A stretch of DNA of 62,062 bases, counting the filler. It is 6 parts of 6 records of this genome, joined end to end, with 100 filler letters (N's around TTAATTAATTAA, not from the genome) between each part and the next. Parts side by side here need not be neighbours in the genome. Positions count along the whole stretch, not along the records: positions 34,484 to 40,994 come from DRR723986_9264; 5 more parts are not named here. One strand, given 5' to 3'. How positions within the stretch are numbered: position 1 is the stretch's first letter; the number at the start of each line of letters is the position of its first letter. The notes under the pieces are model-generated. The model was not told the DNA's origin. It ran no database searches and worked only from the letters and a program-made list of their open reading frames with translations. Shown here piece by piece: positions 1-62,062 of the stretch. The position numbers were made by a program, and so were the translations under genes.

Positions 1-185
1 TGAGCCGAACGTATGTGAGAGCTCAAAGCGGTCAAGCCGGAAATTGAAGAATGCAAAATTCTAAGCAGTCAAACCATTGAGTCAAGAATGCACAATTAAG
101 AAACTCCAACCGCGATCAGTTAAACCAAAAACTATTCCAATCCCACGCTGCCACAACCCAAAATCAGCCGGCAAAAACTGCAGAC

Positions 186-229
186 ATAAAAAAAACGCGT
201 CCCCAGCGGATGACCGCCGAATAACGCGC
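186..229 (-). terminator. Intrinsic terminator-like hairpin plus U-tract downstream of the AtuA-like gene
   Basis: Minus strand reads CGCGTTATTCGGCGG-TCAT-CCGCTGGGGACGCG followed by a long T run. Confidence 0.6.
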
Positions 230-308
230 TTGGAATATAGATCCTCGAAAATATTCCGCACGAAGTTAGCATTTTTTGCGTTAAATGCTAACTGCGCTTA
301 ACAAATCT

Positions 309-644
309 TTAATGGCTCAAATCCATGCCGTCGGGAACCTCAATTTCCATTTGCAACATCGCCGTAGCTACAACCTTGCCCTGAGCGTCCAGTTTAAGCG
401 AAACCGTGCCGCCGCCGCCAAGTGTATTGTGCAGGACAAAGTTTAAAGCCCACAGGTTGGGAAGCTCAAAACGCTCCACGTCACCTTCGCAGACGCCGGT
501 GAAGTGCTGCTTAACACGTGCGGTGGTAAGATTCTGGACCAGGTAAGGATACCATTCCTCTTTGTAGGCGATTACACCGCAGTTTGCAGCGTCACCTTTG
601 TCGCCGCTGCGGGCGTGAGCGATTTTGGAGAGAGGGATTTTCAT
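309..644 (-). CDS. AtuA-related small protein (C-terminal domain of the acyclic terpene utilisation AtuA family)
   Basis: AHARSGDKGD..N.GVIA, VERFELPNLWALNFVLHNTLGGGG..SL.LDAQGK motifs; ATG at 644. Confidence 0.8.
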   Translation of the reverse strand: MKIPLSKIAHARSGDKGDAANCGVIAYKEEWYPYLVQNLTTARVKQHFTGVCEGDVERFELPNLWALNFVLHNTLGGGGTVSLKLDAQGKVVATAMLQMEIEVPDGMDLSH

Positions 645-712
645 ATTCAGTCTATTCCTGAGTTCATTGTGCGTACAAAGCACACGATTTAGGTCAATTT
701 TTTGTGTGCCGC

Positions 713-1363
713 TCAGCCGTGCATAACCAGATAAATTGTGCTGACGCCGCCAATCCAGCGATGCGCCTGCACATCATTGGTCGTCATCAAGACCATCTCT
801 GCGGCTTTGACTTCGGCGGCACGCTGCTTGTCAATAACAAGGTGCGGCAGGAGCAAACGCTCCAGAATCAAAGGATCCGTTAGCTGCGTCAGTTTGCCAA
901 AGTCAATGCTGCCGTCGTCAAAATCCGACTCCACATCGGCTTCCATGAAAACTTCGCCGCGCTGCGTAGCCTTGGCCTCACCAATTAACAGGCGCGCCGG
1001 AGACTGGCACAAAGATGGATGTACCTCGGCCATTGAAAGACTGACAGTACGCCCATCGGCGGCAACACAAACGATGCTGGCAGCATGTAAATTGTCCGCC
1101 GAAAGTTTGTCGATTTGTGCCTGCATGTAATCGTAAATACCGATGGCATAAAATTTGCCCAGCGTAACACGATTGCCATACAGAACCTCAACGGTTCGCA
1201 TCTGCTGATGTGCAGTCAAAGCGGCGGCATCCAAAGAAACTTCGTGTAATACACGCACGCCCAAAGCATGCTGCTCCACCGCGCCACACATGAGCAGCGT
1301 GAACAGCAAACCGAATACAACCGGCCGAAATTTGCCAGTTTTCGCAACGTTCCCAACTTGCAT
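713..1363 (-). CDS. Exported hypothetical protein, possibly with a molybdopterin-oxidoreductase-like fold
   Basis: N-terminal hydrophobic segment; IVCVAADGRTVSLSMAEV and D...RWIGGVSTI patterns; start uncertain. Confidence 0.5.
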   Translation of the reverse strand: MQVGNVAKTGKFRPVVFGLLFTLLMCGAVEQHALGVRVLHEVSLDAAALTAHQQMRTVEVLYGNRVTLGKFYAIGIYDYMQAQIDKLSADNLHAASIVCVAADGRTVSLSMAEVHPSLCQSPARLLIGEAKATQRGEVFMEADVESDFDDGSIDFGKLTQLTDPLILERLLLPHLVIDKQRAAEVKAAEMVLMTTNDVQAHRWIGGVSTIYLVMHG

Positions 1364-1763
1364 TTTGTTCTCCCGGAAAGAATCATCGGTGCAGCGCATC
1401 CAGCTTTAATGTCCGGAAGTAAGCAGGCACGCCACCGAGGCCGCAAAATAGTGATTTGATGCTAAATGCCATGCCTCCGGCAGCCAAAGCCTTGATGCTC
1501 TCTGCTTTTAATGTCGATTTTTTGTTGCCGCGATGCACACTTGACAAATCGGCTTGTCAGGCCCTGGGCTGCTTTCTCAAGTTCTCTGAACGACTCGCGC
1601 GGTCGGCGCGGAATCACTGAATTTCGTGCCGCGCGGCATACACAATACACTTTATCGCATTATAATCGTCTCTTGCCTTCTCGTTAGCCGCAACTGCGCC
1701 CTGATGGCGTTTTTTAACTGCGGCGGCGTTCACTTTACTACGGTCAATCTGGAAGGTGACAGC

Positions 1764-2159
1764 ATGACACGCTCCATGTTCAAATCGAAAATCCACCGTG
1801 CGCGGATTACCGAAGCGGAGCTGTATTACGAAGGCAGTTTCACAATTGATCCCGAGCTGATGGATGCTGCGGACCTGCTCCCCTACGAACAGGTTTCAGT
1901 TGTCAACGTCAACAACGGCGAGCGATTTGAAACCTACGTCATCCCTGGTGAGCCAGGCAAACGCCAGTTCTGCCTCAACGGTGCAGCGGCACGCAAAGGT
2001 GCCGTCGGTGATGAAGTCATCATCATGAGTTATGCCGCGCTAACCGAAGCCGAAGCGCGCGAGCACCGCCCAACCGTTGTGCTCGTGGATGCGAATAACA
2101 ACATCAAGCGCCGCTATCACGAAGTGCTGCACTCAACCAACGTCTACGAAACTGTCTAG
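1764..2159 (+). CDS. panD: Aspartate 1-decarboxylase
   Basis: KSKIHRA, YEGS self-cleavage site, NGERFETY, LNGAAAR; GGAAGG RBS before ATG 1764. Confidence 0.95.
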   Translation: MTRSMFKSKIHRARITEAELYYEGSFTIDPELMDAADLLPYEQVSVVNVNNGERFETYVIPGEPGKRQFCLNGAAARKGAVGDEVIIMSYAALTEAEAREHRPTVVLVDANNNIKRRYHEVLHSTNVYETV

Positions 2160-2185
2160 AGCAACACCGGAAACGACTTCATTCT

Positions 2186-2989
2186 ATGACGCAGAACGAC
2201 GCGACGATGAATCCAAACCCTGCAGCCACCGATCTGGCCGTAGTGATTTTAGCTGCCGGCAAAGGCACACGCATGAACGATCCTGCGGGCCGCCCCAAAG
2301 TCCTCGTGCCGCTCAACGGCAAGGCACTGATCGACTACGTCCTTGGCCAGGCACAAGCAATCAGCCCCCAGAAAATTATCCTGATAGTCGGACATCAAAA
2401 AGAAGATGTCATCAGCCACTGCAGCAGTCATACTGACGGCGCAGCAATTGAATTTGCAATCCAGCACGAACAGAATGGCACGGGCCACGCAGTGATGCAA
2501 ACGCGTGAGGCACTGGCCAACTTTGATGGTGACGTTCTGATTCTAAGCGGCGACGTCCCGCTGCTGCGCAGCTCTACGCTGCAGGACTTTCAGCAGGCAC
2601 ATCACAGCTCCAGGGCTGCAATCTCGGTTCTCTCCGTTGAAGTCCCCGACCCCACAGGCTACGGCCGCATCGTGCGTAACTCCGATGCGCAATTTGAGCG
2701 TATCGTTGAACACAAAGACGCAAGTGATTCCGAGCGCACAATCGCCGAAATCAACAGCGGCATTTACTTGGTGGACTCAAAAAAAATGTTTGCTGCGCTG
2801 ATGCGCATCTCCGACGACAACGCCCAGGGCGAGCTCTACCTGACGGACATCATCGGCATCCTGCATGCCGACGGTGAAAACGCTCAGGCCTGGCAGGGCC
2901 CCAACTGGCAGGAAGTACAGGGTGTTAACACACGTGAACAACTGCTGGATATCGAACAGCAGATGAAAGCCGGGTCCCCAAGTCTATGA
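2186..2989 (+). CDS. GlmU N-terminal-type nucleotidyltransferase (uridyltransferase domain only, no acetyltransferase beta-helix)
   Basis: ILAAGKGTRM, PKVL, QNGTGHAV, GDVPLL, GYGRIVR, EINSGIY, NAQGELYLTD; ends at 267 aa. Confidence 0.85.
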   Translation: MTQNDATMNPNPAATDLAVVILAAGKGTRMNDPAGRPKVLVPLNGKALIDYVLGQAQAISPQKIILIVGHQKEDVISHCSSHTDGAAIEFAIQHEQNGTGHAVMQTREALANFDGDVLILSGDVPLLRSSTLQDFQQAHHSSRAAISVLSVEVPDPTGYGRIVRNSDAQFERIVEHKDASDSERTIAEINSGIYLVDSKKMFAALMRISDDNAQGELYLTDIIGILHADGENAQAWQGPNWQEVQGVNTREQLLDIEQQMKAGSPSL

Positions 2990-3426
2990 TAAATGGCATT
3001 GATCACATTGGCATTGCGGTTGAAGACCTGGACAAAAGTCTGGAGACATGGCTAACCCTGTTTCCCGACGCAGTAGTACACCGCGAATCTGTACCCGACC
3101 AAAAAGTCAATGTTGCCTCATTTAAAGTCGGCACAGTCCTCATCGAATTAACGGCCGCCGGCGCGCCGGACTCGCCGATTGCCAAATTCCTGCAGAAACG
3201 CGGCGAAGGCATCCATCACATCGCATTTGCCGCCGACGGCGTCAACGCCGAACTTCAGAGACTCGAAGCCGCGGGAATTCGCCTGATCAACACAGAAGCG
3301 GTGCCCGGCGCTCACGACAAATTGATCGGTTTCCTGCATCCAAAATCGACCGGCGGCGTTCTGATGGAACTCTGCCAGGACATGCCGGAATCTGATGCTG
3401 AACCCGATGAAGCTGAGCGCGCCTGA
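2986..3426 (+). CDS. mce: Methylmalonyl-CoA epimerase
   Basis: IDHIGIAV, KFLQKRGEGIHHIAF, GAHDKLIGFLHPKSTGGVLMELCQ. Confidence 0.9.
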   Translation: MINGIDHIGIAVEDLDKSLETWLTLFPDAVVHRESVPDQKVNVASFKVGTVLIELTAAGAPDSPIAKFLQKRGEGIHHIAFAADGVNAELQRLEAAGIRLINTEAVPGAHDKLIGFLHPKSTGGVLMELCQDMPESDAEPDEAERA

Positions 3427-3592
3427 AATGGCGGCGCTGCCGGAACTCAAAGTAGGTAGGCGCGCCGTCAAAACCGCGTCCAGACGGCAAACGATCAAAA
3501 ATTTCCAGTTTGGTGGAGTTCGGCTCCCCAGCCCCTCCCGGGGTATTTAGTGTCACATTGCATCCTTGCAATCAACATGCCGGAAAGAGCAT

Positions 3593-4207
3593 ATGCCTAC
3601 TCTGATTTTGCTGCGTCACGGTCAATCTCAATGGAACCTCGAGAATCGTTTTACGGGATGGGTCGATGTAGACCTGGCCCCCAAGGGCATCGAGGAAGCC
3701 GAGCGCGCGGGTAACTTACTGCGTGACCTTCCGATTGATCTCGTGTATACTTCGGTTCTGAAGCGCGCCATGCGTACTGCCGATATTGCGCTGGAAACAG
3801 CCGGTAAAACCGGACTGCCGATTCAGCGCGACCAGGCACTCAACGAACGTCACTATGGCGATCTGCAGGGCCTCGACAAGGACGAGACACGCCAAAAATT
3901 TGGCGACGAACAGGTGCATATCTGGCGACGCAGTTACGATATTCCGCCGCCGAATGGTGAGTCCCTCAAGAACACTCTGGAGCGCGTGCTGCCCTACTAC
4001 GAGCAGGAAATTGTACCGCAACTTCGCGCCGGAAAAAACGTTTTGATTGCGGCACATGGCAATTCGCTGCGGTCATTGGTGAAACATCTGGAAAATATCA
4101 GTTCCGATGAAATCACTAAACTCAACATCCCGACTGGTGTTCCGCGCCTGTATGAGCTGGATAACAACCTGCAGGTTCAACGCGCCGAATACCTTGGTCA
4201 GGACTAA
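3593..4207 (+). CDS. gpmA: 2,3-bisphosphoglycerate-dependent phosphoglycerate mutase
   Basis: [37 protein letters not shown]. Confidence 0.95.
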
Positions 4208-4262
4208 AATCACACGCGACTTTCACGCTGCGTCTTCGCGGGCGCACTTCCCGATAGCAGGT

Positions 4263-5960
4263 ATGACAAATACACTTCTCCTCCGCGCCGCCTCTACCCT
4301 TTTGATGATTTTCTTGTTTGTACCGTGCGCGCATGCCAATGAGGGACCAGTCCTCACGGCAATGCGCCTGGAAATGACGCGCACTATGGACGAATTGCGT
4401 CAGGAAGATCATCCGCCCTACTTCCTGTCCTATTCCGTTACGGAAGTCCTCGGCCACACAATCACGGCGTCCTTCGGCCTCCTCGTAGATTCCGCGCCGG
4501 AAGAGTCGCGCATCCTGGATACCGACATCCGCGTGGGTGAATATGCGCTGGACAACACACGCCAGATTCGCGGAAGCAGCTTCGAATCTTCGGGGCTCTC
4601 ACGTGGCGGCCCGCTGCCCCTTGGTCAGGATATCGGCGCCATTCGCGCAGGCATCTGGACTGCGACCGACCGGCATTACAAGTCGTCAGTAGAGCGTTAC
4701 CTTAAAGTCCTGACCAACCGCGCCGTTAAAATTGAATCCGACGACAGCTCCGACGACTTCTCACGCGAAGCCCCAAGCAAAAACACGCAGGCGCTGCAGG
4801 ACCTCAAACTCAACGTCCCGCAATGGGAAGAACGCCTGCGCCGCGTCTCGGAACTATTCAGCGGTCACCCCGAACTCTACAGCGGCACGATCTGGATGCG
4901 CGCGGAAGTTCTCAACAAATACTTCGTTAACAGCGAAGGCAGTGAGATTCAAACCAGCGAACCCGTCATTCGCGTCTTTGCAATCGCCAACACCAAAGCC
5001 GAAGACGGCATGACATTGCCGCTCTTCCGTTCATACTTTGCGTTTTCAGCCGACGGCCTGCCAAGCGAAGCCAAGATGAAAGCCGATGTGACCGAAATGA
5101 TTCGCCTGCTCAAAGAGCTGCGCGAAGCGCCATTGTTCGAGACCTACTCCGGCCCGGCAATTCTCTCTGGCGAAGCCTCAGGCGTGTTTTTCCACGAAAT
5201 TTTTGGCCATCGCATTGAAGGCCACCGTCAAAAAGACGTCAACTCCAGCCAGACCTTCAAAAACCTGGTAGGCGAACAGATTCTGCCCGAATTCATCGAT
5301 GTAGTCTTTGACCCGAACCTGCGCAAACTGGGCAAGCAGGATTTGGTGGGCCACTACAAATACGACGATCAGGGTGTTGCCGGCCAGCGCGTGGTGACCG
5401 TCAAAGACGGCGTCTTCCGCGAGTTTTTGATGTCGCGCTCACCGATTGACCGCTTCCCCAACTCCAACGGACATGGACGCAAACAGCCGGGCTTCGGCGT
5501 CGTTTCACGCCAGTCGAACCTCGTGGTTGAGTCCGAAAAGCAGGTCTCCTTTGACGAGCTGCGTGAGCTGCTGCGCGAGGAGTGCAAAAAGCAGGACAAA
5601 GAATTTGGTCTTTACTTTGTAGAGATTCAGGGTGGATTCACCTTTACGCAGCGCACCATTCCGAATGCATTTAACGTGCAGCCGCTGGTGGTCTACAAAA
5701 TTTTTGCCGATGGTCGTCCGGACGAACTCGTCCGTGGTGTCGATCTGATCGGTACTCCGCTAACAACTTTCAAGAACATCGTCGCTGCCGCTGACGACCT
5801 GGGAGTCTTTAACGGAATGTGCGGTGCCGAGTCTGGCAGCGTACCGGTTTCAGCATCCTCGCCGAGCCTGCTGGTCTCGACGATTGAAGTACAAAAGAAA
5901 GCCAAATCACAAGCCAAGCTACCAATCCTGCCGGCACCTTCGCAGTCCAGCGTGGATTAA
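4263..5960 (+). CDS. TldD-family metalloprotease with N-terminal signal peptide
   Basis: FFHEIFGHRIEG (HExxxH), YDDQGV, SNGHGR, GMCGAESG; hydrophobic N-terminus ending AHA. Confidence 0.85.
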   Translation: MTNTLLLRAASTLLMIFLFVPCAHANEGPVLTAMRLEMTRTMDELRQEDHPPYFLSYSVTEVLGHTITASFGLLVDSAPEESRILDTDIRVGEYALDNTRQIRGSSFESSGLSRGGPLPLGQDIGAIRAGIWTATDRHYKSSVERYLKVLTNRAVKIESDDSSDDFSREAPSKNTQALQDLKLNVPQWEERLRRVSELFSGHPELYSGTIWMRAEVLNKYFVNSEGSEIQTSEPVIRVFAIANTKAEDGMTLPLFRSYFAFSADGLPSEAKMKADVTEMIRLLKELREAPLFETYSGPAILSGEASGVFFHEIFGHRIEGHRQKDVNSSQTFKNLVGEQILPEFIDVVFDPNLRKLGKQDLVGHYKYDDQGVAGQRVVTVKDGVFREFLMSRSPIDRFPNSNGHGRKQPGFGVVSRQSNLVVESEKQVSFDELRELLREECKKQDKEFGLYFVEIQGGFTFTQRTIPNAFNVQPLVVYKIFADGRPDELVRGVDLIGTPLTTFKNIVAAADDLGVFNGMCGAESGSVPVSASSPSLLVSTIEVQKKAKSQAKLPILPAPSQSSVD

Positions 5961-6061
5961 AGCTGTGATTCAGGAGCGCCTCCAGCAGCAACCGTGCAGC
6001 CTGTTCTGACTGGAACAGCCGCAGCACAAACCATGCTGGAGCGAACAATAGGAATTCGTCA

Positions 6062-7888
6062 ATGACATATCTATCCGCATACATCCGTTCGGCACGCATT
6101 GGCGTGCTCAGTTTGTTTGTTTTGAGCTGCGGCTTGCTGCTGCCGAATTCGCTGCAGGCGCAGACCGCAGACAAAGCTGCCCAGGCTAAAGAACATGCCG
6201 AAATCATGCGCGCCATGCAGCATGAGATGCGCAGGTCCATGCAGGAACTGTCCTTGCCGGATGTCGAAAAGCCCTATTACATCGAGTACCGCCTGCAGCG
6301 CCGCTGGGCACATGAGCTGCACGCTACATTCGGCAGCCTGATTGAAGGCGACGATGCTGAAGTCGCGACGCTCAGCGTCGGCATGCGCGTTGGTGACTAC
6401 AAGTTTGACAACTCAAATTTCTTTGACGTCAGCCTCAACTTCTTCGGCTCGACGGACGATGAAGAGTCCTTCCGCAATCGTCGCACGCCGTGGGAAATCG
6501 ACTACGACAACCTGCGCCGCGAACTGTGGCTGGCCAGTGATGCGGCCTACAAACAGGCGGCTGAGCTCTACTCCAAGAAAGTGGCTGCAATTGAAAACCG
6601 CGTGCGTCTGGACACAACTCCCGACTTCATCAAAATGCCGGCGGCAGAACATCAGGCACTCGAAGAATTTCCCGTCTATCGCAAAGAATACTTTGAGAAA
6701 CTGATTGTTGATCTATCCGCCGTCTTCCGCGACTATCCGAAGATTTCGCTGAGCCAGGTCAACTTTGAGTACCTGCCCGAGATTCACTTCTATCTGAATA
6801 CGGAAGGCCGCTCGCTGATCAAATCAGAGATGTTCACGGGCCTGGAAATTACAGCCGTCACGCAGGCTTCCGACGGCATGCCGATCGCCCAGACCTACAC
6901 GGCGTACTCGCGCAACCCTGATGACCTGCCCTCACGCGACTCACTAATGCGCGTAGCTCGCAATTTGGGTGACGTCCTGACGCAAGCAATCGACGCTGAA
7001 ATGATTGAGCCATATTCCGGTCCGGTCCTTTTTGAAGGCCGTGCTGCCGGAGAGATGTTCGGCCAGGTCTTTCTGCCCAACCTCGGCACAGTTCGCGCCC
7101 CGGTAACCGATGGCGGCTTCCAGGACAAACCGCGCTTTTCAGCTTTCCAGAACAAAATTGGCGGACGGGTTCTCCCTGAATTCCTGTCGGCCGAAGTCCA
7201 ACCTTCACTTGTGGACTTCAACGGAACACCGCTCGTCGGCATGACAAAAATCGACGACGAAGGCGTGCCTTCAGAGGGATTTACGATTATAGAAGGCGGC
7301 TACCTGAAAGACCTTATGTCGGCACGCACGCCCACGCGGCGCGTCCGCGAATCCAACGGCCACCAGCGTGGTGGCGCAGCAATGATCAGCACAGTCTCAC
7401 TGACGGCGAGCGAGGAAAAAACCTGGGATCGCCAACGCATGCGCGAGCGCCTGCTGGAGCTTTGTGAGGCGCGCGAGTTGCCGTATGGCATCGTGGTCAG
7501 ATCCGCACTCAACTCAAATTTGCTGATCACGTCCATTTATCCGCTTACACAGGGTGAGTACGCATTCACACGTGGCGAGGGTGTTGTGCCATTGCTGCAG
7601 GTCTACAAAGTTTATCCGGATGGACGCGAGGAACTGGTGCGCGGCATGGAAATCACTGGCGTATCACATCAGTCGTTCAAAGACATCCTGGCAATTGGCG
7701 ACGAGCGCTTCGCGTACAACTTTTTGGCTTCCTCGATCACTTCGCCATTTTATTCCGGCGGCCGTCAGTACATCCCGGTTTCGTTTATCGGGTCGGATGT
7801 ACTCTTTGAAGATCTGGAAGTCACCCCTGTCGAATCAGACTTCGCCAAGCCACCGATTTTGCCACATCCACACTTCTCCGAAAAGTAG
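6062..7888 (+). CDS. TldE/PmbA-like non-catalytic partner with signal peptide
   Basis: Paralogous to the upstream TldD (YSGPVLF, DDEGVP, SNGH, DGREELVRG) but has GEMFGQ in place of HEIFGH; signal ending LQA. Confidence 0.8.
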   Translation: MTYLSAYIRSARIGVLSLFVLSCGLLLPNSLQAQTADKAAQAKEHAEIMRAMQHEMRRSMQELSLPDVEKPYYIEYRLQRRWAHELHATFGSLIEGDDAEVATLSVGMRVGDYKFDNSNFFDVSLNFFGSTDDEESFRNRRTPWEIDYDNLRRELWLASDAAYKQAAELYSKKVAAIENRVRLDTTPDFIKMPAAEHQALEEFPVYRKEYFEKLIVDLSAVFRDYPKISLSQVNFEYLPEIHFYLNTEGRSLIKSEMFTGLEITAVTQASDGMPIAQTYTAYSRNPDDLPSRDSLMRVARNLGDVLTQAIDAEMIEPYSGPVLFEGRAAGEMFGQVFLPNLGTVRAPVTDGGFQDKPRFSAFQNKIGGRVLPEFLSAEVQPSLVDFNGTPLVGMTKIDDEGVPSEGFTIIEGGYLKDLMSARTPTRRVRESNGHQRGGAAMISTVSLTASEEKTWDRQRMRERLLELCEARELPYGIVVRSALNSNLLITSIYPLTQGEYAFTRGEGVVPLLQVYKVYPDGREELVRGMEITGVSHQSFKDILAIGDERFAYNFLASSITSPFYSGGRQYIPVSFIGSDVLFEDLEVTPVESDFAKPPILPHPHFSEK

Positions 7889-8178
7889 ATAAAACGCAAG
7901 ATTTCGTTGAAATTGAGCCGGATTTCAGTACCAGACAACAATCTGGCCTGAACTCCGGCTGGTACCTCCATACCGTGATTTTAGGGCAAAACGACGGTTG
8001 AAGCTTGCTATAAAGGAATCGATTCGTCAATTTGTGTGTTAGTGCCATATAACTGCCCCCCCCAGGCATGCGGATTCGGAAATCGGCTACAACGGTGCAA
8101 ATCCACGGTATTTGCGAATCCAACACTCCATCTTAGATTTTCAGGCACGCGCATTCACATCTTTTCTTTCTGGGCATT

Positions 8179-11106
8179 ATGCTATATACACTCCGATTCC
8201 TGTCCTTCCTGACACTATGTGTGGCTCTGGCAAATCCGGCGCCAATGGAAGCGCGTTACCATGCCATTGAACCAGGCAGCATAGTCATAGCCTTTGATAC
8301 ACAATCAAGTGAATATGCGCAGTGGATCAACAATGACCGCGGCGGCCAGATCGCTGCTTTCGCCAGCCTGATCGGCCAACACAACAGCCGCGGTTATATC
8401 GGCAACGACCTCATGCAAGCCTGGCTACAGGCCAAAAAGTATCGCGAACCAATGTACCGCTTAGGCGGTTCAGACTTTGAGTCCGATGTACCTGCAGCAA
8501 TGCAGCATCCAATTGCCGGACTCTGTGTGATTGAATACCAGCAGCCTCTTGACGTCAGCTGGCTGGTCGCCAAACTGCAGAGACTCAACTTCATTGAGTT
8601 CGCCGAACCGCTTTTTAAACGTGAATTTCTCTTCCGTCCAAACGATCCGCTCGACAGCGAACAGTATTACCTGGGACGCATCAGTGCCTATGAGGCCTGG
8701 GACCTGCTCCCTGATGATGCTACCGCCGTCGTTGCAATCATTGACACGGGTTATGACTTCGAACACGAAGACCTCAAAGACGCCTTTTGGATCAATCCGG
8801 GCGAAGATGGTGACGGCAAACGCGATAATGGCATCGATGATGACAATAATGGCTTCATCGACGACTGGCGCGGCTGGGATTTTGTTGGCAACGGCGATGA
8901 GTCCGATAACGATCCAACCTATGGCAATGAGCACGGCGTACATGTTTCCGGCATTGCCGGCGCTACGATAAACAACAATACCGGGATTGCCGGCGTTGGC
9001 CTGGGCGTCCGCATTCTTTCCGTCAAAATTGGTCCGGACAATGAATTTGACGAAACAACATCGCGCGGACACGAAGGTATCCTGTATGCCGCTGCAATCG
9101 GCGCAGACGTCATCAATTGCAGCTGGGGCGGATACGACTACTCCGTGGCCGAACGCATGATTATTGAAGAAGCCACTGAGCTAGGCAGTGTCGTGGTTGG
9201 CTCCACAGGCAATGAGCGCCGCCGCGATACACGCTTTCCAGCTGGGTACGAACAGACAATCAATGTTGCCTGGTCATCAGCCGATGACCGCCTCAATGCC
9301 GGATCCAACCGGCATACAACGGTTGACATCAGCTCCCCCGGATCCAATGTCACTTCAACTCTGCCGGGCAATGACTACGGCGGCCCCAACTGGAATGGCA
9401 CGTCGATGGCCGCTCCTATGGTCAGTGCGGCCGCAGCCATGGTCAAGATGCGCTGGCCGAATCTGTCGCCGCAGCAAATCAAGGCACAACTCTTGAATAC
9501 GGCCGACGACATTTCGGGTCAAAATGGTGGAATCGCCGGTCTATACGGCAGCGGCAGACTTAACATCTATGACGCCGTGCGCGAACGTGTTATCGGCGCA
9601 GGATTAACACAAATTTCAGTTGTTGATGCCAACAATGACGGCGCCGTTGAACTGGGTGAAGACTTTCGCATAGAGTTTACGCTCCAGAATTTCTTCGCAG
9701 AACTCAACGACGTCCGCGTAGTCGCAACCGACGAGACTCAAGACATCCGCGCGAGTTTTACGCGCGATGCCGTCTCAATTGGCGCAATGGCAGCCAACGC
9801 TGAACTCGAAATAGGCCAGGATGGAATTGTTCTGAATATCTCCGATGAGCTGCCACGCAACTCAGTCTACTACCTGAACCTGAACATCGAAGAACAGGGC
9901 GAATTGATCGGCCGCGAAACCGTCCGGATTGTGATCGGACCTAGTTATGCAACGATCGCGACTGGTGAGGTTCAGTTCTCATTTAACAATCAGGGTCAGC
10001 TGGGCTACAACGACTACTCCGACAATTTACAAGGTGATGGCATTCGCTATCGCGGCAGTGAGAATCTGGTCTTTGAAAGCGGCCTGATTCTGGCTACAGC
10101 GCCGGATCAAATCCTCTCCTCCGTTCACGAAAGTTTTGGTTTTTCGAACACCAACTTCGTTCCCTTGAGCATCCCAACAGTTATCGACAGAGTCGAAGAC
10201 AGTAAAGGCGCCAAGGCCACCGGCAGCGCCCGCTTTCGCGATGACGGCAGCGTGCCCGGCATGAACGTTGATATTCAGCGTGAAATAGAAGTATTCCTGC
10301 CCGGCAGTCGTTATGAAGCCTTGACGCTGATCCACCATCGGATTAACAATACCAGTCCCAATGCCATCCAGGGGCTCTATGCAGCCCTCTATTTTGACTG
10401 GGATATTAACCCCGACGGTCTGGGTGATCAGATTAAACTGATGCGCCCTTCGGACAGCCAACTGGCCTACAATTACGGCTACGTTTACAACCCGCGTAAA
10501 ACTTCCCTGCCATATATTGCTGTCTTCAGTCCGGCCGAAAATGATGATTTTGCATTTTATGCCTTTGACAACGGCGGCGGTGGACAATCACTCCAAACCA
10601 GCCCCAACTTTACCAAAGAAGACAAATGGTTGTCAATGACGAACGGCGCAGCGCGCCAGGAAGCAGGCCCGGCCGACGTCTCAATGTTAATCGGTGAAGG
10701 ACCGATTGATATTCCATCTGGTGAAACAAGAACCGTAACAACCATCCTCTTTGGTGGGAATTCACCGGAAGAGCTTGCCGACAAGGCTGCGCGCGCCCAG
10801 GAGTATTTGGATCCAATCGCTTCAAGTGCGGATGACCAGAGTCCGTTGGCAGAGGTGATTCTCAGCCCGAATCCGGTAAACTCTGCTGCCCCCGCATTTG
10901 TGCGCATCGACCTTGCCGCACCTGCAAAAGCCTCTCTTCGCATTTTGGATGCATTGGGACGTGATGCCGGCAAACTTGAGCTTCAATTGCGCAGCGGCAG
11001 AAACAACGTTGCGCTGGAAACAGCGGGCCTTAGTGCCGGCGCATATCAAGTGATGATTGAACTGGAAGATAGCCGGCGCCACAGCAGCATGCTTATCATT
11101 CGCTGA
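8179..11106 (+). CDS. S8 (subtilisin-like) serine peptidase with T9SS C-terminal sorting domain
   Basis: IIDTG, HGVHVSG, GTSMAAP triad; signal peptide; C-terminal SPNPV...ILDALGR...GLSAGAYQV. Confidence 0.9.
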   Translation: MLYTLRFLSFLTLCVALANPAPMEARYHAIEPGSIVIAFDTQSSEYAQWINNDRGGQIAAFASLIGQHNSRGYIGNDLMQAWLQAKKYREPMYRLGGSDFESDVPAAMQHPIAGLCVIEYQQPLDVSWLVAKLQRLNFIEFAEPLFKREFLFRPNDPLDSEQYYLGRISAYEAWDLLPDDATAVVAIIDTGYDFEHEDLKDAFWINPGEDGDGKRDNGIDDDNNGFIDDWRGWDFVGNGDESDNDPTYGNEHGVHVSGIAGATINNNTGIAGVGLGVRILSVKIGPDNEFDETTSRGHEGILYAAAIGADVINCSWGGYDYSVAERMIIEEATELGSVVVGSTGNERRRDTRFPAGYEQTINVAWSSADDRLNAGSNRHTTVDISSPGSNVTSTLPGNDYGGPNWNGTSMAAPMVSAAAAMVKMRWPNLSPQQIKAQLLNTADDISGQNGGIAGLYGSGRLNIYDAVRERVIGAGLTQISVVDANNDGAVELGEDFRIEFTLQNFFAELNDVRVVATDETQDIRASFTRDAVSIGAMAANAELEIGQDGIVLNISDELPRNSVYYLNLNIEEQGELIGRETVRIVIGPSYATIATGEVQFSFNNQGQLGYNDYSDNLQGDGIRYRGSENLVFESGLILATAPDQILSSVHESFGFSNTNFVPLSIPTVIDRVEDSKGAKATGSARFRDDGSVPGMNVDIQREIEVFLPGSRYEALTLIHHRINNTSPNAIQGLYAALYFDWDINPDGLGDQIKLMRPSDSQLAYNYGYVYNPRKTSLPYIAVFSPAENDDFAFYAFDNGGGGQSLQTSPNFTKEDKWLSMTNGAARQEAGPADVSMLIGEGPIDIPSGETRTVTTILFGGNSPEELADKAARAQEYLDPIASSADDQSPLAEVILSPNPVNSAAPAFVRIDLAAPAKASLRILDALGRDAGKLELQLRSGRNNVALETAGLSAGAYQVMIELEDSRRHSSMLIIR

Positions 11107-11129
11107 CCTCCAGTACAGAGTCGTTTTGT

Positions 11130-11168
11130 AAACCACGGTGTTTCTTTGAGACACCGTGGTTTGTCTTA
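11130..11168 (+). terminator. Intrinsic terminator between the two S8 genes
   Basis: AAACCACGGTGT...ACACCGTGGTTT 12-bp inverted repeat followed by T-rich sequence. Confidence 0.7.
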
Positions 11169-11274
11169 TCGCGGCCTCGCTGCCCGGCAAACATTCGTGC
11201 AAAAGGATGTAACCGCTTTCAGCAAAAAAGTGTCGCATTAGGACGTACAACTCACACGTATCTGGAGTGCTCAT

Positions 11275-14250
11275 ATGAATGTATCGCGACCTGGTTTGTT
11301 GAAGGCGCTCGTCATTGCGACCCTGTTCTGCCAGTTCGCCCATGCTCCTGCTCTAGCGGGAGAGACCATTAAACATGCCACTCTCAATACATTCACTCAC
11401 AACTCCCTCACTCAGACGCGCACCCAAGACAATCAATCAGAACCCATAGGTTTTGAGCCCAAGACTCTGATCGTCAAATTTTCAGCCGGCAGCCGCCTGG
11501 CGTCACAATGGTTTGAGCAGGAGCGCACTCAAGCCCTCCAGACACTTGAGCCGCTGCTCGGACCGCATGACAGCCGCGCGTTTATCTCCTCCCCCGTCTT
11601 ACGCCTCTATCAAAAACGCTACGCAGCCAAATTCCTCAGCAAGGTTTCTGACCAGGCGATGTTCGCCTCGCCGCTGGCTGCCATCGCCGTTCTGACATTC
11701 GATTCAGAGCGCGACCTGGACTATTTATCTCGAAAACTTCAGGCGCTGCCGGACATTGAATACGCTGAAAAAATGCCGCGCCACCAGTTTTGTGATGGCC
11801 CCAATGACCCACTGGCAAGTGAACAATATCATCTAGACCAAATTCGCGCTTTTGAAGCCTGGGATGAAATTGGCGAAAGCCGACAGGTACTCCTCGCAAT
11901 AGTCGATACCGGAATCGATAGCGACCACAGAGACCTCGCCAACGTTCTATATGTCAACCCCGGCGAAGATGGCCAGGATGCTGACGGCAACGACAAGCGC
12001 AATAATGGCATTGACGACGACAACAATGGTTTTGTAGACGACTGGCGTGGATGGGACTTTGGCACACAGGCCGATGGCGATAATGGTACCAACCCCGGCA
12101 ATGGGCACGGAACACATGTAGCCGGCATTGCCGGGGCCATGGTAAACAACAACCTGGGCGTTGCCGGTGCTTCTCCCTGGCTCACACTAATGCCCGTCAA
12201 AGTTGCCAACGATGATGAAGAAGACTTTAGCGTGATTCGCGGCTCGGAGGGAATACTCTACGCCGCCGGTATGGGTGCCGAAATTATCAATTGCTCCTGG
12301 GGCAGCGTCAACAGCTCACGGGCTGAAGCCGAAATTATCAACGCGACCGTCGACCTGGGAATTGTCATGGTTGCTGCCGCCGGCAACTCCGGCCAGTTCC
12401 TCACCTTCTTCCCTGCCAGCTACAGTCGTGTGCTCTCAGTCAGCTCCGTTGACGAAACCAGGCGCAGAGCCGCCTTCGCCAACTTCCACTGGACCGTCGA
12501 TATCGTAGCGCCCGGCGTCAACATCACTTCAACCGACAGGCGCGGAATATTTGACACTCGTGACGGCACATCAATGAGTGCGCCAATGGCTGCCGCCGCC
12601 GCTGCCCTGGTAAAAGTCGCCAATCCAAACATGCTGCCCGAGCAAGTCATGGAACAGATTAAAGCGACCGCAGCCTCAACCGACGACATCAACTCAGGGT
12701 TTATAGGACGCCTTGGCCGCGGGCAGCTGGACATGGCCGCCGCCGTCAGCGAACGTGACGCCCAGTCAATTTTAGTTGATGGAGTTGCCATCACCGATGT
12801 CAACGGCGATGGGATCGCAACTCCCGGCGAAGAGATTTCAATCACAATCGACATCTGGAACATCCTGGCCGGCGCGCCCAACGCAAATATCGTATTGGAT
12901 CAACCCACAGGTTCTGATCCAACACTTGCACAATACGACTACGACCTTGGTTCGCTCGTGCGTGGTGAGCGCGTCTCCCGCGCCATTGAGTTGACATTCA
13001 TAGTGCCACAGGATACCCCGACAGACTATGTTTATACGATTCCAATGACCTTCAGAGATGGTGACAAAGAGATTGGTCGTGACGGCGTCAGCCTGATTAT
13101 CAATCCCTCATACCGCACACTCGATGCAAACAATATGACAATCACGGCCAACAGCCGCGGCAACTTTGGCTACAATGACTTCCCCTTCAATCAACTCGGC
13201 GACGGTTTGCGCTACCGCGACAGCCGCAGCCTGCTCTATGAAGGTTCGCTGCTGATAGCCTATTCACCCGACAAAGTATCCAACGTGGCACGCTCCACTA
13301 CCCTGCAGCGCCAAGATGTATCATTCCTGATCACCGAGCCAATCAGTCTGCTGGCTGACGGCCCGACCGCTGACCTGGAAGCCAACTGTGCATTTGCCGA
13401 CACCCTGGCACCAGGTGATGCCGGCGTCAGTGTTAATCAAACACTATATCAGTTTGATGAAGACGGGCATCGCGACTACACACTCGTTCGTTACGAAGTC
13501 ACCAATACAAGTGGCGCAGACGTCACAGACATGTACGTTGGCCTTCTCTGCGACTGGGACATCGCCGCCGGCGGTTTTTCCGATGTCACGGCGTTTAACT
13601 ACGATCGCGTCCTCTACTACGCGCGTAATGCGCGCGATGAGACGCTGCCGCTCGTCGGCATGCAGCTGCTTTCCGAATACGACGTCAACTATTTTGCGCT
13701 GGACAACAACTCCAGCCGCGGCATCAATCTGGTCAATGGATTTTCGCGTGACGAGAAATGGTTTGCGCTTAGTAGTGGAATTGGCCGCGATCGCAGCAAC
13801 GTTACCGACATTTCCGCCGTGTTAAGCGCCGGGCCGATTTCTGTCAAGGATGGTGAAACAGTTTCAATCGCATTTAGTATATTTGCTGGCGACAACTTCA
13901 CGGATCTTTACACACATGCTGATAGTGCGCGTGTTCGTGCCGGCGCAAGCGGCATTGGCAGCGCCAGCATCAAGCGGCTGCCACGGGAATCACACCTCAC
14001 GAGTGTCTTTCCGAACCCCGACCTGACCGGCTCAGTCACGATTGAATACCAATTGTCGGCCAAGCAGCGGGTATCGATTAGCATTTTTGATATCCAGGGC
14101 CGCAAGATGATTCAGGTGTTTGACGACGAACAACGCGTTGGTGAATATTCCATTGAAGTACAAACAGCCGCTCTGCCTGTAGGAAATTATGTGGTGAAAC
14201 TGCAACTGCTTGATTCTATCGAAACATTCGCCCTTAAAGTCCTACGTTGA
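11275..14250 (+). CDS. S8 serine peptidase with T9SS C-terminal domain (paralogue of the upstream gene)
   Basis: IVDTG, HGTHVAG, GTSMSAP; C-terminal VFPNP...IFDIQGR...LPVGNYVVKL. Confidence 0.9.
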   Translation: MNVSRPGLLKALVIATLFCQFAHAPALAGETIKHATLNTFTHNSLTQTRTQDNQSEPIGFEPKTLIVKFSAGSRLASQWFEQERTQALQTLEPLLGPHDSRAFISSPVLRLYQKRYAAKFLSKVSDQAMFASPLAAIAVLTFDSERDLDYLSRKLQALPDIEYAEKMPRHQFCDGPNDPLASEQYHLDQIRAFEAWDEIGESRQVLLAIVDTGIDSDHRDLANVLYVNPGEDGQDADGNDKRNNGIDDDNNGFVDDWRGWDFGTQADGDNGTNPGNGHGTHVAGIAGAMVNNNLGVAGASPWLTLMPVKVANDDEEDFSVIRGSEGILYAAGMGAEIINCSWGSVNSSRAEAEIINATVDLGIVMVAAAGNSGQFLTFFPASYSRVLSVSSVDETRRRAAFANFHWTVDIVAPGVNITSTDRRGIFDTRDGTSMSAPMAAAAAALVKVANPNMLPEQVMEQIKATAASTDDINSGFIGRLGRGQLDMAAAVSERDAQSILVDGVAITDVNGDGIATPGEEISITIDIWNILAGAPNANIVLDQPTGSDPTLAQYDYDLGSLVRGERVSRAIELTFIVPQDTPTDYVYTIPMTFRDGDKEIGRDGVSLIINPSYRTLDANNMTITANSRGNFGYNDFPFNQLGDGLRYRDSRSLLYEGSLLIAYSPDKVSNVARSTTLQRQDVSFLITEPISLLADGPTADLEANCAFADTLAPGDAGVSVNQTLYQFDEDGHRDYTLVRYEVTNTSGADVTDMYVGLLCDWDIAAGGFSDVTAFNYDRVLYYARNARDETLPLVGMQLLSEYDVNYFALDNNSSRGINLVNGFSRDEKWFALSSGIGRDRSNVTDISAVLSAGPISVKDGETVSIAFSIFAGDNFTDLYTHADSARVRAGASGIGSASIKRLPRESHLTSVFPNPDLTGSVTIEYQLSAKQRVSISIFDIQGRKMIQVFDDEQRVGEYSIEVQTAALPVGNYVVKLQLLDSIETFALKVLR

Positions 14251-14308
14251 TGCTCGCATCGCTAAATGGCATCATTGTAAGATCCTCTATCGTAATGGAG
14301 AACATAAT

Positions 14309-14485
14309 ATGGAAAAGTATAAGCAACTCGCGGAGATGATCCAGCTCTTCGAGAAGGATTTTGAAAAATTCTACGTCCGCAAAAACAAGACCGCTGGAAT
14401 CCGCGTGCGCAAGCACATGCAAGAATTGCGCAAATTGGCTCAAGAAGTTCGTATGGAAGTTCAGGAAATGAAAAGTGCCATGTAG
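14309..14485 (+). CDS. Small basic histone H1-like (Hc1 family) protein
   Basis: DFEKFY..NKTAGIRVRKHMQELRKLAQEVR pattern; GGAG RBS; 58 aa. Confidence 0.75.
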   Translation: MEKYKQLAEMIQLFEKDFEKFYVRKNKTAGIRVRKHMQELRKLAQEVRMEVQEMKSAM

Positions 14486-14522
14486 GCACACTCTCAATTC
14501 CTATTCACAATTCCTCCACAAG

Positions 14523-14580
14523 GGAAGTCCTGCTCACTACGCCACCCCACCGAGCCGGACTTCCATCTCTCTTTCTTCTC
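14523..14580. terminator. Hairpin between convergent genes
   Basis: GGAAGTCC...GGACTTCC stem followed by a pyrimidine tract. Confidence 0.45.
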
Positions 14581-14624
14581 AGGAGATAACCTTCACAAAC
14601 TTTTCGCTTTAGCCCTCAACACGT

Positions 14625-15344
14625 CTACGTATCACCCATCATCAGCAGCTCAAACGAATACGCTTCAAATAGGAATCGTTCAGCCAGCTGACCAGATAGT
14701 GCATTGGAGAAATCCATGCGTTCTGGCCGCCACTGTACGCCAAGCAGAAAGCCGCTCTGGCCACCGTCGTTCCATTCAAAGGCTTCCGTCAAACCGTCTG
14801 GTGACTCCGCTCCGCGTATTAGACCTTCCGCTAGACTTTCAATGCCCTGGTGATGCCCACTATTTACTTCGCCTTCAGTCACGCCGCAAACCTTCATTAA
14901 CAGCGAACCGGACTCAACCATAATGTGATGCTCGGACAGCTTGCCGTCAATTGCGCCATGTTCTACGTCCGAGGGTGACTCATTCGGAATGTCAACATAC
15001 AAACTTCCCCCCAGCGCTACGTTAATCAACTGCATTCCGCGGCATATGCCCAGCACGGGTATTTTTCGCTCACGGGCGCTCTTAAACAATTCTATCTCGA
15101 AGTTGTCACGAGCGGTATCAATCTCACCAATACCGTCGGCATTTGGGCGGCCGTACAGCGCTGGGTCTACGTCCGCACCACCCGTTAAAATCAGACCTGA
15201 ACAGGTGTTTAACACTTCAACAGCCTCAGCTGTCGGCATGCCGTTCAGATCCAAACACTCCAAATCTTCTTCTACACTTTGCAGCCACGGAATATATTTT
15301 TCGTACGTTGCCGCACCACTAGCTCGTGAAATTGCTACTCGCAT
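14625..15344 (-). CDS. Peptidase C26 / gamma-glutamyl-GABA hydrolase (PuuD-like) class I glutamine amidotransferase; catalytic His replaced by Arg
   Basis: LILTGGADVDPALYG, LGICRGMQ, VNSGHHQ, GVQWRPE. Confidence 0.85.
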   Translation of the reverse strand: MRVAISRASGAATYEKYIPWLQSVEEDLECLDLNGMPTAEAVEVLNTCSGLILTGGADVDPALYGRPNADGIGEIDTARDNFEIELFKSARERKIPVLGICRGMQLINVALGGSLYVDIPNESPSDVEHGAIDGKLSEHHIMVESGSLLMKVCGVTEGEVNSGHHQGIESLAEGLIRGAESPDGLTEAFEWNDGGQSGFLLGVQWRPERMDFSNALSGQLAERFLFEAYSFELLMMGDT

Positions 15345-16351
15345 GCCTTCGGTCCTTTATCAAAAATCTCTTCCAGACGTTCACGGAATTGCGCCTGACC
15401 TTGGTCAATTGTCAGCCTCATTGGCAGGACACATAAAGACAGCCCCTGCCCCAATAAAGGCGTAATGAATTGCTGCAATTTAACTTCATCTTTTTCGCTG
15501 ACCATGATATTTTGCACTTGCGCCGCCGTACACAGCTCAATCGCCTTGTTAATGTCCTTCTCTTCAAACGCGTGGTGATCGCGGAATGTTAACTCTTCAA
15601 CAACCTCGTACCCCGCCTCTTCTATTGAACGCCGCAGCCGCTGTGGATGAGCAATCCCCGTTAGCATAAGCACTTTTTTTGATCTCTTGTTAGTCTCGGT
15701 ACCGGAATCCGCAAACCGCACAGCTAGAAGATCGCTGCGCGCATGAATGCACAGCGCCGCAGGGTGGTAGTCATTCAGCTCGGCACAAATATCCGCATCA
15801 CGCGCCACCAGCACATCGGCGCGCCGCAGGCCGGGCAATGCCTCGCGCAATCGGCCGGCAGGCAGCACATATTTCTCTTGCAGCGTCTGTGCATCACACA
15901 TCAGGATATCCAGATCGCGGTGCAGCCGCCGATGCTGAAAACCATCGTCAAGCACCACAACATCCACCTCAAAATTTTCAAAAATATACGCGGCACCTAC
16001 CGCCCGGTCCGCCTCAGCTACCACCGGCACATTTAAGGTGCGTGCGTGCAGATACAACTCGTCACCGGCCTTGCTCACATCGGCTCTTACATCAACGCCA
16101 TCGGAAACCACTAAAAGCCCGGAGCTCTTGCGGCCGTAGCCGCGCGCCAGCACCGCCGGACGTTTGCCCAATTCCTGCAGCATGCGCACCAGCATCTGCA
16201 CAAACGGGGTTTTGCCTGTTCCGCCCACCTGAATATTTCCAACGCTGATTACCGGCCCTGCAGCACGTTCAATCTTGGTACGCCCCGAGTCAAAACGCCG
16301 GTTGCGCCCAGCGGTCACCCTGTTAAATACAGCCGCAAGCAACTTTTTCAT
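15335..16351 (-). CDS. lpxK: Tetraacyldisaccharide 4'-kinase
   Basis: ISVGNIQVGGTGKTP, RGYGR, LDDGFQHRRL, LPAGRLRE, FRDHH, SEKDEVK. Confidence 0.95.
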   Translation of the reverse strand: MKKLLAAVFNRVTAGRNRRFDSGRTKIERAAGPVISVGNIQVGGTGKTPFVQMLVRMLQELGKRPAVLARGYGRKSSGLLVVSDGVDVRADVSKAGDELYLHARTLNVPVVAEADRAVGAAYIFENFEVDVVVLDDGFQHRRLHRDLDILMCDAQTLQEKYVLPAGRLREALPGLRRADVLVARDADICAELNDYHPAALCIHARSDLLAVRFADSGTETNKRSKKVLMLTGIAHPQRLRRSIEEAGYEVVEELTFRDHHAFEEKDINKAIELCTAAQVQNIMVSEKDEVKLQQFITPLLGQGLSLCVLPMRLTIDQGQAQFRERLEEIFDKGPKACE

Positions 16352-16448
16352 AAACAGTACTCCCCTTCAGGTAACAGCTCACCCAATACCTCGAAATGTG
16401 GCTCAAAATGCGGCGCGCGCGTTTTTCGCGGAATGCACATGCAGCCAC

Positions 16449-17033
16449 TCATATCAGTTCCATATCCTGCAGGCGCGCCTGCACTAATCTGATAGTATTG
16501 TCCACAGCTTGGCGGTCCAGAGGATCCGGCGGGTGAATTGCATCGGAAATCACAATCTCGATCGAAGCAAACGGCCAGGGAATCAGAAATTTATCCCAAC
16601 TGCGCTCCAGTCGGTGCCCGGAGGCACGAATGCGCGCGCAGTAAATCGGAACTCCGGCACGCGCGGCAGCAACCACCGCACCTGCTTTCATAACATGTCG
16701 CGGCCCGCGCGACCCGTCGGGAGTCAGTAGAACCAGCTGCTCGCGAGCAGCCCGCTCCATCTCCGCCAGCGCTTCTTTGCCACCGCTCGAAGATGATCCA
16801 CGTAAAACCGTGAAGTCCCAGTCCTGCAGAAGGCCGGCCAAAAGCTCACCGTCACCACTGCGGCTCGTTAGTGCTACCGCGCCCCTACCACCAAAAGTTT
16901 TCCAGATTGGCAGCATCTCATCATGCCAGAATACAAGTACTGCCGGCGAATTTGGCAGCGCCTGAGGCACGCGAATGCGCCAGCTTGACGCCAGAAGGCG
17001 AATGGCCCGCCTCACAGCCGAATTTTTACTCAC
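16449..17033 (-). CDS. DUF374 / LpxJ-like lipid A late acyltransferase
   Basis: FWHDEMLP, SRSGDGE, RGSSSSGG, TPDGSRGP, SWDKFLIPWPF; lies between lpxB and lpxK. Confidence 0.75.
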   Translation of the reverse strand: MSKNSAVRRAIRLLASSWRIRVPQALPNSPAVLVFWHDEMLPIWKTFGGRGAVALTSRSGDGELLAGLLQDWDFTVLRGSSSSGGKEALAEMERAAREQLVLLTPDGSRGPRHVMKAGAVVAAARAGVPIYCARIRASGHRLERSWDKFLIPWPFASIEIVISDAIHPPDPLDRQAVDNTIRLVQARLQDMELI

Positions 17034-18178
17034 TCTTTAGAACCTTGCGGTGAATCCAGCAACTCAGCAATGCACTCCGCGGCCTGGCGTGCGGCGGTGC
17101 CGCCTTCTCCCAGCGCCAGACGCACCTGCTCAAAATCTTCCAGCATCGTGCGCCGCGTTTCTGCATTGTGCAGCAATTCCAGAACTGCATTCGCAATGCC
17201 TTCCGCTGTTGCTTCCGCTTGAATCAGCTCACGCACTACCAATTTCCCGGCTATAATATTAACCAAAGAAATGTATGGAAGCTGAACCAGTCGGCGGGCA
17301 ATCAAATACGACAGCGCCGAAGTTTTATACATCATCACAAACGGCATGCCCGCCAGCGCCGACTCCAGCGTTGACGTTCCGGTTTTTACCATGCCCGCGT
17401 CTGCGCGCGCCAAAAGCGCACGGCTATCGGTCGTAATTTTCAATTCAATGTCGGCGGCATCAGCATCCGAATTCAGAACCTTCTGGTGAACCGCACTGTC
17501 CGCCCGTGCCGTCGCCAATTCAAAGCGTGCGTTCGGCAGCTCTTTTTTAACTAGCCTGGCCGCAGCCAACATGATCGGCAGATTCCGTTCAACTTCCTGC
17601 GCGCGGCTGCCCGGCATGAGTGCAATACATGGGTTTTCGGCGACCTGCGTTCGCGCCTCAAAGTTTTTGAATTCAGCTACATCCAGCAGTGGATGCCCTA
17701 CAAAACGTGTGTTGATTCCAAAACGACCGAAAAACTCAACTTCAAATGGAAACACAACCATCAGAACATCGACTACTGCACGCAGCTTCGCGGCGCGTTT
17801 CTGTCCCCAGGCCCACAGCTGTGGAGCGATATAATAACAAACAGGTAAGCCGGATTTGCGCGCCGCACCGGCCAGACGCATGTTAAATCCGGGGTAATCC
17901 ACAGGAATAAACGCATCGTAGCCGCCCCGTGTCAACGCCTCTTCACAACGCTTCAGTAGGCGCCTGAAAAAGAAATAACGTTTGGCGACTTCCCAGAAGC
18001 CAACCACGTTTATCTCCTCCAGCTGGGCCAGGCTCTGCAGGCCAAGAGTCTGCATATGCGGCCCACCAATGCCATCAAATTGACAGTCCGGCCACAGTGT
18101 CCGCAGCGCTTTCATCAAACGCGCGGCATGTAAATCTCCGGATGTTTCTCCGGCCACGATAAAAAAACGCTTGGCCAA
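17030..18178 (-). CDS. lpxB: Lipid-A-disaccharide synthase
   Basis: AGETSGDLH, VDYPGFN, APQLWAW, FPFE, FVGHPL, MPGSR..E, GTSTLE; TTG start. Confidence 0.95.
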   Translation of the reverse strand: MAKRFFIVAGETSGDLHAARLMKALRTLWPDCQFDGIGGPHMQTLGLQSLAQLEEINVVGFWEVAKRYFFFRRLLKRCEEALTRGGYDAFIPVDYPGFNMRLAGAARKSGLPVCYYIAPQLWAWGQKRAAKLRAVVDVLMVVFPFEVEFFGRFGINTRFVGHPLLDVAEFKNFEARTQVAENPCIALMPGSRAQEVERNLPIMLAAARLVKKELPNARFELATARADSAVHQKVLNSDADAADIELKITTDSRALLARADAGMVKTGTSTLESALAGMPFVMMYKTSALSYLIARRLVQLPYISLVNIIAGKLVVRELIQAEATAEGIANAVLELLHNAETRRTMLEDFEQVRLALGEGGTAARQAAECIAELLDSPQGSKE

Positions 18179-18301
18179 GGGCAGTCAACCTCTCAACAGT
18201 GTCACAATGCGGCGAAACTACGATTTTTTGGGCTTTCAACACCCGGCCGCTGCACCGCAGCCCGCTACCCAAACTGCTGCTACGAAAGACACAGGCAGAA
18301 T

Positions 18302-19933
18302 TTGAACCAAATTTGGCTATTTTCTGCCGTGTCCGATCCAGCAGACATACAGCCCCAATCTCAAAGTGCAGAATCGGCAGCTGCCGAGGCTTCGCCGGAT
18401 TTTGACGTCCAGGCCGCAGCCGATGACTTCTTTGCGCGCATGGAAGACTTCGGCTACTTCGACATGCTCGAAGACCATCTGCCGCGTGAGTTTGCGCTGG
18501 TCTACGAGATTGCACGCGTTTTTGAGGACATCAACAATCCACTCACTGAAAAGCTCTCGCCCATCATTCATCAGGCAAGTGGGCCACCCAAAGATCCACC
18601 GCCGCCGCCAATTCCCATCCTGACCGTCAGCGAAGAGTACGAAGCCAGACCGATTCGTTCCGCTGCAGACCTGGCACGTGTCTACGCCCACGAACATCTG
18701 CTCCCCGATGAAGTCTTCGACCGCAAGCTGGCGGAGCGCTCGCTGATGATGCCCGTCGCCGTGCCGCCCAATAATTTTCGATTCCAGAGTGAATCAAACG
18801 ACTATGCCCCCGACAGCCGTAAACAGCAAGTCTACCTTTTGCTCGACACATCGGCCTCAATGATCGAGAACAACCGCATTCAGCTGGCCAAGGCCCTCTG
18901 TTATGCCTTCCTGCGCGAAAATTTGCGCGAACTGGGCGTAGTTTACTTCCGCACCTTTGACGTTGAAATCGGCGAGCTTTATACTGCACGCGACCGTCAC
19001 AGCTATTCCGAACTGGTCCACGCATTGATTGGCCTGGACTCGCTCGGCAACGGTACGGCCATGGAAAAGGCGCTGCGTACTGCCGTCGCCGACATCCGCA
19101 TGCACGATGACATGCGCGACACTGAAATTCTGCTGATCACCGACGGTGCGGTGCATCTGGATAAAAATGCACTCGAAGAGTTATTCGGAGATTCAATTAC
19201 ACTCAACACCGTTAAAATCGGCAATGAACAAATTGATGTCACCGACGCGTATATCCGCGATCGTGTTCTGGTGGGCGACTCCGAACAAGCGCGTCTGCTC
19301 AAAAAACTCTACAAACGCCAGGATGAAGCCGAACAGCAGCGCCGTGCCGGCGCCAACAGCGAACAAAAACGGACGGCTCTGACAAAAGAACTCGAAGCCG
19401 TCCAGCGCCAAATTTCGAGCGTCGTCGATTCATTCCGGCAGACGATTTCAACCAGCCACGGCCATGAAGTCGAAGAACTCTCCAGCGTGTATGTTAATGT
19501 GCCGGACCTTGAACTGGCCAACCTCTTCAGCCCACGCGACGTACGTGTACGCGAATTGACGGAGATGAGCAAAGCCATGCTTGAGGCCCTGGGCAACAAT
19601 GCATCACCACAGGCCATAAAACAGGCCGCACTGCACATGCAGCAGCTGGAATTGTTCCAGGAGTCCTTCCCGGAAGATTCTGAGGCTCTCGGCGAAGCGG
19701 CCCAGGAACTGCGCGAAGAGCTGCAGTCAATGATGGATGATGCCGGCAGCTCCATGGAAATTCCGGACATAGAGCTAAGTGAGCAAGATGAACGCGAACT
19801 GGTCGGCATGTTACGCAAGACACTCGGCCCCAGCTCACAATCCATGGCTGCACTCCTTAAGTTCCTGTGGAAACGCCTTGTCAAACGCATTCGCCGCAAA
19901 CTGCGCAACCGCAAATTCCGGCCGCCAAACTGA
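18302..19933 (+). CDS. von Willebrand factor A domain protein (ViaA/YehP-like)
   Basis: MIDAS LLLDTSASM, GNGT, LLITDG; helical or coiled-coil C-terminal half; start uncertain. Confidence 0.75.
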   Translation: MNQIWLFSAVSDPADIQPQSQSAESAAAEASPDFDVQAAADDFFARMEDFGYFDMLEDHLPREFALVYEIARVFEDINNPLTEKLSPIIHQASGPPKDPPPPPIPILTVSEEYEARPIRSAADLARVYAHEHLLPDEVFDRKLAERSLMMPVAVPPNNFRFQSESNDYAPDSRKQQVYLLLDTSASMIENNRIQLAKALCYAFLRENLRELGVVYFRTFDVEIGELYTARDRHSYSELVHALIGLDSLGNGTAMEKALRTAVADIRMHDDMRDTEILLITDGAVHLDKNALEELFGDSITLNTVKIGNEQIDVTDAYIRDRVLVGDSEQARLLKKLYKRQDEAEQQRRAGANSEQKRTALTKELEAVQRQISSVVDSFRQTISTSHGHEVEELSSVYVNVPDLELANLFSPRDVRVRELTEMSKAMLEALGNNASPQAIKQAALHMQQLELFQESFPEDSEALGEAAQELREELQSMMDDAGSSMEIPDIELSEQDERELVGMLRKTLGPSSQSMAALLKFLWKRLVKRIRRKLRNRKFRPPN

Positions 19934-20044
19934 TATCCTGGCTCGCAAGACAGAAAGCATGGATTGCGGCATAATCTGACCCGCACCTCATTCGTTTACC
20001 GCTGGGCTCAATCATTTCTTGCTTTGCAGGCTTTTGGAGAAGAC

Positions 20045-21439
20045 ATGGCTTTCATTCGCTCAATTTCAGGCGTTCGCGCTACTCTCGGCGATGCCCTTAC
20101 ACCCGCAGTCGTTGCTGATTACGTCAGCGCTTTTTGCACGTTTTTGCCGCCGGGCGCCATAGTCATTGGGCACGACGGCAGGCCCTCAGGTGCCTGGATA
20201 GAAGCAATTGCGCTTGCCACTGTGCAGGCCTGCGGCCGCGAAGCCCGCATCCTGGGCATGGTCCCCACACCTACCGTACAACTGCATGCAGAACCCGAGG
20301 GCGTGGCCGGAGCGATTTCAATTTCGGCCTCACACAACCCCGCCGAGTACAACGGCCTAAAATTTCTGGATGCTGACGGCTTGTTTCTGCGTGCTCCGCA
20401 ATTGCAGGATATTTGGGCAATCGTTGACTCCAGACAGTTTTCGTATGCTGCCGCCGGGCAGGAAGGCACAACCCAGCTAATTGAAGATCCGCTGGCTCTG
20501 CATTTGAATAAAATTCTTGAGCACGCACTGTTTACCTCCGATGCAGGCCTGCGGCTGGAACGGATTCGCGCACGCCGCTTCAAAGTTGTTGTGGATGCAG
20601 TAAATGCCGCCGGATCCAAAGCGATTCCACGCCTGCTCGAAGCGCTTGGCTGTGATGTCATCCCGCTGTACTGTGATTCCAGCGGTGTATTTCCACATAC
20701 TCCCGAACCACTCCCGCAGAACCTGGGTGACCTGGCCGCTGCAGTATCCCAGCACAAAGCCGATATCGGCATTGCCGTTGATCCGGATGCTGATCGCTTG
20801 GTAATCATTGACAACCATGGAAACGCCATCGGTGAAGAAAACACGATTGTCCTGGCTGCACGTGCCGTTATGTCGGCCGCACAACACTTCAGTCAGGATG
20901 GATATGATGCAAATGCGACGGTGATCAACTACTCAACAACACGTGCAGTCGAAGACGTCGCCGCTGAGTTCCAGGGGCGCGCATACCGCTCTGCTGTGGG
21001 CGAAATCAACGTGGTAGACCTGATGCTCGAACACAAAGCCGCCGTTGGCGGTGAAGGCAGTGGTGGCGTAATCGTCCCGCAAATCCACCCCGGCCGTGAT
21101 TCGCTGGTGGGCTGTGCTATCGTGCTCGACTATATGGCCGCGGAAAATAAACCGCTCAACGAAATTGTCGCCAACTTGCCCAGCTATTCCATGCACAAAC
21201 ACAAAGTGCCCTTCAGTGGTGATGCCACACAACTGTTTGACCGATTGGCCGAAGAATACGGCACAGCCAAAATTCACCGGGCCGATGGCATTCGCCTGGA
21301 ATTTGAGAATACCTGGATCCACGTGCGTGCATCCAATACCGAGCCAATTTTGCGCATAATTGCCGAAGCACCGGATCAGGCGCAGGCACTCAAACTGGTT
21401 GAAGAAGCCGAAAAAGTTGTCCGCAGCGCAGGCCTGTGA
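20045..21439 (+). CDS. glmM: Phosphoglucosamine mutase / phosphomannomutase family
   Basis: SISGVR, SASHNP, DPDADR, GGEGSGG, VRASNTEP. Confidence 0.8.
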   Translation: MAFIRSISGVRATLGDALTPAVVADYVSAFCTFLPPGAIVIGHDGRPSGAWIEAIALATVQACGREARILGMVPTPTVQLHAEPEGVAGAISISASHNPAEYNGLKFLDADGLFLRAPQLQDIWAIVDSRQFSYAAAGQEGTTQLIEDPLALHLNKILEHALFTSDAGLRLERIRARRFKVVVDAVNAAGSKAIPRLLEALGCDVIPLYCDSSGVFPHTPEPLPQNLGDLAAAVSQHKADIGIAVDPDADRLVIIDNHGNAIGEENTIVLAARAVMSAAQHFSQDGYDANATVINYSTTRAVEDVAAEFQGRAYRSAVGEINVVDLMLEHKAAVGGEGSGGVIVPQIHPGRDSLVGCAIVLDYMAAENKPLNEIVANLPSYSMHKHKVPFSGDATQLFDRLAEEYGTAKIHRADGIRLEFENTWIHVRASNTEPILRIIAEAPDQAQALKLVEEAEKVVRSAGL

Positions 21440-21529
21440 TTGTAGTTTACCCCAGAAAACGGGACGTTCAAGTCTGATTGCGGGTACTTAAGGCAAATCG
21501 AGTTGAAAAGCCGGCGGAGAATCCCTAAG

Positions 21530-22699
21530 ATGGAGAAGTTCTTAAGTGGGGTGAACCGAGGGATTGATGTGGCAGGTGCAGCCGGCAAACAACATAATCA
21601 GGGCGCGTGGACGACAGAAGACGTTCTGGGCCTGTCTACCGTAACGCGCCTCAGTTCGGTCGCCATCCGTCGCCTGATAACGCGCTACCATAGTCTGCAG
21701 CACGCTCTGGACGAAGCCCCGCACGAACTTGAAAAATTGGGCCTTGCCAACCGGAATATTTTCGGTGAGCCTGCTGCAAAGCGCATCTCCGCAGCGGCAG
21801 CACACGAGTTGGAACGGTGTGCCGCCGCCCACGCACGTGTCATAAGTATTATCGATGACGAATATCCTTTTACCTTGAAGGCAATTCAGCATCCGCCTGC
21901 TATCCTGTATGTTCGCGGCACGCTGTCACCCGAAAGTGATGGAATTGCAATTGTCGGTACGCGCCGTTGCAGTCCATATGGAGCATCGATTACGCGCACG
22001 TTTGCTGAAGAATTTACCGCGGCAGGCTGCAGTATCGTCAGTGGCCTGGCGCGCGGAATTGACACACATGCACACCGCGCAACAGTTCAATGCGGCGGCA
22101 TTACATACGCGGTAATTGCTTCCGGCGTCGATCGCGTTAGTCCAACAGAAAATGCAGCACTGGCCAATGAAATCATCGAAGCCGGTGGTGCTGTCATCAG
22201 CGAGTACCCCTGCGGCACACGCGCCGTGAGCGCGTACTTTCCGCGGCGCAATCGCATCATCTGCGGCCTGGCCGCGGTAGTCATTGTGACGGAGAGTGCT
22301 CTTGCAGGCGGCGCAATGATTTCAGCAGAAATGGCGCGCACACAGGGGCGCCCGGTGTATGCTGTTCCAGGTCCAATAAATGCAGCTACCAGTGCAGGCA
22401 CAAACAAGCTGATCCAGAATGGCCATGCTCGCATGGCCTGCAGCCCCAAGGAAATCCTGAAAACACTTGGACGCTCACAAAAAATGGCTCAAAGGGAAAC
22501 AATGCCGCGCCTGGAAAAACACGAAGCTGCAATTCACGCGCTGGTGCTACGTGGTGCCTGCCATATTGATGACATTCAGCACGAATCCAATCAAAACCTG
22601 GCCGAGGTAATGGCAACCTTGGTTCGGCTGGAAAGCCGCGGACTCGTGCAATCATTGCCAGGCAACCGTTATGCCAAACAACTCCAGGACAGAGTCTGA
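21530..22699 (+). CDS. dprA: DNA-processing protein DprA
   Basis: IAIVGTR, VSGLARGID..AH, FPRRNRII, AVPG, GTNKLI; C-terminal winged helix; start uncertain. Confidence 0.9.
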   Translation: MEKFLSGVNRGIDVAGAAGKQHNQGAWTTEDVLGLSTVTRLSSVAIRRLITRYHSLQHALDEAPHELEKLGLANRNIFGEPAAKRISAAAAHELERCAAAHARVISIIDDEYPFTLKAIQHPPAILYVRGTLSPESDGIAIVGTRRCSPYGASITRTFAEEFTAAGCSIVSGLARGIDTHAHRATVQCGGITYAVIASGVDRVSPTENAALANEIIEAGGAVISEYPCGTRAVSAYFPRRNRIICGLAAVVIVTESALAGGAMISAEMARTQGRPVYAVPGPINAATSAGTNKLIQNGHARMACSPKEILKTLGRSQKMAQRETMPRLEKHEAAIHALVLRGACHIDDIQHESNQNLAEVMATLVRLESRGLVQSLPGNRYAKQLQDRV

Positions 22700-22727
22700 C
22701 AGCAGTGCCAATCGAGCTGAACATTCG

Positions 22728-23804
22728 ATGGACAGTCAGCAAACAGCAGCACAACATCAGCCAACAACAGTATCGCGTAAGCGCGATCATGTGGAACTGG
22801 TTGTACATCAAAACGTCGCCTTTCGCGCTAAGTCAGCCGGCTTTGAGCGGCTGGAGTTTGCGCACAACGCCGTCCCGGAATTAAATTTTGCTGAAATCGA
22901 TATTCGCAGCGTTTTTCTGGAGCATCAACTCTCCGCTCCATTGATGATTTCCAGCATGACCGGCGGCTACGGTGAGGCTGAAGAGATTAACGCAGCCCTG
23001 GCGCGAGTCTGTGAGGCCGAACAGCTGGCAATGGGAGTTGGTTCACAGCGCCAGGCGCTCGAGAGTGATCAGTTCGTCGCCTCGTTCCGCACGGCGCGTA
23101 AAAATGCTCCATCGATTGCCATTTCGGCTAATCTGGGTGCCGCCGAGCTTGCACATGGCCTGCAAGCAGATCAGGCCCGCAAACTGATCGACATGGTTGA
23201 AGCCACCGCATTCACGGTGCATATCAACCCGCTCCAGGAACTACTGCAGCCCGAAGGCAGCGTTGCTTTCAAAGGTGTGCTCAAAGGCATTGAGCAACTG
23301 GCAGCAAACATTGAAATTCCAATAATTGCCAAAGAAGTTGGCGCGGGTATTTCTGCCGATGCAGCCCGGCGCCTCCTTGATGCCGGTGTGAGTATCATCG
23401 ACGTAGCCGGTGCTGGTGGCACAAGTTGGGCCGGCGTCGAGATCCTTCGGCGACAAAATCCCGAACTCGTGGACATGTTCTGGGATTGGGGCATGCCTAC
23501 CGTCGATTGTTTGCTTGAAATCGATCAACTGCGCCAGGAGCGCGCATTTGGTCTGGTCGGCTCCGGCGGTCTGAATTCCGGATTGGATCTGGCTAAAACC
23601 ATCCGGCTTGGCGCCGACATCGGTGCAGCGGCGCGCCCCTTTATCCGCGCGCTGAAAAACGAGGGTGAAGGTGGCCTGCAAGCCGTCATCAAAGCCTGGA
23701 AACATCAACTGCGCTGCACAATGTTCTTAACCGGAAGTGCAACGCTGGAAGAATTAAGCCGGGCTACATGTAGCCTGGCACCTGCGAAGCCGCAGGTCAG
23801 CTAA
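22728..23804 (+). CDS. fni: Type 2 isopentenyl-diphosphate delta-isomerase
   Basis: RKRDHV, SSMTGG, MGVGSQR, HINPLQE..QPEG, KEVGAG, AGAGGTSW. Confidence 0.95.
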   Translation: MDSQQTAAQHQPTTVSRKRDHVELVVHQNVAFRAKSAGFERLEFAHNAVPELNFAEIDIRSVFLEHQLSAPLMISSMTGGYGEAEEINAALARVCEAEQLAMGVGSQRQALESDQFVASFRTARKNAPSIAISANLGAAELAHGLQADQARKLIDMVEATAFTVHINPLQELLQPEGSVAFKGVLKGIEQLAANIEIPIIAKEVGAGISADAARRLLDAGVSIIDVAGAGGTSWAGVEILRRQNPELVDMFWDWGMPTVDCLLEIDQLRQERAFGLVGSGGLNSGLDLAKTIRLGADIGAAARPFIRALKNEGEGGLQAVIKAWKHQLRCTMFLTGSATLEELSRATCSLAPAKPQVS

Positions 23805-23852
23805 CACGCTGAAGTCTCTCAACTCTTCAATTTCTATTGATTGGATGCAAGT

Positions 23853-24836
23853 ATGAGTTTTGATTCGCGCTATAGCGAATATGTTCAGACGGTCGAACAG
23901 ACGCTAAACCAGTTTCTGGAGCAAACGCACCCCCGTAGTCTGTACGACCCAATCCGCTACGCCCTCACCAGCGGCGGCAAACGCATTCGCCCAGTTTTGG
24001 TCATGTTGTGCTGCGGGGCCGCCGGTGGTGTACCCGAAAATGCACGCTGGGCCGCAATTGCCGTTGAAATGCTGCACAACTTCACATTGGTTCACGATGA
24101 CATCATGGATCAGGCCGCAACACGTCGCGGCCGCGAAACCGTGCACATCAAGTGGGATCCTAATGTTGCGATTCTGACTGGTGATGGGATTATCCCCCTC
24201 GCCAACATGGCGGTCTTCAAAGGCGCACAACTCAAACGACTGCAAGAAATGATCGAGGCCATGAGCATCGGAATCATTGAAGTCTGTGAAGGCCAGGCCT
24301 ACGACCTTGAATACGAAAAAAGCAAAAACGTCTCGATTGAAGACTACCTGCTCATGATCGAGAAAAAAACCGCCAAAATGCTCGTAATGGGAGCGCGCAT
24401 GGGAGCCCTGGTAGCAGATGCAGACCAAAAAACCATCGAGCTGCTGACTGACTTTGCTTCAAAAATTGGAATCGCTTTTCAGATTCAGGACGACATCCTC
24501 GATATTGCCGCCGACAGCGCAACTTCCGGCAAGCGCCGCGGTGGCGACATCGTTGAAGGCAAAAAAACCTTCCTGATTATCAAAGCCCTTGAAAACGCAA
24601 AACTCGAAGCCGACAAGACATTGCTGCGGCGATTCATCGACGAACATGGCCTGCCTGCCGCAGAAATTGACGCAATGTATGATATCTTTGTGCGCACCGG
24701 CAGCCTGGATGCCGCTGAACAGGCAGTAGCGCGCTTGACAGCTGAAGCGCGTGCCGACCTGGAACATCTTCCGCCGTCTGAATACGTCGAACTCTTACGT
24801 GGCTACGCGGCCATGCTGCTCCAACGCGAATTTTAA
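23853..24836 (+). CDS. Polyprenyl (geranylgeranyl-type) diphosphate synthase
   Basis: GGKRIRP, LVHDDIMD..RRG, EGQAYD, KKTA, FQIQDDILD, GDIVEGKKT. Confidence 0.9.
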   Translation: MSFDSRYSEYVQTVEQTLNQFLEQTHPRSLYDPIRYALTSGGKRIRPVLVMLCCGAAGGVPENARWAAIAVEMLHNFTLVHDDIMDQAATRRGRETVHIKWDPNVAILTGDGIIPLANMAVFKGAQLKRLQEMIEAMSIGIIEVCEGQAYDLEYEKSKNVSIEDYLLMIEKKTAKMLVMGARMGALVADADQKTIELLTDFASKIGIAFQIQDDILDIAADSATSGKRRGGDIVEGKKTFLIIKALENAKLEADKTLLRRFIDEHGLPAAEIDAMYDIFVRTGSLDAAEQAVARLTAEARADLEHLPPSEYVELLRGYAAMLLQREF

Positions 24837-24858
24837 GCGACCCGGGAAAACCTTCTGC

Positions 24859-25128
24859 ATGTGTGAAAGAAATCTGACCGTAAAAAATAGAGCCGGCCTG
24901 CACACGCGGCCGGCGGCACATCTTGTTAAACTGGCATCCAAGTACCGCTCTGAGATTTTTTTAATCAAAGACGGCATCTCAATCAACGCCAAAAGCATCA
25001 TCGGTGTCATGACGCTGGCGGCCGAACAGGGCTCGCAGCTTCTGCTGCAAACAGAAGGACCGGACGAAGTCCCTGCCGCTGAATCAATCGAAGAATTTTT
25101 TGAGGCTCGCTTCGGTGAAGAAAGTTAA
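24859..25128 (+). CDS. ptsH: PTS phosphocarrier HPr
   Basis: GLHTRPAA (His15), NAKSIIGVMTL (Ser46). Confidence 0.92.
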   Translation: MCERNLTVKNRAGLHTRPAAHLVKLASKYRSEIFLIKDGISINAKSIIGVMTLAAEQGSQLLLQTEGPDEVPAAESIEEFFEARFGEES

Positions 25129-25204
25129 GCCCCCATCATTGAATTTCGTGCCGCTTTGCTTTATATTCCCACAATGACTTTATCCATAATCAAAGAGCAA
25201 AGCC

Positions 25205-27004
25205 TTGCCGGAAGAGCCTCCGCTACTCGCACCCGATTCTGAGCAATCATCCTCTACTCCGCCTGCTTATTCGACCAACGCGACTAATCGTCGGCGCGAA
25301 CGCCAACTAACCGGCATTCCGTCGTCGCCCGGCATCGTTATGGGTACCGCTGTCATAATTGAACGCGAACGTACCCAACGCAAATCCCGCCGCCTGGATG
25401 CCGACGAGATTCCCACAGAAATAGAACGCTTTGAGAAAGCCTTGAGTAAGTGCTCCAAAGAGTTGATGGAAATTATCGACTCGGCACCCAAAGACTCTCC
25501 GGCGATCGGTCAGATTCTCGAAGCCCAGGCGATGATCCTCAATGACCGCTCCGCGATCAGCTCCATTCGCCGCAATATTGAAGAAGGCTTGCCGGCCGAA
25601 AATGCCGTCAGCAAAGTCTATGATGCCCAGGAAAATACGCTGCGCATGGCACGTGACGAGATTCTGCGCGAACGCGCCGTTGACCTCGAAAATGTTAAAC
25701 AGCGCCTGCTGGCCTACCTGCGTAACAAACGCCTCAAACACGACCTGCCCGAAAACAGTATTCTGATTGCGCCTTCGCTCACCCCCAGCCAGGTAATGCT
25801 CTTCCACGATGAAAGCATGCTCGGTTTTGTGACCGAAATGAGCGGAATTGCGTCGCACACGTCTATCATGGCGCGCTCAATCCACGTCCCCTCAGTCATC
25901 GGTATTAAACATCTGTTCAAAAATGTGCATGCCGGCGATAAAATAATCGTGGATGGTTTTGCTGGAATTCTGGTCGTCAACCCGCGCCCCGAAACCCTGC
26001 TTAAATACCAGCGCCGCATCGGGGACCTGGAAACCAAACGCAAAAAACTCCTCAAATTTGCCAAGCTGCCAACTGAAACGGCCGACGGCACCAAGATAAA
26101 ACTCTATGCCAACGCCGATTCAGTAGCAGACATCGACGCCTCACTGGCTTATGGTGCACAAGGCATCGGCCTGGTACGAACAGAAACATTGGTGTTACGC
26201 GGAGGCAAAGGCATTCCCTCCGAAGCTGAACAACGGCGCTGGTACACACAGCTGGCAGAACGCGCCTACCCACTGCCCGTCACAATCCGAGCATTTGACT
26301 TGGGTGGTGACAAATGGATCGACGGCCTCGACGTAGAAAGTAATCCAGCTCTGGGTGTTCGCGGACTGCGCTTCCTGCTGCAGCAACGCAAAGTCTTCAG
26401 GGATCAAATCAAGGCTGTCCTGCGATCTTCCACGCATCGCAACATTCGTTTTATGCTGCCGATGGTCACGGGGCTCGAAGACTTCCAGCGCGCACTGAGT
26501 ATAATCGAAAAGTGTAAAGCCTCACTCCGCAAAGCACAGATATCATTCGACGAAAAAATGCCTATCGGCGCGATGATCGAAACGCCGTCAGCCGCCCTCC
26601 TCGCCGATCAACTGGCAGAAAAGGCCGACTTTCTGAGTATAGGAACAAATGATTTAACTCAGTACACGCTGGCTGCAGACCGGATTAATGTGAACGTTGC
26701 CAGCTTTTTTGACTCGTTTAACCCGGCCGTTCTGCGCCTGATTAAAATGGTGGTCGAAGCCGGACGCACCAGCGAAATTGCCGTCGGAATCTGCGGTGAG
26801 TTTGCCGCGCATGCAGCCTCAACGGGTGTCCTGATTGGCCTCGGAATCACTGATATGAGCGTCGCACCCGAAACCTTGCTTGAGACCAAACGCCGCATCC
26901 GCAAAACCTCGGCGCTGCAGGCACGCAATGTATCCGCTGAGTTGCTGCAGTTGAGAGACGGCGCCGAAATCCGTAAACGCATTCGCGCCATCCGCAAAAA
27001 GTAA
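25205..27004 (+). CDS. ptsI: PEP-protein phosphotransferase (PTS enzyme I)
   Basis: SHTSIMARS, GIGLVRTE, NPALGVRGLR, MIETP, SIGTNDLTQY, GICGE; TTG start. Confidence 0.9.
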   Translation: MPEEPPLLAPDSEQSSSTPPAYSTNATNRRRERQLTGIPSSPGIVMGTAVIIERERTQRKSRRLDADEIPTEIERFEKALSKCSKELMEIIDSAPKDSPAIGQILEAQAMILNDRSAISSIRRNIEEGLPAENAVSKVYDAQENTLRMARDEILRERAVDLENVKQRLLAYLRNKRLKHDLPENSILIAPSLTPSQVMLFHDESMLGFVTEMSGIASHTSIMARSIHVPSVIGIKHLFKNVHAGDKIIVDGFAGILVVNPRPETLLKYQRRIGDLETKRKKLLKFAKLPTETADGTKIKLYANADSVADIDASLAYGAQGIGLVRTETLVLRGGKGIPSEAEQRRWYTQLAERAYPLPVTIRAFDLGGDKWIDGLDVESNPALGVRGLRFLLQQRKVFRDQIKAVLRSSTHRNIRFMLPMVTGLEDFQRALSIIEKCKASLRKAQISFDEKMPIGAMIETPSAALLADQLAEKADFLSIGTNDLTQYTLAADRINVNVASFFDSFNPAVLRLIKMVVEAGRTSEIAVGICGEFAAHAASTGVLIGLGITDMSVAPETLLETKRRIRKTSALQARNVSAELLQLRDGAEIRKRIRAIRKK

Positions 27005-27019
27005 TTTCGGCCAAAAACC

Positions 27020-27047
27020 AAAAAACCGGGCCCAAACACCCGGTTTT
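27020..27047. terminator. Bidirectional terminator between ptsI and the DUF547 gene
   Basis: AAAACCGGG-N8-CCCGGTTTT. Confidence 0.65.
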
Positions 27048-27091
27048 AAGATTCCACGTCAATTCTTCAGATCACCCAAGACCCGGAATCT

Positions 27092-27877
27092 TCAGGGTTT
27101 GGATGCCCGGCGGTTCATCGTCCAGTCATACTCCAAAAATCCCAAACTAATGGAACCGGCGGACTTGCGTATCCAGCTTGCAGTCGCCTCGTCAACGTAT
27201 TGAGACACGTACGCCAGCACTTCCTGATCGTTAGTCCCAAAATCAACTTTGTACCACTCGAAGATTTTGGAAAGCTCAACTTTCTTGGCGGCGCGGTCTA
27301 TCTTCATCCCCGCGCTGCTCTTCAGGTAACTGCGCACATTGTCTTCCAGCATTGCCAGCACCCGATCGGCCGTATAGGCTTTGGGCACCAAAAGCGGGCA
27401 GCCCTTCGCCGCACACACAACGCCAAAGTGAATCAGAGCCTCATTGAACTGCGGCCGGATAATCTGGTTTTCAATTTGATCCAGCGAGACTTTTTTCCCG
27501 GCAATTGCAAACTTGGCTTCCGTAAAAAAGTCGGCCTTGTCAATCGGTTGTTTGAGCGCGAAGTTATCCAGTACCTGGCGAATGGCAGCTGCGTTATAGG
27601 CATTGATCCAGAATGACAATTGCTCATTGCGGCTCCAGGACTTCAAGTCTGCAGTGCCCAGCTTTTTCAAATAACTGTCAAATGTTGGATTGTCAAAGCC
27701 CTGATAATACACCAGACCACCGCGAACATTCTTCTGCAGCAACTGATCAAAATCATCGTGATAATTGCCGCCACCAGCCATTAGCGGTAACGTGAACGCG
27801 CTTGCCAGGAATGCAAATACAAGGCAAACCCTGAAACCCTGTGACAGAGTATTGGTCTTCTCAGAAACTGACAGCAT
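27092..27877 (-). CDS. Exported DUF547 domain protein
   Basis: FWINAYNA, IHFGVVCAAKGCP, LSKIFEWYKVDF, YDWTMN. Confidence 0.85.
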   Translation of the reverse strand: MLSVSEKTNTLSQGFRVCLVFAFLASAFTLPLMAGGGNYHDDFDQLLQKNVRGGLVYYQGFDNPTFDSYLKKLGTADLKSWSRNEQLSFWINAYNAAAIRQVLDNFALKQPIDKADFFTEAKFAIAGKKVSLDQIENQIIRPQFNEALIHFGVVCAAKGCPLLVPKAYTADRVLAMLEDNVRSYLKSSAGMKIDRAAKKVELSKIFEWYKVDFGTNDQEVLAYVSQYVDEATASWIRKSAGSISLGFLEYDWTMNRRASKP

Positions 27878-28086
27878 ACTTCATCCTATTGAAATTGATC
27901 TTGCCGGCCGGACATAATTTTCATTAGAAGGTAATTCCGCCTCCTCTCTCGCCGCCCATATCGGGATGCCCAATCTACGAACAAGAACTGCCTGAAAGCG
28001 GTTCCGCAAGCAGATGAGATAACACGAACTAAATTGCATTCAAAGAATGATTCAGAAAAACCTTAGGGGATTCCGCTAAATACTCT

Positions 28087-28094
28087 TATCTTTG
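28087..28094 (+). promoter_or_regulatory. Bacteroidota-type housekeeping -7 promoter element upstream of the tRNA
   Basis: TATCTTTG matches TAnnTTTG, about 40 nt upstream of the tRNA. Confidence 0.6.
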
Positions 28095-28134
28095 CGATTC
28101 TCGTTAGCAAAATATTTGCTGGCGATTTACAAGC

Positions 28135-28170
28135 GGTGCCGTGGCCGAGTGGCTAGGCAGAGGTCTGCAA
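28135..28170 (+). tRNA. tRNA-Cys(GCA), 5' half, truncated by the contig end
   Basis: GGTGCCG-TG-GCCGAGTGGCTAGGC-A-GAGGT-CT-GCA-A: acceptor strand, D arm and anticodon GCA at 28167-28169. Confidence 0.85.
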
Positions 28171-28270
28171 NNNNNNNNNNNNNNNNNNNNNNNNNNNNNN
28201 NNNNNNNNNNNNNNTTAATTAATTAANNNNNNNNNNNNNNNNNNNNNNNNNNNNNNNNNNNNNNNNNNNN
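28171..28270. other. Artificial contig linker
   Basis: N-run + TTAATTAATTAA (stops in all six frames) + N-run. Confidence 0.99.
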
Positions 28271-28827
28271 TCGCCGCGGCGAAACTGAGCTTCTATCCAG
28301 TAGTCCGAATCGGGGTACCGCCGGACCAGAGTATCCAGAGTATCGAGTTGCTGGGGCGTCGCGCCCCGAAGCTCCCAGGCCCTTGCAAGCTGATAATAGA
28401 TCTTGTCATTGCCCTCGCGCTCCGGGTATTCGGACAGAAGACGCTGGTAGGCCTCGATAGCACCGGCGAGCTCATCGACAGCGGTATCGGCCATTTTCCG
28501 CTCCGCCCGTTGGAATTCCAGATCGGCCAGCCGGTGGCGGATGGTAACCTGCTTGCGGGGATCGTCCACCAGCGGCAAAAGCGCCTTGTAGCTTTCCATC
28601 ACTGTTTCGATGGAGACATCATCCGCGGGGCCGCTGCCAGCCTCGATACCCTGAACCTGACGGGTTTCAGTCGCCGGAAGCGCGGCCAGGGTACCCTCAC
28701 GGACCCTGGGCATTTCCTCGTCGCCGGCGGGCATCATCGACTGTAACATCTGACAGCCACTGGCCATGAGCAGCGCACCTGCTACGACAAGGCCTTTCAC
28801 CATCTTTCCAGGAGTCCCGTTACTCAT
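28271..28827 (-). CDS. TPR lipoprotein, N-terminal part only (truncated at contig end)
   Basis: Lipobox MASGC; TPR-like AIEAYQRLLSEYP, YYQLARAWE, LVRRYPDS..WIEAQFRRG. Confidence 0.8.
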
Positions 28828-30784
28828 CACCGGCTCCCGGGTTTTGCGATCTACGGAACAGTTGGTCCGCCAACCTGGCCTGGGCATGGCGGGAAGCCAC
28901 CAGATACCCATTGAGCTCCTCCTGCTGGGCGACAAGCATGCTGTCTACCTGGCTCAGGAGGATTCGCCGGGCGTTGCTCAATGCAACCGCCACCTCTTGG
29001 CCAAGGGTGGCGAGTTCGCGCTCGCTGGCAGAAATGCGGCGAGCCAGTTCGGCATGGCGGCCATCGTCGGACATCAGGGTTTCAACCCTCTGCCGCTGGG
29101 CCTGGAAGTGCTGCATTTCACGATCCAGCTCCCGCAACTGCTTTTGCGCCGCCCAGCGATTCAAGCCATAGTCATCCGCAATCCACCAGTCGAAGTAGGC
29201 ACGCATCCTCCGGTAAGTCTCACGCTGCCTGGCCGTGGTGGCGTCGTCAGGCAAGCCCGCCAGAGTTTCTTCAACCTCGTTGAGCTTGTCTCTCAGTGCT
29301 TTCTGTTCTGCGGTCATGAAGAATTGAGCGTCTTCTTCAGCCAACGCAGTGGCGATCGTTTCCCTGAATTCCTCATGCAATGTCTGCCACTGGTTCGCCT
29401 GCTGGCTTTCGAGCGCCCGGCGGGTTTCCGCAATCCGCACCTGACGCTGTTGTTCGCGGGTTTCCAGCATGATTCGGAAGGATTCAAACCGGGACTGCCG
29501 CTCGGCGATAAAGGATTGCATTTGGTAGAGCTCGTTCAATTCTGCAAGCGCCTGCTGGAAAGTCTCCGAAGCCAGCACTTCGGCCATGCCGAAATCGGAA
29601 GGCTGGACCCGCAAACGGCCGTAGGAATCCGTGAGAATCCCGTCGCTGTCACGAGTGAAGTCAAGCTGCGCCATCAGACTCTCTTCAGTGAGCCGATTCC
29701 GGATAATGTCCAGCTCCTCAATACGGGCCTGGTAAAGGTCGGCCGCTTGCCTGAAGGCCGGCAATGCTCGCTGTGGTTTGTTCATCTGCTCAAGAACATA
29801 GGCCCGGGCGAACGGAACCTGCTGGCGCCATGGCAAAAACAGATCCCTGCTCGACAGCGTATCGAGCGCATCAAGTGCCCGATCCGGCCTGCCCTGCCCG
29901 GCCGCCGCTATGGCATAGTCGAAAAGGGCCTGGTCAGCGAATACGCCATTCAGCGGCATGTCGCCAAGGATCTCAAGCGCCGCGTCGAACCGGCCATCCC
30001 TGAGGTAAAGCCGGGCAAGTGACAGTCGGGCCCTGTCCAACAGGCCTTCGCGTTCGGCCTCTGGTTCGGCGGAATCGGCAGACTGTTGAATGATGGCGAT
30101 GAGTGTCTGCAGTTCAGCCTCGGCTGTCGCGACGTCTCCCGCGTCCAGAGCGGCGACGGCAGAATTGTATTGCAGGTAAAGGGACCAGATGTCCGTGTCT
30201 TCCAGTTGTTCCTTTAGCGACGTCAGCTTCGATACGTCTTCGATCCTCGAAGACATCATGGCCACTCGTGCTCGCAGATAAACCCACTCCCGAAAGAGGT
30301 CATGGTTGGCCTCAGCGAGTATCTCACCATCCACGCGCTCAAGATTCTCGCCGGCCAGCTCACGATTACCTTCCAGGAAAAACACCTTACCCAGATAGAA
30401 CCAGGCCTGATTGCGAACCTCCGGCGAAAGTGTGCTACCCGCGCCGTCACTACCGAGCAGTTCCGTGAACAATTTGCTGGCCTCACGGGTCATGCCCCAG
30501 GACAACATCAGCCCACCCTCTACCAAAGCCGGGTGATCACCATGTCCTTCGATACCGCCTTGCTCACGGGCAACCGCCAGCTGGGTCAGAGCCTCAAAGA
30601 CATTGCCCTGATGATACTCATACAGAGCCCAACCGTACCGAAGGTCCTTCGCCCGCTCAGGTCCGGGCTCATCGGCCTGGGCCGGAGCAACCATCGTCAG
30701 CCATAACAAAGCGCCGGTAAACAATACCGAACGCGTTCGAAATGGTTTGATCACTGTCAATCCCACGGCGCGGCTTACTCCCAC
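28820..30784 (-). CDS. Exported TPR / coiled-coil protein
   Basis: Signal ending AQA; DLRYGWALYEYHQG, AWFYLGKVFF and further TPR-like helices; start could be a downstream GTG. Confidence 0.75.
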   Translation of the reverse strand: MGVSRAVGLTVIKPFRTRSVLFTGALLWLTMVAPAQADEPGPERAKDLRYGWALYEYHQGNVFEALTQLAVAREQGGIEGHGDHPALVEGGLMLSWGMTREASKLFTELLGSDGAGSTLSPEVRNQAWFYLGKVFFLEGNRELAGENLERVDGEILAEANHDLFREWVYLRARVAMMSSRIEDVSKLTSLKEQLEDTDIWSLYLQYNSAVAALDAGDVATAEAELQTLIAIIQQSADSAEPEAEREGLLDRARLSLARLYLRDGRFDAALEILGDMPLNGVFADQALFDYAIAAAGQGRPDRALDALDTLSSRDLFLPWRQQVPFARAYVLEQMNKPQRALPAFRQAADLYQARIEELDIIRNRLTEESLMAQLDFTRDSDGILTDSYGRLRVQPSDFGMAEVLASETFQQALAELNELYQMQSFIAERQSRFESFRIMLETREQQRQVRIAETRRALESQQANQWQTLHEEFRETIATALAEEDAQFFMTAEQKALRDKLNEVEETLAGLPDDATTARQRETYRRMRAYFDWWIADDYGLNRWAAQKQLRELDREMQHFQAQRQRVETLMSDDGRHAELARRISASERELATLGQEVAVALSNARRILLSQVDSMLVAQQEELNGYLVASRHAQARLADQLFRRSQNPGAGDE

Positions 30785-31326
30785 TCCACGATGGAAACTG
30801 AGGGCTGATAATCGGAAGAGCGATCCTCAACACGGATCTCCAGTGCAGCTGTGCCGGTGCCCTTCTCGAATTCCAGCGACGCTGCCTGTTTGTAAGGCCG
30901 CTGATCCGGCCCGATGCCCTCGACGAACGCCGTCACCTGATGGGCTCCGGTCTTCAGGTTGCCCACGTAAAGCCTCTGCATACCGCCGCGCTCAAGTGCT
31001 TTCGCCTGACGCTCGGTATAGAGGTGAGAGGCAACGATCTCGTCATCAACCTTCAGCTTGACCGCATCCAGCTTCAGAAACTTGCCGGCATCCACGCTGA
31101 GAAACACCGCAACCTGGGTGTTGGCCGGAAACAGCAGGTCCTCCTCAAGGATAAACAGGTCCCGGTTAAGCCGGATAACCTTCTTCTTGAGGGCCTCGAC
31201 CTGCTCGGCGACCGCGGTCTCGTCCTTCTCCTCCCCGGGATTGGACTGGGCGAAGGCAGGGGCTGTCAGGGCGAGGGTCAATGCCGCTAACAGCGCCGGA
31301 AATCGGGAGTTCAAGCAAGTGGCCAT
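30775..31326 (-). CDS. Conserved exported hypothetical protein
   Basis: Signal ending AFA; LNRDLFILEEDLLFP, HLYTERQ..AL.RGG.QRLY.GNL; overlaps the next gene. Confidence 0.75.
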   Translation of the reverse strand: MATCLNSRFPALLAALTLALTAPAFAQSNPGEEKDETAVAEQVEALKKKVIRLNRDLFILEEDLLFPANTQVAVFLSVDAGKFLKLDAVKLKVDDEIVASHLYTERQAKALERGGMQRLYVGNLKTGAHQVTAFVEGIGPDQRPYKQAASLEFEKGTGTAALEIRVEDRSSDYQPSVSIVEWE

Positions 31327-31345
31327 GGTCGTTCTTCCTGCATGC

Positions 31346-32512
31346 TCAGTATTCAAGAATCAATGACGCCCGGGTGACATAGGCATCGAAGGAATAAAGG
31401 GGTTCTTCGCCGGGGAGATAGTTTCCGGCCGCGGTGACATCCCGGAAGTTGTCATAATCAAAATTCAGCCAGTCCACCAACAGACTGAACTGCAGACGAT
31501 CAATGCCCGGAAGCGACGTCTGTTTCCATTCGTACACCGCGCCTACTGCCAGGGTTGTCCCTGAAAGCGAGCTGAGCTCCTTGTCCCGGGCAAGATGGGT
31601 CTGGGAGTTCTTGAACGGGAAAAGATCGCTGTAAAAATCCGCCTCGTTCTGGGTGTAATAGCGGACGGAACCTTCAAGGGTCCAGTGCTGGGTCAACCCG
31701 TGCACGTAACCCAGTTCCATGGTATGGGCGTTAATGCCCCAGGTATCTGAAAAATAGCGGTATTCACCGCGTATTGAGGCGCGATACGGCAGATAGTAAA
31801 GCGCTCTCACGGCCACGGAGGTACTGGTTCGGGTTTCCGGATACTGTTCCGGTTGAGTCAGGAACTCCGCTGGATTATCGGGATTAATGTAGCGGTTCAC
31901 ACGATACGGGTTTTGCAGATAACCCTCGTCTGTGACCAATTCGAGGTCCAGGCCTACCAGACTGTTACGGGTAACGACCTGGCTAAGGCCCAGCTGGTAG
32001 TTACGACGATCGGCTTCCTCGCTGAAGGAATCATTACCAACCCGACCCACTTCGTCCCAGCCACTGGCATAGCCCATGGTCACCGTGGACATGCCTCCGA
32101 AGAATTCCTGGCTCACCGAAAAATAGAGGGTATTGGCTTCGTAATCATTTTCCGTACTGTTGGTATAACCCAGACTCAGAATGGCCTTGTCGTACAGGTA
32201 ATCCACACCCACGGTGTATTCTGTGCGCTCCTCCTCGTAGGCACTGGCTGTCGCCAATACATCCACCGAGGCAGCAGACACAGAATCCACGTAATACTGA
32301 CCGGAAAATGAGACCTGGGGGCCAATGCCTTTGCGGACCAGCACCGATGGGCCATCAATCACCATGCCGCCACCATCGTAACGATGATAGAGCACGTCTA
32401 CTTTATCCACGGGTAAGGTCGCCGCTGTGGCGGACTGAACCGTGAGTAACGCCATCAGGGCCATCAGACTGAGTGCAGCAACCCTAAATCTGTCAGTTAC
32501 AGCCACAGCCAC
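31346..32512 (-). CDS. DUF3570 domain protein (probable outer-membrane beta-barrel)
   Basis: YYVDSVSAASVDV, STENDY, GYLQNPYR, YRYFSDTWGINAHT, RYYTQ..ADFY; GTG start overlapping the DUF4266 stop. Confidence 0.85.
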   Translation of the reverse strand: MAVAVTDRFRVAALSLMALMALLTVQSATAATLPVDKVDVLYHRYDGGGMVIDGPSVLVRKGIGPQVSFSGQYYVDSVSAASVDVLATASAYEEERTEYTVGVDYLYDKAILSLGYTNSTENDYEANTLYFSVSQEFFGGMSTVTMGYASGWDEVGRVGNDSFSEEADRRNYQLGLSQVVTRNSLVGLDLELVTDEGYLQNPYRVNRYINPDNPAEFLTQPEQYPETRTSTSVAVRALYYLPYRASIRGEYRYFSDTWGINAHTMELGYVHGLTQHWTLEGSVRYYTQNEADFYSDLFPFKNSQTHLARDKELSSLSGTTLAVGAVYEWKQTSLPGIDRLQFSLLVDWLNFDYDNFRDVTAAGNYLPGEEPLYSFDAYVTRASLILEY

Positions 32513-32729
32513 CCCCTGAACCGCCTTCAGCGCCGCGAGCGGATTCTCTGGCCTGATAGACGTGATGCATGTAGGCGTCAGCCGTGCCATGCCTGCTCAG
32601 ACTCATGACCGGATCCGCCAGATTGTCACGCTCGTAGGGTTTCACCCAGGGTTTTACCGAGCTGCAGCCGGTCGCCATCAGCAGCAGTGCAACAAGAGAC
32701 AGGGACGACAGGATCGACAAAATTCGCAT
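32493..32729 (-). CDS. DUF4266 domain lipoprotein
   Basis: Lipobox ATGC; VKPYERDNLADPVM, RESARG, C-terminal GGGCGCN. Confidence 0.9.
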   Translation of the reverse strand: MRILSILSSLSLVALLLMATGCSSVKPWVKPYERDNLADPVMSLSRHGTADAYMHHVYQARESARGAEGGSGGGCGCN

Positions 32730-32748
32730 AGCGGGCACCGTCCAGAAG

Positions 32749-33252
32749 TTACTCGCGCACCAGTTCGCGAATCTGTTGCTCGTATTCATCCTCGTAACCT
32801 GGCTGGTAGCCGTAGTGCAGATATCGGGCATTGCCGTTCCGGTCAATCATCACCGTCGTTGGCATGGCCTGAACCTCATACAGCTCACTGACCGAGCTCT
32901 CCGGATCGTAAAGAATCGGATAGTTGACCGGCACCTTGTCGAGGAAACGGAGGGCTTCGTCCCGGTTCTCATCCACGTTCACTGCCAGAATGGTGAAACC
33001 GAGATCCTTGTACTGGCTGTAAAGCTCGTCCATCAGGGGCATTTCCTGACGGCAGGGCCCACACCAGGAAGCCCAGAAGTTGAGCATAACGACCTCGCCC
33101 CGATGATCCTCCAGCCGCAGGTTCTCCCCGGAGCGGCTTTCCAGGGTAAAGTCTGGCGCCGGTACGTTAATGGCCTCAGCCGCGGCCAAGGGGCTCGCGC
33201 AGGCCAGTACACCCGCCAATGCCAGTCTTGCTATGGATGCTCTCACAGCCAT
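32749..33252 (-). CDS. TlpA-family thiol-disulfide oxidoreductase
   Basis: APDFTL, LNFWASWCGPCRQEMP, MPTT; signal peptide. Confidence 0.92.
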   Translation of the reverse strand: MAVRASIARLALAGVLACASPLAAAEAINVPAPDFTLESRSGENLRLEDHRGEVVMLNFWASWCGPCRQEMPLMDELYSQYKDLGFTILAVNVDENRDEALRFLDKVPVNYPILYDPESSVSELYEVQAMPTTVMIDRNGNARYLHYGYQPGYEDEYEQQIRELVRE

Positions 33253-33264
33253 TCCTCCTTAATT

Positions 33265-33909
33265 TCAGAAAAACACAGACAACCCGGTACTGACCTCGGT
33301 ATTGACGGAGGTCTTCTCTTCCCCAAGCACATCAATGTCGTAAAAGTGTTGCCGTACCCCCAAATGCACCGACACGCTGTCGGTCAATAGAACCTGATAG
33401 CCGGCACCCGCATTCAGGGTGAAACGGGTATCGCCGGCAAACTCCGTGGCCCCTGCCCCGGCAATCAGATAGAAGTTGGTGTTGAAGGCGTAATTCTCTG
33501 TGAGGAACGCCTCACCCGGCAGCACGTTGTACCCCAGGTTGATGTTGTAGTAGCTATAGTCCCGTTCACTGTCGGTCAGCACCTCCACATCTCCGGCCAG
33601 CTTCTCGAAACTGGTCTCGCCGCCTTCCGCAAAGCCCACACCTGCTTCGAAAAAGAACGATTCGCTCAGGTGGTATGTCAGCTTGCCGCCGTACAACAGG
33701 GACGATTCAAAATCCTCAATGTTCAGCACACCCACAAATGCCCCGATCTCGAAGTTCTCGGTATCGATCAGGGCTTCGGTAACCGGCACCGGCGTCACAT
33801 CGGGCTCGATCAGCGGGCGGTCTTCCTGCGCCTGTCCTGCCGCAGCGGTGCAAAGGCCTGCCGCAAGGCACAGCGGTTTCAGAAAAAGATGCTTAGTCCG
33901 ATTTTCCAT
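33265..33909 (-). CDS. Outer-membrane beta-barrel protein
   Basis: Signal peptide, alternating amphipathic strands, C-terminal GLSVFF. Confidence 0.8.
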   Translation of the reverse strand: MENRTKHLFLKPLCLAAGLCTAAAGQAQEDRPLIEPDVTPVPVTEALIDTENFEIGAFVGVLNIEDFESSLLYGGKLTYHLSESFFFEAGVGFAEGGETSFEKLAGDVEVLTDSERDYSYYNINLGYNVLPGEAFLTENYAFNTNFYLIAGAGATEFAGDTRFTLNAGAGYQVLLTDSVSVHLGVRQHFYDIDVLGEEKTSVNTEVSTGLSVFF

Positions 33910-34383
33910 TCTGTCGCTTCTTCGTTGGTGGACCGGGTCGTGAAGACTTTGTAGTCCTTCACCTCGGCACGGATGAAATATCGATCGGTGATGTAGGCCC
34001 TGATTCCAAGGCCAGCATGGCCGATGCTGTTATCACGTTCCTCCGGCTGGGCGAGAGACGCTTTCGGCTCAACCCAGATGTGGCCAATCCCCAGGGTGAA
34101 AAAAGGCGATATCCGCCAGTCCGGAAATGGCTGATGCACCAGATTGCCATTAACCATCCGAATCTCGGAGGCACTGCCAAGAATCTGAGACCCCCACAGC
34201 TCTGCAGACAGATTCCGGGTCAGCCAAAGACCTCCATAGCCAGCCATCACGGCAGCACCGTCAAACTCGCCCATCATCAAACCGGCTTCTGCCCGTCGCT
34301 TCCCGAACGAATCCAGGTCAGGAACCTGGAGGCTCACGGTCTCTCCCGTGACATCCACGGTTTGAGCCAGGTCCGCCACCGAC
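33879..34383 (-). CDS. Outer-membrane beta-barrel protein, C-terminal part (5' truncated)
   Basis: ISPFFTLGIG, AGLGIRAYITDRYFIRAE, C-terminal GLSIFF. Confidence 0.75.
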
Positions 34384-34483
34384 NNNNNNNNNNNNNNNNN
34401 NNNNNNNNNNNNNNNNNNNNNNNNNNNTTAATTAATTAANNNNNNNNNNNNNNNNNNNNNNNNNNNNNNNNNNNNNNNNNNNN
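34384..34483. other. Artificial contig linker
   Basis: N-run + TTAATTAATTAA + N-run. Confidence 0.99.
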
Positions 34484-35178
34484 GGCGGGATTTCGCATCG
34501 CTTTTTGTGTCCACCGATGACGGCGGCGATCTGCACCAGCGCCTGCTCGAGTGGACCGAAGACGGCCGCTATGGCTGGATCTTCGGGCAGAGCCTCGAGG
34601 ACACATTCTCGCTCAAGGGCGATGTCGTGGGCTTCGATCTGACCGGCATTCTCGACAGCGAGGCCGACAAGGAGCGGATGGCGGTTCTCTCCTATCTTTT
34701 CCGCCGGGTCGAACGCGAGATCGAGGATCGCCGCCCCACCATCATCGTGATCGACGAGGCCTGGAAGGCCCTCGATAACGCGTATTTCGCCGAGCGGCTG
34801 TCGAACTGGCTGGTGACCGCGCGCAAGCAGAACACCGTCGCGGTGATGATGACGCAATACGCGAGCCAGCTCGAGCGCACCCGGACCGGTAAGACCATCA
34901 TCGAGGCGGTGCCGACGCAGATCCTGCTGCCCAATATCCGCGCGCAGCCTGCGGATTACGCCATGCTGAACCTCACGGAGAAAGAGCTCGACGTCCTTCT
35001 CAACACGGGCAGCAACAGCCGCCTCGCACTGATCCGCGACGATCAGGGCTCAATCGTCGTCGATGCCGATCTGAGCGCCCTTGGACCCAATCTCACCATC
35101 CTCGGCGGCATGGAGAAAGGCGAGGCGCTCGTTGGCGCCGATTACCGCGACCGCCCGGACTTCTGGAGGCTTTCATGA
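34484..35178 (+). CDS. virB4: T4SS ATPase VirB4, C-terminal part
   Basis: VGFDLT, YLFRRVE, Walker B IIVIDEAWKAL, TARKQN, TQILLPN. Confidence 0.9.
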
Positions 35179-35342
35179 TTCGTACCCTGTTTCTTCTCAC
35201 CGCGCTCGGCGCTTTGGCCTCCTGCGCCCAGTACCAGGAACCGCAGGCGAACTGCTTCACATTCCTCGCGTCCACGGCACCTGTCGCGCCTGATTGCACC
35301 TTTACGCCTCTAGATGCGCCGGAGGGCGACATTGAAGTCTAG
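35175..35342 (+). CDS. 55-aa lipoprotein missing from the ORF track (VirB7-like or entry-exclusion candidate)
   Basis: MIRTLFLLTALGALASCAQYQEPQANCF...DCTF...EV*; lipobox LASC; ATGA overlap with virB4; GGAGG RBS. Confidence 0.75.
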   Translation: MIRTLFLLTALGALASCAQYQEPQANCFTFLASTAPVAPDCTFTPLDAPEGDIEV

Positions 35343-36486
35343 CCTGCCTCATATCCTCGCATTTTGCTTGCTGCCCGGTCTCGGCTTCGCCCAAGGCGTG
35401 CCGACCAATGACAGTGGGCTGACCGCGCGTGACATCGTCGAGACCGGCGATCGCGAGGCCGATCTTGCGATTCAGGCGGACAAGTTTTCCGTGCGCGAAC
35501 TCATCTCCGAGATCGAGCGCGAACAGCTGGAAGCCCTGCAGCGCATCCTCGATGCCCAGACCAGCTTCGGGGGACAAGGCCTGCCCGCGATGGTTTCGGG
35601 CCTCGAAAGCGGCAGCGGCGATGCGGACCGCTCCGTGGAAGCCGTCTACGGTACGGCAAATATCGATCCCAATCCCGGCGGCGCACAGATGTTCGGAGAC
35701 GCCGCGGAAAACATAGAACAACTCATCATCCGCGTCGCACAGGAAACCAGCGGCTTTGCGGGTGTGGGCCGCGCAGGCCTCTCACCCGTCCAATGGCGCG
35801 CGCTGATGCAAGCCCTCATCTGGCAAGAAAGCCGCTTCACCATCGGCGCGCGGTCCCCGGTTGGCGCCTTCGGCCTCACCCAGATCATGTCGGGCACCGC
35901 CAGCGATCTCGGCATCAACCCGGAATACTACGACAGCCCCTATCTGCAGGTACATGGCGGCGCGCGGTATCTCGCGACGCAACTGAACACCTTCGATGGC
36001 AATATCATCAACGCGCTCGCCGCCTATAACGCCGGACCCGGCAGGGTGTTCGAGTATGGCGGCGTCCCACCCTTTGCCGAGACCCAGCACTACGTTCAGG
36101 TGATCCCAGAACGCTACAATCTCTATCTCAGCCGGATCGGCGGGATTGAAGCTTTGGGCACGATCGATCCCGCACTCTTGGCCAATGCAAACCTCTCGAT
36201 CACTGGGCATGGGGCCGCCTTCTACGGCAACAACTCGCCCCAAGCGATCCGTCAGGCCGCCCTGCGCATCCGCGATATCGTCGAGCGGATTTCCGAGACG
36301 GAAGATTTGCAGGAGAGCATGGCGCTCAACACCTATGCCCGCGCCGAACTGGTGCGCCTCGTCGCCGCCCGCATCCGGCTGCAAGCGGCACGGACCCGTG
36401 TGCTGAGCGCCGAAGAATTGGCGCAGGCCAGCGCCCGCATGGCCGAAGGCGCGTTCATGGATTTTACGATCAGGGAGATTGAATAA
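35332..36486 (+). CDS. Lytic transglycosylase (SLT) domain embedded in a VirB5-like scaffold
   Basis: SLT motifs WQESRF, GLTQIM, AAYNAG; both termini align with the adjacent VirB5; TTG start after GGAGGG. Confidence 0.85.
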   Translation: MKSSLPHILAFCLLPGLGFAQGVPTNDSGLTARDIVETGDREADLAIQADKFSVRELISEIEREQLEALQRILDAQTSFGGQGLPAMVSGLESGSGDADRSVEAVYGTANIDPNPGGAQMFGDAAENIEQLIIRVAQETSGFAGVGRAGLSPVQWRALMQALIWQESRFTIGARSPVGAFGLTQIMSGTASDLGINPEYYDSPYLQVHGGARYLATQLNTFDGNIINALAAYNAGPGRVFEYGGVPPFAETQHYVQVIPERYNLYLSRIGGIEALGTIDPALLANANLSITGHGAAFYGNNSPQAIRQAALRIRDIVERISETEDLQESMALNTYARAELVRLVAARIRLQAARTRVLSAEELAQASARMAEGAFMDFTIREIE

Positions 36487-37295
36487 TGGGACATCTGCTC
36501 TTGAGGACAGCTTTGGCCACGACACTTGGCGTTGGCTTGCAGTTCAGCGCCCTACCCCCTGCCGCAGCACAAGGTGTACCGGTCGTCGACACCCAGAACA
36601 TCGCGCAAAACATCCAGCAACTGCGGCAGATGATCGAAGACGAGATCCTGCAGAACGAGCAGCTGACGCAGCTCCGCGAACAGCTTGCCACACTCACGGA
36701 CCAACTCGCGGAGCTGCAAAGAACCTACGAAGCCCTGACCCGCCTTGCCGAGCTTCCTGAGATCATCCGCACGGAAATGGAAGACGAGTTGAACGGCCTG
36801 CTCGACCAAGAGTTCGGCGACATCCTCGCCACGATTGAGGCGATCAAGACTGGGGATTTCTCGGGCCTCTCGGGCTCCGGCGCAGGCGAGATCGAAACCC
36901 AGATGGACCGCGTTCTGGCCGACCTCGGCTTTGACGAGGACACCCTCTCGGAAATGGCCACGAGCGGAAATCCCGGAGCCAACCGCGTGGCGACGCAGGC
37001 AACAACCGGCGCGCTCGTCTCAGCCGCCGCCCAGAACAGCTATGAAGATGCCGGCCAATCGCTCGAGCGGGTCGACCGCCTTGTGGGGCTTATCGACGAC
37101 ATGGACGAACTCAAGGAAAGCATCGATCTCAACACGCGCGTGACCGCGGAGCTCGCCATTGCGCTGGTCGCCATGTGGCAGCTCGAAGCCATCCAGACCG
37201 TGGGCGATGGCACGGGAGGCGTGATCGATGCCGCCACCATCGCCGAAGAGCAGCGCTTCATGGATTTCACCTTGCCGGACCTGCGGGCTGATTAA
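36486..37295 (+). CDS. virB5: T4SS minor pilin VirB5
   Basis: Signal + QGVPVVD, Gln-rich helix QLAELQRTYEALT, C-terminal LKESIDLNTRVTAE. Confidence 0.85.
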   Translation: MGHLLLRTALATTLGVGLQFSALPPAAAQGVPVVDTQNIAQNIQQLRQMIEDEILQNEQLTQLREQLATLTDQLAELQRTYEALTRLAELPEIIRTEMEDELNGLLDQEFGDILATIEAIKTGDFSGLSGSGAGEIETQMDRVLADLGFDEDTLSEMATSGNPGANRVATQATTGALVSAAAQNSYEDAGQSLERVDRLVGLIDDMDELKESIDLNTRVTAELAIALVAMWQLEAIQTVGDGTGGVIDAATIAEEQRFMDFTLPDLRAD

Positions 37296-37392
37296 GGCGT
37301 TTCGAAATTGATCCCCAAAAACAAATATCGGTTTTCGCGTTCGAGCGCAGCGAGAGGCAGCGAAGAACCGATTCAACTCATTTCGAAACGCC
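37296..37392. repeat. 97-bp palindromic (MITE-like) element
   Basis: 13-bp terminal inverted repeats GGCGTTTCGAAAT / ATTTCGAAACGCC, with internal ATCGGTT/AACCGAT and TTCGC/GCGAA pairing. Confidence 0.6.
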
Positions 37393-37406
37393 GAGCGGGG
37401 GCATGA

Positions 37407-38063
37407 ATGGTGGCGACTGAACAAGAAATCATCGAGGAAGAACTGGTCTACGGTGCCCTGCGCCGCGAACGGCTCTGGCAACGCCTTGGCCTGATGGGCC
37501 TTGTCTTCGGTATCATCGGCTGTCTGAGTGCCGCGGCTGTCTCGATCCTCGATGTCGACCCGCCCCCCGTCGTTGTCCCCTATGATCCCGCCACCGGCTT
37601 TGCACTCCCCGAAGCCTCGGTGGACGCCTCCTCGGTGACCGCCAACCAAGCGATCATCGAGGCGGAGGTGTTCCGCTACGTGACCGACCGCGAGGTCTAC
37701 AACCAGCTCGACAACGATCTGCGCATCCGCAGCGTCCTGCGCCGCTCGGACGGGGCCGCCGAGAGCGGGCTGCGCCAGATCTGGAACAGCGCAAATGAGA
37801 ACTATCCACCGACCGTCTATGGCCCCAATGCTAGGCTCGACGTGGAAATCCTCAGCATCAACCGGATCGGAACCAACCGCGCGACGGTCCGCCTGCGCAA
37901 GCGTCTGACCTCCATCAACGGCACCCAGACCGGCCTCTTCACTGCGACGCTTCTCTTCGAGTTCCGCCCGGAGACCCGCCGCTCCATCGATGAGGTCTGG
38001 ACCAATCCATTCGGCTTCACCGTCCTCGAATATTCCATCCGCTCCGACAGATTGGAGAACTGA
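37407..38063 (+). CDS. virB8: T4SS VirB8
   Basis: Single TM, RYVTDREVY, C-terminal NPFGFTVLEY. Confidence 0.9.
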   Translation: MVATEQEIIEEELVYGALRRERLWQRLGLMGLVFGIIGCLSAAAVSILDVDPPPVVVPYDPATGFALPEASVDASSVTANQAIIEAEVFRYVTDREVYNQLDNDLRIRSVLRRSDGAAESGLRQIWNSANENYPPTVYGPNARLDVEILSINRIGTNRATVRLRKRLTSINGTQTGLFTATLLFEFRPETRRSIDEVWTNPFGFTVLEYSIRSDRLEN

Positions 38064-38065
38064 CG

Positions 38066-38761
38066 TTGTTGTTTATAAGATCGCTTATTTTTGTCATTGC
38101 CCTGTTGCCCGGCCTCGCCTCTGCCGAAGCCATCCCGCGTGGCGGTCTCAACGACAGCCGGGTGCGCTTGGCCACCTACCAGGAGGGTCAGGTCTATCGT
38201 CTCAGCGTGTCGCTCACCCATGTGACCACCATCGAGTTCGGCGAGGGCGAAAGCATCCGCTCGATCATTGCGGGCGACACGGAGGGTTTCGAGATCGATG
38301 GCGTGCCAGGCGGGCAGGCCTTCGCGATCAAGCCTGTGGCGCGCGGGGTGCATACCAATGTGACAGTCTATACGAACCGCCGGAGCTACTACTTCAACGT
38401 CCAGGAGGTCCGCAGCCCAACCTTCTACGTGGTGCAGTTCCGCTATCCGGAGGACGATGCGCGCCCGACCCGGGCCATCGCCGCCCAAGCGCCGAACTAC
38501 AATTACGGCGCCAGCGCGCGGACCGAGTTCACGCCAACGCGCATCTGGGATGACGGGACGTTCACGTATTTCGCGTTTCCGCGGAACGCGCCGGTGCCCG
38601 CGATCTTCCGTTACGCGAATGGCCGCGAGCGGACGGTCAACACGCAAGCCACCGAGGATGGTGTGATCCGGGTCTCGGGGGTGAACAGGCAGTGGGTCCT
38701 GCGGATCGGTGACGAGGTGGTCTGTATCGAGGCGACGCCGCCTGCGGGGGTGGGGTCATGA
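38066..38761 (+). CDS. virB9: T4SS VirB9
   Basis: DSRVRLATY, TTIEFGEGE, TNVTVYTNRRSY, WDDGTFTYFAF, VPAIF, LRIGDEVVCI. Confidence 0.9.
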   Translation: MLFIRSLIFVIALLPGLASAEAIPRGGLNDSRVRLATYQEGQVYRLSVSLTHVTTIEFGEGESIRSIIAGDTEGFEIDGVPGGQAFAIKPVARGVHTNVTVYTNRRSYYFNVQEVRSPTFYVVQFRYPEDDARPTRAIAAQAPNYNYGASARTEFTPTRIWDDGTFTYFAFPRNAPVPAIFRYANGRERTVNTQATEDGVIRVSGVNRQWVLRIGDEVVCIEATPPAGVGS

Positions 38762-40137
38762 GCGACACCGGAAACGCAGACCTCGAAAAACGCCTCGCTG
38801 CCCTCGAACAAGGCAAGGGCGCAGGTTTGCCCCCTGCCCCACGGCGCTCACCGCTGCTCGCACTGGTCGTCGTCCTCGTGATCGGCGCGGGAGGTGCATT
38901 GCTCTATCTCCTGTCCCAACCCGAGGAAGAAGAAGCCTTGCCAACGGCCACACCGGACGTATTCCAAAACGAAGGGGACGGCTTTGGCGCCATCGAAACC
39001 CTTCCCCCGCCCGAGCCTGAGGTGGTTCTGGTCGCACCGGAACCGGTGGAACCGAATGCCGAGCTCTTGGCTCAGCTCGAAGCCCTGCAGGCCCAGATCG
39101 AGGAATTGCGCAACGCCCCTGAACCGGTCGTCGAGGAAGACACCGCCGCCGCAGAGGCGATCGACGCGCTGACCGCTCAGATCGCTGCGCTCCAAGCCGC
39201 CTCGGAAGCCGCACAGCAACGATTCCAGGACGAACTGACGGCGCGGGATCGCAGCCTTGAGCAACTCCGCACGGATCTGGAACTGGCCCAACTCGAGGCC
39301 AACCGCCCCCTCCCCGCACCCACAGGGCCCACCGAGGACGAGTTGCGCGCGCGGGAAGAAGAACGGCTGCGCCGCGAGGAAGAAGCACGACGGCTCGCGG
39401 AACTTGAACGCCGCGCTACTGAGGAGCGTGCGTTTCAGGAACGCCGGATCGCCTCGCCCACCGTCGCCTTTGGCGGCACGTCCGGTGCGAATGAGACGGC
39501 TCTGACCGAACGCACTTTTGGCGAGGTGACGGATTTTGTGCTGAACGGCGCGCTGCCGACTTCGGTGACGCAAGCCGAGGTCATCGCCAACCCGTCCAAT
39601 ACCATCATCCAGGGCACGATGATCCAGGCCGTCATGGAAACCGCCCTCGACAGCTCCCTGCCCGGCCAGACCCGGGCCATTGTTTCCGAAGACGTGTTCA
39701 GTGTCGATGGTTCCCGCCTCCTGATCCCACGCGGATCCCGCCTGATCGGGCGCTATCGATCCGGCGTCGATATCGCGCAGCGCCGCGTCACCATCGCATG
39801 GGACCGGATCATCCTGCCCGATAATCAAACCATCCAGATCAGCTCCTTCGGGGGCGATGAACTGGGTCGCTCAGGTGTGACCGGCTTTGTCGATACGCGC
39901 TTTGATGAGCGCTTTGGCTCGGCAGCGCTGATTTCACTGATCTCCGCCGCACCAAGCGCCGCCGCCGCAAATGTCCAGGACGAAACAGCCGCGGACGTGC
40001 TCGAAGACGTGGGCGATGATCTAGCGGATGCCACGGACAGCGTGATTGGCGACTATCTCTCCATCGGCCCCGTCATCTATGTCGACCAGGGCGCGCGCGT
40101 CACGGTCATGGTCGACCGCGATCTGGAGATATTCTGA
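38758..40137 (+). CDS. virB10: T4SS VirB10
   Basis: TM + Pro-rich linker; QGTMIQAVMETALDSSLPG, LLIPRGSRLIG, D.LGRSG, VDQGARVTVMVDRDL. Confidence 0.92.
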   Translation: MSDTGNADLEKRLAALEQGKGAGLPPAPRRSPLLALVVVLVIGAGGALLYLLSQPEEEEALPTATPDVFQNEGDGFGAIETLPPPEPEVVLVAPEPVEPNAELLAQLEALQAQIEELRNAPEPVVEEDTAAAEAIDALTAQIAALQAASEAAQQRFQDELTARDRSLEQLRTDLELAQLEANRPLPAPTGPTEDELRAREEERLRREEEARRLAELERRATEERAFQERRIASPTVAFGGTSGANETALTERTFGEVTDFVLNGALPTSVTQAEVIANPSNTIIQGTMIQAVMETALDSSLPGQTRAIVSEDVFSVDGSRLLIPRGSRLIGRYRSGVDIAQRRVTIAWDRIILPDNQTIQISSFGGDELGRSGVTGFVDTRFDERFGSAALISLISAAPSAAAANVQDETAADVLEDVGDDLADATDSVIGDYLSIGPVIYVDQGARVTVMVDRDLEIF

Positions 40138-40141
40138 GCCC

Positions 40142-40994
40142 ATGTCGCTGAGCTATCTCGAAACCTCGCTCGACCGGATCAACGCCGCCGCCCGCGACGA
40201 TGTCATCGAGATCTGCATCAACCCTGATGGCACCTGCTGGGGCGAATTCCAGGGCGATCATTTCATGCGAAAGCTGGACCAGGCGTTGACTGCAACCGAA
40301 GTGAAAGACCTCGGCAACCAGATCGCCTCCTCCGCCAACACCACGATGAGCAAGGACCGCCCCATCATCTCGGTCTCGATCACCTACAAGGGGCGGCCGA
40401 TCCGGGCGCAGGTCATTACCCCGCCCGCCGTGCTCTCGGCCATGTCGATCAGCCTGCGGTTCTTTTCAAGCCTGCCGCTTGACGGGATTGCGCTTGATTT
40501 CCTTTTTGGCAAGGAGCGCAAACTCGAAGAACTCCGCCTCGAGAAAACCCACGAACTGCGCGAAGTGGTGGCCGCGGGCGTGATCGACGATGCGCTGGCC
40601 TTTTGCGTCGACAACAAGCTTAACATGATCGTCTCTGGTGGCACCTCCACCGGCAAGACCGTGGCTGCGCGCAAGATCCTCTCGCACGTGCCATCCGAGG
40701 AACGCATCGTTACCATCGAAGAAGCCGCCGAGCTTTTGCCAACCCAGCCAAATGCCGTGACACTCATCGCCAATCGCGACGCGGAATTCCAGACCGCCGA
40801 TGTGTTGCTGACTGCCACGCTGCGCATGCGCCCCGACCGGATCATCCTCGGCGAGGTGCGCGGCAAGGAGGCCATGACCTTTCTCGAAGCCATCAACACC
40901 GGCCATGGCGGCTCCATGACCACCCTACATGCAGAAACCCCGCAACTTGCCGTGCAGCGGCTCGCGATCGCGGCGCTCAAGACCGAGATCCCGA
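40142..40994 (+). CDS. virB11: T4SS ATPase VirB11 (3' truncated)
   Basis: SGGTSTGKT, TIEEAAEL, LRMRPDRIILGEVRG, NTGHGGSMTTLHA. Confidence 0.92.
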
Positions 40995-41094
40995 NNNNNN
41001 NNNNNNNNNNNNNNNNNNNNNNNNNNNNNNNNNNNNNNTTAATTAATTAANNNNNNNNNNNNNNNNNNNNNNNNNNNNNNNNNNNNNNNNNNNN
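40995..41094. other. Artificial contig linker
   Basis: N-run + TTAATTAATTAA + N-run. Confidence 0.99.
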
Positions 41095-41122
41095 CATGGG
41101 CGGCATGGGCGGCATGATGTAA
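41095..41122 (+). CDS. groEL: Chaperonin GroEL, extreme C-terminus
   Basis: MGGMGGMM* followed by a strong terminator. Confidence 0.8.
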
Positions 41123-41146
41123 TCTGCCGGTCAGACCTGATCGGGA

Positions 41147-41178
41147 AGGGGCTCGCCTTTGGCGGGCCCCTTTCTTTT
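41147..41178 (+). terminator. Intrinsic terminator
   Basis: GGGGCTCGCC-TTT-GGCGGGCCCC-TTTCTTTT. Confidence 0.85.
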
Positions 41179-41261
41179 CGCGCACGACTTGCGCCACGTC
41201 ATGGCGCCCACATATCGGCAGGGTAACCTGCTAGTGGATGAAGTGACCGAAGGGCCAAGCA

Positions 41262-42395
41262 ATGCGAATTTTCCCCGTACTATCAATGATCCTGACCCTG
41301 GGGCTGGCCTCTGCCGCTGCCGCGCAGGACGGGGGCCGCGCGCTGTTCGGCGGTGACCGCTATCTGGCGGGCAATGACATCGCGGCCGAGGAAGACACCG
41401 CGCGCGACCTGTTCATGATGGGTGAAACCGTCGCCGTCGAGGCCCCCGTGGCTGGCAGTGCGCATCTTATGGGCCGCAGGCTGTCGGTCGAGGCCCCGCT
41501 TGGCGGCAACCTTTATACCATGAGCTATGCGCTGGACCTGAACGCGCCCGTTGCGGGATCGGTCAGCGCCACCGGGGCAGAGCTGCGCCTGAGTGACGAC
41601 ATCACCGGCAACCTGCGCGCCAGCGGCTGGGAGATCCGGCTGGATGGCCCGGTTGCGGGCAGCGCCTTGCTGGCGGGCGGGCAGATCACCCTGAACGCGG
41701 CCATTGCGGGCGATGTGGTGATCTCCACCGACGATCTGCGCTTTGGCGATGACGCGTCGGTCGGCGGCACCCTGACCATCTATGCGGAAGATCCCGACAG
41801 CGTCAGCGTGCCGGAAAGTGTCGCGCCCGAAGGCCGGGTCGAGATCTTGCAGGCAGACAGCTATGACAGCGCCCATGGCAGCACCTGGCCCGAGGTCGAG
41901 CGGCCAAGCCTTGCCTCGCGCATTGGCGGTTTCCTGACCGGCGTGCTGATCGTGACGGGTCTGGCCGTGGCCCTTGCCGCGCTGATGCCCGACCGGCTGG
42001 CCGAGTTGCGCGCGCGCAGCGTAGACCATCCCGGTCAAAGCCTGTGGTCGGGCTTTCTTGGGCTGTCAACGCTGGTGGGGGCGGGCTTCGTCGCGTCGCT
42101 GACCATCGTCGGGATCATCCTGTTGCCCGCCGCGATCCTGCTGGCGGTGCTGGCGATGCTGGTGGGCTATGTGCTGGGCGTCTATGTGCTGGGCGGCGCG
42201 ATCTGGAACGCCCTTGGCCGTGCGGCCCCGGTGGATCTGGCCAGCAAGGCGCTGATGGCGCTGGTGGGCGCGGTTCTGGCGGCGCTGGTCGGGCTGATCC
42301 CGTTTCTGGGCTGGCTCTTTGCACTGGCGCTTGGGCTGGTGGGCGTCGGCGCGATGGTCCGCTCGTGGAAGCTGCGGCGGCAGGTCACCTACTGA
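41262..42395 (+). CDS. Membrane protein with exported bactofilin-like beta-helix repeats and a multi-TM C-terminus
   Basis: Signal; tandem ~17-aa repeats (V.GSA.L.G..L.V.AP); several hydrophobic helices. Confidence 0.7.
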   Translation: MRIFPVLSMILTLGLASAAAAQDGGRALFGGDRYLAGNDIAAEEDTARDLFMMGETVAVEAPVAGSAHLMGRRLSVEAPLGGNLYTMSYALDLNAPVAGSVSATGAELRLSDDITGNLRASGWEIRLDGPVAGSALLAGGQITLNAAIAGDVVISTDDLRFGDDASVGGTLTIYAEDPDSVSVPESVAPEGRVEILQADSYDSAHGSTWPEVERPSLASRIGGFLTGVLIVTGLAVALAALMPDRLAELRARSVDHPGQSLWSGFLGLSTLVGAGFVASLTIVGIILLPAAILLAVLAMLVGYVLGVYVLGGAIWNALGRAAPVDLASKALMALVGAVLAALVGLIPFLGWLFALALGLVGVGAMVRSWKLRRQVTY

Positions 42396-42449
42396 TCGGC
42401 ACACGCAAAGGGGCTTTCCTTTCGCGCCGGGATTGGGCAGGGAACGCGC

Positions 42450-43586
42450 ATGATGCTGCCGCCCCTGACCCTTTCCAACGCCCACGTTCTGCGCCCTGAC
42501 GGATTTTCCTCTGCGCCGCTCTCTGTGGTTGATGGCCTTGTCAGCGACAGGCCCGGCAAGATCGTGGATCTGTCCGGTTACATGATCCTGCCCGGCATCA
42601 TCGACCTGCATGGTGACGGGTTCGAACGCCATGTCGCGCCGCGCCGGGGGGCGGTGACCGATCCGGGCGAGGGGCTGGCGACACTTGACGCGGAACTCGC
42701 CGCGAACGGGATCACCACCGCCGTTCTGGCCCAGTTCTTCAGCTGGGAAGGCGGTATGCGCGGGCCGGATTTCGCCGAGACGCTGGCGGGCGCGCTGACC
42801 CGCGCGCAACCGCTCACGGATATGCGGATGCAATTGCGGCTGGAGGTGAACCTGCTGTCGGATTACCCCCGCGCGCGCGCCCTGATCCGGGGCGCTGATA
42901 TCAGCTATGTGGTGTTCAACGATCACCTGCCCCATGTGGCGCTGGCTGCCGGGAAACGCCCGCCGCGCCTGACCGGCCAGGCCCTGAAAAGCGGCCGCAG
43001 CCCGGAGGCGCATCTGGCGCTGCTGCACAAGCTGCACGGGATGCGCGATGAGGTGCCGGGGGCGCTGGCGACGCTGGCGGCTGAGCTGCTGGCCGATGGT
43101 GTGATCCTTGGCAGCCATGACGATGGCAGCCCCGAAACCCGCGCCCGGTTCCGGGCCATGGGCGCGCGGATTGCAGAGTTCCCCGAAACCGCCGCCACCG
43201 CCGCTGTCGCCCATGGAGAGGGCGACGCGGTGATCATGGGGGCGCCCAACGTGGTGCGGGGGGGCTCTCATGACAGGAAGGTTGCGGCAGAGGAGGTCAT
43301 TCGCGCCGGCCACTGTGACGCGCTGGTGTCGGATTATCACTACCCGACCCTGCGACAGGCGGCCTTTGCGCTGGCAGATCGCGGCGTCTTGCCGTTCGAG
43401 GCCGCGTGGGCGCTGATCTCCTGCCGCCCGGCAGAGGTGATGGGTTGGGCCGATCGGGGCCTGTTGGACACCGGTCTGCGCGCCGATCTGGTGATCGTCG
43501 ATAGGGCGACCCGCAAGGTCGGGGCCACGCTTTCTGGTGGACAGGTCAGCTCGATGGCTGGCCCGGTGACAGCGCGTTTCCTGTAA
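42450..43586 (+). CDS. phnM: Alpha-D-ribose 1-methylphosphonate 5-triphosphate diphosphatase (PhnM family), stand-alone
   Basis: LPGIIDLHGDGFERH, FNDH, GSHDD, AEFP, MGAPNVVRGGSH, SDYHYP. Confidence 0.85.
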   Translation: MMLPPLTLSNAHVLRPDGFSSAPLSVVDGLVSDRPGKIVDLSGYMILPGIIDLHGDGFERHVAPRRGAVTDPGEGLATLDAELAANGITTAVLAQFFSWEGGMRGPDFAETLAGALTRAQPLTDMRMQLRLEVNLLSDYPRARALIRGADISYVVFNDHLPHVALAAGKRPPRLTGQALKSGRSPEAHLALLHKLHGMRDEVPGALATLAAELLADGVILGSHDDGSPETRARFRAMGARIAEFPETAATAAVAHGEGDAVIMGAPNVVRGGSHDRKVAAEEVIRAGHCDALVSDYHYPTLRQAAFALADRGVLPFEAAWALISCRPAEVMGWADRGLLDTGLRADLVIVDRATRKVGATLSGGQVSSMAGPVTARFL

Positions 43587-43717
43587 GGCAGCTCAGAAAG
43601 GTCAGGGGGCTGTGCGGGGCGATGTGGCACCGCTACGGCGAGGTTGGCGGTGCAACGCCCCTTGCGTTCGGGGCCGCGCTGGGGTGTTCTGGCCGCTCGC
43701 AATACTGGACATGCCCC

Positions 43718-44587
43718 ATGCGCCTTGCCCTGCTGACTGCCCTGACCATGCTGGCTTTCGCGGCCAACTCGATCCTCAACCGCATGGCGCTGGCCGAGGG
43801 CGATATCGACGCGCTGGGCTTTGTGCTGATCCGGGTGGTGTCTGGGGCGGTGGTTCTGGTGGCGCTTGCGCTGATCCAGCGGCGTGGCCTGCCGATGTTC
43901 AGGCCCGGACGGATCGTGGGGGCGCTGTCGCTGTGCCTCTATCTGCTGGGGTTTTCCATTGCCTATGTGCGGCTCGATGCGGGGCTTGGGGCGCTTATTC
44001 TCTTTGGCTGCGTGCAGATCACCATGTTTGCTGGCGCAATCATCGGCGGCGAATCCGTGCCCCCCGCCCGGTGGCTTGGAGCGGGGGTGGCGATGGTGGG
44101 GCTTGGCTGGCTGGTGTGGCCGTCAGGGGCGGTTTCGGTTCCGGTTCTGGGGTCAGTCTTCATGGCGCTGGCCGGTGTCGGCTGGGGGCTTTATTCGCTG
44201 GCGGGCCGAAAGGCGGGCGATCCTTTGGCGGCGACGGCTGCGAATTTCCTTTGGGCGGTGCCGGTCTGCCTGATCATCCCGCTGACCCTGCCGGTGCAGA
44301 TGGAGCCCGTGGATGTAACCACGCGGGGCATCGTGCTGGCCTGCCTGTCGGGCGGCGTGACCTCGGCCCTTGGCTATGCGCTGTGGTATTCGCTCTTGCC
44401 GCAGCTCAAGACGACGGTGGCGGGGCTGGTACAGCTTTCTGCCCCGGTTATCGCCATTCTGGGCGGCGTGCTGCTGCTTGGTGAGGCGCTGACGCTCCGG
44501 CTGGTGCTGGCGGCGGCGATTGTTCTGGGGGGCATCGCCGTGGGGCTGCTGGCCGGTCAGCGCAGGATCGGTTCCAGCGGGTCATAG
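43718..44587 (+). CDS. DMT/EamA family transporter
   Basis: About 10 TM; AFAANSILNR, GALILFGCVQITM, SALGYALWY. Confidence 0.85.
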   Translation: MRLALLTALTMLAFAANSILNRMALAEGDIDALGFVLIRVVSGAVVLVALALIQRRGLPMFRPGRIVGALSLCLYLLGFSIAYVRLDAGLGALILFGCVQITMFAGAIIGGESVPPARWLGAGVAMVGLGWLVWPSGAVSVPVLGSVFMALAGVGWGLYSLAGRKAGDPLAATAANFLWAVPVCLIIPLTLPVQMEPVDVTTRGIVLACLSGGVTSALGYALWYSLLPQLKTTVAGLVQLSAPVIAILGGVLLLGEALTLRLVLAAAIVLGGIAVGLLAGQRRIGSSGS

Positions 44588-45003
44588 AAAATCGCCGCGC
44601 CCCAGGCGACGGCGGCGAGACTGTCGGGCTTGACCTTGATCCCGGCCATGTCCTCGCGGGAAAACAGCCGCCTGTGGGTGACCACGCGTTCAGGGTCTTT
44701 CCAGCTGTGGTCGATCCGACCGGCGCGCAAGGTGCAGCGGAAATAGACATCGACCTGATGGAAGGTGCCATTGGGGTCGTGGAATTCATTGACCAGACAG
44801 GGCTCGCCCACATCGACCGTCAGGCCGGTTTCCTCTTGAAATTCACGTTTGAGGTTGTCGGGCAGGGAACTGCCGCGTTCCACGCCGCCGCCGGGCGCGC
44901 ACCACAGGCCGCCGCGGTGGTTGGACCAGGCATTGACCAGCAGCAACCGGTCGTCGATCAAAAGCAGGCCGCGAACGGCAAGGCGGGGCGATGGTGTTGA
45001 CAT
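44557..45003 (-). CDS. NUDIX hydrolase
   Basis: Nudix box PGGGVERGSSLPDNLKREFQEETGL. Confidence 0.9.
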   Translation of the reverse strand: MSTPSPRLAVRGLLLIDDRLLLVNAWSNHRGGLWCAPGGGVERGSSLPDNLKREFQEETGLTVDVGEPCLVNEFHDPNGTFHQVDVYFRCTLRAGRIDHSWKDPERVVTHRRLFSREDMAGIKVKPDSLAAVAWGAAIFYDPLEPILR

Positions 45004-45079
45004 GCGCGCGATGCTGCCCGGCTTGGCAGGGTTTCGCAAGGGGGGTTGGGCTTTGCGACAAAGAGCCTAGATAGGGGGA

Positions 45080-45808
45080 ATGAAACCGGTTTTTCCCCTG
45101 CTGGCCGCGCTGATGCTGGCCCCGATGGCTGCCCGCGCCGATTGCGTGGTCTTGCTGCATGGGCTGGCGCGCGGAACAAACTCGCTTTGGGTCATGGAAG
45201 AGGTGCTGGAGGCGGAAGGCTATCAGGTTGTGAACCTTGGCTATCCTTCGACCGAGGGTACGATCGAAGAGCTGTCGGCCGCCGCGATTGAACCCGCCCT
45301 GGCCAGCTGCGCGCAGGGCACGGTGCATGTGGTGACCCATTCCATGGGCGGCATTCTGCTGCGCCACTGGCTGTCGGGGCATGATCTGCCGACCCTTGGC
45401 CGGGTGGTGATGCTGGCCCCCCCGAACCAGGGGGCGGCGCTGGTCGATGTGTTTGCCGATATCGCGGCGTTTGAGTGGGTGAATGGCCCCGCAGGGCCGG
45501 AACTGGGCACCGGTGAGGGCAGCGTGCCGCTGGCCCTGCCGCCGGTGGATTTCGAGCTTGGGGTGATCGCGGGCTATGGCTCGATCAATCCGGTGACCTC
45601 GGCGCTGATCGAGGGGCCGGATGACGGCAAGGTCTCGGTCGAGGAGACCATGGTCGAGGGGATGAGCGATTTCATCGCCCTGCGGGTCAGTCACACCTTC
45701 ATGATGAACAACCCGCTGGTGGTGGCGGAGACGCTGACCTTCCTGCAGACCGGTGCATTTGAGCAGGATCTGGACCTGTTGGACGCGGTAGAGCAGCTGC
45801 TTCCCTGA
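45080..45808 (+). CDS. Exported alpha/beta hydrolase (lipase/esterase-like)
   Basis: LLHGL, THSMGG, DDGKV, SHTF; signal peptide. Confidence 0.85.
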
Positions 45809-45814
45809 CGGGAC

Positions 45815-45968
45815 CCGCGAGCGCGCCTCGTCGACCCCCGCTTGCGCGGGGGCACTCCTCGGCGCGCGCTGCCGCGGATGCTTGGCGGGGTGGGGTGGTC
45901 TGATCGGGTGATGGCGCCGGTGGCGCGGGCGGATGCCTCCGGCGGGAGTATTTTCGCCAAGAAGAAAG
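45815..45968. repeat. GC-rich palindromic intergenic element between convergent genes
   Basis: CCCCCGC-TTGC-GCGGGGG inside GCGCGCC/GGCGCGC; the tail GCCTCCGGCGGGAGTATTTT..AAGAAGAA resembles Rhodobacteraceae interspersed repeats (from recall). Confidence 0.4.
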
Positions 45969-45973
45969 GCCGG

Positions 45974-47044
45974 TTACGCGGGGCCGGTGACGCGATTCAC
46001 ATGGCCCATCTTGCGGCCCGGGCGGGTGTCTGCCTTGCCGTAGAGATGGATCTGGGTGCCGGGTTGGGCGGCGAGGGCCGGGGCCTTGTTCACATCGTCG
46101 CCGATCAGGTTGTCCATCACCACATTGGCGTGGCGCTTGCCATCGCCGAGCGGCCAGCCGGTCACGGCGCGGATATGCTGTTCGAACTGGTCGACGGCGC
46201 AGCCCGCTTGTGTCCAATGGCCGGAATTATGCACGCGGGGGGCGATCTCGTTGACCACGAGGCCTTTGGGCGTCATGAACAGTTCCACCCCCATGACGCC
46301 GACATAGTCGAGCGCGTTGAGGATGCGGGCGGCGAGGAGGACCGCGTCGCTGCGCAGGCCCGGTGGGATCGCGGCGGGGACGGTCGTGGTGGCGAGAATG
46401 CCGTTCTCATGGACGTTTTCACCGGGATCATAGCAGGAAATGGACCCGTCCTGGCCGCGCGCGGCGATGATGGAGATCTCTTTGGAGAAGTCGATGAAGC
46501 CTTCGAGGATCGCGGGGGCACCGTTCATATCAGCCAGCGCCTGATCGGCATCGCCGGGCGTCATGATCCGGGCCTGTCCCTTGCCGTCATAGCCGAAACG
46601 GCGGGTTTTCAGGATCGCAGGCGTGCCGATCCGGCCGATGGCCTGCGCCAGATCCTCGGCACTGTCCACCGGGGCGAATGGGGCGGTTGTCAGGCCGATC
46701 CCGGTCAGGAAGGTCTTTTCAACCATCCGGTCCTGGCTGACTTCCAACGCGCGGCGCGAAGGGGAAAGCGGCGTGGTGGCCGAGAGGACATCGAGCGCGT
46801 CGGCGGGGATGTTCTCGAACTCATAGGTGATGACATCGACGGACGCGGCGAAACCTGCCAATGCGTCCAGATCGTCATACGCCCCTTGGGTTACCTTGGC
46901 CGCGACATCGCCCGCGGGTGCCGCGCCCGGTTCATAGATATGGGTCTTGTAGCCAAGGCGAGAGGCCGCGACGGACAGCATCCGGCCCAACTGGCCGCCG
47001 CCAAGGATGCCGATGGTGGAACCGGTGGGCAGGATATCACTCAT
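45974..47044 (-). CDS. purK: N5-carboxyaminoimidazole ribonucleotide synthase
   Basis: [45 protein letters not shown]. Confidence 0.97.
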
Positions 47045-47525
47045 CGACGGGCACCTCTGGGATGGAATCCGAGAGCGCCGCGCGCCATGCGTCCAGCCGC
47101 TCGGCCAACGCTGGGTCGCCAAGGGCGAGGATGCCCGCCGCCATCAGGCCGGCGTTCTTGGCCCCCGCTGCACCGATCGCCATGGTGGCAACCGGATAGC
47201 CGCGCGGCATTTGCAGGATGGAATAGAGGCTGTCGACACCCGACAGGGCCTTGGTCTGCACCGGCACGCCGATGACCGGCAGCCGCGTCTTGGAGGCCAT
47301 CATGCCGGGCAGATGCGCCGCGCCGCCCGCGCCTGCGATGATCACCTTCAGGCCCCGGCCCACGGCCTCTTTGCCATAGGACCACAGCCGGTCGGGCGTG
47401 CGATGCGCAGAGACGATGCGCGCCTCATAGGGCACGTTCAGCTCATCCAGAATGTCGGCGGCTTCCTTCATGGTTGGCCAGTCCGACTGGCTACCCATGA
47501 TGATCCCGACCTCGACCCGATCCAT
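47037..47525 (-). CDS. purE: N5-CAIR mutase
   Basis: [35 protein letters not shown]. Confidence 0.97.
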
Positions 47526-47579
47526 GGCGGTATTCCTCGCTGTCCCTCAGGAAGCGCGCACTATAGTCATGCGCCGGGG

Positions 47580-47798
47580 TTACGCAATGATGTCCGGGGT
47601 CAGTTCATCCTCGATCCGGGAAATCGCGTCCTTTAGCGCCAGCTTGCGCTTTTTCAGACGCCTCAGCGTCAGCTGATCGGGCAGGGGCCGTTCCTCCAGC
47701 GCGCCGATGGCTTCGTCCAGATCCCGGTGTTCACGCGTCAGCACCCCAAGCTTGACGCGCAGCACATCTTCATGGGTCATTTCGTTGGGGGCGTTCAT
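47580..47798 (-). CDS. YdcH/DUF465 family small protein
   Basis: EHRDLDEAI, LRRLKKRKLALKD, PDIIA. Confidence 0.85.
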   Translation of the reverse strand: MNAPNEMTHEDVLRVKLGVLTREHRDLDEAIGALEERPLPDQLTLRRLKKRKLALKDAISRIEDELTPDIIA

Positions 47799-47881
47799 GG
47801 GCGCTGGACCTGTGACTGAGTCGCCATCTGGCGGGACCTCGAAGATACCGGATTATGCCGCGCGGGCAAAGCGTTGCGCGC

Positions 47882-47910
47882 CTTGCAAGGGCCGCGAAGC
47901 GCCCCCATAT
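47882..47910 (+). promoter_or_regulatory. RpoH (sigma32)-type promoter of the Hsp20 gene
   Basis: CTTG-N18-CCCATAT, matching the alphaproteobacterial RpoH consensus. Confidence 0.65.
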
Positions 47911-47945
47911 TGAGGAAAATGGCCGCCATGACGGGGCCGATACAT

Positions 47946-47970
47946 GCAGATCGCTTGGTAAAGGATGTGC
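47946..47970 (+). promoter_or_regulatory. ROSE-type RNA thermometer hairpin
   Basis: GCAGAUCGCUU-GGUA-AAGGAUGUGC: the UCGCU motif with bulged G pairs with the SD AAGGA. Confidence 0.6.
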
Positions 47971-47973
47971 CCG

Positions 47974-48402
47974 ATGACGAAACTGACCCTTGGTTCGCAC
48001 CCGTTCCTGCTGGGATTCGACCAGTTGGAACGCCTTGTAGAGCGGACCGTGAAATCCGGCAATGACGGATACCCCCCCTATAATATCGAGGCGAAGGGTG
48101 AAAATGCCTTTCGCATCACGCTGGCCGTCGCGGGCTTTGCCGAGGACGATCTGTCGATCACGCTGGAAGACCGTCAGTTGGTGATCCGGGGCCGTCAGGC
48201 CGATGACAGCGAAGATCGGGTCTTTCTGCATCGGGGCATTGCCGCCCGTCAGTTCCAGCGCAGTTTCGTGCTGGCCGACGGGGTCGAGGTGACGGGGGCC
48301 GCGATGGAGCATGGGCTGCTGCATGTGGACCTGAAGCGATCCGTGCCGGAAAACGTGGTGCAGACCATCCGGATCAAATCGGGGGATGCGGACGATGCAT
48401 GA
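47974..48402 (+). CDS. Small heat-shock protein Hsp20 (IbpA-like)
   Basis: LGFD, YPPYNIE, TLAVAGF, FLHRGIAARQFQRSF.LAD, HGLLHVDL. Confidence 0.92.
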   Translation: MTKLTLGSHPFLLGFDQLERLVERTVKSGNDGYPPYNIEAKGENAFRITLAVAGFAEDDLSITLEDRQLVIRGRQADDSEDRVFLHRGIAARQFQRSFVLADGVEVTGAAMEHGLLHVDLKRSVPENVVQTIRIKSGDADDA

Positions 48403-48628
48403 ACCCAATGACAAGATGTCCCCGGGCGCACGGCCCATCGTCTATGTGCGCAAGGTGCGGGTGGCTGACTTGCCGGACGATATCCGCGAACAGGCCAGCG
48501 GTGCCGGATTGAAAGAGCTTTACGCCATCGGCAATGAAGAGGGAGAGCAGCTGGCGCTGGTCAAGGACCGCAAGCTGGCCTTCGTGGTGGCGCGACAGAA
48601 CGACATGACGCCGGTCAGCGTTCACTGA
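48398..48628 (+). CDS. DUF1150 family protein
   Basis: IVYVRKV, LYAI..EEGEQLAL, AFVVARQNDMTPVSVH; follows Hsp20. Confidence 0.85.
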   Translation, partial: HEPNDKMSPGARPIVYVRKVRVADLPDDIREQASGAGLKELYAIGNEEGEQLALVKDRKLAFVVARQNDMTPVSVH

Positions 48629-48646
48629 CACCGCAAGGCCGACTGC

Positions 48647-48686
48647 AAAATGGGCGCCCCATGACAGGGCGCCCATCTTCGTTTTC
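48647..48686. terminator. Bidirectional terminator
   Basis: ATGGGCGCCC-N7-GGGCGCCCAT flanked by A and T tracts. Confidence 0.75.
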
Positions 48687-48712
48687 CCTACGAGGTACAG
48701 GTCGCAGGGAGG

Positions 48713-49405
48713 TCACAACGGGATAACGAGCCGCAGGAAGCCGGACAGGCCGCGATCCTCGATCCCACCGAAATCGAACACACGGTAGGACACACCCGGA
48801 GTCAGCAGGATGCCACCTGCAAGCGGAATTGCCAAATAGGCGTCGGCGCGGCCATAGAGACCGGAGCCGTCGATCTGAAAGGATCCGCTGAACCCGTCGA
48901 CGGCAGCCCAGCCATACCCAAGGTTCAGGCCAAAGCCGAAGGTAGGCACCGCGATGGAACTGCTGGAATAGCCACCGCCGAGCGGTGTTTCATAGGCGGC
49001 GCCCACGAAAATACCGGTGAAGGTGGAACTGCCGGTTGTCGGAAACAGCCAGCCGCCGGACTCGAAGGCGTTGACGTCGGAGTTCATGTGCTCCAGCCCG
49101 AGCGTATAGGCCAGGACCGGGGCCGAGGAAGACGCCGAGGCCCCGCGCGCGGCGGCATTGAGCCAGGTGGCGGCAACCATCAGGCCAAGCGCATTTCCGA
49201 CATGGATGTTTTCCGGTCCACCCAATCCGGCCACAGTACGGCAATCGGAACAGAACGGTGACAGGAAGCCGAAGGTCAAGCGGTCCGGTCCCCGAGCGAA
49301 GCTGCTCGGGCCGCCGAAACTGAATGGAAGGCTTTGCGCGGCGGCAGTGCCGACGATGAAAAGGGACAGCAACAGCCCTGCCAGAACAGTGCAGATTTTC
49401 CTCAT
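48713..49405 (-). CDS. Exported hypothetical protein, probable small outer-membrane beta-barrel
   Basis: Signal ending AAA; Gly/aromatic-rich alternating strands; CSDC motif. Confidence 0.55.
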   Translation of the reverse strand: MRKICTVLAGLLLSLFIVGTAAAQSLPFSFGGPSSFARGPDRLTFGFLSPFCSDCRTVAGLGGPENIHVGNALGLMVAATWLNAAARGASASSSAPVLAYTLGLEHMNSDVNAFESGGWLFPTTGSSTFTGIFVGAAYETPLGGGYSSSSIAVPTFGFGLNLGYGWAAVDGFSGSFQIDGSGLYGRADAYLAIPLAGGILLTPGVSYRVFDFGGIEDRGLSGFLRLVIPL

Positions 49406-49535
49406 GGAACCAATCCCCCACAGATTGCATGATCCATTCAGCGTCGCGCTGGCCCGTGATTCCTTCAAGCCATTCGCGGAACTCTGACCTCATGTGTTGC
49501 AGAATGGTTGACGCTACGTAAGTTTTTACGTGAAA

Positions 49536-50576
49536 TCAGGTGATTGACACAAGCGCCCGCGCCTCTGCCGCGCCGATTGCGGGGCGAGCAAGCGGGCCGT
49601 AGGCCGAGGTTGCGTGCCGCAATTCCGGGAAGATCTGCAAAAGCTCCTCTCGGGCATCGTGATCCAGCGCGCTGATCGTCTGGTCAGCGGGGTGAAAGCT
49701 TTCGGCGGCAATGCCCTCTGCCAGCACGATCTGGTGGCGGTCGAACAGCAGATGCCAATATTCCACGCTGACGCATGGGGCGGACCGGATTCGCGTGCCA
49801 TCGATCAGGTGTTTGGCCGCAACAAGAACCTCGTGGTCACCAAACAGCAGTTCTGCCCGTGGTCCGTCGATCAGCAGCCGGTGCTGCGGCGACAGAAGCA
49901 GTCTGCGACGATTGCCCAGAACGCCGGCGTCGATCAGGACCGGGGCCAGATTGCCACGGCCCGGCACCCGCCGCCCGCCGATCCAGCGCAAGGGTTGCGG
50001 GCCGTCATCGCGGGTGCGGATCAGGTCGCCGGAGCGCAAACACTCCACCGGGCGATCCCCCTCGACCGTGCCGATCAGGGTGCCGCGTGCGAAACATACG
50101 AAGAAATCGGAATAGGCGGCGTCCGAGTTGAAGCCGCCGTTTGAATAATTCACCGACAGGTCTTCGGCCACGATGGAATAGGTTGTGCCGGGCACGATGC
50201 CACCACCGCCGGGATTGGCGGGGTCTTCCATGACAACGAAATAGCCGTCATTGGTGACCGCCTGATTGTTGCCTTGCTGATTGGCGCCGGTATTGACCCA
50301 GACCATGATGAAGCTGTTGGTGCCGTCCGTGACCTGATAGGCGATCTCGTATTGATGCAGGGCATTCGTGTAGGTGGTGCCGTCGACCGTGCCGCTGACC
50401 AGCTGGTCAGCGTCGACCGGGTTGAAATCGTCGGGCGTATCGTCGGTGCCGCCATCCGTTACGGTGACGATATCGGCACTGGCCGACGCCCCGACGGTAA
50501 AACTGTCACCCACGGTAAAGCTGGACGGGTTGCCCAGATCCTGAAGGCTCCACGCCTGCATGTCGTAACTTGGCAT
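49536..50576 (-). CDS. Hint (Hedgehog/intein, Hint_2-type) domain protein
   Basis: VCFARGTLIGT, LRSGDLIRTRDDG, SPQHR, HQIVLAEGIAAESFHP; acidic N-terminal passenger of about 160 aa. Confidence 0.9.
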   Translation of the reverse strand: MPSYDMQAWSLQDLGNPSSFTVGDSFTVGASASADIVTVTDGGTDDTPDDFNPVDADQLVSGTVDGTTYTNALHQYEIAYQVTDGTNSFIMVWVNTGANQQGNNQAVTNDGYFVVMEDPANPGGGGIVPGTTYSIVAEDLSVNYSNGGFNSDAAYSDFFVCFARGTLIGTVEGDRPVECLRSGDLIRTRDDGPQPLRWIGGRRVPGRGNLAPVLIDAGVLGNRRRLLLSPQHRLLIDGPRAELLFGDHEVLVAAKHLIDGTRIRSAPCVSVEYWHLLFDRHQIVLAEGIAAESFHPADQTISALDHDAREELLQIFPELRHATSAYGPLARPAIGAAEARALVSIT

Positions 50577-50741
50577 CTCGTGCGCATCCTCGTACAGGCG
50601 CCGTGGTTGCCCACGGGCCGGATGCCCCCAAGTTCCTGTCTATCTGCACAATAAGGAATGACCGGGGCGCAATCCTGCCGTGATCGCGGCAGTTGAGGGA
50701 TGACTAGGCCCAAAGCCTTTCCAGCCGGTTAACCCGGACAG

Positions 50742-50775
50742 AAAAACGCCCCGGCCAGAGGACCTGACCGGGGCG
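50742..50775 (-). terminator. Intrinsic terminator
   Basis: Minus strand CGCCCCGGTCAG-N5-CTGGCCGGGGCG-TTTTT. Confidence 0.75.
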
Positions 50776-50799
50776 CCTGTTTCAGGAATGCCGAGCCAA

Positions 50800-50838
50800 T
50801 CAGGCGGTGATCAGGCCCATGCTTTCCAGCTTCAGCAG
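50800..50838 (-). CDS. C-terminal fragment of an unidentified gene (LLKLESMGLITA*)
   Basis: Open frame from the contig edge ending in TGA just before a terminator. Confidence 0.5.
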   Translation of the reverse strand: MLKLESMGLITA

Positions 50839-50938
50839 NNNNNNNNNNNNNNNNNNNNNNNNNNNNNNNNNNNNNNNNNNNNTTAATTAATTAANNNNNN
50901 NNNNNNNNNNNNNNNNNNNNNNNNNNNNNNNNNNNNNN
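50839..50938. other. Artificial contig linker
   Basis: N-run + TTAATTAATTAA + N-run. Confidence 0.99.
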
Positions 50939-51560
50939 TGGCGCGTTCTGGAACATGGGCGAGAACTGCTCGGCCTCATCGCGGCTGATCGTCCACAAGG
51001 ACGTAAAGGCGGAGTTGCTGGAGCGCATCGCCCATCACGCGAAACAGTGGAACACGGGCGACCCGCTGGACCCCGAAACGCGGATGGGGGCACTGGTCAG
51101 TGAGGCGCATTACGACAAGGTCTGCGGATATCTGGACAAGGCGGACAGCTTTGTTTTTGGCGGCAAGGCTGAAGGTGGTTTTGTCGAAGCCTCCGTGGTG
51201 GAAATCCCCGGAAACGAACACGTTCTGGCGCGCGAGGAGATCTTCGGGCCGGTCCTGTCCGTGATCACCGTGGACAATTTCGACCAGGCCATTCGCATTG
51301 CCAATGACACCGATTACGGTCTCTGCGCCTCGCTCTTCACCGCCAATGCCAAACGCGCAATTCGCGGCGCCCGGATGTTGCGGGCGGGGACAGTGACCGT
51401 GAACAGCTTTGGCGAGGGTGATGCCTCCACGCCCTTCGGCGGGTTCAAGCAGTCGGGTTTCGGCGGGCGCGACAACGGCATTCATGCGCACGACCAGTAC
51501 ACCCAGCTGAAAACCATCTGGCTGGACCTCGCCGATGACGCGGATGAGGCGGTGGAGTGA
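50939..51560 (+). CDS. Aldehyde dehydrogenase (PuuC-like), C-terminal part
   Basis: NMGENCSASSR, EEIFGPV, NDTDYGL, PFGGFKQSGFG. Confidence 0.9.
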
Positions 51561-52885
51561 GCGGACATCTCGCCCGGCGCCTGCCGGTTCACAAGGGGCC
51601 GGCGGCATGGTCGGCCATCCTGCCGGGGCAGCCCGCCCCGGTGCCGCTTACGGAGAACATCACCGCCGATGTGGCGGTGGTTGGCGCGGGGTTCGCGGGG
51701 CTGTCTGCGGCGCGGCGGCTGTTGCAACTGGACCCCGGTTTGCGGGTCGTGGTGCTGGATGCGGGCCGCGTGGCAGAAGGTGCAGCAGGCCGCAATTCCG
51801 GTTTCATGATCGACCTGCCGCATGATCTGGCATCCGACGACTACGCCGGGGCGGGTGATGACCGGACGGTGACGGCGCTGAATCGGCAGGCCATTGCCTT
51901 TGCGCTGTCAGCCGCCGATGAATATGCCATTCCCCGCGATTTCGCGGATCCCGTGGGCAAGGTGAACGGGGCGGCCAGTGTCGCTGGCCATGCCCACAAC
52001 GAAAGCTATGCGCGCCACTTGTCCTCGCTTGGCGAGGCGTCGGAACTGCTCGACGCCAAGGCGATGGAGGATCTGACCGGCAGCGCCTATTACCTGTCGG
52101 GCCTCTACACGCCGGGCACTGTGATGCTGCAACCGGCGGGGTACATCAGGGGGCTGGCAGAGGGGCTGAAAGCCAAGGCGTTGATCCATGAAACCAGCCC
52201 CGTCACCGGCATCGCCCGGATTGGCAATGACTGGCATGTCAGCACCACGCATGGGTCGGTCACTGCGCCCAAGGTGATCATGGCCAATAACGGCCATCTC
52301 GAAAGCTTCGGCTTCGCAAGCAGGCGGCTGATGCACATCTTCCTCTACGCCTCGATGACGCCGGTCCTGCCCGAGGGCGCGGTGAAAGGCGCAGACCGGT
52401 GGGGCGTCACGCCGTCCGATCCCATGGGCACCACCATGCGCAAGATCAGCGGTGCGCAGGGGGGCAGCCGGATCATCACCCGGACGGCGGCCAGTTTCAA
52501 ACCCGGCATGGTGGCAAGCGACGCCGCAATGAAACGCGCCCGCCGCATCCATGACCAGAAATTCGGCAACCGCTTCCCGGATTTGCGCGGAATGGAGATG
52601 GAGTTCACCTGGGCGGGGCATCTGTGCCTCAGCCGCAATTCAGTGTCCGTGACGGGCGAGTTGGAGGAAGGTCTTTACGCCGCCTGTTGCCAGAACGGGC
52701 TTGGCACCGCGCGGGGGACGTTGACCGGCATGGGAGCCGCGGAAATGGCGCTGGAGATAGAGACCGACATTACCCGCGCCCTGCGCGCAGACCCGGAACC
52801 CACGCGCCTGCCACCGCGCCCGTTTTCTGACATCGGAGCCAACATGTACCTGAGGTGGAAGGAATGGCGTGCGGGCGCGGAATAG
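51557..52885 (+). CDS. FAD-dependent oxidoreductase (DAO/PuuB-like amine oxidase)
   Basis: VVGAGFAGLSAA, GAAGRNSGF, CQNGLGTARGT. Confidence 0.85.
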   Translation: MSGHLARRLPVHKGPAAWSAILPGQPAPVPLTENITADVAVVGAGFAGLSAARRLLQLDPGLRVVVLDAGRVAEGAAGRNSGFMIDLPHDLASDDYAGAGDDRTVTALNRQAIAFALSAADEYAIPRDFADPVGKVNGAASVAGHAHNESYARHLSSLGEASELLDAKAMEDLTGSAYYLSGLYTPGTVMLQPAGYIRGLAEGLKAKALIHETSPVTGIARIGNDWHVSTTHGSVTAPKVIMANNGHLESFGFASRRLMHIFLYASMTPVLPEGAVKGADRWGVTPSDPMGTTMRKISGAQGGSRIITRTAASFKPGMVASDAAMKRARRIHDQKFGNRFPDLRGMEMEFTWAGHLCLSRNSVSVTGELEEGLYAACCQNGLGTARGTLTGMGAAEMALEIETDITRALRADPEPTRLPPRPFSDIGANMYLRWKEWRAGAE

Positions 52886-52894
52886 AGTTGACCT

Positions 52895-53512
52895 TCAGCG
52901 AGCAACCCCTTTCGCAACAGGGCTTAGAAACCTGTCCAATATTGCCTGCGTTGCTGTACTGACCGCCTCTCGTGCCTCCTCTGGCCCGGCCCCGGCCACA
53001 TCCAGCAACGCCGTCATGGCCTCGATCCCGGTCGCAAGTGACAGGGCGCGGATCAGCTTTTCTTGCTGTGCCGCAGGCAGCCCCCCGTCATCCTCAGACA
53101 GCGCCTGACGATACATGCTGATGCGGCGCGCGCCACGTCGCATGCCCTTCGCACCCGAAGCCGACACGGTCAGCGTTCGCCCCAGAAACTGGCGAAACCC
53201 CCCTTCATAGGCAAGGGCGAGGTCAAGAAAGTATAGGTTGATCGCAGTCAGCCGGGCGCGCAGGTTCGGTGCCTCTAGCGTTATCTCCTCGTAGGGCTTC
53301 ACCTCGATATCCAGCATCGCCTCTGACACCAGAATGTCAGGGTCAGAGAAATATCGGTAGGCCGTGGCCTTCGACACCCCTTGGCGCGCGGCGGCCGCTG
53401 CAACGGTTACGGGCTCTCCATCCCTCAGCAACTGACGGGCACCATCGAGGATTGCCCTGCGTGTACGTGCTTTTTGATTTGGTCTGCCGTCGCTCATCGC
53501 ACTCTCAAACAC
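52895..53512 (-). CDS. TetR-family transcriptional regulator
   Basis: RTRRAILDGA..L, TVAAAAARQGVSKATAYRYF. Confidence 0.9.
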   Translation of the reverse strand: MFESAMSDGRPNQKARTRRAILDGARQLLRDGEPVTVAAAAARQGVSKATAYRYFSDPDILVSEAMLDIEVKPYEEITLEAPNLRARLTAINLYFLDLALAYEGGFRQFLGRTLTVSASGAKGMRRGARRISMYRQALSEDDGGLPAAQQEKLIRALSLATGIEAMTALLDVAGAGPEEAREAVSTATQAILDRFLSPVAKGVAR

Positions 53513-53532
53513 ATTTCCATGGCGTGACTTCG

Positions 53533-53567
53533 TGAGACTATTGTCTCATTATAAGATATGTGTATCA
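53533..53567. promoter_or_regulatory. Two tandem TetR operator candidates
   Basis: Perfect TGAGAC-N4-GTCTCA (53533-53548) and degenerate TAAGAT-N4-GTATCA (53552-53567) between divergent tetR and cupin genes. Confidence 0.7.
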
Positions 53568-53600
53568 TATAGCCCAGAATCAAGCAACAGGAAACACCCC

Positions 53601-54056
53601 ATGACCAATCGCGCAAGAACATTTAACGTCTTAAATATCCTCATGAACTTCCATGCGTTTCCCGATGAGGTAGATGGAAAATACTGCCTGGTCGAATGCC
53701 TGGTTCCCGTCGGTGCGGGCGCACCCCCCAACCACCATGCCGGAGAAACCGAAGGGTTCTATATCCTCGACGGACAGGTTGGCTTCATGATCGACGGCAA
53801 GGAAACTCTCGCTCAAAAGGGCGATTTCGTTCCCATACCGGATGGGGCCGTGCATGCCTTTCAGGCTGTCGGCGATGCGCCTGCGCGGCTTCTGATCCTG
53901 AACAGCCCCGGCCACATGCATGTCGACTTCTTTACCGGGATCGGCACCGCGCTACCGGAGGGACAAACCGACCTGCCCGCCCCTTCTGAACCGAACATTC
54001 CGGCCGTGCTGCAAAAGGCAGAGGCCGTTGGAATGACCATCCTGCCGCCCGCCTGA
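53601..54056 (+). CDS. Cupin domain protein
   Basis: PPNHHAGETEGFYILDG and GDFVPIPDGAVHAF metal motifs. Confidence 0.85.
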   Translation: MTNRARTFNVLNILMNFHAFPDEVDGKYCLVECLVPVGAGAPPNHHAGETEGFYILDGQVGFMIDGKETLAQKGDFVPIPDGAVHAFQAVGDAPARLLILNSPGHMHVDFFTGIGTALPEGQTDLPAPSEPNIPAVLQKAEAVGMTILPPA

Positions 54057-54078
54057 CCAACGCACCGGCACGGAAAGA

Positions 54079-54954
54079 TCAACGCGCGACAGGCACACGG
54101 CGGCGGCGGCGAAGGGCGATCAGGTTTGACACCAGCAGCGCCCCGATCACCACCGCCCCGCCAAAGATCGCCCATGCTCCGGGGTCTTCGCCCACCACGG
54201 CCCAGACCAAAAGTGGCGCGAGCACCGATTCCAGCAGGATCAGCAGTGCGACCTCGGCAGAGCTTAGATAGCGGGGGCCAAGGACCAGCAGGCAGGACGA
54301 CGCGCCGATGATGGCCCCGTGGGCTAGGAACAGCGGCCATTCCGTGTGAAAGCTGGCAACTGGATCGGCGAAAAAGGACATCATCAGCGCCGCAAGAAAA
54401 TAGGCCACCGGAACCGCCGGGATCATCGACGTGTCGCGCAGCTTGCGCACCGCCGTCAGCGCCGCTGCGAAAGACGCAGAGGTATAGACAGCCCATAGAT
54501 CACCCTTCCACGACGCCAGCTCATTCTCGCCCGAGCCATAGGCAATGATCGCCAGCCCCACGAGAACGGCAGCGATGGTCCACAGCATCCTCTTTGTGAT
54601 CGGTTCGCCCAGAAAGACGCGGCTGAAGACGGCGGCGAAGATCGGCATCGACGCAAGGATGAACACCACATTCGCAACGCTTGTATAGGCCACCGCCATC
54701 ACGAAACCCGGCGCGGTGGAGGCCAACAGCAATGTGTACAGCACCCCCGGCCAGCCGGTGCGCAGGACAGCGCGAAATCCACTGAGGCCCTGAAAGATCA
54801 GAACCGCTGAAGTGACCAGCAGTCCCGCAAACAACCCGCGCCAAAAGACGATGACCGTGGGTTCGGCCTCGATCAACCGCACGAACAGCGAATCCGGCAC
54901 CACCAGAAGGACGCCGCAGGTGGTGATCAAAAGGCCTTTCAGGTGATCTGTCAT
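54079..54954 (-). CDS. DMT/EamA family transporter
   Basis: About 10 TM; PIFAAVFSRVFLGE, LLESVLAPLLVW. Confidence 0.85.
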   Translation of the reverse strand: MTDHLKGLLITTCGVLLVVPDSLFVRLIEAEPTVIVFWRGLFAGLLVTSAVLIFQGLSGFRAVLRTGWPGVLYTLLLASTAPGFVMAVAYTSVANVVFILASMPIFAAVFSRVFLGEPITKRMLWTIAAVLVGLAIIAYGSGENELASWKGDLWAVYTSASFAAALTAVRKLRDTSMIPAVPVAYFLAALMMSFFADPVASFHTEWPLFLAHGAIIGASSCLLVLGPRYLSSAEVALLILLESVLAPLLVWAVVGEDPGAWAIFGGAVVIGALLVSNLIALRRRRRVPVAR

Positions 54955-55006
54955 TCCGCAGACAGAGGCGCAAAGCAGGGTCGAAGTAAAGCGCGAACTG
55001 GCTTTG

Positions 55007-56060
55007 TCACAACTCCTTGCAGACCCTCAGGGCGTCGTAAACCGCTGCGTGGATATTGCGCCCCGCCACCGCGTCGCCGATCCGGGCAAGTTGGTAGCGG
55101 CCATCGGGGTTCAGCATCCGGAAGGGATCGGTCCCCGCAATCATGGCCCCGTGGTCAAGCTGGCCGAGGTTCTGCGACCCCGGTTTCAGCGCATGATACA
55201 GACCATCCGAAGGGGTTAGACCGTGCTCCACCACCACATGATCAACCTCCCGGGTTTCGGTTTCGCCGGTCAGCACATGGCGAAGGGTGGCGCGGCGTTT
55301 CTGGCCGTTTGCCTCGATGCTAACCAGGTCATGCAGGCAAGTCAGCCGCACCCCGTCGCGCGCCAGTTGGCGCAAAGTCACGGCAGAGGTCGTGGGGCCG
55401 AGATCGTGCAGCACGGCGCGGTCAGGGGTCACCAGTTCAAGGGCACAGCCCATTTCGGCCAGCGCATCCGCCGTCACAGCACCGGGCTGGTCGCCTGCTT
55501 CATCGAGCAACAGGACCAAGCCCGAGGGCCGCGCCGCGCCGGACAGCACATCCCAACTGGACAGGATCAGGTCATTGCCGGGGATCGCGGGCGGATCGGG
55601 CCAACCGCCGGTGGCGATGATCACCACGTCGGGGGTTTCGGCCTGCACGTCCTCAACCTCGGCATAGCAGTTTAAACGGATATCCACGCCAAGCCGCTCC
55701 ACTTCCGCGATCAGCCAGTCGGCAACGCCCCGCACCTGTCGCCTCACCCTGCCCTTGCAGGCCAGCAACAGCTGCCCGCCCAAACGGTCCGCCGCTTCCA
55801 TCAGCACCACCTCATAGCCGCGCAGCGCCGACACGCGGGCGGCCTCCAGCCCGCCGGGGCCACCACCCACGACGACCACCTTTCGGCGGGCCGCAGCGGG
55901 GGCGATCACATGCGGCATCACCGCCTCGCGCCCCGTTGCCGCGTTATGGCCGCAGACGGCGGGCTTGCCCTGATTCACCCGATCGACACAGGCACCGAGC
56001 CCGACGCAGGGGCGGATGTGATCCTCCTCTCCGCGCATCAGCTTTGCCACCAGATGCGGG
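55007..56060 (-). CDS. OYE-like NADH:flavin oxidoreductase (N-methylproline demethylase-like), C-terminal part
   Basis: IRPCVGLGACVD..C.HNAATGRE Fe-S motif, VVGGGPGGLEAARV, IGDAVAGRNIHAAVYDA. Confidence 0.85.
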
Positions 56061-56160
56061 NNNNNNNNNNNNNNNNNNNNNNNNNNNNNNNNNNNNNNNN
56101 NNNNTTAATTAATTAANNNNNNNNNNNNNNNNNNNNNNNNNNNNNNNNNNNNNNNNNNNN
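56061..56160. other. Artificial contig linker
   Basis: N-run + TTAATTAATTAA + N-run. Confidence 0.99.
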
Positions 56161-56689
56161 CGGCGACTTCGTGCATCCCTACAACGACCCGCGCGTGATC
56201 GCGGGGCAGGGCACCTGTTCGAAGGAGTTCATGGAGCAGACCGACGGTCTCGATATGGTCGTGGCCCCCATCGGCGGCGGCGGCATGATCTCTGGCACCT
56301 GCCTGACGCTGGCGACGCTGGCGCCGGAGTGTCAGGTGATCGCGGCAGAGCCAGAGCAGGCGGATGACGCCTACCGCAGCTTAAAGGCCGGTCACATCAT
56401 CGCCGACGACGCGCCCAAGACCATCGCGGACGGGCTGCTGGTGCCGCTGAAGGACCTGACCTGGCACTTCGTGTCGACCCACGTGACCGAGATCTACACC
56501 GCCTCGGAGACAGAGATCGTCGACGCGATGAAGCTGGTCTGGAAGCACCTGCGCGTGGTGATGGAGCTGTCTTCGGCGGTGCCCATGGCCTGTGTCCTGA
56601 AGAATCCCGAGGCCTTCCGCGGCAAGCGCGTGGGCATCGTCCTCACCGGCGGCAACGTCGACCTCGACCGCCTGCCCTGGATGGTCTGA
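56161..56689 (+). CDS. bhcB: Beta-hydroxyaspartate dehydratase, C-terminal part
   Basis: HPYNDPRVIAGQGT, PIGGGGMISG, TIADGL, TGGNVDLD.LPW; upstream of the aldolase. Confidence 0.85.
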
Positions 56690-56705
56690 GCCAAAGCGAA
56701 ACGCC

Positions 56706-56731
56706 GTAGGCCGGGCTTAGGCCCGGCTTAC
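56706..56731. repeat. REP-like palindrome
   Basis: GTAGGCCGGGC-TTAG-GCCCGGCTTAC. Confidence 0.55.
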
Positions 56732-56749
56732 CCCGAAAAGGAACGAAAG

Positions 56750-57913
56750 ATGAAAGACATGACCAACCTCGACGCTTACGACGTCGGTTTCGACATCCCC
56801 GCCAAGCCCGGCATGGACGCGGCCGACATCCAGACCCCCGCGCTGGTCCTCGACCTCGACGCGCTGGAGCGCAACATTCGCAAGATGGGCGATTACGCCA
56901 AGGCGCACGGGATGCGCCACCGCGCCCACGGCAAGATGCACAAGTCCGTGGACGTGCTGAAGCTGCAGATGGAACTGGGCGGCGCGGAGGGCGTCTGCTG
57001 CCAGAAGGTGTCGGAGGCCGAGGTCTTCGTGCGCGGCGGCATCGAGGACGTGCTGGTCTCGAACCAGGTTCGCGACGCGGCAAAGATCGACCGGCTGGCG
57101 CAGCTGCCCAAGCACGGTGCGCAGATCACCGTTTGCGTCGATGACGTGGCGAACGTGGCCGAACTCTCCGAGGCGGCGCAGAAGCACGGCACCGAACTGG
57201 GCATCTTCGTCGAGATCGACTGCGGCGCGGGCCGCTGCGGCGTCACCACCACCGAGGCGGTAGTCGAGATCGTCGAGGCCGCCCGGGCCGCGCCCAACCT
57301 GTCCTACAAGGGCATTCAGGCCTATCAGGGCGCCATGCAGCACATGGACAGCTACGCCGACCGCAAGGCCAAGATCGACGCCGCCGTGGCGCAGGTCGGC
57401 GACGCGGTCGAAGCGCTGAAGGCGCTGGGGATCGAGACCGGCCTCGTCTCTGGCGGCGGCACCGGCTCCTACCCCTTCGAGTCGAACTCGGGCCTTTATA
57501 ACGAGCTTCAGTGCGGCAGCTACGCCTTCATGGACGCGGATTACGGGCGCATCCTCGACGCGGACGGCAAGCGCATCGACGCGGGCGAGTGGGAGAACGC
57601 CTTCTTCATCTTCACCTCCGTCATGTCCCACGCCAAACCCGACAAGGCGATCTGCGACGCGGGCCTCAAGGCGCAATCCGTGGACAGCGGCCTGCCCTTC
57701 ATCTTCGGGCGCGACGACGTGGAATACGTCAAATGCTCGGACGAGCACGGCGTCATCAGCGATCCGCACGGCGCGCTGAAAGTGGGCGACAAGCTGAAAC
57801 TTGTGCCGGGGCACTGCGACCCCACCGCCAACCTGCATGATTGGTATGTCGGCGTGCGGGGCGGCAAGGTTGAATGCCTCTGGCCCGTATCCGCACGCGG
57901 CAAGGCTTACTGA
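56750..57913 (+). CDS. bhcC: 3-hydroxy-D-aspartate aldolase
   Basis: IQTPALVLD, HGKMHKS, GAGRCGV, SGGGTG, DAGLKAQSVDSG, SDEHG, PGHCDPT. Confidence 0.9.
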   Translation: MKDMTNLDAYDVGFDIPAKPGMDAADIQTPALVLDLDALERNIRKMGDYAKAHGMRHRAHGKMHKSVDVLKLQMELGGAEGVCCQKVSEAEVFVRGGIEDVLVSNQVRDAAKIDRLAQLPKHGAQITVCVDDVANVAELSEAAQKHGTELGIFVEIDCGAGRCGVTTTEAVVEIVEAARAAPNLSYKGIQAYQGAMQHMDSYADRKAKIDAAVAQVGDAVEALKALGIETGLVSGGGTGSYPFESNSGLYNELQCGSYAFMDADYGRILDADGKRIDAGEWENAFFIFTSVMSHAKPDKAICDAGLKAQSVDSGLPFIFGRDDVEYVKCSDEHGVISDPHGALKVGDKLKLVPGHCDPTANLHDWYVGVRGGKVECLWPVSARGKAY

Positions 57914-58054
57914 CTTTTCGTGACCGGAGGACCCGGCCCGGGAGGGGCCGGGAAGTCGCCTGTACCGTATGCCCCTTCCTCCGGGCGGCGGCGGACAGGC
58001 GCACGAAAAGGCAGGTGGAACACCAACCGACCACCGTCTGAAAGGGAGACGACA

Positions 58055-59494
58055 ATGACCGATATCACGCAGGACGCCGTCGCGGGTGCCGATCCGGGGG
58101 CCCATACGGCACTGGATCCCGTAACACCGGACGAGAAAAGCTGGGGCTGGTTCGCCATCTTCAACATCTGGGCCAACGACGTGCAGTCGCTGTTCGGCTA
58201 CTCTCTGGTCGCGTCGCTCTTCATTTCCTACGGCGTCAGCGGCTGGACCGCCTTCGCCGGGCTGATCGCGGCGGGCCTGTTCACCATGTGGATGGTCAAC
58301 CTGTCCGGCGCGCCGGGCGAGAAATACGGCATCCCCTACCCGGTGCTCGCCCGCGCCAGCCTTGGCACGCAAGGCGCCAAGCTGCCCGCCATCCTGCGCG
58401 CCACGGTCGCCGTCTTCTGGTACGGGGTGCAGGTCTATTTCGCCTCGACCGCACTGGCGCTGCTGATCCGCTCGCTGACCGGAGCGACCGGCGGCACCGA
58501 GATGCTGGGCCTTACCGGCATCGACTGGCTGTCCTTCGTGCTGGTCTGGGCCTTCCACATCGTCATCTTCTGGCGCGGCATGGACTGGGTGGAAACCTTC
58601 CTGAACATCGCCGGTCCCTTCGTCTATCTCGTGATGATCGGCCTCGTCGTCGTCCTGTGGCAGAAGTCGGATGGAGAGCTTCTGAACGCCACCGCCACGA
58701 TCTTTGCCAACCCCGAGGGCACCTTCCTGACCGAGTTCAACGGCTTCGTCGCCATCGTCGGCACCATGGTGGCCTATTTCGCCGCCGTGATGATCAACTT
58801 CTCGGACTTCTCGCGCTACGCGAAGGACAAGACCGCCATGAAGACCGGCAACCTCGCGGGCCTGCCCTTCAACATGATCCTCTTCTCGGCGCTGGCGCTG
58901 CTGACCACCGGCGGCGCGGCCGTCGTCTATGGCGAGGCGATCATCAACCCGACGGAGATCGTCGAGCGCACCGACAGCATCCTGCTGAGCATCATCGCCG
59001 CCGTCACCTTCTTCGCGGCGACCGTGGGCATCAACCTCGTGGCCAACTTCATCCCGGCGGTGAACGGCATCGCCAACCTGGCGCCGACCAAGATCAGCTT
59101 CCGCATGGGCGGGCTGATCACCTCGGTCTTCGCGCTGGTGATCGGCGGGCTGTGGACGAGCTTCATCAGCGCCTTCGGGATCGGTGGCTTCGTCAACACG
59201 CTGGGCGCCACGCTGGCCCCGATCTTCGGAATCATGATCGTGGACTACTACTGGCACCGCAAGGAACAGCTGAACCGCGCTGCGCTGTATGACCTGACCG
59301 GCGGCGCGTACCACTATGGCAACGGCTGGAACGCGCCTGCGGTCAAGGCCTTCGCCATCGCCGCCCTTTTCTCCATCGCGACCGTCTGGGTGCCCGCGCT
59401 GGCCTTCCTGAACGGCTACGCATGGGTGATCGGCGCGGTGCTGGGCGGCGTGCTTTACAACCTCTTCACCGGCGGCCGCGCGCCGTCGCATTGA
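58055..59494 (+). CDS. NCS1 family nucleobase/hydantoin:cation symporter
   Basis: About 12 TM; YGIPYPVLARASLG, FWYGVQ, NFSDFSRY, GINLVANF, PIFGIMIVDYY; AAGGGAG RBS. Confidence 0.9.
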   Translation: MTDITQDAVAGADPGAHTALDPVTPDEKSWGWFAIFNIWANDVQSLFGYSLVASLFISYGVSGWTAFAGLIAAGLFTMWMVNLSGAPGEKYGIPYPVLARASLGTQGAKLPAILRATVAVFWYGVQVYFASTALALLIRSLTGATGGTEMLGLTGIDWLSFVLVWAFHIVIFWRGMDWVETFLNIAGPFVYLVMIGLVVVLWQKSDGELLNATATIFANPEGTFLTEFNGFVAIVGTMVAYFAAVMINFSDFSRYAKDKTAMKTGNLAGLPFNMILFSALALLTTGGAAVVYGEAIINPTEIVERTDSILLSIIAAVTFFAATVGINLVANFIPAVNGIANLAPTKISFRMGGLITSVFALVIGGLWTSFISAFGIGGFVNTLGATLAPIFGIMIVDYYWHRKEQLNRAALYDLTGGAYHYGNGWNAPAVKAFAIAALFSIATVWVPALAFLNGYAWVIGAVLGGVLYNLFTGGRAPSH

Positions 59495-59500
59495 ACGACA

Positions 59501-59528
59501 CCGGGGCCGCCGGGAAGGGCGGCCCCGG
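59501..59528. repeat. GC-rich intergenic hairpin
   Basis: CCGGGGCCGCC-GGGAAG-GGCGGCCCCGG, 11-bp perfect stem. Confidence 0.6.
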
Positions 59529-59550
59529 CCTCGACACAAAGGATCCCCCC

Positions 59551-60516
59551 ATGCTGATCGTGCCCGAACGCGAGATCGCCGCCCTGATGACCCGTGATGC
59601 GGCCTTTGCCGCGGTCGAAAGTGTCTTTGCCGCCATGGCCGCCGGCGATGCGTACAACTTCCCCGTGGTGCGCGAGGCGATCGGGCATGAGGATGCGCTT
59701 TACGGCTTCAAGGGCGGCTTCGACCGCGCGGGCCTGACGCTGGGCCTGAAGGCGGGCGGCTACTGGCCCCACAACCTTGAAAAGCGCAAGGAAATCAACC
59801 ACCAGTCCACGGTCTTCCTGTTCGACCCGGACACCGGCAAGGCGCGCGCCATGGTGGGCGGCAACCTGTTGACCGCGCTCCGGACCGCCGCTGCCTCGTC
59901 TGTCTCGATCCGGCATCTGGCGCGCGAGGACGCCAAGGTCCTCGGCATGATCGGCGCGGGCCATCAGGCGCGCTTTCAACTGCGCGCCGCGCTGGAGCAG
60001 CGCCCCTTCGAGAAGGTCGTGGCGTGGAACCGCAGCCCCGAAAGGCTGCCGACCCTCGAGACGGTCGCGCAGGAGGCGGGCGTGCCCTTCGAGGCGGTCG
60101 ATCTGCCCGAAATGGCGCAGGCGGACGTGATCGTCACCATCACCTCGGCCTTTGCGCCCTCTCTCATGGCCGAGCACGTCAGTCCCGGCACGCACATCGC
60201 CTGCATGGGCACCGACACCAAGGGCAAGCAAGAGGTCGAGGCCGCGCTGCTGGCCCGCGCCACCGTCTTCACCGACGAAGTGGCGCAGTCCGTCAGCATC
60301 GGCGAGGCGCAGCACGCGGTGGCCAACGGCCTCTTGAAGCCCGAGCACATCGCCCAGCTTGGCGCGGTCATCAACGGCACCCATCCCGGGCGGCAGTCGG
60401 CGGAAGAGATCACGCTCTTCGACGGCACCGGAGTCGGGCTTCAGGACCTTGCCGTGGCGGCCTCGGTCGTCGCGCTTGCGGTCGAAAAGGGCGTCGCCCT
60501 CGAGGTGGACTTCTAA
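59551..60516 (+). CDS. bhcD: Iminosuccinate reductase (ornithine cyclodeaminase family)
   Basis: YNFPVVRE, YGFKGGFD, LGLKAGGYWP, NHQST, LTALRTAA, IGAGHQA, MGTDTKGKQE, FDGTGVGLQD. Confidence 0.88.
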   Translation: MLIVPEREIAALMTRDAAFAAVESVFAAMAAGDAYNFPVVREAIGHEDALYGFKGGFDRAGLTLGLKAGGYWPHNLEKRKEINHQSTVFLFDPDTGKARAMVGGNLLTALRTAAASSVSIRHLAREDAKVLGMIGAGHQARFQLRAALEQRPFEKVVAWNRSPERLPTLETVAQEAGVPFEAVDLPEMAQADVIVTITSAFAPSLMAEHVSPGTHIACMGTDTKGKQEVEAALLARATVFTDEVAQSVSIGEAQHAVANGLLKPEHIAQLGAVINGTHPGRQSAEEITLFDGTGVGLQDLAVAASVVALAVEKGVALEVDF

Positions 60517-60631
60517 CCGCCCCGCAAGCCTGTCATGACTGCGCCCGGGTGGCGGCGGAACCGTCGCGGCCCGTTTGCCCTTTGTCCCGGGCGTCGACCC
60601 CGCCCGCCTCCACAAGCCGGAGACCCTCGTC

Positions 60632-61636
60632 ATGACCCGCCCCGTCCGCATCGTCCTCAACGGCTTCGGCCGCATTGGCCGGACCCTGTTCCGCCAGATC
60701 GCCCGGGGCGACTCGGGCCTTCAGGTGGTCGGCATCAACGACATTGCCGCGCTGGACACCTGCGCCTACCTGCTGCGCTACGACAGCGTCTACGGCCCCT
60801 TCCCGGACCCCGTCACCCACGGTCCCGGCTGGCTCGAGGTGCAGGGCACGCGCATCCCCTTCACGCAGGAGCACGACCTGCGCGCGCTGGACCTGAGCGG
60901 CGTCGACGTGGTGCTGGAATGCACCGGGCGCGCGCAAAGCCGCGAGATCGCCGAGGCCGGGTTGCAGGCGGGCGCCGGGGCGGTGCTGATCTCCGGCCCC
61001 TCGCCCGCCGCCGACGTGACCGTCGTTCTGGGCGCGAACGACCACGACCTGCGCGACGCGCGCATCGTCTCCAACGCCTCCTGCACCACCAACGCCATCG
61101 CGCCTTTCCTGCGGACATTGGACGCGCGGCTGGGCATCGAGCGCGCGCATGTCACCACCATCCATTGCTACACCGGCAGCCAGCCGACGGTGGATGCGCC
61201 GGGTCCCTCGCCCGAACGCTCGCGCGCCGCTGCCGTGTCGATGATCCCCACCTCCACCAGCGCCGCCGGGCAGGTGGTCGGGGTGCTGCCAGAGTTCGAG
61301 GGCCGTCTGAGCATCGCCGCCGTTCGGGTGCCCTGCCTCTCTGTCTCGGCCATCGACGCGGTGATCCACACCCGCGAGGACATCGACCAGCCGGCGACGG
61401 ACTTCCTGCGCGAGGCTTTCGCCGGGTCGCGCCTCGTCGGTCTGACAGAGGACCCCTGCGTGTCCACCGACTTCCGCGCCCGGCCCGAATCGCTGCTGCT
61501 GGCGCTGCCGGAAACCATGACCAGCGGCGCGCGGCAGCTTCGCCTGCTGGGGTGGTACGACAACGAATGGGGCTTTTCCGCCCGGATGCTGGACATGACC
61601 CGGCGCATGGCCGCGCGGACGGACCCGCAGGCCTGA
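60632..61636 (+). CDS. gap: Type I glyceraldehyde-3-phosphate dehydrogenase family paralogue
   Basis: NGFGRIGR, ECTG, SNASCTTN, RSRAAAVSMIPTST, WYDNEWGFS. Confidence 0.85.
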   Translation: MTRPVRIVLNGFGRIGRTLFRQIARGDSGLQVVGINDIAALDTCAYLLRYDSVYGPFPDPVTHGPGWLEVQGTRIPFTQEHDLRALDLSGVDVVLECTGRAQSREIAEAGLQAGAGAVLISGPSPAADVTVVLGANDHDLRDARIVSNASCTTNAIAPFLRTLDARLGIERAHVTTIHCYTGSQPTVDAPGPSPERSRAAAVSMIPTSTSAAGQVVGVLPEFEGRLSIAAVRVPCLSVSAIDAVIHTREDIDQPATDFLREAFAGSRLVGLTEDPCVSTDFRARPESLLLALPETMTSGARQLRLLGWYDNEWGFSARMLDMTRRMAARTDPQA

Positions 61637-61681
61637 CGGCCGCACGCCGGGCGGATCGGCCCGACAGGCAGAGCGCCGGTC

Positions 61682-61703
61682 GAAGGCCCCGCGCGGGGCC
61701 TTC
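61682..61703. terminator. Hairpin between convergent gap and PiT genes
   Basis: GAAGGCCCC-GCGC-GGGGCCTTC. Confidence 0.55.
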
Positions 61704-61716
61704 CCCGTCCCGCGCG

Positions 61717-62062
61717 TCAGCCGACCTCGAGCACGCCGCGGATCACCGCGAAGATCGCCGCCGACAGCAGGGCCGCCGCCGGTACGGTGATGACCCATGC
61801 CGCAATGATGGTCATGAAATGCGACCGCCGCACCAGCTTGCGCCGACGCCGTTCCTCGGGGGCGAGGCGCATCTCGGTCGGGACGCCGGCATTGGCCTTG
61901 CGCATCCTGCGCTCTGCGTCCCACTCGCGGAAGAACCCGACGCCGAAGACGCCGCCCACCGCGATATGGGTCGAGCTGACCGGCAGACCCAGCCAGCTTG
62001 CCACGATCACCGTGATCGCCGCCGACAGGGCCACGCAATAGGCGCGCATCGGGTTCAGCTTG
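61717..62062 (-). CDS. Inorganic phosphate transporter (PiT family), C-terminal part
   Basis: ASWLGLPVSSTHIAVGGVFGVG, AAWVITVP. Confidence 0.9.
   Translation of the reverse strand, partial: KLNPMRAYCVALSAAITVIVASWLGLPVSSTHIAVGGVFGVGFFREWDAERRMRKANAGVPTEMRLAPEERRRRKLVRRSHFMTIIAAWVITVPAAALLSAAIFAVIRGVLEVG

What the first reader, a model, noticed from the sequence alone, without database searches (positions are those of the whole stretch)
35332..37295. T4SS lytic transglycosylase built inside a VirB5 pilus-tip paralogue (VirB5::SLT next to a normal VirB5)
Seen in sequence: the 35332-36486 protein aligns without gaps to the adjacent VirB5 at both ends. At the N-terminus, AQGVPTND...QLEALQRILDAQT versus AQGVPVVD...QLAELQRTYEALT gives 17/58 identities by hand count. 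At the C-terminus, ..LQESMALNTYARAEL...EGAFMDFT versus ..LKESIDLNTRVTAEL...EQRFMDFT gives 24/72. Between these sits an intact SLT domain (QES, GLTQ, AYNAG). Established: VirB5 is the minor pilin/adhesin at the pilus tip, while canonical VirB1 is a separate periplasmic SLT acting on donor peptidoglycan. Inference: a duplicated VirB5 acquired a peptidoglycan-cleaving domain and may co-assemble with VirB5 into a heteromeric tip. That could carry the enzyme through the donor wall or into the recipient's wall. Automated annotation would probably label it just VirB1 or SLT. I do not know of a description of this architecture but could not search for one.
Basis: partly seen in the sequence, partly recalled or inferred. 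Interest (0 to 1): 0.82.

Follow-up and report, generated by a model that had tools for sequence, protein, structure and literature searches.

The report
VirB5-framed lytic transglycosylase in T4SS operon
A conjugation (type IV secretion) operon of marine Rhodobacterales plasmids encodes, next to the normal pilus-tip protein VirB5, an old and conserved copy of VirB5 whose middle part has been replaced by a cell-wall-cutting enzyme, which may show how this machine gets its stalk or pilus through the cell wall.

Summary
The 384-aa protein (35332-36486) aligns end to end with the adjacent VirB5 (36486-37295). hhalign gives probability 99.4%, E 5.7e-22. An intact VirB1-like SLT domain (residues 127-271, catalytic Glu166) takes the place of the roughly 70-residue middle of VirB5. 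The window protein itself scores below the Pfam VirB5 cut-off, but 3 of 15 diverged orthologues pass it.

The tandem hybrid-virB5 is present in 15 of 17 related loci. A separate virB1 heads the operon in all 12 Rhodobacterales loci that have enough upstream sequence. About 270 PLSDB plasmids carry a full-length relative.

A tree separates the hybrids from the VirB5s at 99/99 support, and the two halves have matching branching. This fits one old duplication that has been inherited together since.

Databases call the protein only "lytic transglycosylase". Seven full-text searches and the passages I read gave no description of it as a VirB5 relative.

The architecture is shown. The mechanism is inferred: VirB5-type contacts place the enzyme at the T4SS stalk or pilus apex, much as FlgJ works on the flagellar rod. 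Co-assembly with VirB5 and action on the recipient wall remain untested.

New variant of a known kind; interest 0.6.

The parts
34507..35178 (+). 3' end of virB4 (the contig begins at 34484 after an N spacer)
   Evidence: TIGR00929 VirB4_CagE E 3.2e-49, profile positions 570-759 of 792; N spacers
35175..35342 (+). 55-aa lipoprotein ORF (lipobox LASC), ATGA overlap with the virB4 stop; candidate VirB7-like subunit
   Evidence: Read from the sequence. BLAST-conserved in L002, L003, L004 and L007, and annotated hypothetical in pMaD6. No Pfam family
35332..36486 (+). Whole hybrid gene (VirB5 frame + SLT), 384 aa from TTG 35332 (390 aa if from ATG 35314)
35332..35388 (+). Predicted Sec signal peptide (residues 1-19, ...LGFA followed by QGVP)
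   Evidence: Inferred from the hydrophobic stretch and the conserved A-Q-G-V-P junction shared with VirB5. No signal-peptide program was run
35389..35577 (+). N-terminal VirB5-like segment (residues 20-82): QGVPxxD motif and a long helix (model H28-78)
   Evidence: hhalign probability 98.2%, E 3.5e-14 to VirB5 28-90. P24 and D27 invariant in 21 of 21. AF2 helix
35578..35709 (+). Linker with short helices (residues 83-126)
   Evidence: AF2 secondary structure, pLDDT 50-79
35710..36144 (+). VirB1-like family-1 lytic transglycosylase (SLT) domain, residues 127-271; catalytic Glu166 at 35827-35829
   Evidence: PF01464 E 1.7e-19. VIA-align Z 16.6, rmsd 1.7, 131 aligned, 36% identity to Slt 5o2n_A. 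48% identity over 128 aa to the operon's own VirB1 in pMaD6
36145..36483 (+). C-terminal VirB5-like segment (residues 272-384): two long helices (model H280-322, H326-375), LNTYARAE motif, FMDFT tail
   Evidence: hhalign probability 98.0%, E 1.5e-13 to VirB5 160-265. PF07996 positions 132-195 of 197, E 0.0023. BLASTP E 6e-7
36486..37295 (+). Canonical virB5 (269 aa)
   Evidence: PF07996 E 4e-19, 70 bits. Profile hits TrwJ 7o3v E 4.2e-12 and TraC 1r8i E 2.7e-5
37407..38063 (+). virB8
   Evidence: PF04335 E 2e-50
38066..38761 (+). virB9
   Evidence: PF03524 E 4.6e-49; TIGR02781 E 1.5e-49
38758..40137 (+). virB10
   Evidence: PF03743 E 3.3e-54
40142..40994 (+). virB11, cut off by the contig end (N spacer from 40995)
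   Evidence: TIGR02788 E 1e-61. Start placed by comparison with pMaD6 VirB11. N spacers

Best explanation
The gene encodes a secreted periplasmic chimera. It has the helical frame of a VirB5 pilus-tip/stalk protein: N-terminal helix with the QGVPxxD start (residues 20-82) and two C-terminal helices (residues 280-384). The roughly 70-residue middle 'appendage' of VirB5 is replaced by a linker and a catalytically intact, VirB1-like lytic transglycosylase domain (residues 127-271). Shown: the homology at both ends; the intact enzyme motifs; translational coupling to virB5; a separate virB1 in relatives; and one old duplication inherited together with virB5. Inferred mechanism: the VirB5-type frame makes the contacts that VirB5 makes, namely with the VirB6 pentamer and/or with VirB5 protomers. 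This would hold the enzyme at the apex of the nascent stalk, so peptidoglycan is cut exactly where the stalk or pilus is pushed through the donor wall. That would be a T4SS counterpart of the flagellar rod cap FlgJ. The plain VirB1 at the operon head would do the general local clearing for the envelope complex.
For: Architecture: (1) Whole-length hhalign to VirB5 gives probability 99.4%, E 5.7e-22, collinear from the signal-peptide junction to the last residues. Each end alone scores about 98%. (2) The independent Pfam VirB5 model PF07996 matches the correct profile ends. Among 15 diverged orthologues, 8 match at E <= 0.05 and 3 pass the gathering score (37.0, 32.7, 26.6 bits against 24.7). 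Two others match profile positions 1-49 and 1-27 at their N-terminus. Of the 21 aligned members, 12 match at E <= 0.1. (3) The AF2 model (pLDDT 80.1) has the helix order long helix - SLT - two long helices. The VirB5 model has the same order but is of low confidence. (4) The SLT fold scores Z 16.6 and the catalytic motif is invariant. The SLT module is 48% identical over 128 aa to the operon's VirB1.

Selection and linkage: (5) The hybrid is followed directly by virB5 in 15 of 17 loci examined. A virB1 lies upstream of virB2 in all 12 Rhodobacterales loci with enough upstream sequence (pMaD6 annotation). (6) 270 of 769 matching plasmid records cover at least 80% of the protein. (7) The tree of the shared segments (22 rows, none left out) splits the hybrids from the VirB5s at 99/99 with matching sub-topologies. 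(8) The two paralogues of one locus resemble each other more than paralogues of different loci do. This holds in the last 20 aligned columns (0.38 vs 0.25; 0 of 5000 permutations) and in the first 12 (0.62 vs 0.56; p about 0.0008). It fits a shared partner or mutual contact.

Context from papers (passages read): in R388 a VirB5 pentamer sits on a VirB6 pentamer and is pushed outward as the pilus grows from its base (PMC9259494). The processed C-terminal part of A. tumefaciens VirB1 (VirB1*) interacts with VirB2 and VirB5 (PMC2653234).
Against: The window protein's own PF07996 score (18.6-18.8 bits, E 0.002-0.003) is below the Pfam cut-off of 24.7. Of the 15 diverged orthologues, 7 gave no PF07996 match at E <= 0.05. 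The profile of the C-terminal segment alone found no VirB5 chain in the PDB sequence search; its best hit, E 0.031, is an unrelated secretin. The link to solved VirB5 structures therefore runs only through the neighbouring VirB5. Packing of the N-terminal helix against the C-terminal helices could not be inspected because no coordinates are available. The paralogue covariation rests on only about five independent lineages and could equally come from local gene conversion. No experiment exists on localisation, partners, activity or phenotype. VirB1-type enzymes are often dispensable (PMC12857230 and PMC9259494, passages), so the hybrid could be a redundant second enzyme.
Confidence: 0.5

Rival explanations
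1. Mixed pilus tip that carries the enzyme outward. The hybrid co-assembles with VirB5 into a heteropentamer, rides on the growing pilus, and may also cut the recipient's peptidoglycan after contact.
For: The frame is homologous to VirB5 at both ends. The two genes are translationally coupled. The N-terminal start and C-terminal tail covary between the paralogues of one locus. In R388 the VirB5 pentamer is pushed out at the pilus tip, with its N-terminal part projecting like that of a pore-forming protein (PMC9259494, passage).
Against: Nothing here shows hetero-oligomers. An extra domain of about 195 residues on each subunit would have to pass the outer-membrane channel. The recipient's peptidoglycan lies beneath its outer membrane. 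The covariation has other explanations, such as a common partner like VirB6 or gene conversion.
Confidence: 0.12
2. A second, soluble VirB1. The enzyme acts as an ordinary periplasmic T4SS lytic transglycosylase. The VirB5-derived helices are an evolutionary left-over that serves only as a stabilising, dimerising or regulatory coiled coil, with no docking on the stalk.
For: [quoted passage not shown] VirB1-type enzymes act without fixed incorporation in studied systems (PMC12857230, passage).
Against: The helical segments are conserved about as well as VirB5 itself: mean column identity 46% (N segment) and 53% (C segment), against 53% for VirB5. They keep VirB5 signature positions (QGVPxxD, LNT..AE) over lineages down to 37% identity. 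A plain VirB1 is kept in the same operon in all 12 informative loci, which argues against simple redundancy.
Confidence: 0.25
3. A wall-binding adhesin variant of VirB5. The SLT domain serves mainly to bind glycan strands, as proposed for inactive VirB1 homologues in some Gram-positive systems, rather than to cut them.
For: The review PMC12857230 (passage) reports proposals that inactive VirB1 homologues act as adhesins.
Against: The catalytic Glu-Ser and the other SLT motifs are invariant in 21 of 21 family members. This is the pattern of an active enzyme.
Confidence: 0.05
4. Chance or compositional similarity of helical, coiled-coil-like sequences. On this reading there is no real relation to VirB5.
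For: Helical segments do give some background similarity. The crossed control (C segment of the hybrid against N segment of VirB5) reached 3.5 SD, with 4 of 1000 shuffles as high.
Against: The true pairs reach 5.6 and 12.4 SD with 0 of 1000 shuffles. The match is collinear end to end, E 5.7e-22. An independent Pfam model matches at the right profile ends and passes its threshold in 3 orthologues.
Confidence: 0.02

Closest known systems
VirB5 / TraC (pKM101) / TrwJ (R388), Pfam PF07996
   Same: Signal peptide followed by the Q-G-(V/I)-P-x-x-D start. Long N-terminal helix and two long C-terminal helices with the (D)LNT..AE motif. Encoded after virB4 in a VirB-type operon. Homology E 5.7e-22 to the neighbouring VirB5, which itself matches TrwJ and TraC.
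   Different: The middle part (VirB5 residues about 91-161) is replaced by about 195 residues that hold an enzyme domain. The window protein is below the Pfam threshold. No evidence yet that it forms pentamers or reaches the pilus tip.
VirB1 / TrwN / TraL-type T4SS lytic transglycosylases (SLT, PF01464)
   Same: Family-1 SLT fold with a catalytic Glu-Ser. 48% identity over 128 aa to the VirB1 of the same operon type. T4SS-encoded.
   Different: Canonical VirB1 is a small stand-alone enzyme at the operon head, and one is present here as well in relatives. The hybrid's enzyme is embedded between VirB5-type helices and lies between virB4 and virB5.
A. tumefaciens VirB1* (processed C-terminal part of VirB1)
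   Same: It links the wall-cutting protein to VirB5 and VirB2 and to pilus formation (PMC2653234, passage). The VirB1 of this operon type ends about 15 residues after its SLT domain, so it has no comparable tail. The hybrid may supply that link; this is inference.
   Different: No sequence relation was tested or claimed. In Agrobacterium the link is a cleaved peptide, whereas here it would be a VirB5-homologous frame.
FlgJ, the flagellar rod cap with a peptidoglycan hydrolase domain (and the split FlgJ + SltF or BB0259 arrangements)
   Same: It works alike in principle: a cap or tip scaffold of a growing axial structure carries the wall hydrolase to the point of penetration (abstracts of PMC13584718 and PMC8517470 in the listing). 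The best NCBIfam hit of the SLT domain is the BB0259 flagellar lytic transglycosylase model, E 2.8e-18.
   Different: No homology of the scaffold parts, and a different machine. FlgJ's enzyme sits at the C-terminus, not inserted. The details on SltF of Rhodobacter are recalled, not read here.
T3SS EtgA bound to the inner-rod protein EscI
   Same: A secretion-system lytic transglycosylase positioned by binding an axial component. The EscI-EtgA fusion crystal structure 8urn appears among the SLT fold matches: Z 9.8, rmsd 3.7, 116 aligned (title only).
   Different: Two separate natural proteins (the fusion is an artificial construct) in another secretion system.
Pilin-SLT fusions of Patescibacteria
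   Same: A structural T4SS subunit fused to a wall-cutting domain (AI notes, not checked here).
   Different: There the carrier is the VirB2-like pilin and the enzyme family differs (SLT_3). Different phylum, monoderm-like envelope.

Membership tests
VirB5/TraC/TrbJ family (Pfam PF07996 'T4SS') | Sequence match to the family model above its curated threshold (24.7 bits) | tested here: inconclusive
   The window protein scores 18.6-18.8 bits, E 0.002-0.003, at profile positions 132-195. Orthologues P0245, P0271 and P0257 pass (37.0, 32.7, 26.6 bits). 8 of 15 diverged orthologues match at E <= 0.05 and 7 of 15 do not.
VirB5/TraC/TrbJ family (Pfam PF07996 'T4SS') | Homology to a bona fide VirB5 over both the N-terminal and the C-terminal helices | tested here: met
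   hhalign 99.4%, E 5.7e-22 over the whole length. The N and C segments separately score 98.2% and 98.0%. The reference VirB5 matches TrwJ at E 4.2e-12 and TraC at E 2.7e-5.
VirB5/TraC/TrbJ family (Pfam PF07996 'T4SS') | Three-helix-bundle fold with an appendage, as in TraC 1R8I and TrwJ | tested here: inconclusive
   The AF2 model has the right helix order (H28-78, H280-322, H326-375; pLDDT 80.1). Packing could not be inspected. The fold-search lists were filled by SLT domains and generic helical bundles.
VirB5/TraC/TrbJ family (Pfam PF07996 'T4SS') | Pentamer on VirB6 / location at the pilus tip | not testable with these tools
   Needs biochemistry, cryo-EM or immunogold labelling.
VirB1-type specialised lytic transglycosylases (SLT, PF01464; GH23 family 1) | SLT fold with catalytic Glu-Ser and the GL(T/M)Q and AYNAG motifs | tested here: met
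   PF01464 E 1.7e-19. Z 16.6, rmsd 1.7, 131 aligned to 5o2n_A. E166, S167, G181, Q184 and A230-G235 are invariant in 21 of 21.
VirB1-type specialised lytic transglycosylases (SLT, PF01464; GH23 family 1) | Encoded within a T4SS gene cluster | tested here: met
   Between virB4 and virB5 in the window and in 15 of 17 related loci.
VirB1-type specialised lytic transglycosylases (SLT, PF01464; GH23 family 1) | Stand-alone small periplasmic enzyme that is the operon's single VirB1 | tested here: not met
   The enzyme is embedded in a VirB5 frame. A separate 206-aa VirB1 heads the operon in pMaD6 and in all 12 informative Rhodobacterales loci. The window's own contig ends inside virB4, so its virB1 could not be seen.
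VirB1-type specialised lytic transglycosylases (SLT, PF01464; GH23 family 1) | Peptidoglycan-cleaving activity | not testable with these tools
   Needs a zymogram or muropeptide analysis.
FlgJ-type cap-plus-hydrolase proteins (analogy only) | Homology to the FlgJ rod-cap domain | not tested
   No FlgJ family appeared in the Pfam or NCBIfam scans. It is considered only as a functional analogue.

The most novel reading that the evidence does not exclude
The hybrid is a 'drill head' for the T4SS. It assembles as or into the VirB5-type cap on the VirB6 platform. It cuts the donor's peptidoglycan from the tip of the growing stalk or pilus, as FlgJ does for the flagellar rod. It is then either exchanged for VirB5 or stays mixed with it at the tip. 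This would give T4SSs a previously unrecognised, structurally integrated way to cross the wall. It would also help explain why stand-alone VirB1 is often dispensable.
Probability: 0.3. Interest if true: 0.8.

Novelty: new variant of a known kind. Interest (0 to 1): 0.6.

Why it matters
How the T4SS stalk and pilus cross the peptidoglycan layer is not settled. VirB1 is regarded as a free periplasmic helper and is often non-essential. The R388 structure places VirB5 at the apex of the structure that must pass the wall. A conserved VirB5 copy that carries the wall-cutting domain gives a concrete, testable model for site-specific wall opening. It occurs in hundreds of conjugative plasmids of marine Rhodobacterales, whose T4SS has been shown to conjugate (Dinoroseobacter shibae plasmids, PMC4886583, abstract and passages). 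It also shows that the VirB5 'appendage' position tolerates replacement by a whole enzyme domain. This matters for annotation, because these proteins are currently labelled only as lytic transglycosylases. It also matters for understanding how VirB5 paralogues diversify.

Tried and rejected
1. Complex prediction of the hybrid (residues 21-384) with VirB5 (29-269) returned 'no answer' (score 0.02 against a mark of 0.34; alignments not used; controls not run). This is neither support nor evidence against binding.

2. Foldseek against the PDB with the whole model returned only SLT enzymes, none at E <= 0.001. The 50 rows of VIA-align pdb_via_wide held SLT domains (Z up to 16.6) and generic helical bundles (Z 8-9.6, mostly spanning residues about 82-360). 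No VirB5, TraC or TrwJ chain was listed. One domain fills such lists, so this does not exclude the VirB5 fold.

3. The AF2 model of the neighbouring VirB5 from an 11-row alignment had pLDDT 52.1. That is too poor for a fold search, so I used only its helix order.

4. The ESM Atlas search with residues 272-384 gave one weak row (0.77), an SLT-named cluster. It is uninformative.

5. The PDB sequence search with the C-segment profile alone found no VirB5.

6. Extension to Rhizobiales. In Rhizobium paknamense (L016) an SLT protein follows virB4 and precedes a VirB5 (PF07996 E 5.4e-10). Only the N-terminal signal/QVPVxD region is similar (BLASTP E 4e-4). There was no PF07996 match, and hhalign of this type (3 sequences) to VirB5 gave probability 1.5%. 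Whether this type is the same hybrid is left open.

7. No whole genome is held for this window, so virB1, virB2, virB3 and virB6 of this very assembly could not be located.

8. The two homologous-protein searches listed only close relatives (at least 79% and 86% identity) apart from one 69% row (P0033). Diversity came from the representative search and the genome loci.

9. Literature. Seven full-text searches and 'find' passages in PMC12857230, PMC9259494, PMC4886583, PMC6209633, PMC2653234 and the preprint 10.64898/2026.07.31.741991 gave no description of a VirB5-framed lytic transglycosylase. Subscription journals and supplements were not searchable.
Full report
**Setting.** The 62-kb window is not one molecule. 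Five pairs of 44-N spacers divide it into six pieces, and GC content runs from about 0.50 to 0.71. The finding lies on a 6.5-kb piece (34484-40994). On the + strand this piece carries the 3' end of virB4, a 55-aa lipoprotein ORF, the protein in question, then virB5, virB8, virB9, virB10 and a truncated virB11. No whole genome is held for the window, so the rest of the operon had to be read from relatives.

**Check of the observation.** The gene runs from TTG 35332 (or ATG 35314) to 36486. Its stop overlaps the virB5 start as TAATG.
- C-terminal count: I find 20 of 54 between LQES and FMDFT. BLASTP gives 29 of 98 without gaps (E 6e-7), and 28 of 92 at the N end (E 9e-4).
- Shuffling controls: the true pairs are 5.6 and 12.4 SD above 1000 shuffles (0 of 1000 as high). 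The crossed controls give 0.2 and 3.5 SD.
- Enzyme domain: Pfam finds SLT (residues 161-250 of the 390-aa form, E 1.7e-19). It also finds a sub-threshold match to the C-terminal end of the VirB5 model PF07996 (18.8 bits, cut-off 24.7).

**Is the similarity to VirB5 real?**
- A search of 1.84 billion cluster representatives listed 150 proteins. Eleven of them match end to end at 38-52% identity.
- I aligned 15 diverged representatives, 5 close relatives and the window protein (alignment A1). P24 and D27 of the QGVPxxD start and the SLT catalytic motifs are invariant in all 21. R312, N333 and A352 in the C-terminal helices are nearly invariant.
- Scanned singly against Pfam, 12 of the 21 match PF07996 at E <= 0.1.
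- Among the 15 diverged representatives, 8 match at E <= 0.05 and 3 pass the curated threshold. All of those 3 match the C-terminal profile end (positions 111-195). Two others match the N-terminal end (positions 1-49 and 1-27). Seven give nothing.
- From genome loci I built matched 11-row alignments of the hybrid's N segment, its C segment and the neighbouring VirB5. hhalign gives 98.2% (E 3.5e-14; 1-63 to VirB5 28-90), 98.0% (E 1.5e-13; to VirB5 160-265 of 266), and 99.4% (E 5.7e-22) over the whole length.
- The VirB5 profile in turn hits the solved VirB5 proteins TrwJ (E 4.2e-12) and TraC (E 2.7e-5).
- The relationship is therefore homology, not helical composition.

**Anatomy.**
- The AF2 model (pLDDT 80.1) has a long helix at 28-78, short helices to about 126, a compact domain at 127-271, and two long helices at 280-322 and 326-375.
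- The compact domain superposes on lytic transglycosylases: Slt 5o2n_A with Z 16.6, rmsd 1.7 over 131 residues and 36% identity, and also MltC and MltF.
- This domain is 48% identical over 128 residues to the stand-alone VirB1 of the same operon type.
- About 195 residues (a linker plus a VirB1-like enzyme) thus occupy the place of the roughly 70-residue middle part of VirB5.
- Both proteins have a hydrophobic leader ending ...A followed by QGVP. I read this as a Sec signal peptide; that is an inference, as no predictor was run.

**Surroundings and distribution.**
- The 6.5-kb piece matches 132 PLSDB plasmids at the DNA level. In 105 of them the match covers at least 80% of the piece. Nearly all are Rhodobacterales, and 110 are typed as conjugative.
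- In Marinovum algicola pMaD6 the gene order is virB1 (206 aa) - B2 - B3 - B4 - small ORF - hybrid ('Soluble lytic murein transglycosylase') - VirB5 - B8 - B9 - B10 - B11 - two small ORFs - B6.
- A tblastn search with the protein hits 769 plasmid records, and 270 of them cover at least 80% of its length. All listed full-length rows are Rhodobacterales.
- A scan of one genome per species returned 80 loci, of which 17 match beyond the SLT domain. In 15 of these 17 the hybrid is followed directly by virB5. The exceptions are L009, an isolated rearranged remnant, and L016 from Rhizobium, whose VirB5 was found only by Pfam.
- All 12 Rhodobacterales loci with enough upstream sequence have a separate virB1 before virB2. 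L016 also has an SLT gene in that position.
- Two layouts exist: virB6 after virB11, or virB6 between virB5 and virB8.

**History.**
- I made a maximum-likelihood tree of the shared N and C segments: 22 rows (11 hybrids and 11 VirB5s), none left out, with 169 of 174 columns kept. It separates the two paralogues at 99/99 support, and the two halves have the same lineage structure.
- This fits one duplication and insertion before these T4SS lineages diverged, followed by joint inheritance.
- The paralogues of one locus are more alike than paralogues of different loci in the extreme C-terminal tail (0.38 vs 0.25; 0 of 5000 permutations) and in the first 12 mature residues (0.62 vs 0.56; p about 0.0008).
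- Only about five independent lineages underlie these numbers. Gene conversion is an alternative to co-adaptation to a common partner.

**Mechanism.** Shown: the protein is exported, has a VirB5 frame, carries a catalytically intact VirB1-like enzyme, is co-translated with VirB5, and has been conserved beside both VirB5 and VirB1 for a long time.

Inferred: the frame makes VirB5-type contacts. In R388 a VirB5 pentamer sits on the VirB6 pentamer, one VirB5 binding between two VirB6, and is pushed outward as the pilus grows from its base (PMC9259494, passages). This would put the enzyme where the stalk or pilus must cross the wall.

In Agrobacterium the link between the wall-cutting protein and VirB5/VirB2 is the cleaved VirB1* tail (PMC2653234, passage). 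The VirB1 of this operon type ends about 15 residues after its SLT domain, so the hybrid may supply that link.

The closest working analogy is FlgJ, the flagellar rod cap that carries a wall hydrolase (abstracts). The T3SS EtgA-EscI pair is another (title of 8urn).

**What is known.**
- Sources name the protein 'lytic transglycosylase domain-containing protein' or similar.
- One submitter's name for a Palleronia orthologue is 'Type IV secretion system protein', so the Pfam overlap is occasionally picked up.
- A Paracoccus yeei genome paper lists a 377-aa 'lytic murein transglycosylase' between VirB4-like and VirB5-like genes. It notes two such enzymes in the cluster that could replace VirB1, without mentioning VirB5 homology (PMC6209633, passages).
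- The 2025 nomenclature review describes Gram-negative VirB1 homologues as soluble proteins of a single class (PMC12857230, passages).
- Seven full-text searches found no description of the hybrid. Subscription journals and supplements were not searchable.
- An earlier AI note of this scan (e1-1949582) reports the same kind of hybrid on a Shinella-like plasmid, with about 300 plasmids. That agrees with my counts but is not independent evidence.

**Verdict.** The co-assembly and recipient-wall ideas remain open. I rate it a new variant of a known kind (VirB5 paralogue plus VirB1 module). It is widespread in one bacterial order and gives a clear experimental programme. Interest 0.6.

Noticed in passing
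window 35175-35342 (+): A 55-aa ORF with a lipoprotein signal (…LGALASC…) overlaps the virB4 stop (ATGA) and the start of the hybrid gene. It is BLAST-conserved in L002, L003, L004 and L007 and is annotated 'hypothetical' in pMaD6. It has no Pfam family. It is a possible VirB7-like lipoprotein; a P. yeei paper states that a related cluster (pYEE5) lacks VirB7- and VirB1-like proteins.
   Followed up: partly
L001 (pMaD6) 15642-17335; L002, L004, L007: In the window's operon type, virB6 is not between virB5 and virB8. It follows virB11 after two small ORFs (64 and 137 aa). A second operon type (L010-L014, L017, L075) keeps virB6 in the canonical place.
   Followed up: partly
whole window: The window is a chain of six pieces joined by paired 44-N spacers (28171-28270, 34384-34483, 40995-41094, 50839-50938, 56061-56160). 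GC is about 0.50-0.57 in the first 34 kb and 0.59-0.71 afterwards. The pieces may not all come from one replicon or even one organism.
   Followed up: no
window 35389-35424 and 36427-36483; loci: The first roughly 12 mature residues and the last roughly 20 residues of the hybrid and of VirB5 covary from locus to locus. Examples of tails: FMDFT/FMDFT, FIKVKGG/FIKVLGG and YLQVRLE/YLTIKLP. This points to a shared binding partner, mutual contact or local gene conversion.
   Followed up: partly
L016 9701-11731 (Rhizobium paknamense): After virB4 lies a 363-aa SLT protein whose mature start QVPVTD matches that of the following VirB5 (QVPVID). It has a Cys-containing C-terminal extension, and a 78-aa lipoprotein follows VirB5. 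Only the N-terminal similarity is detectable (E 4e-4). It may be a second, more diverged type of the same idea (also P0303, P0318).
   Followed up: partly
L009 4065-6060: A 554-aa ORF matches only residues 19-295 of the hybrid and is followed by a VirB8 fragment. BLAST found no virB4 or virB5 nearby. It looks like a rearranged remnant of the operon in a Thioclava MAG.
   Followed up: no
P0009 and other 362-aa database entries: Many RefSeq entries of this protein are 362 aa and start at the Val of QGVP (read as Met). This removes the signal peptide. The 384-aa form with a TTG start is probably the true one.
   Followed up: no
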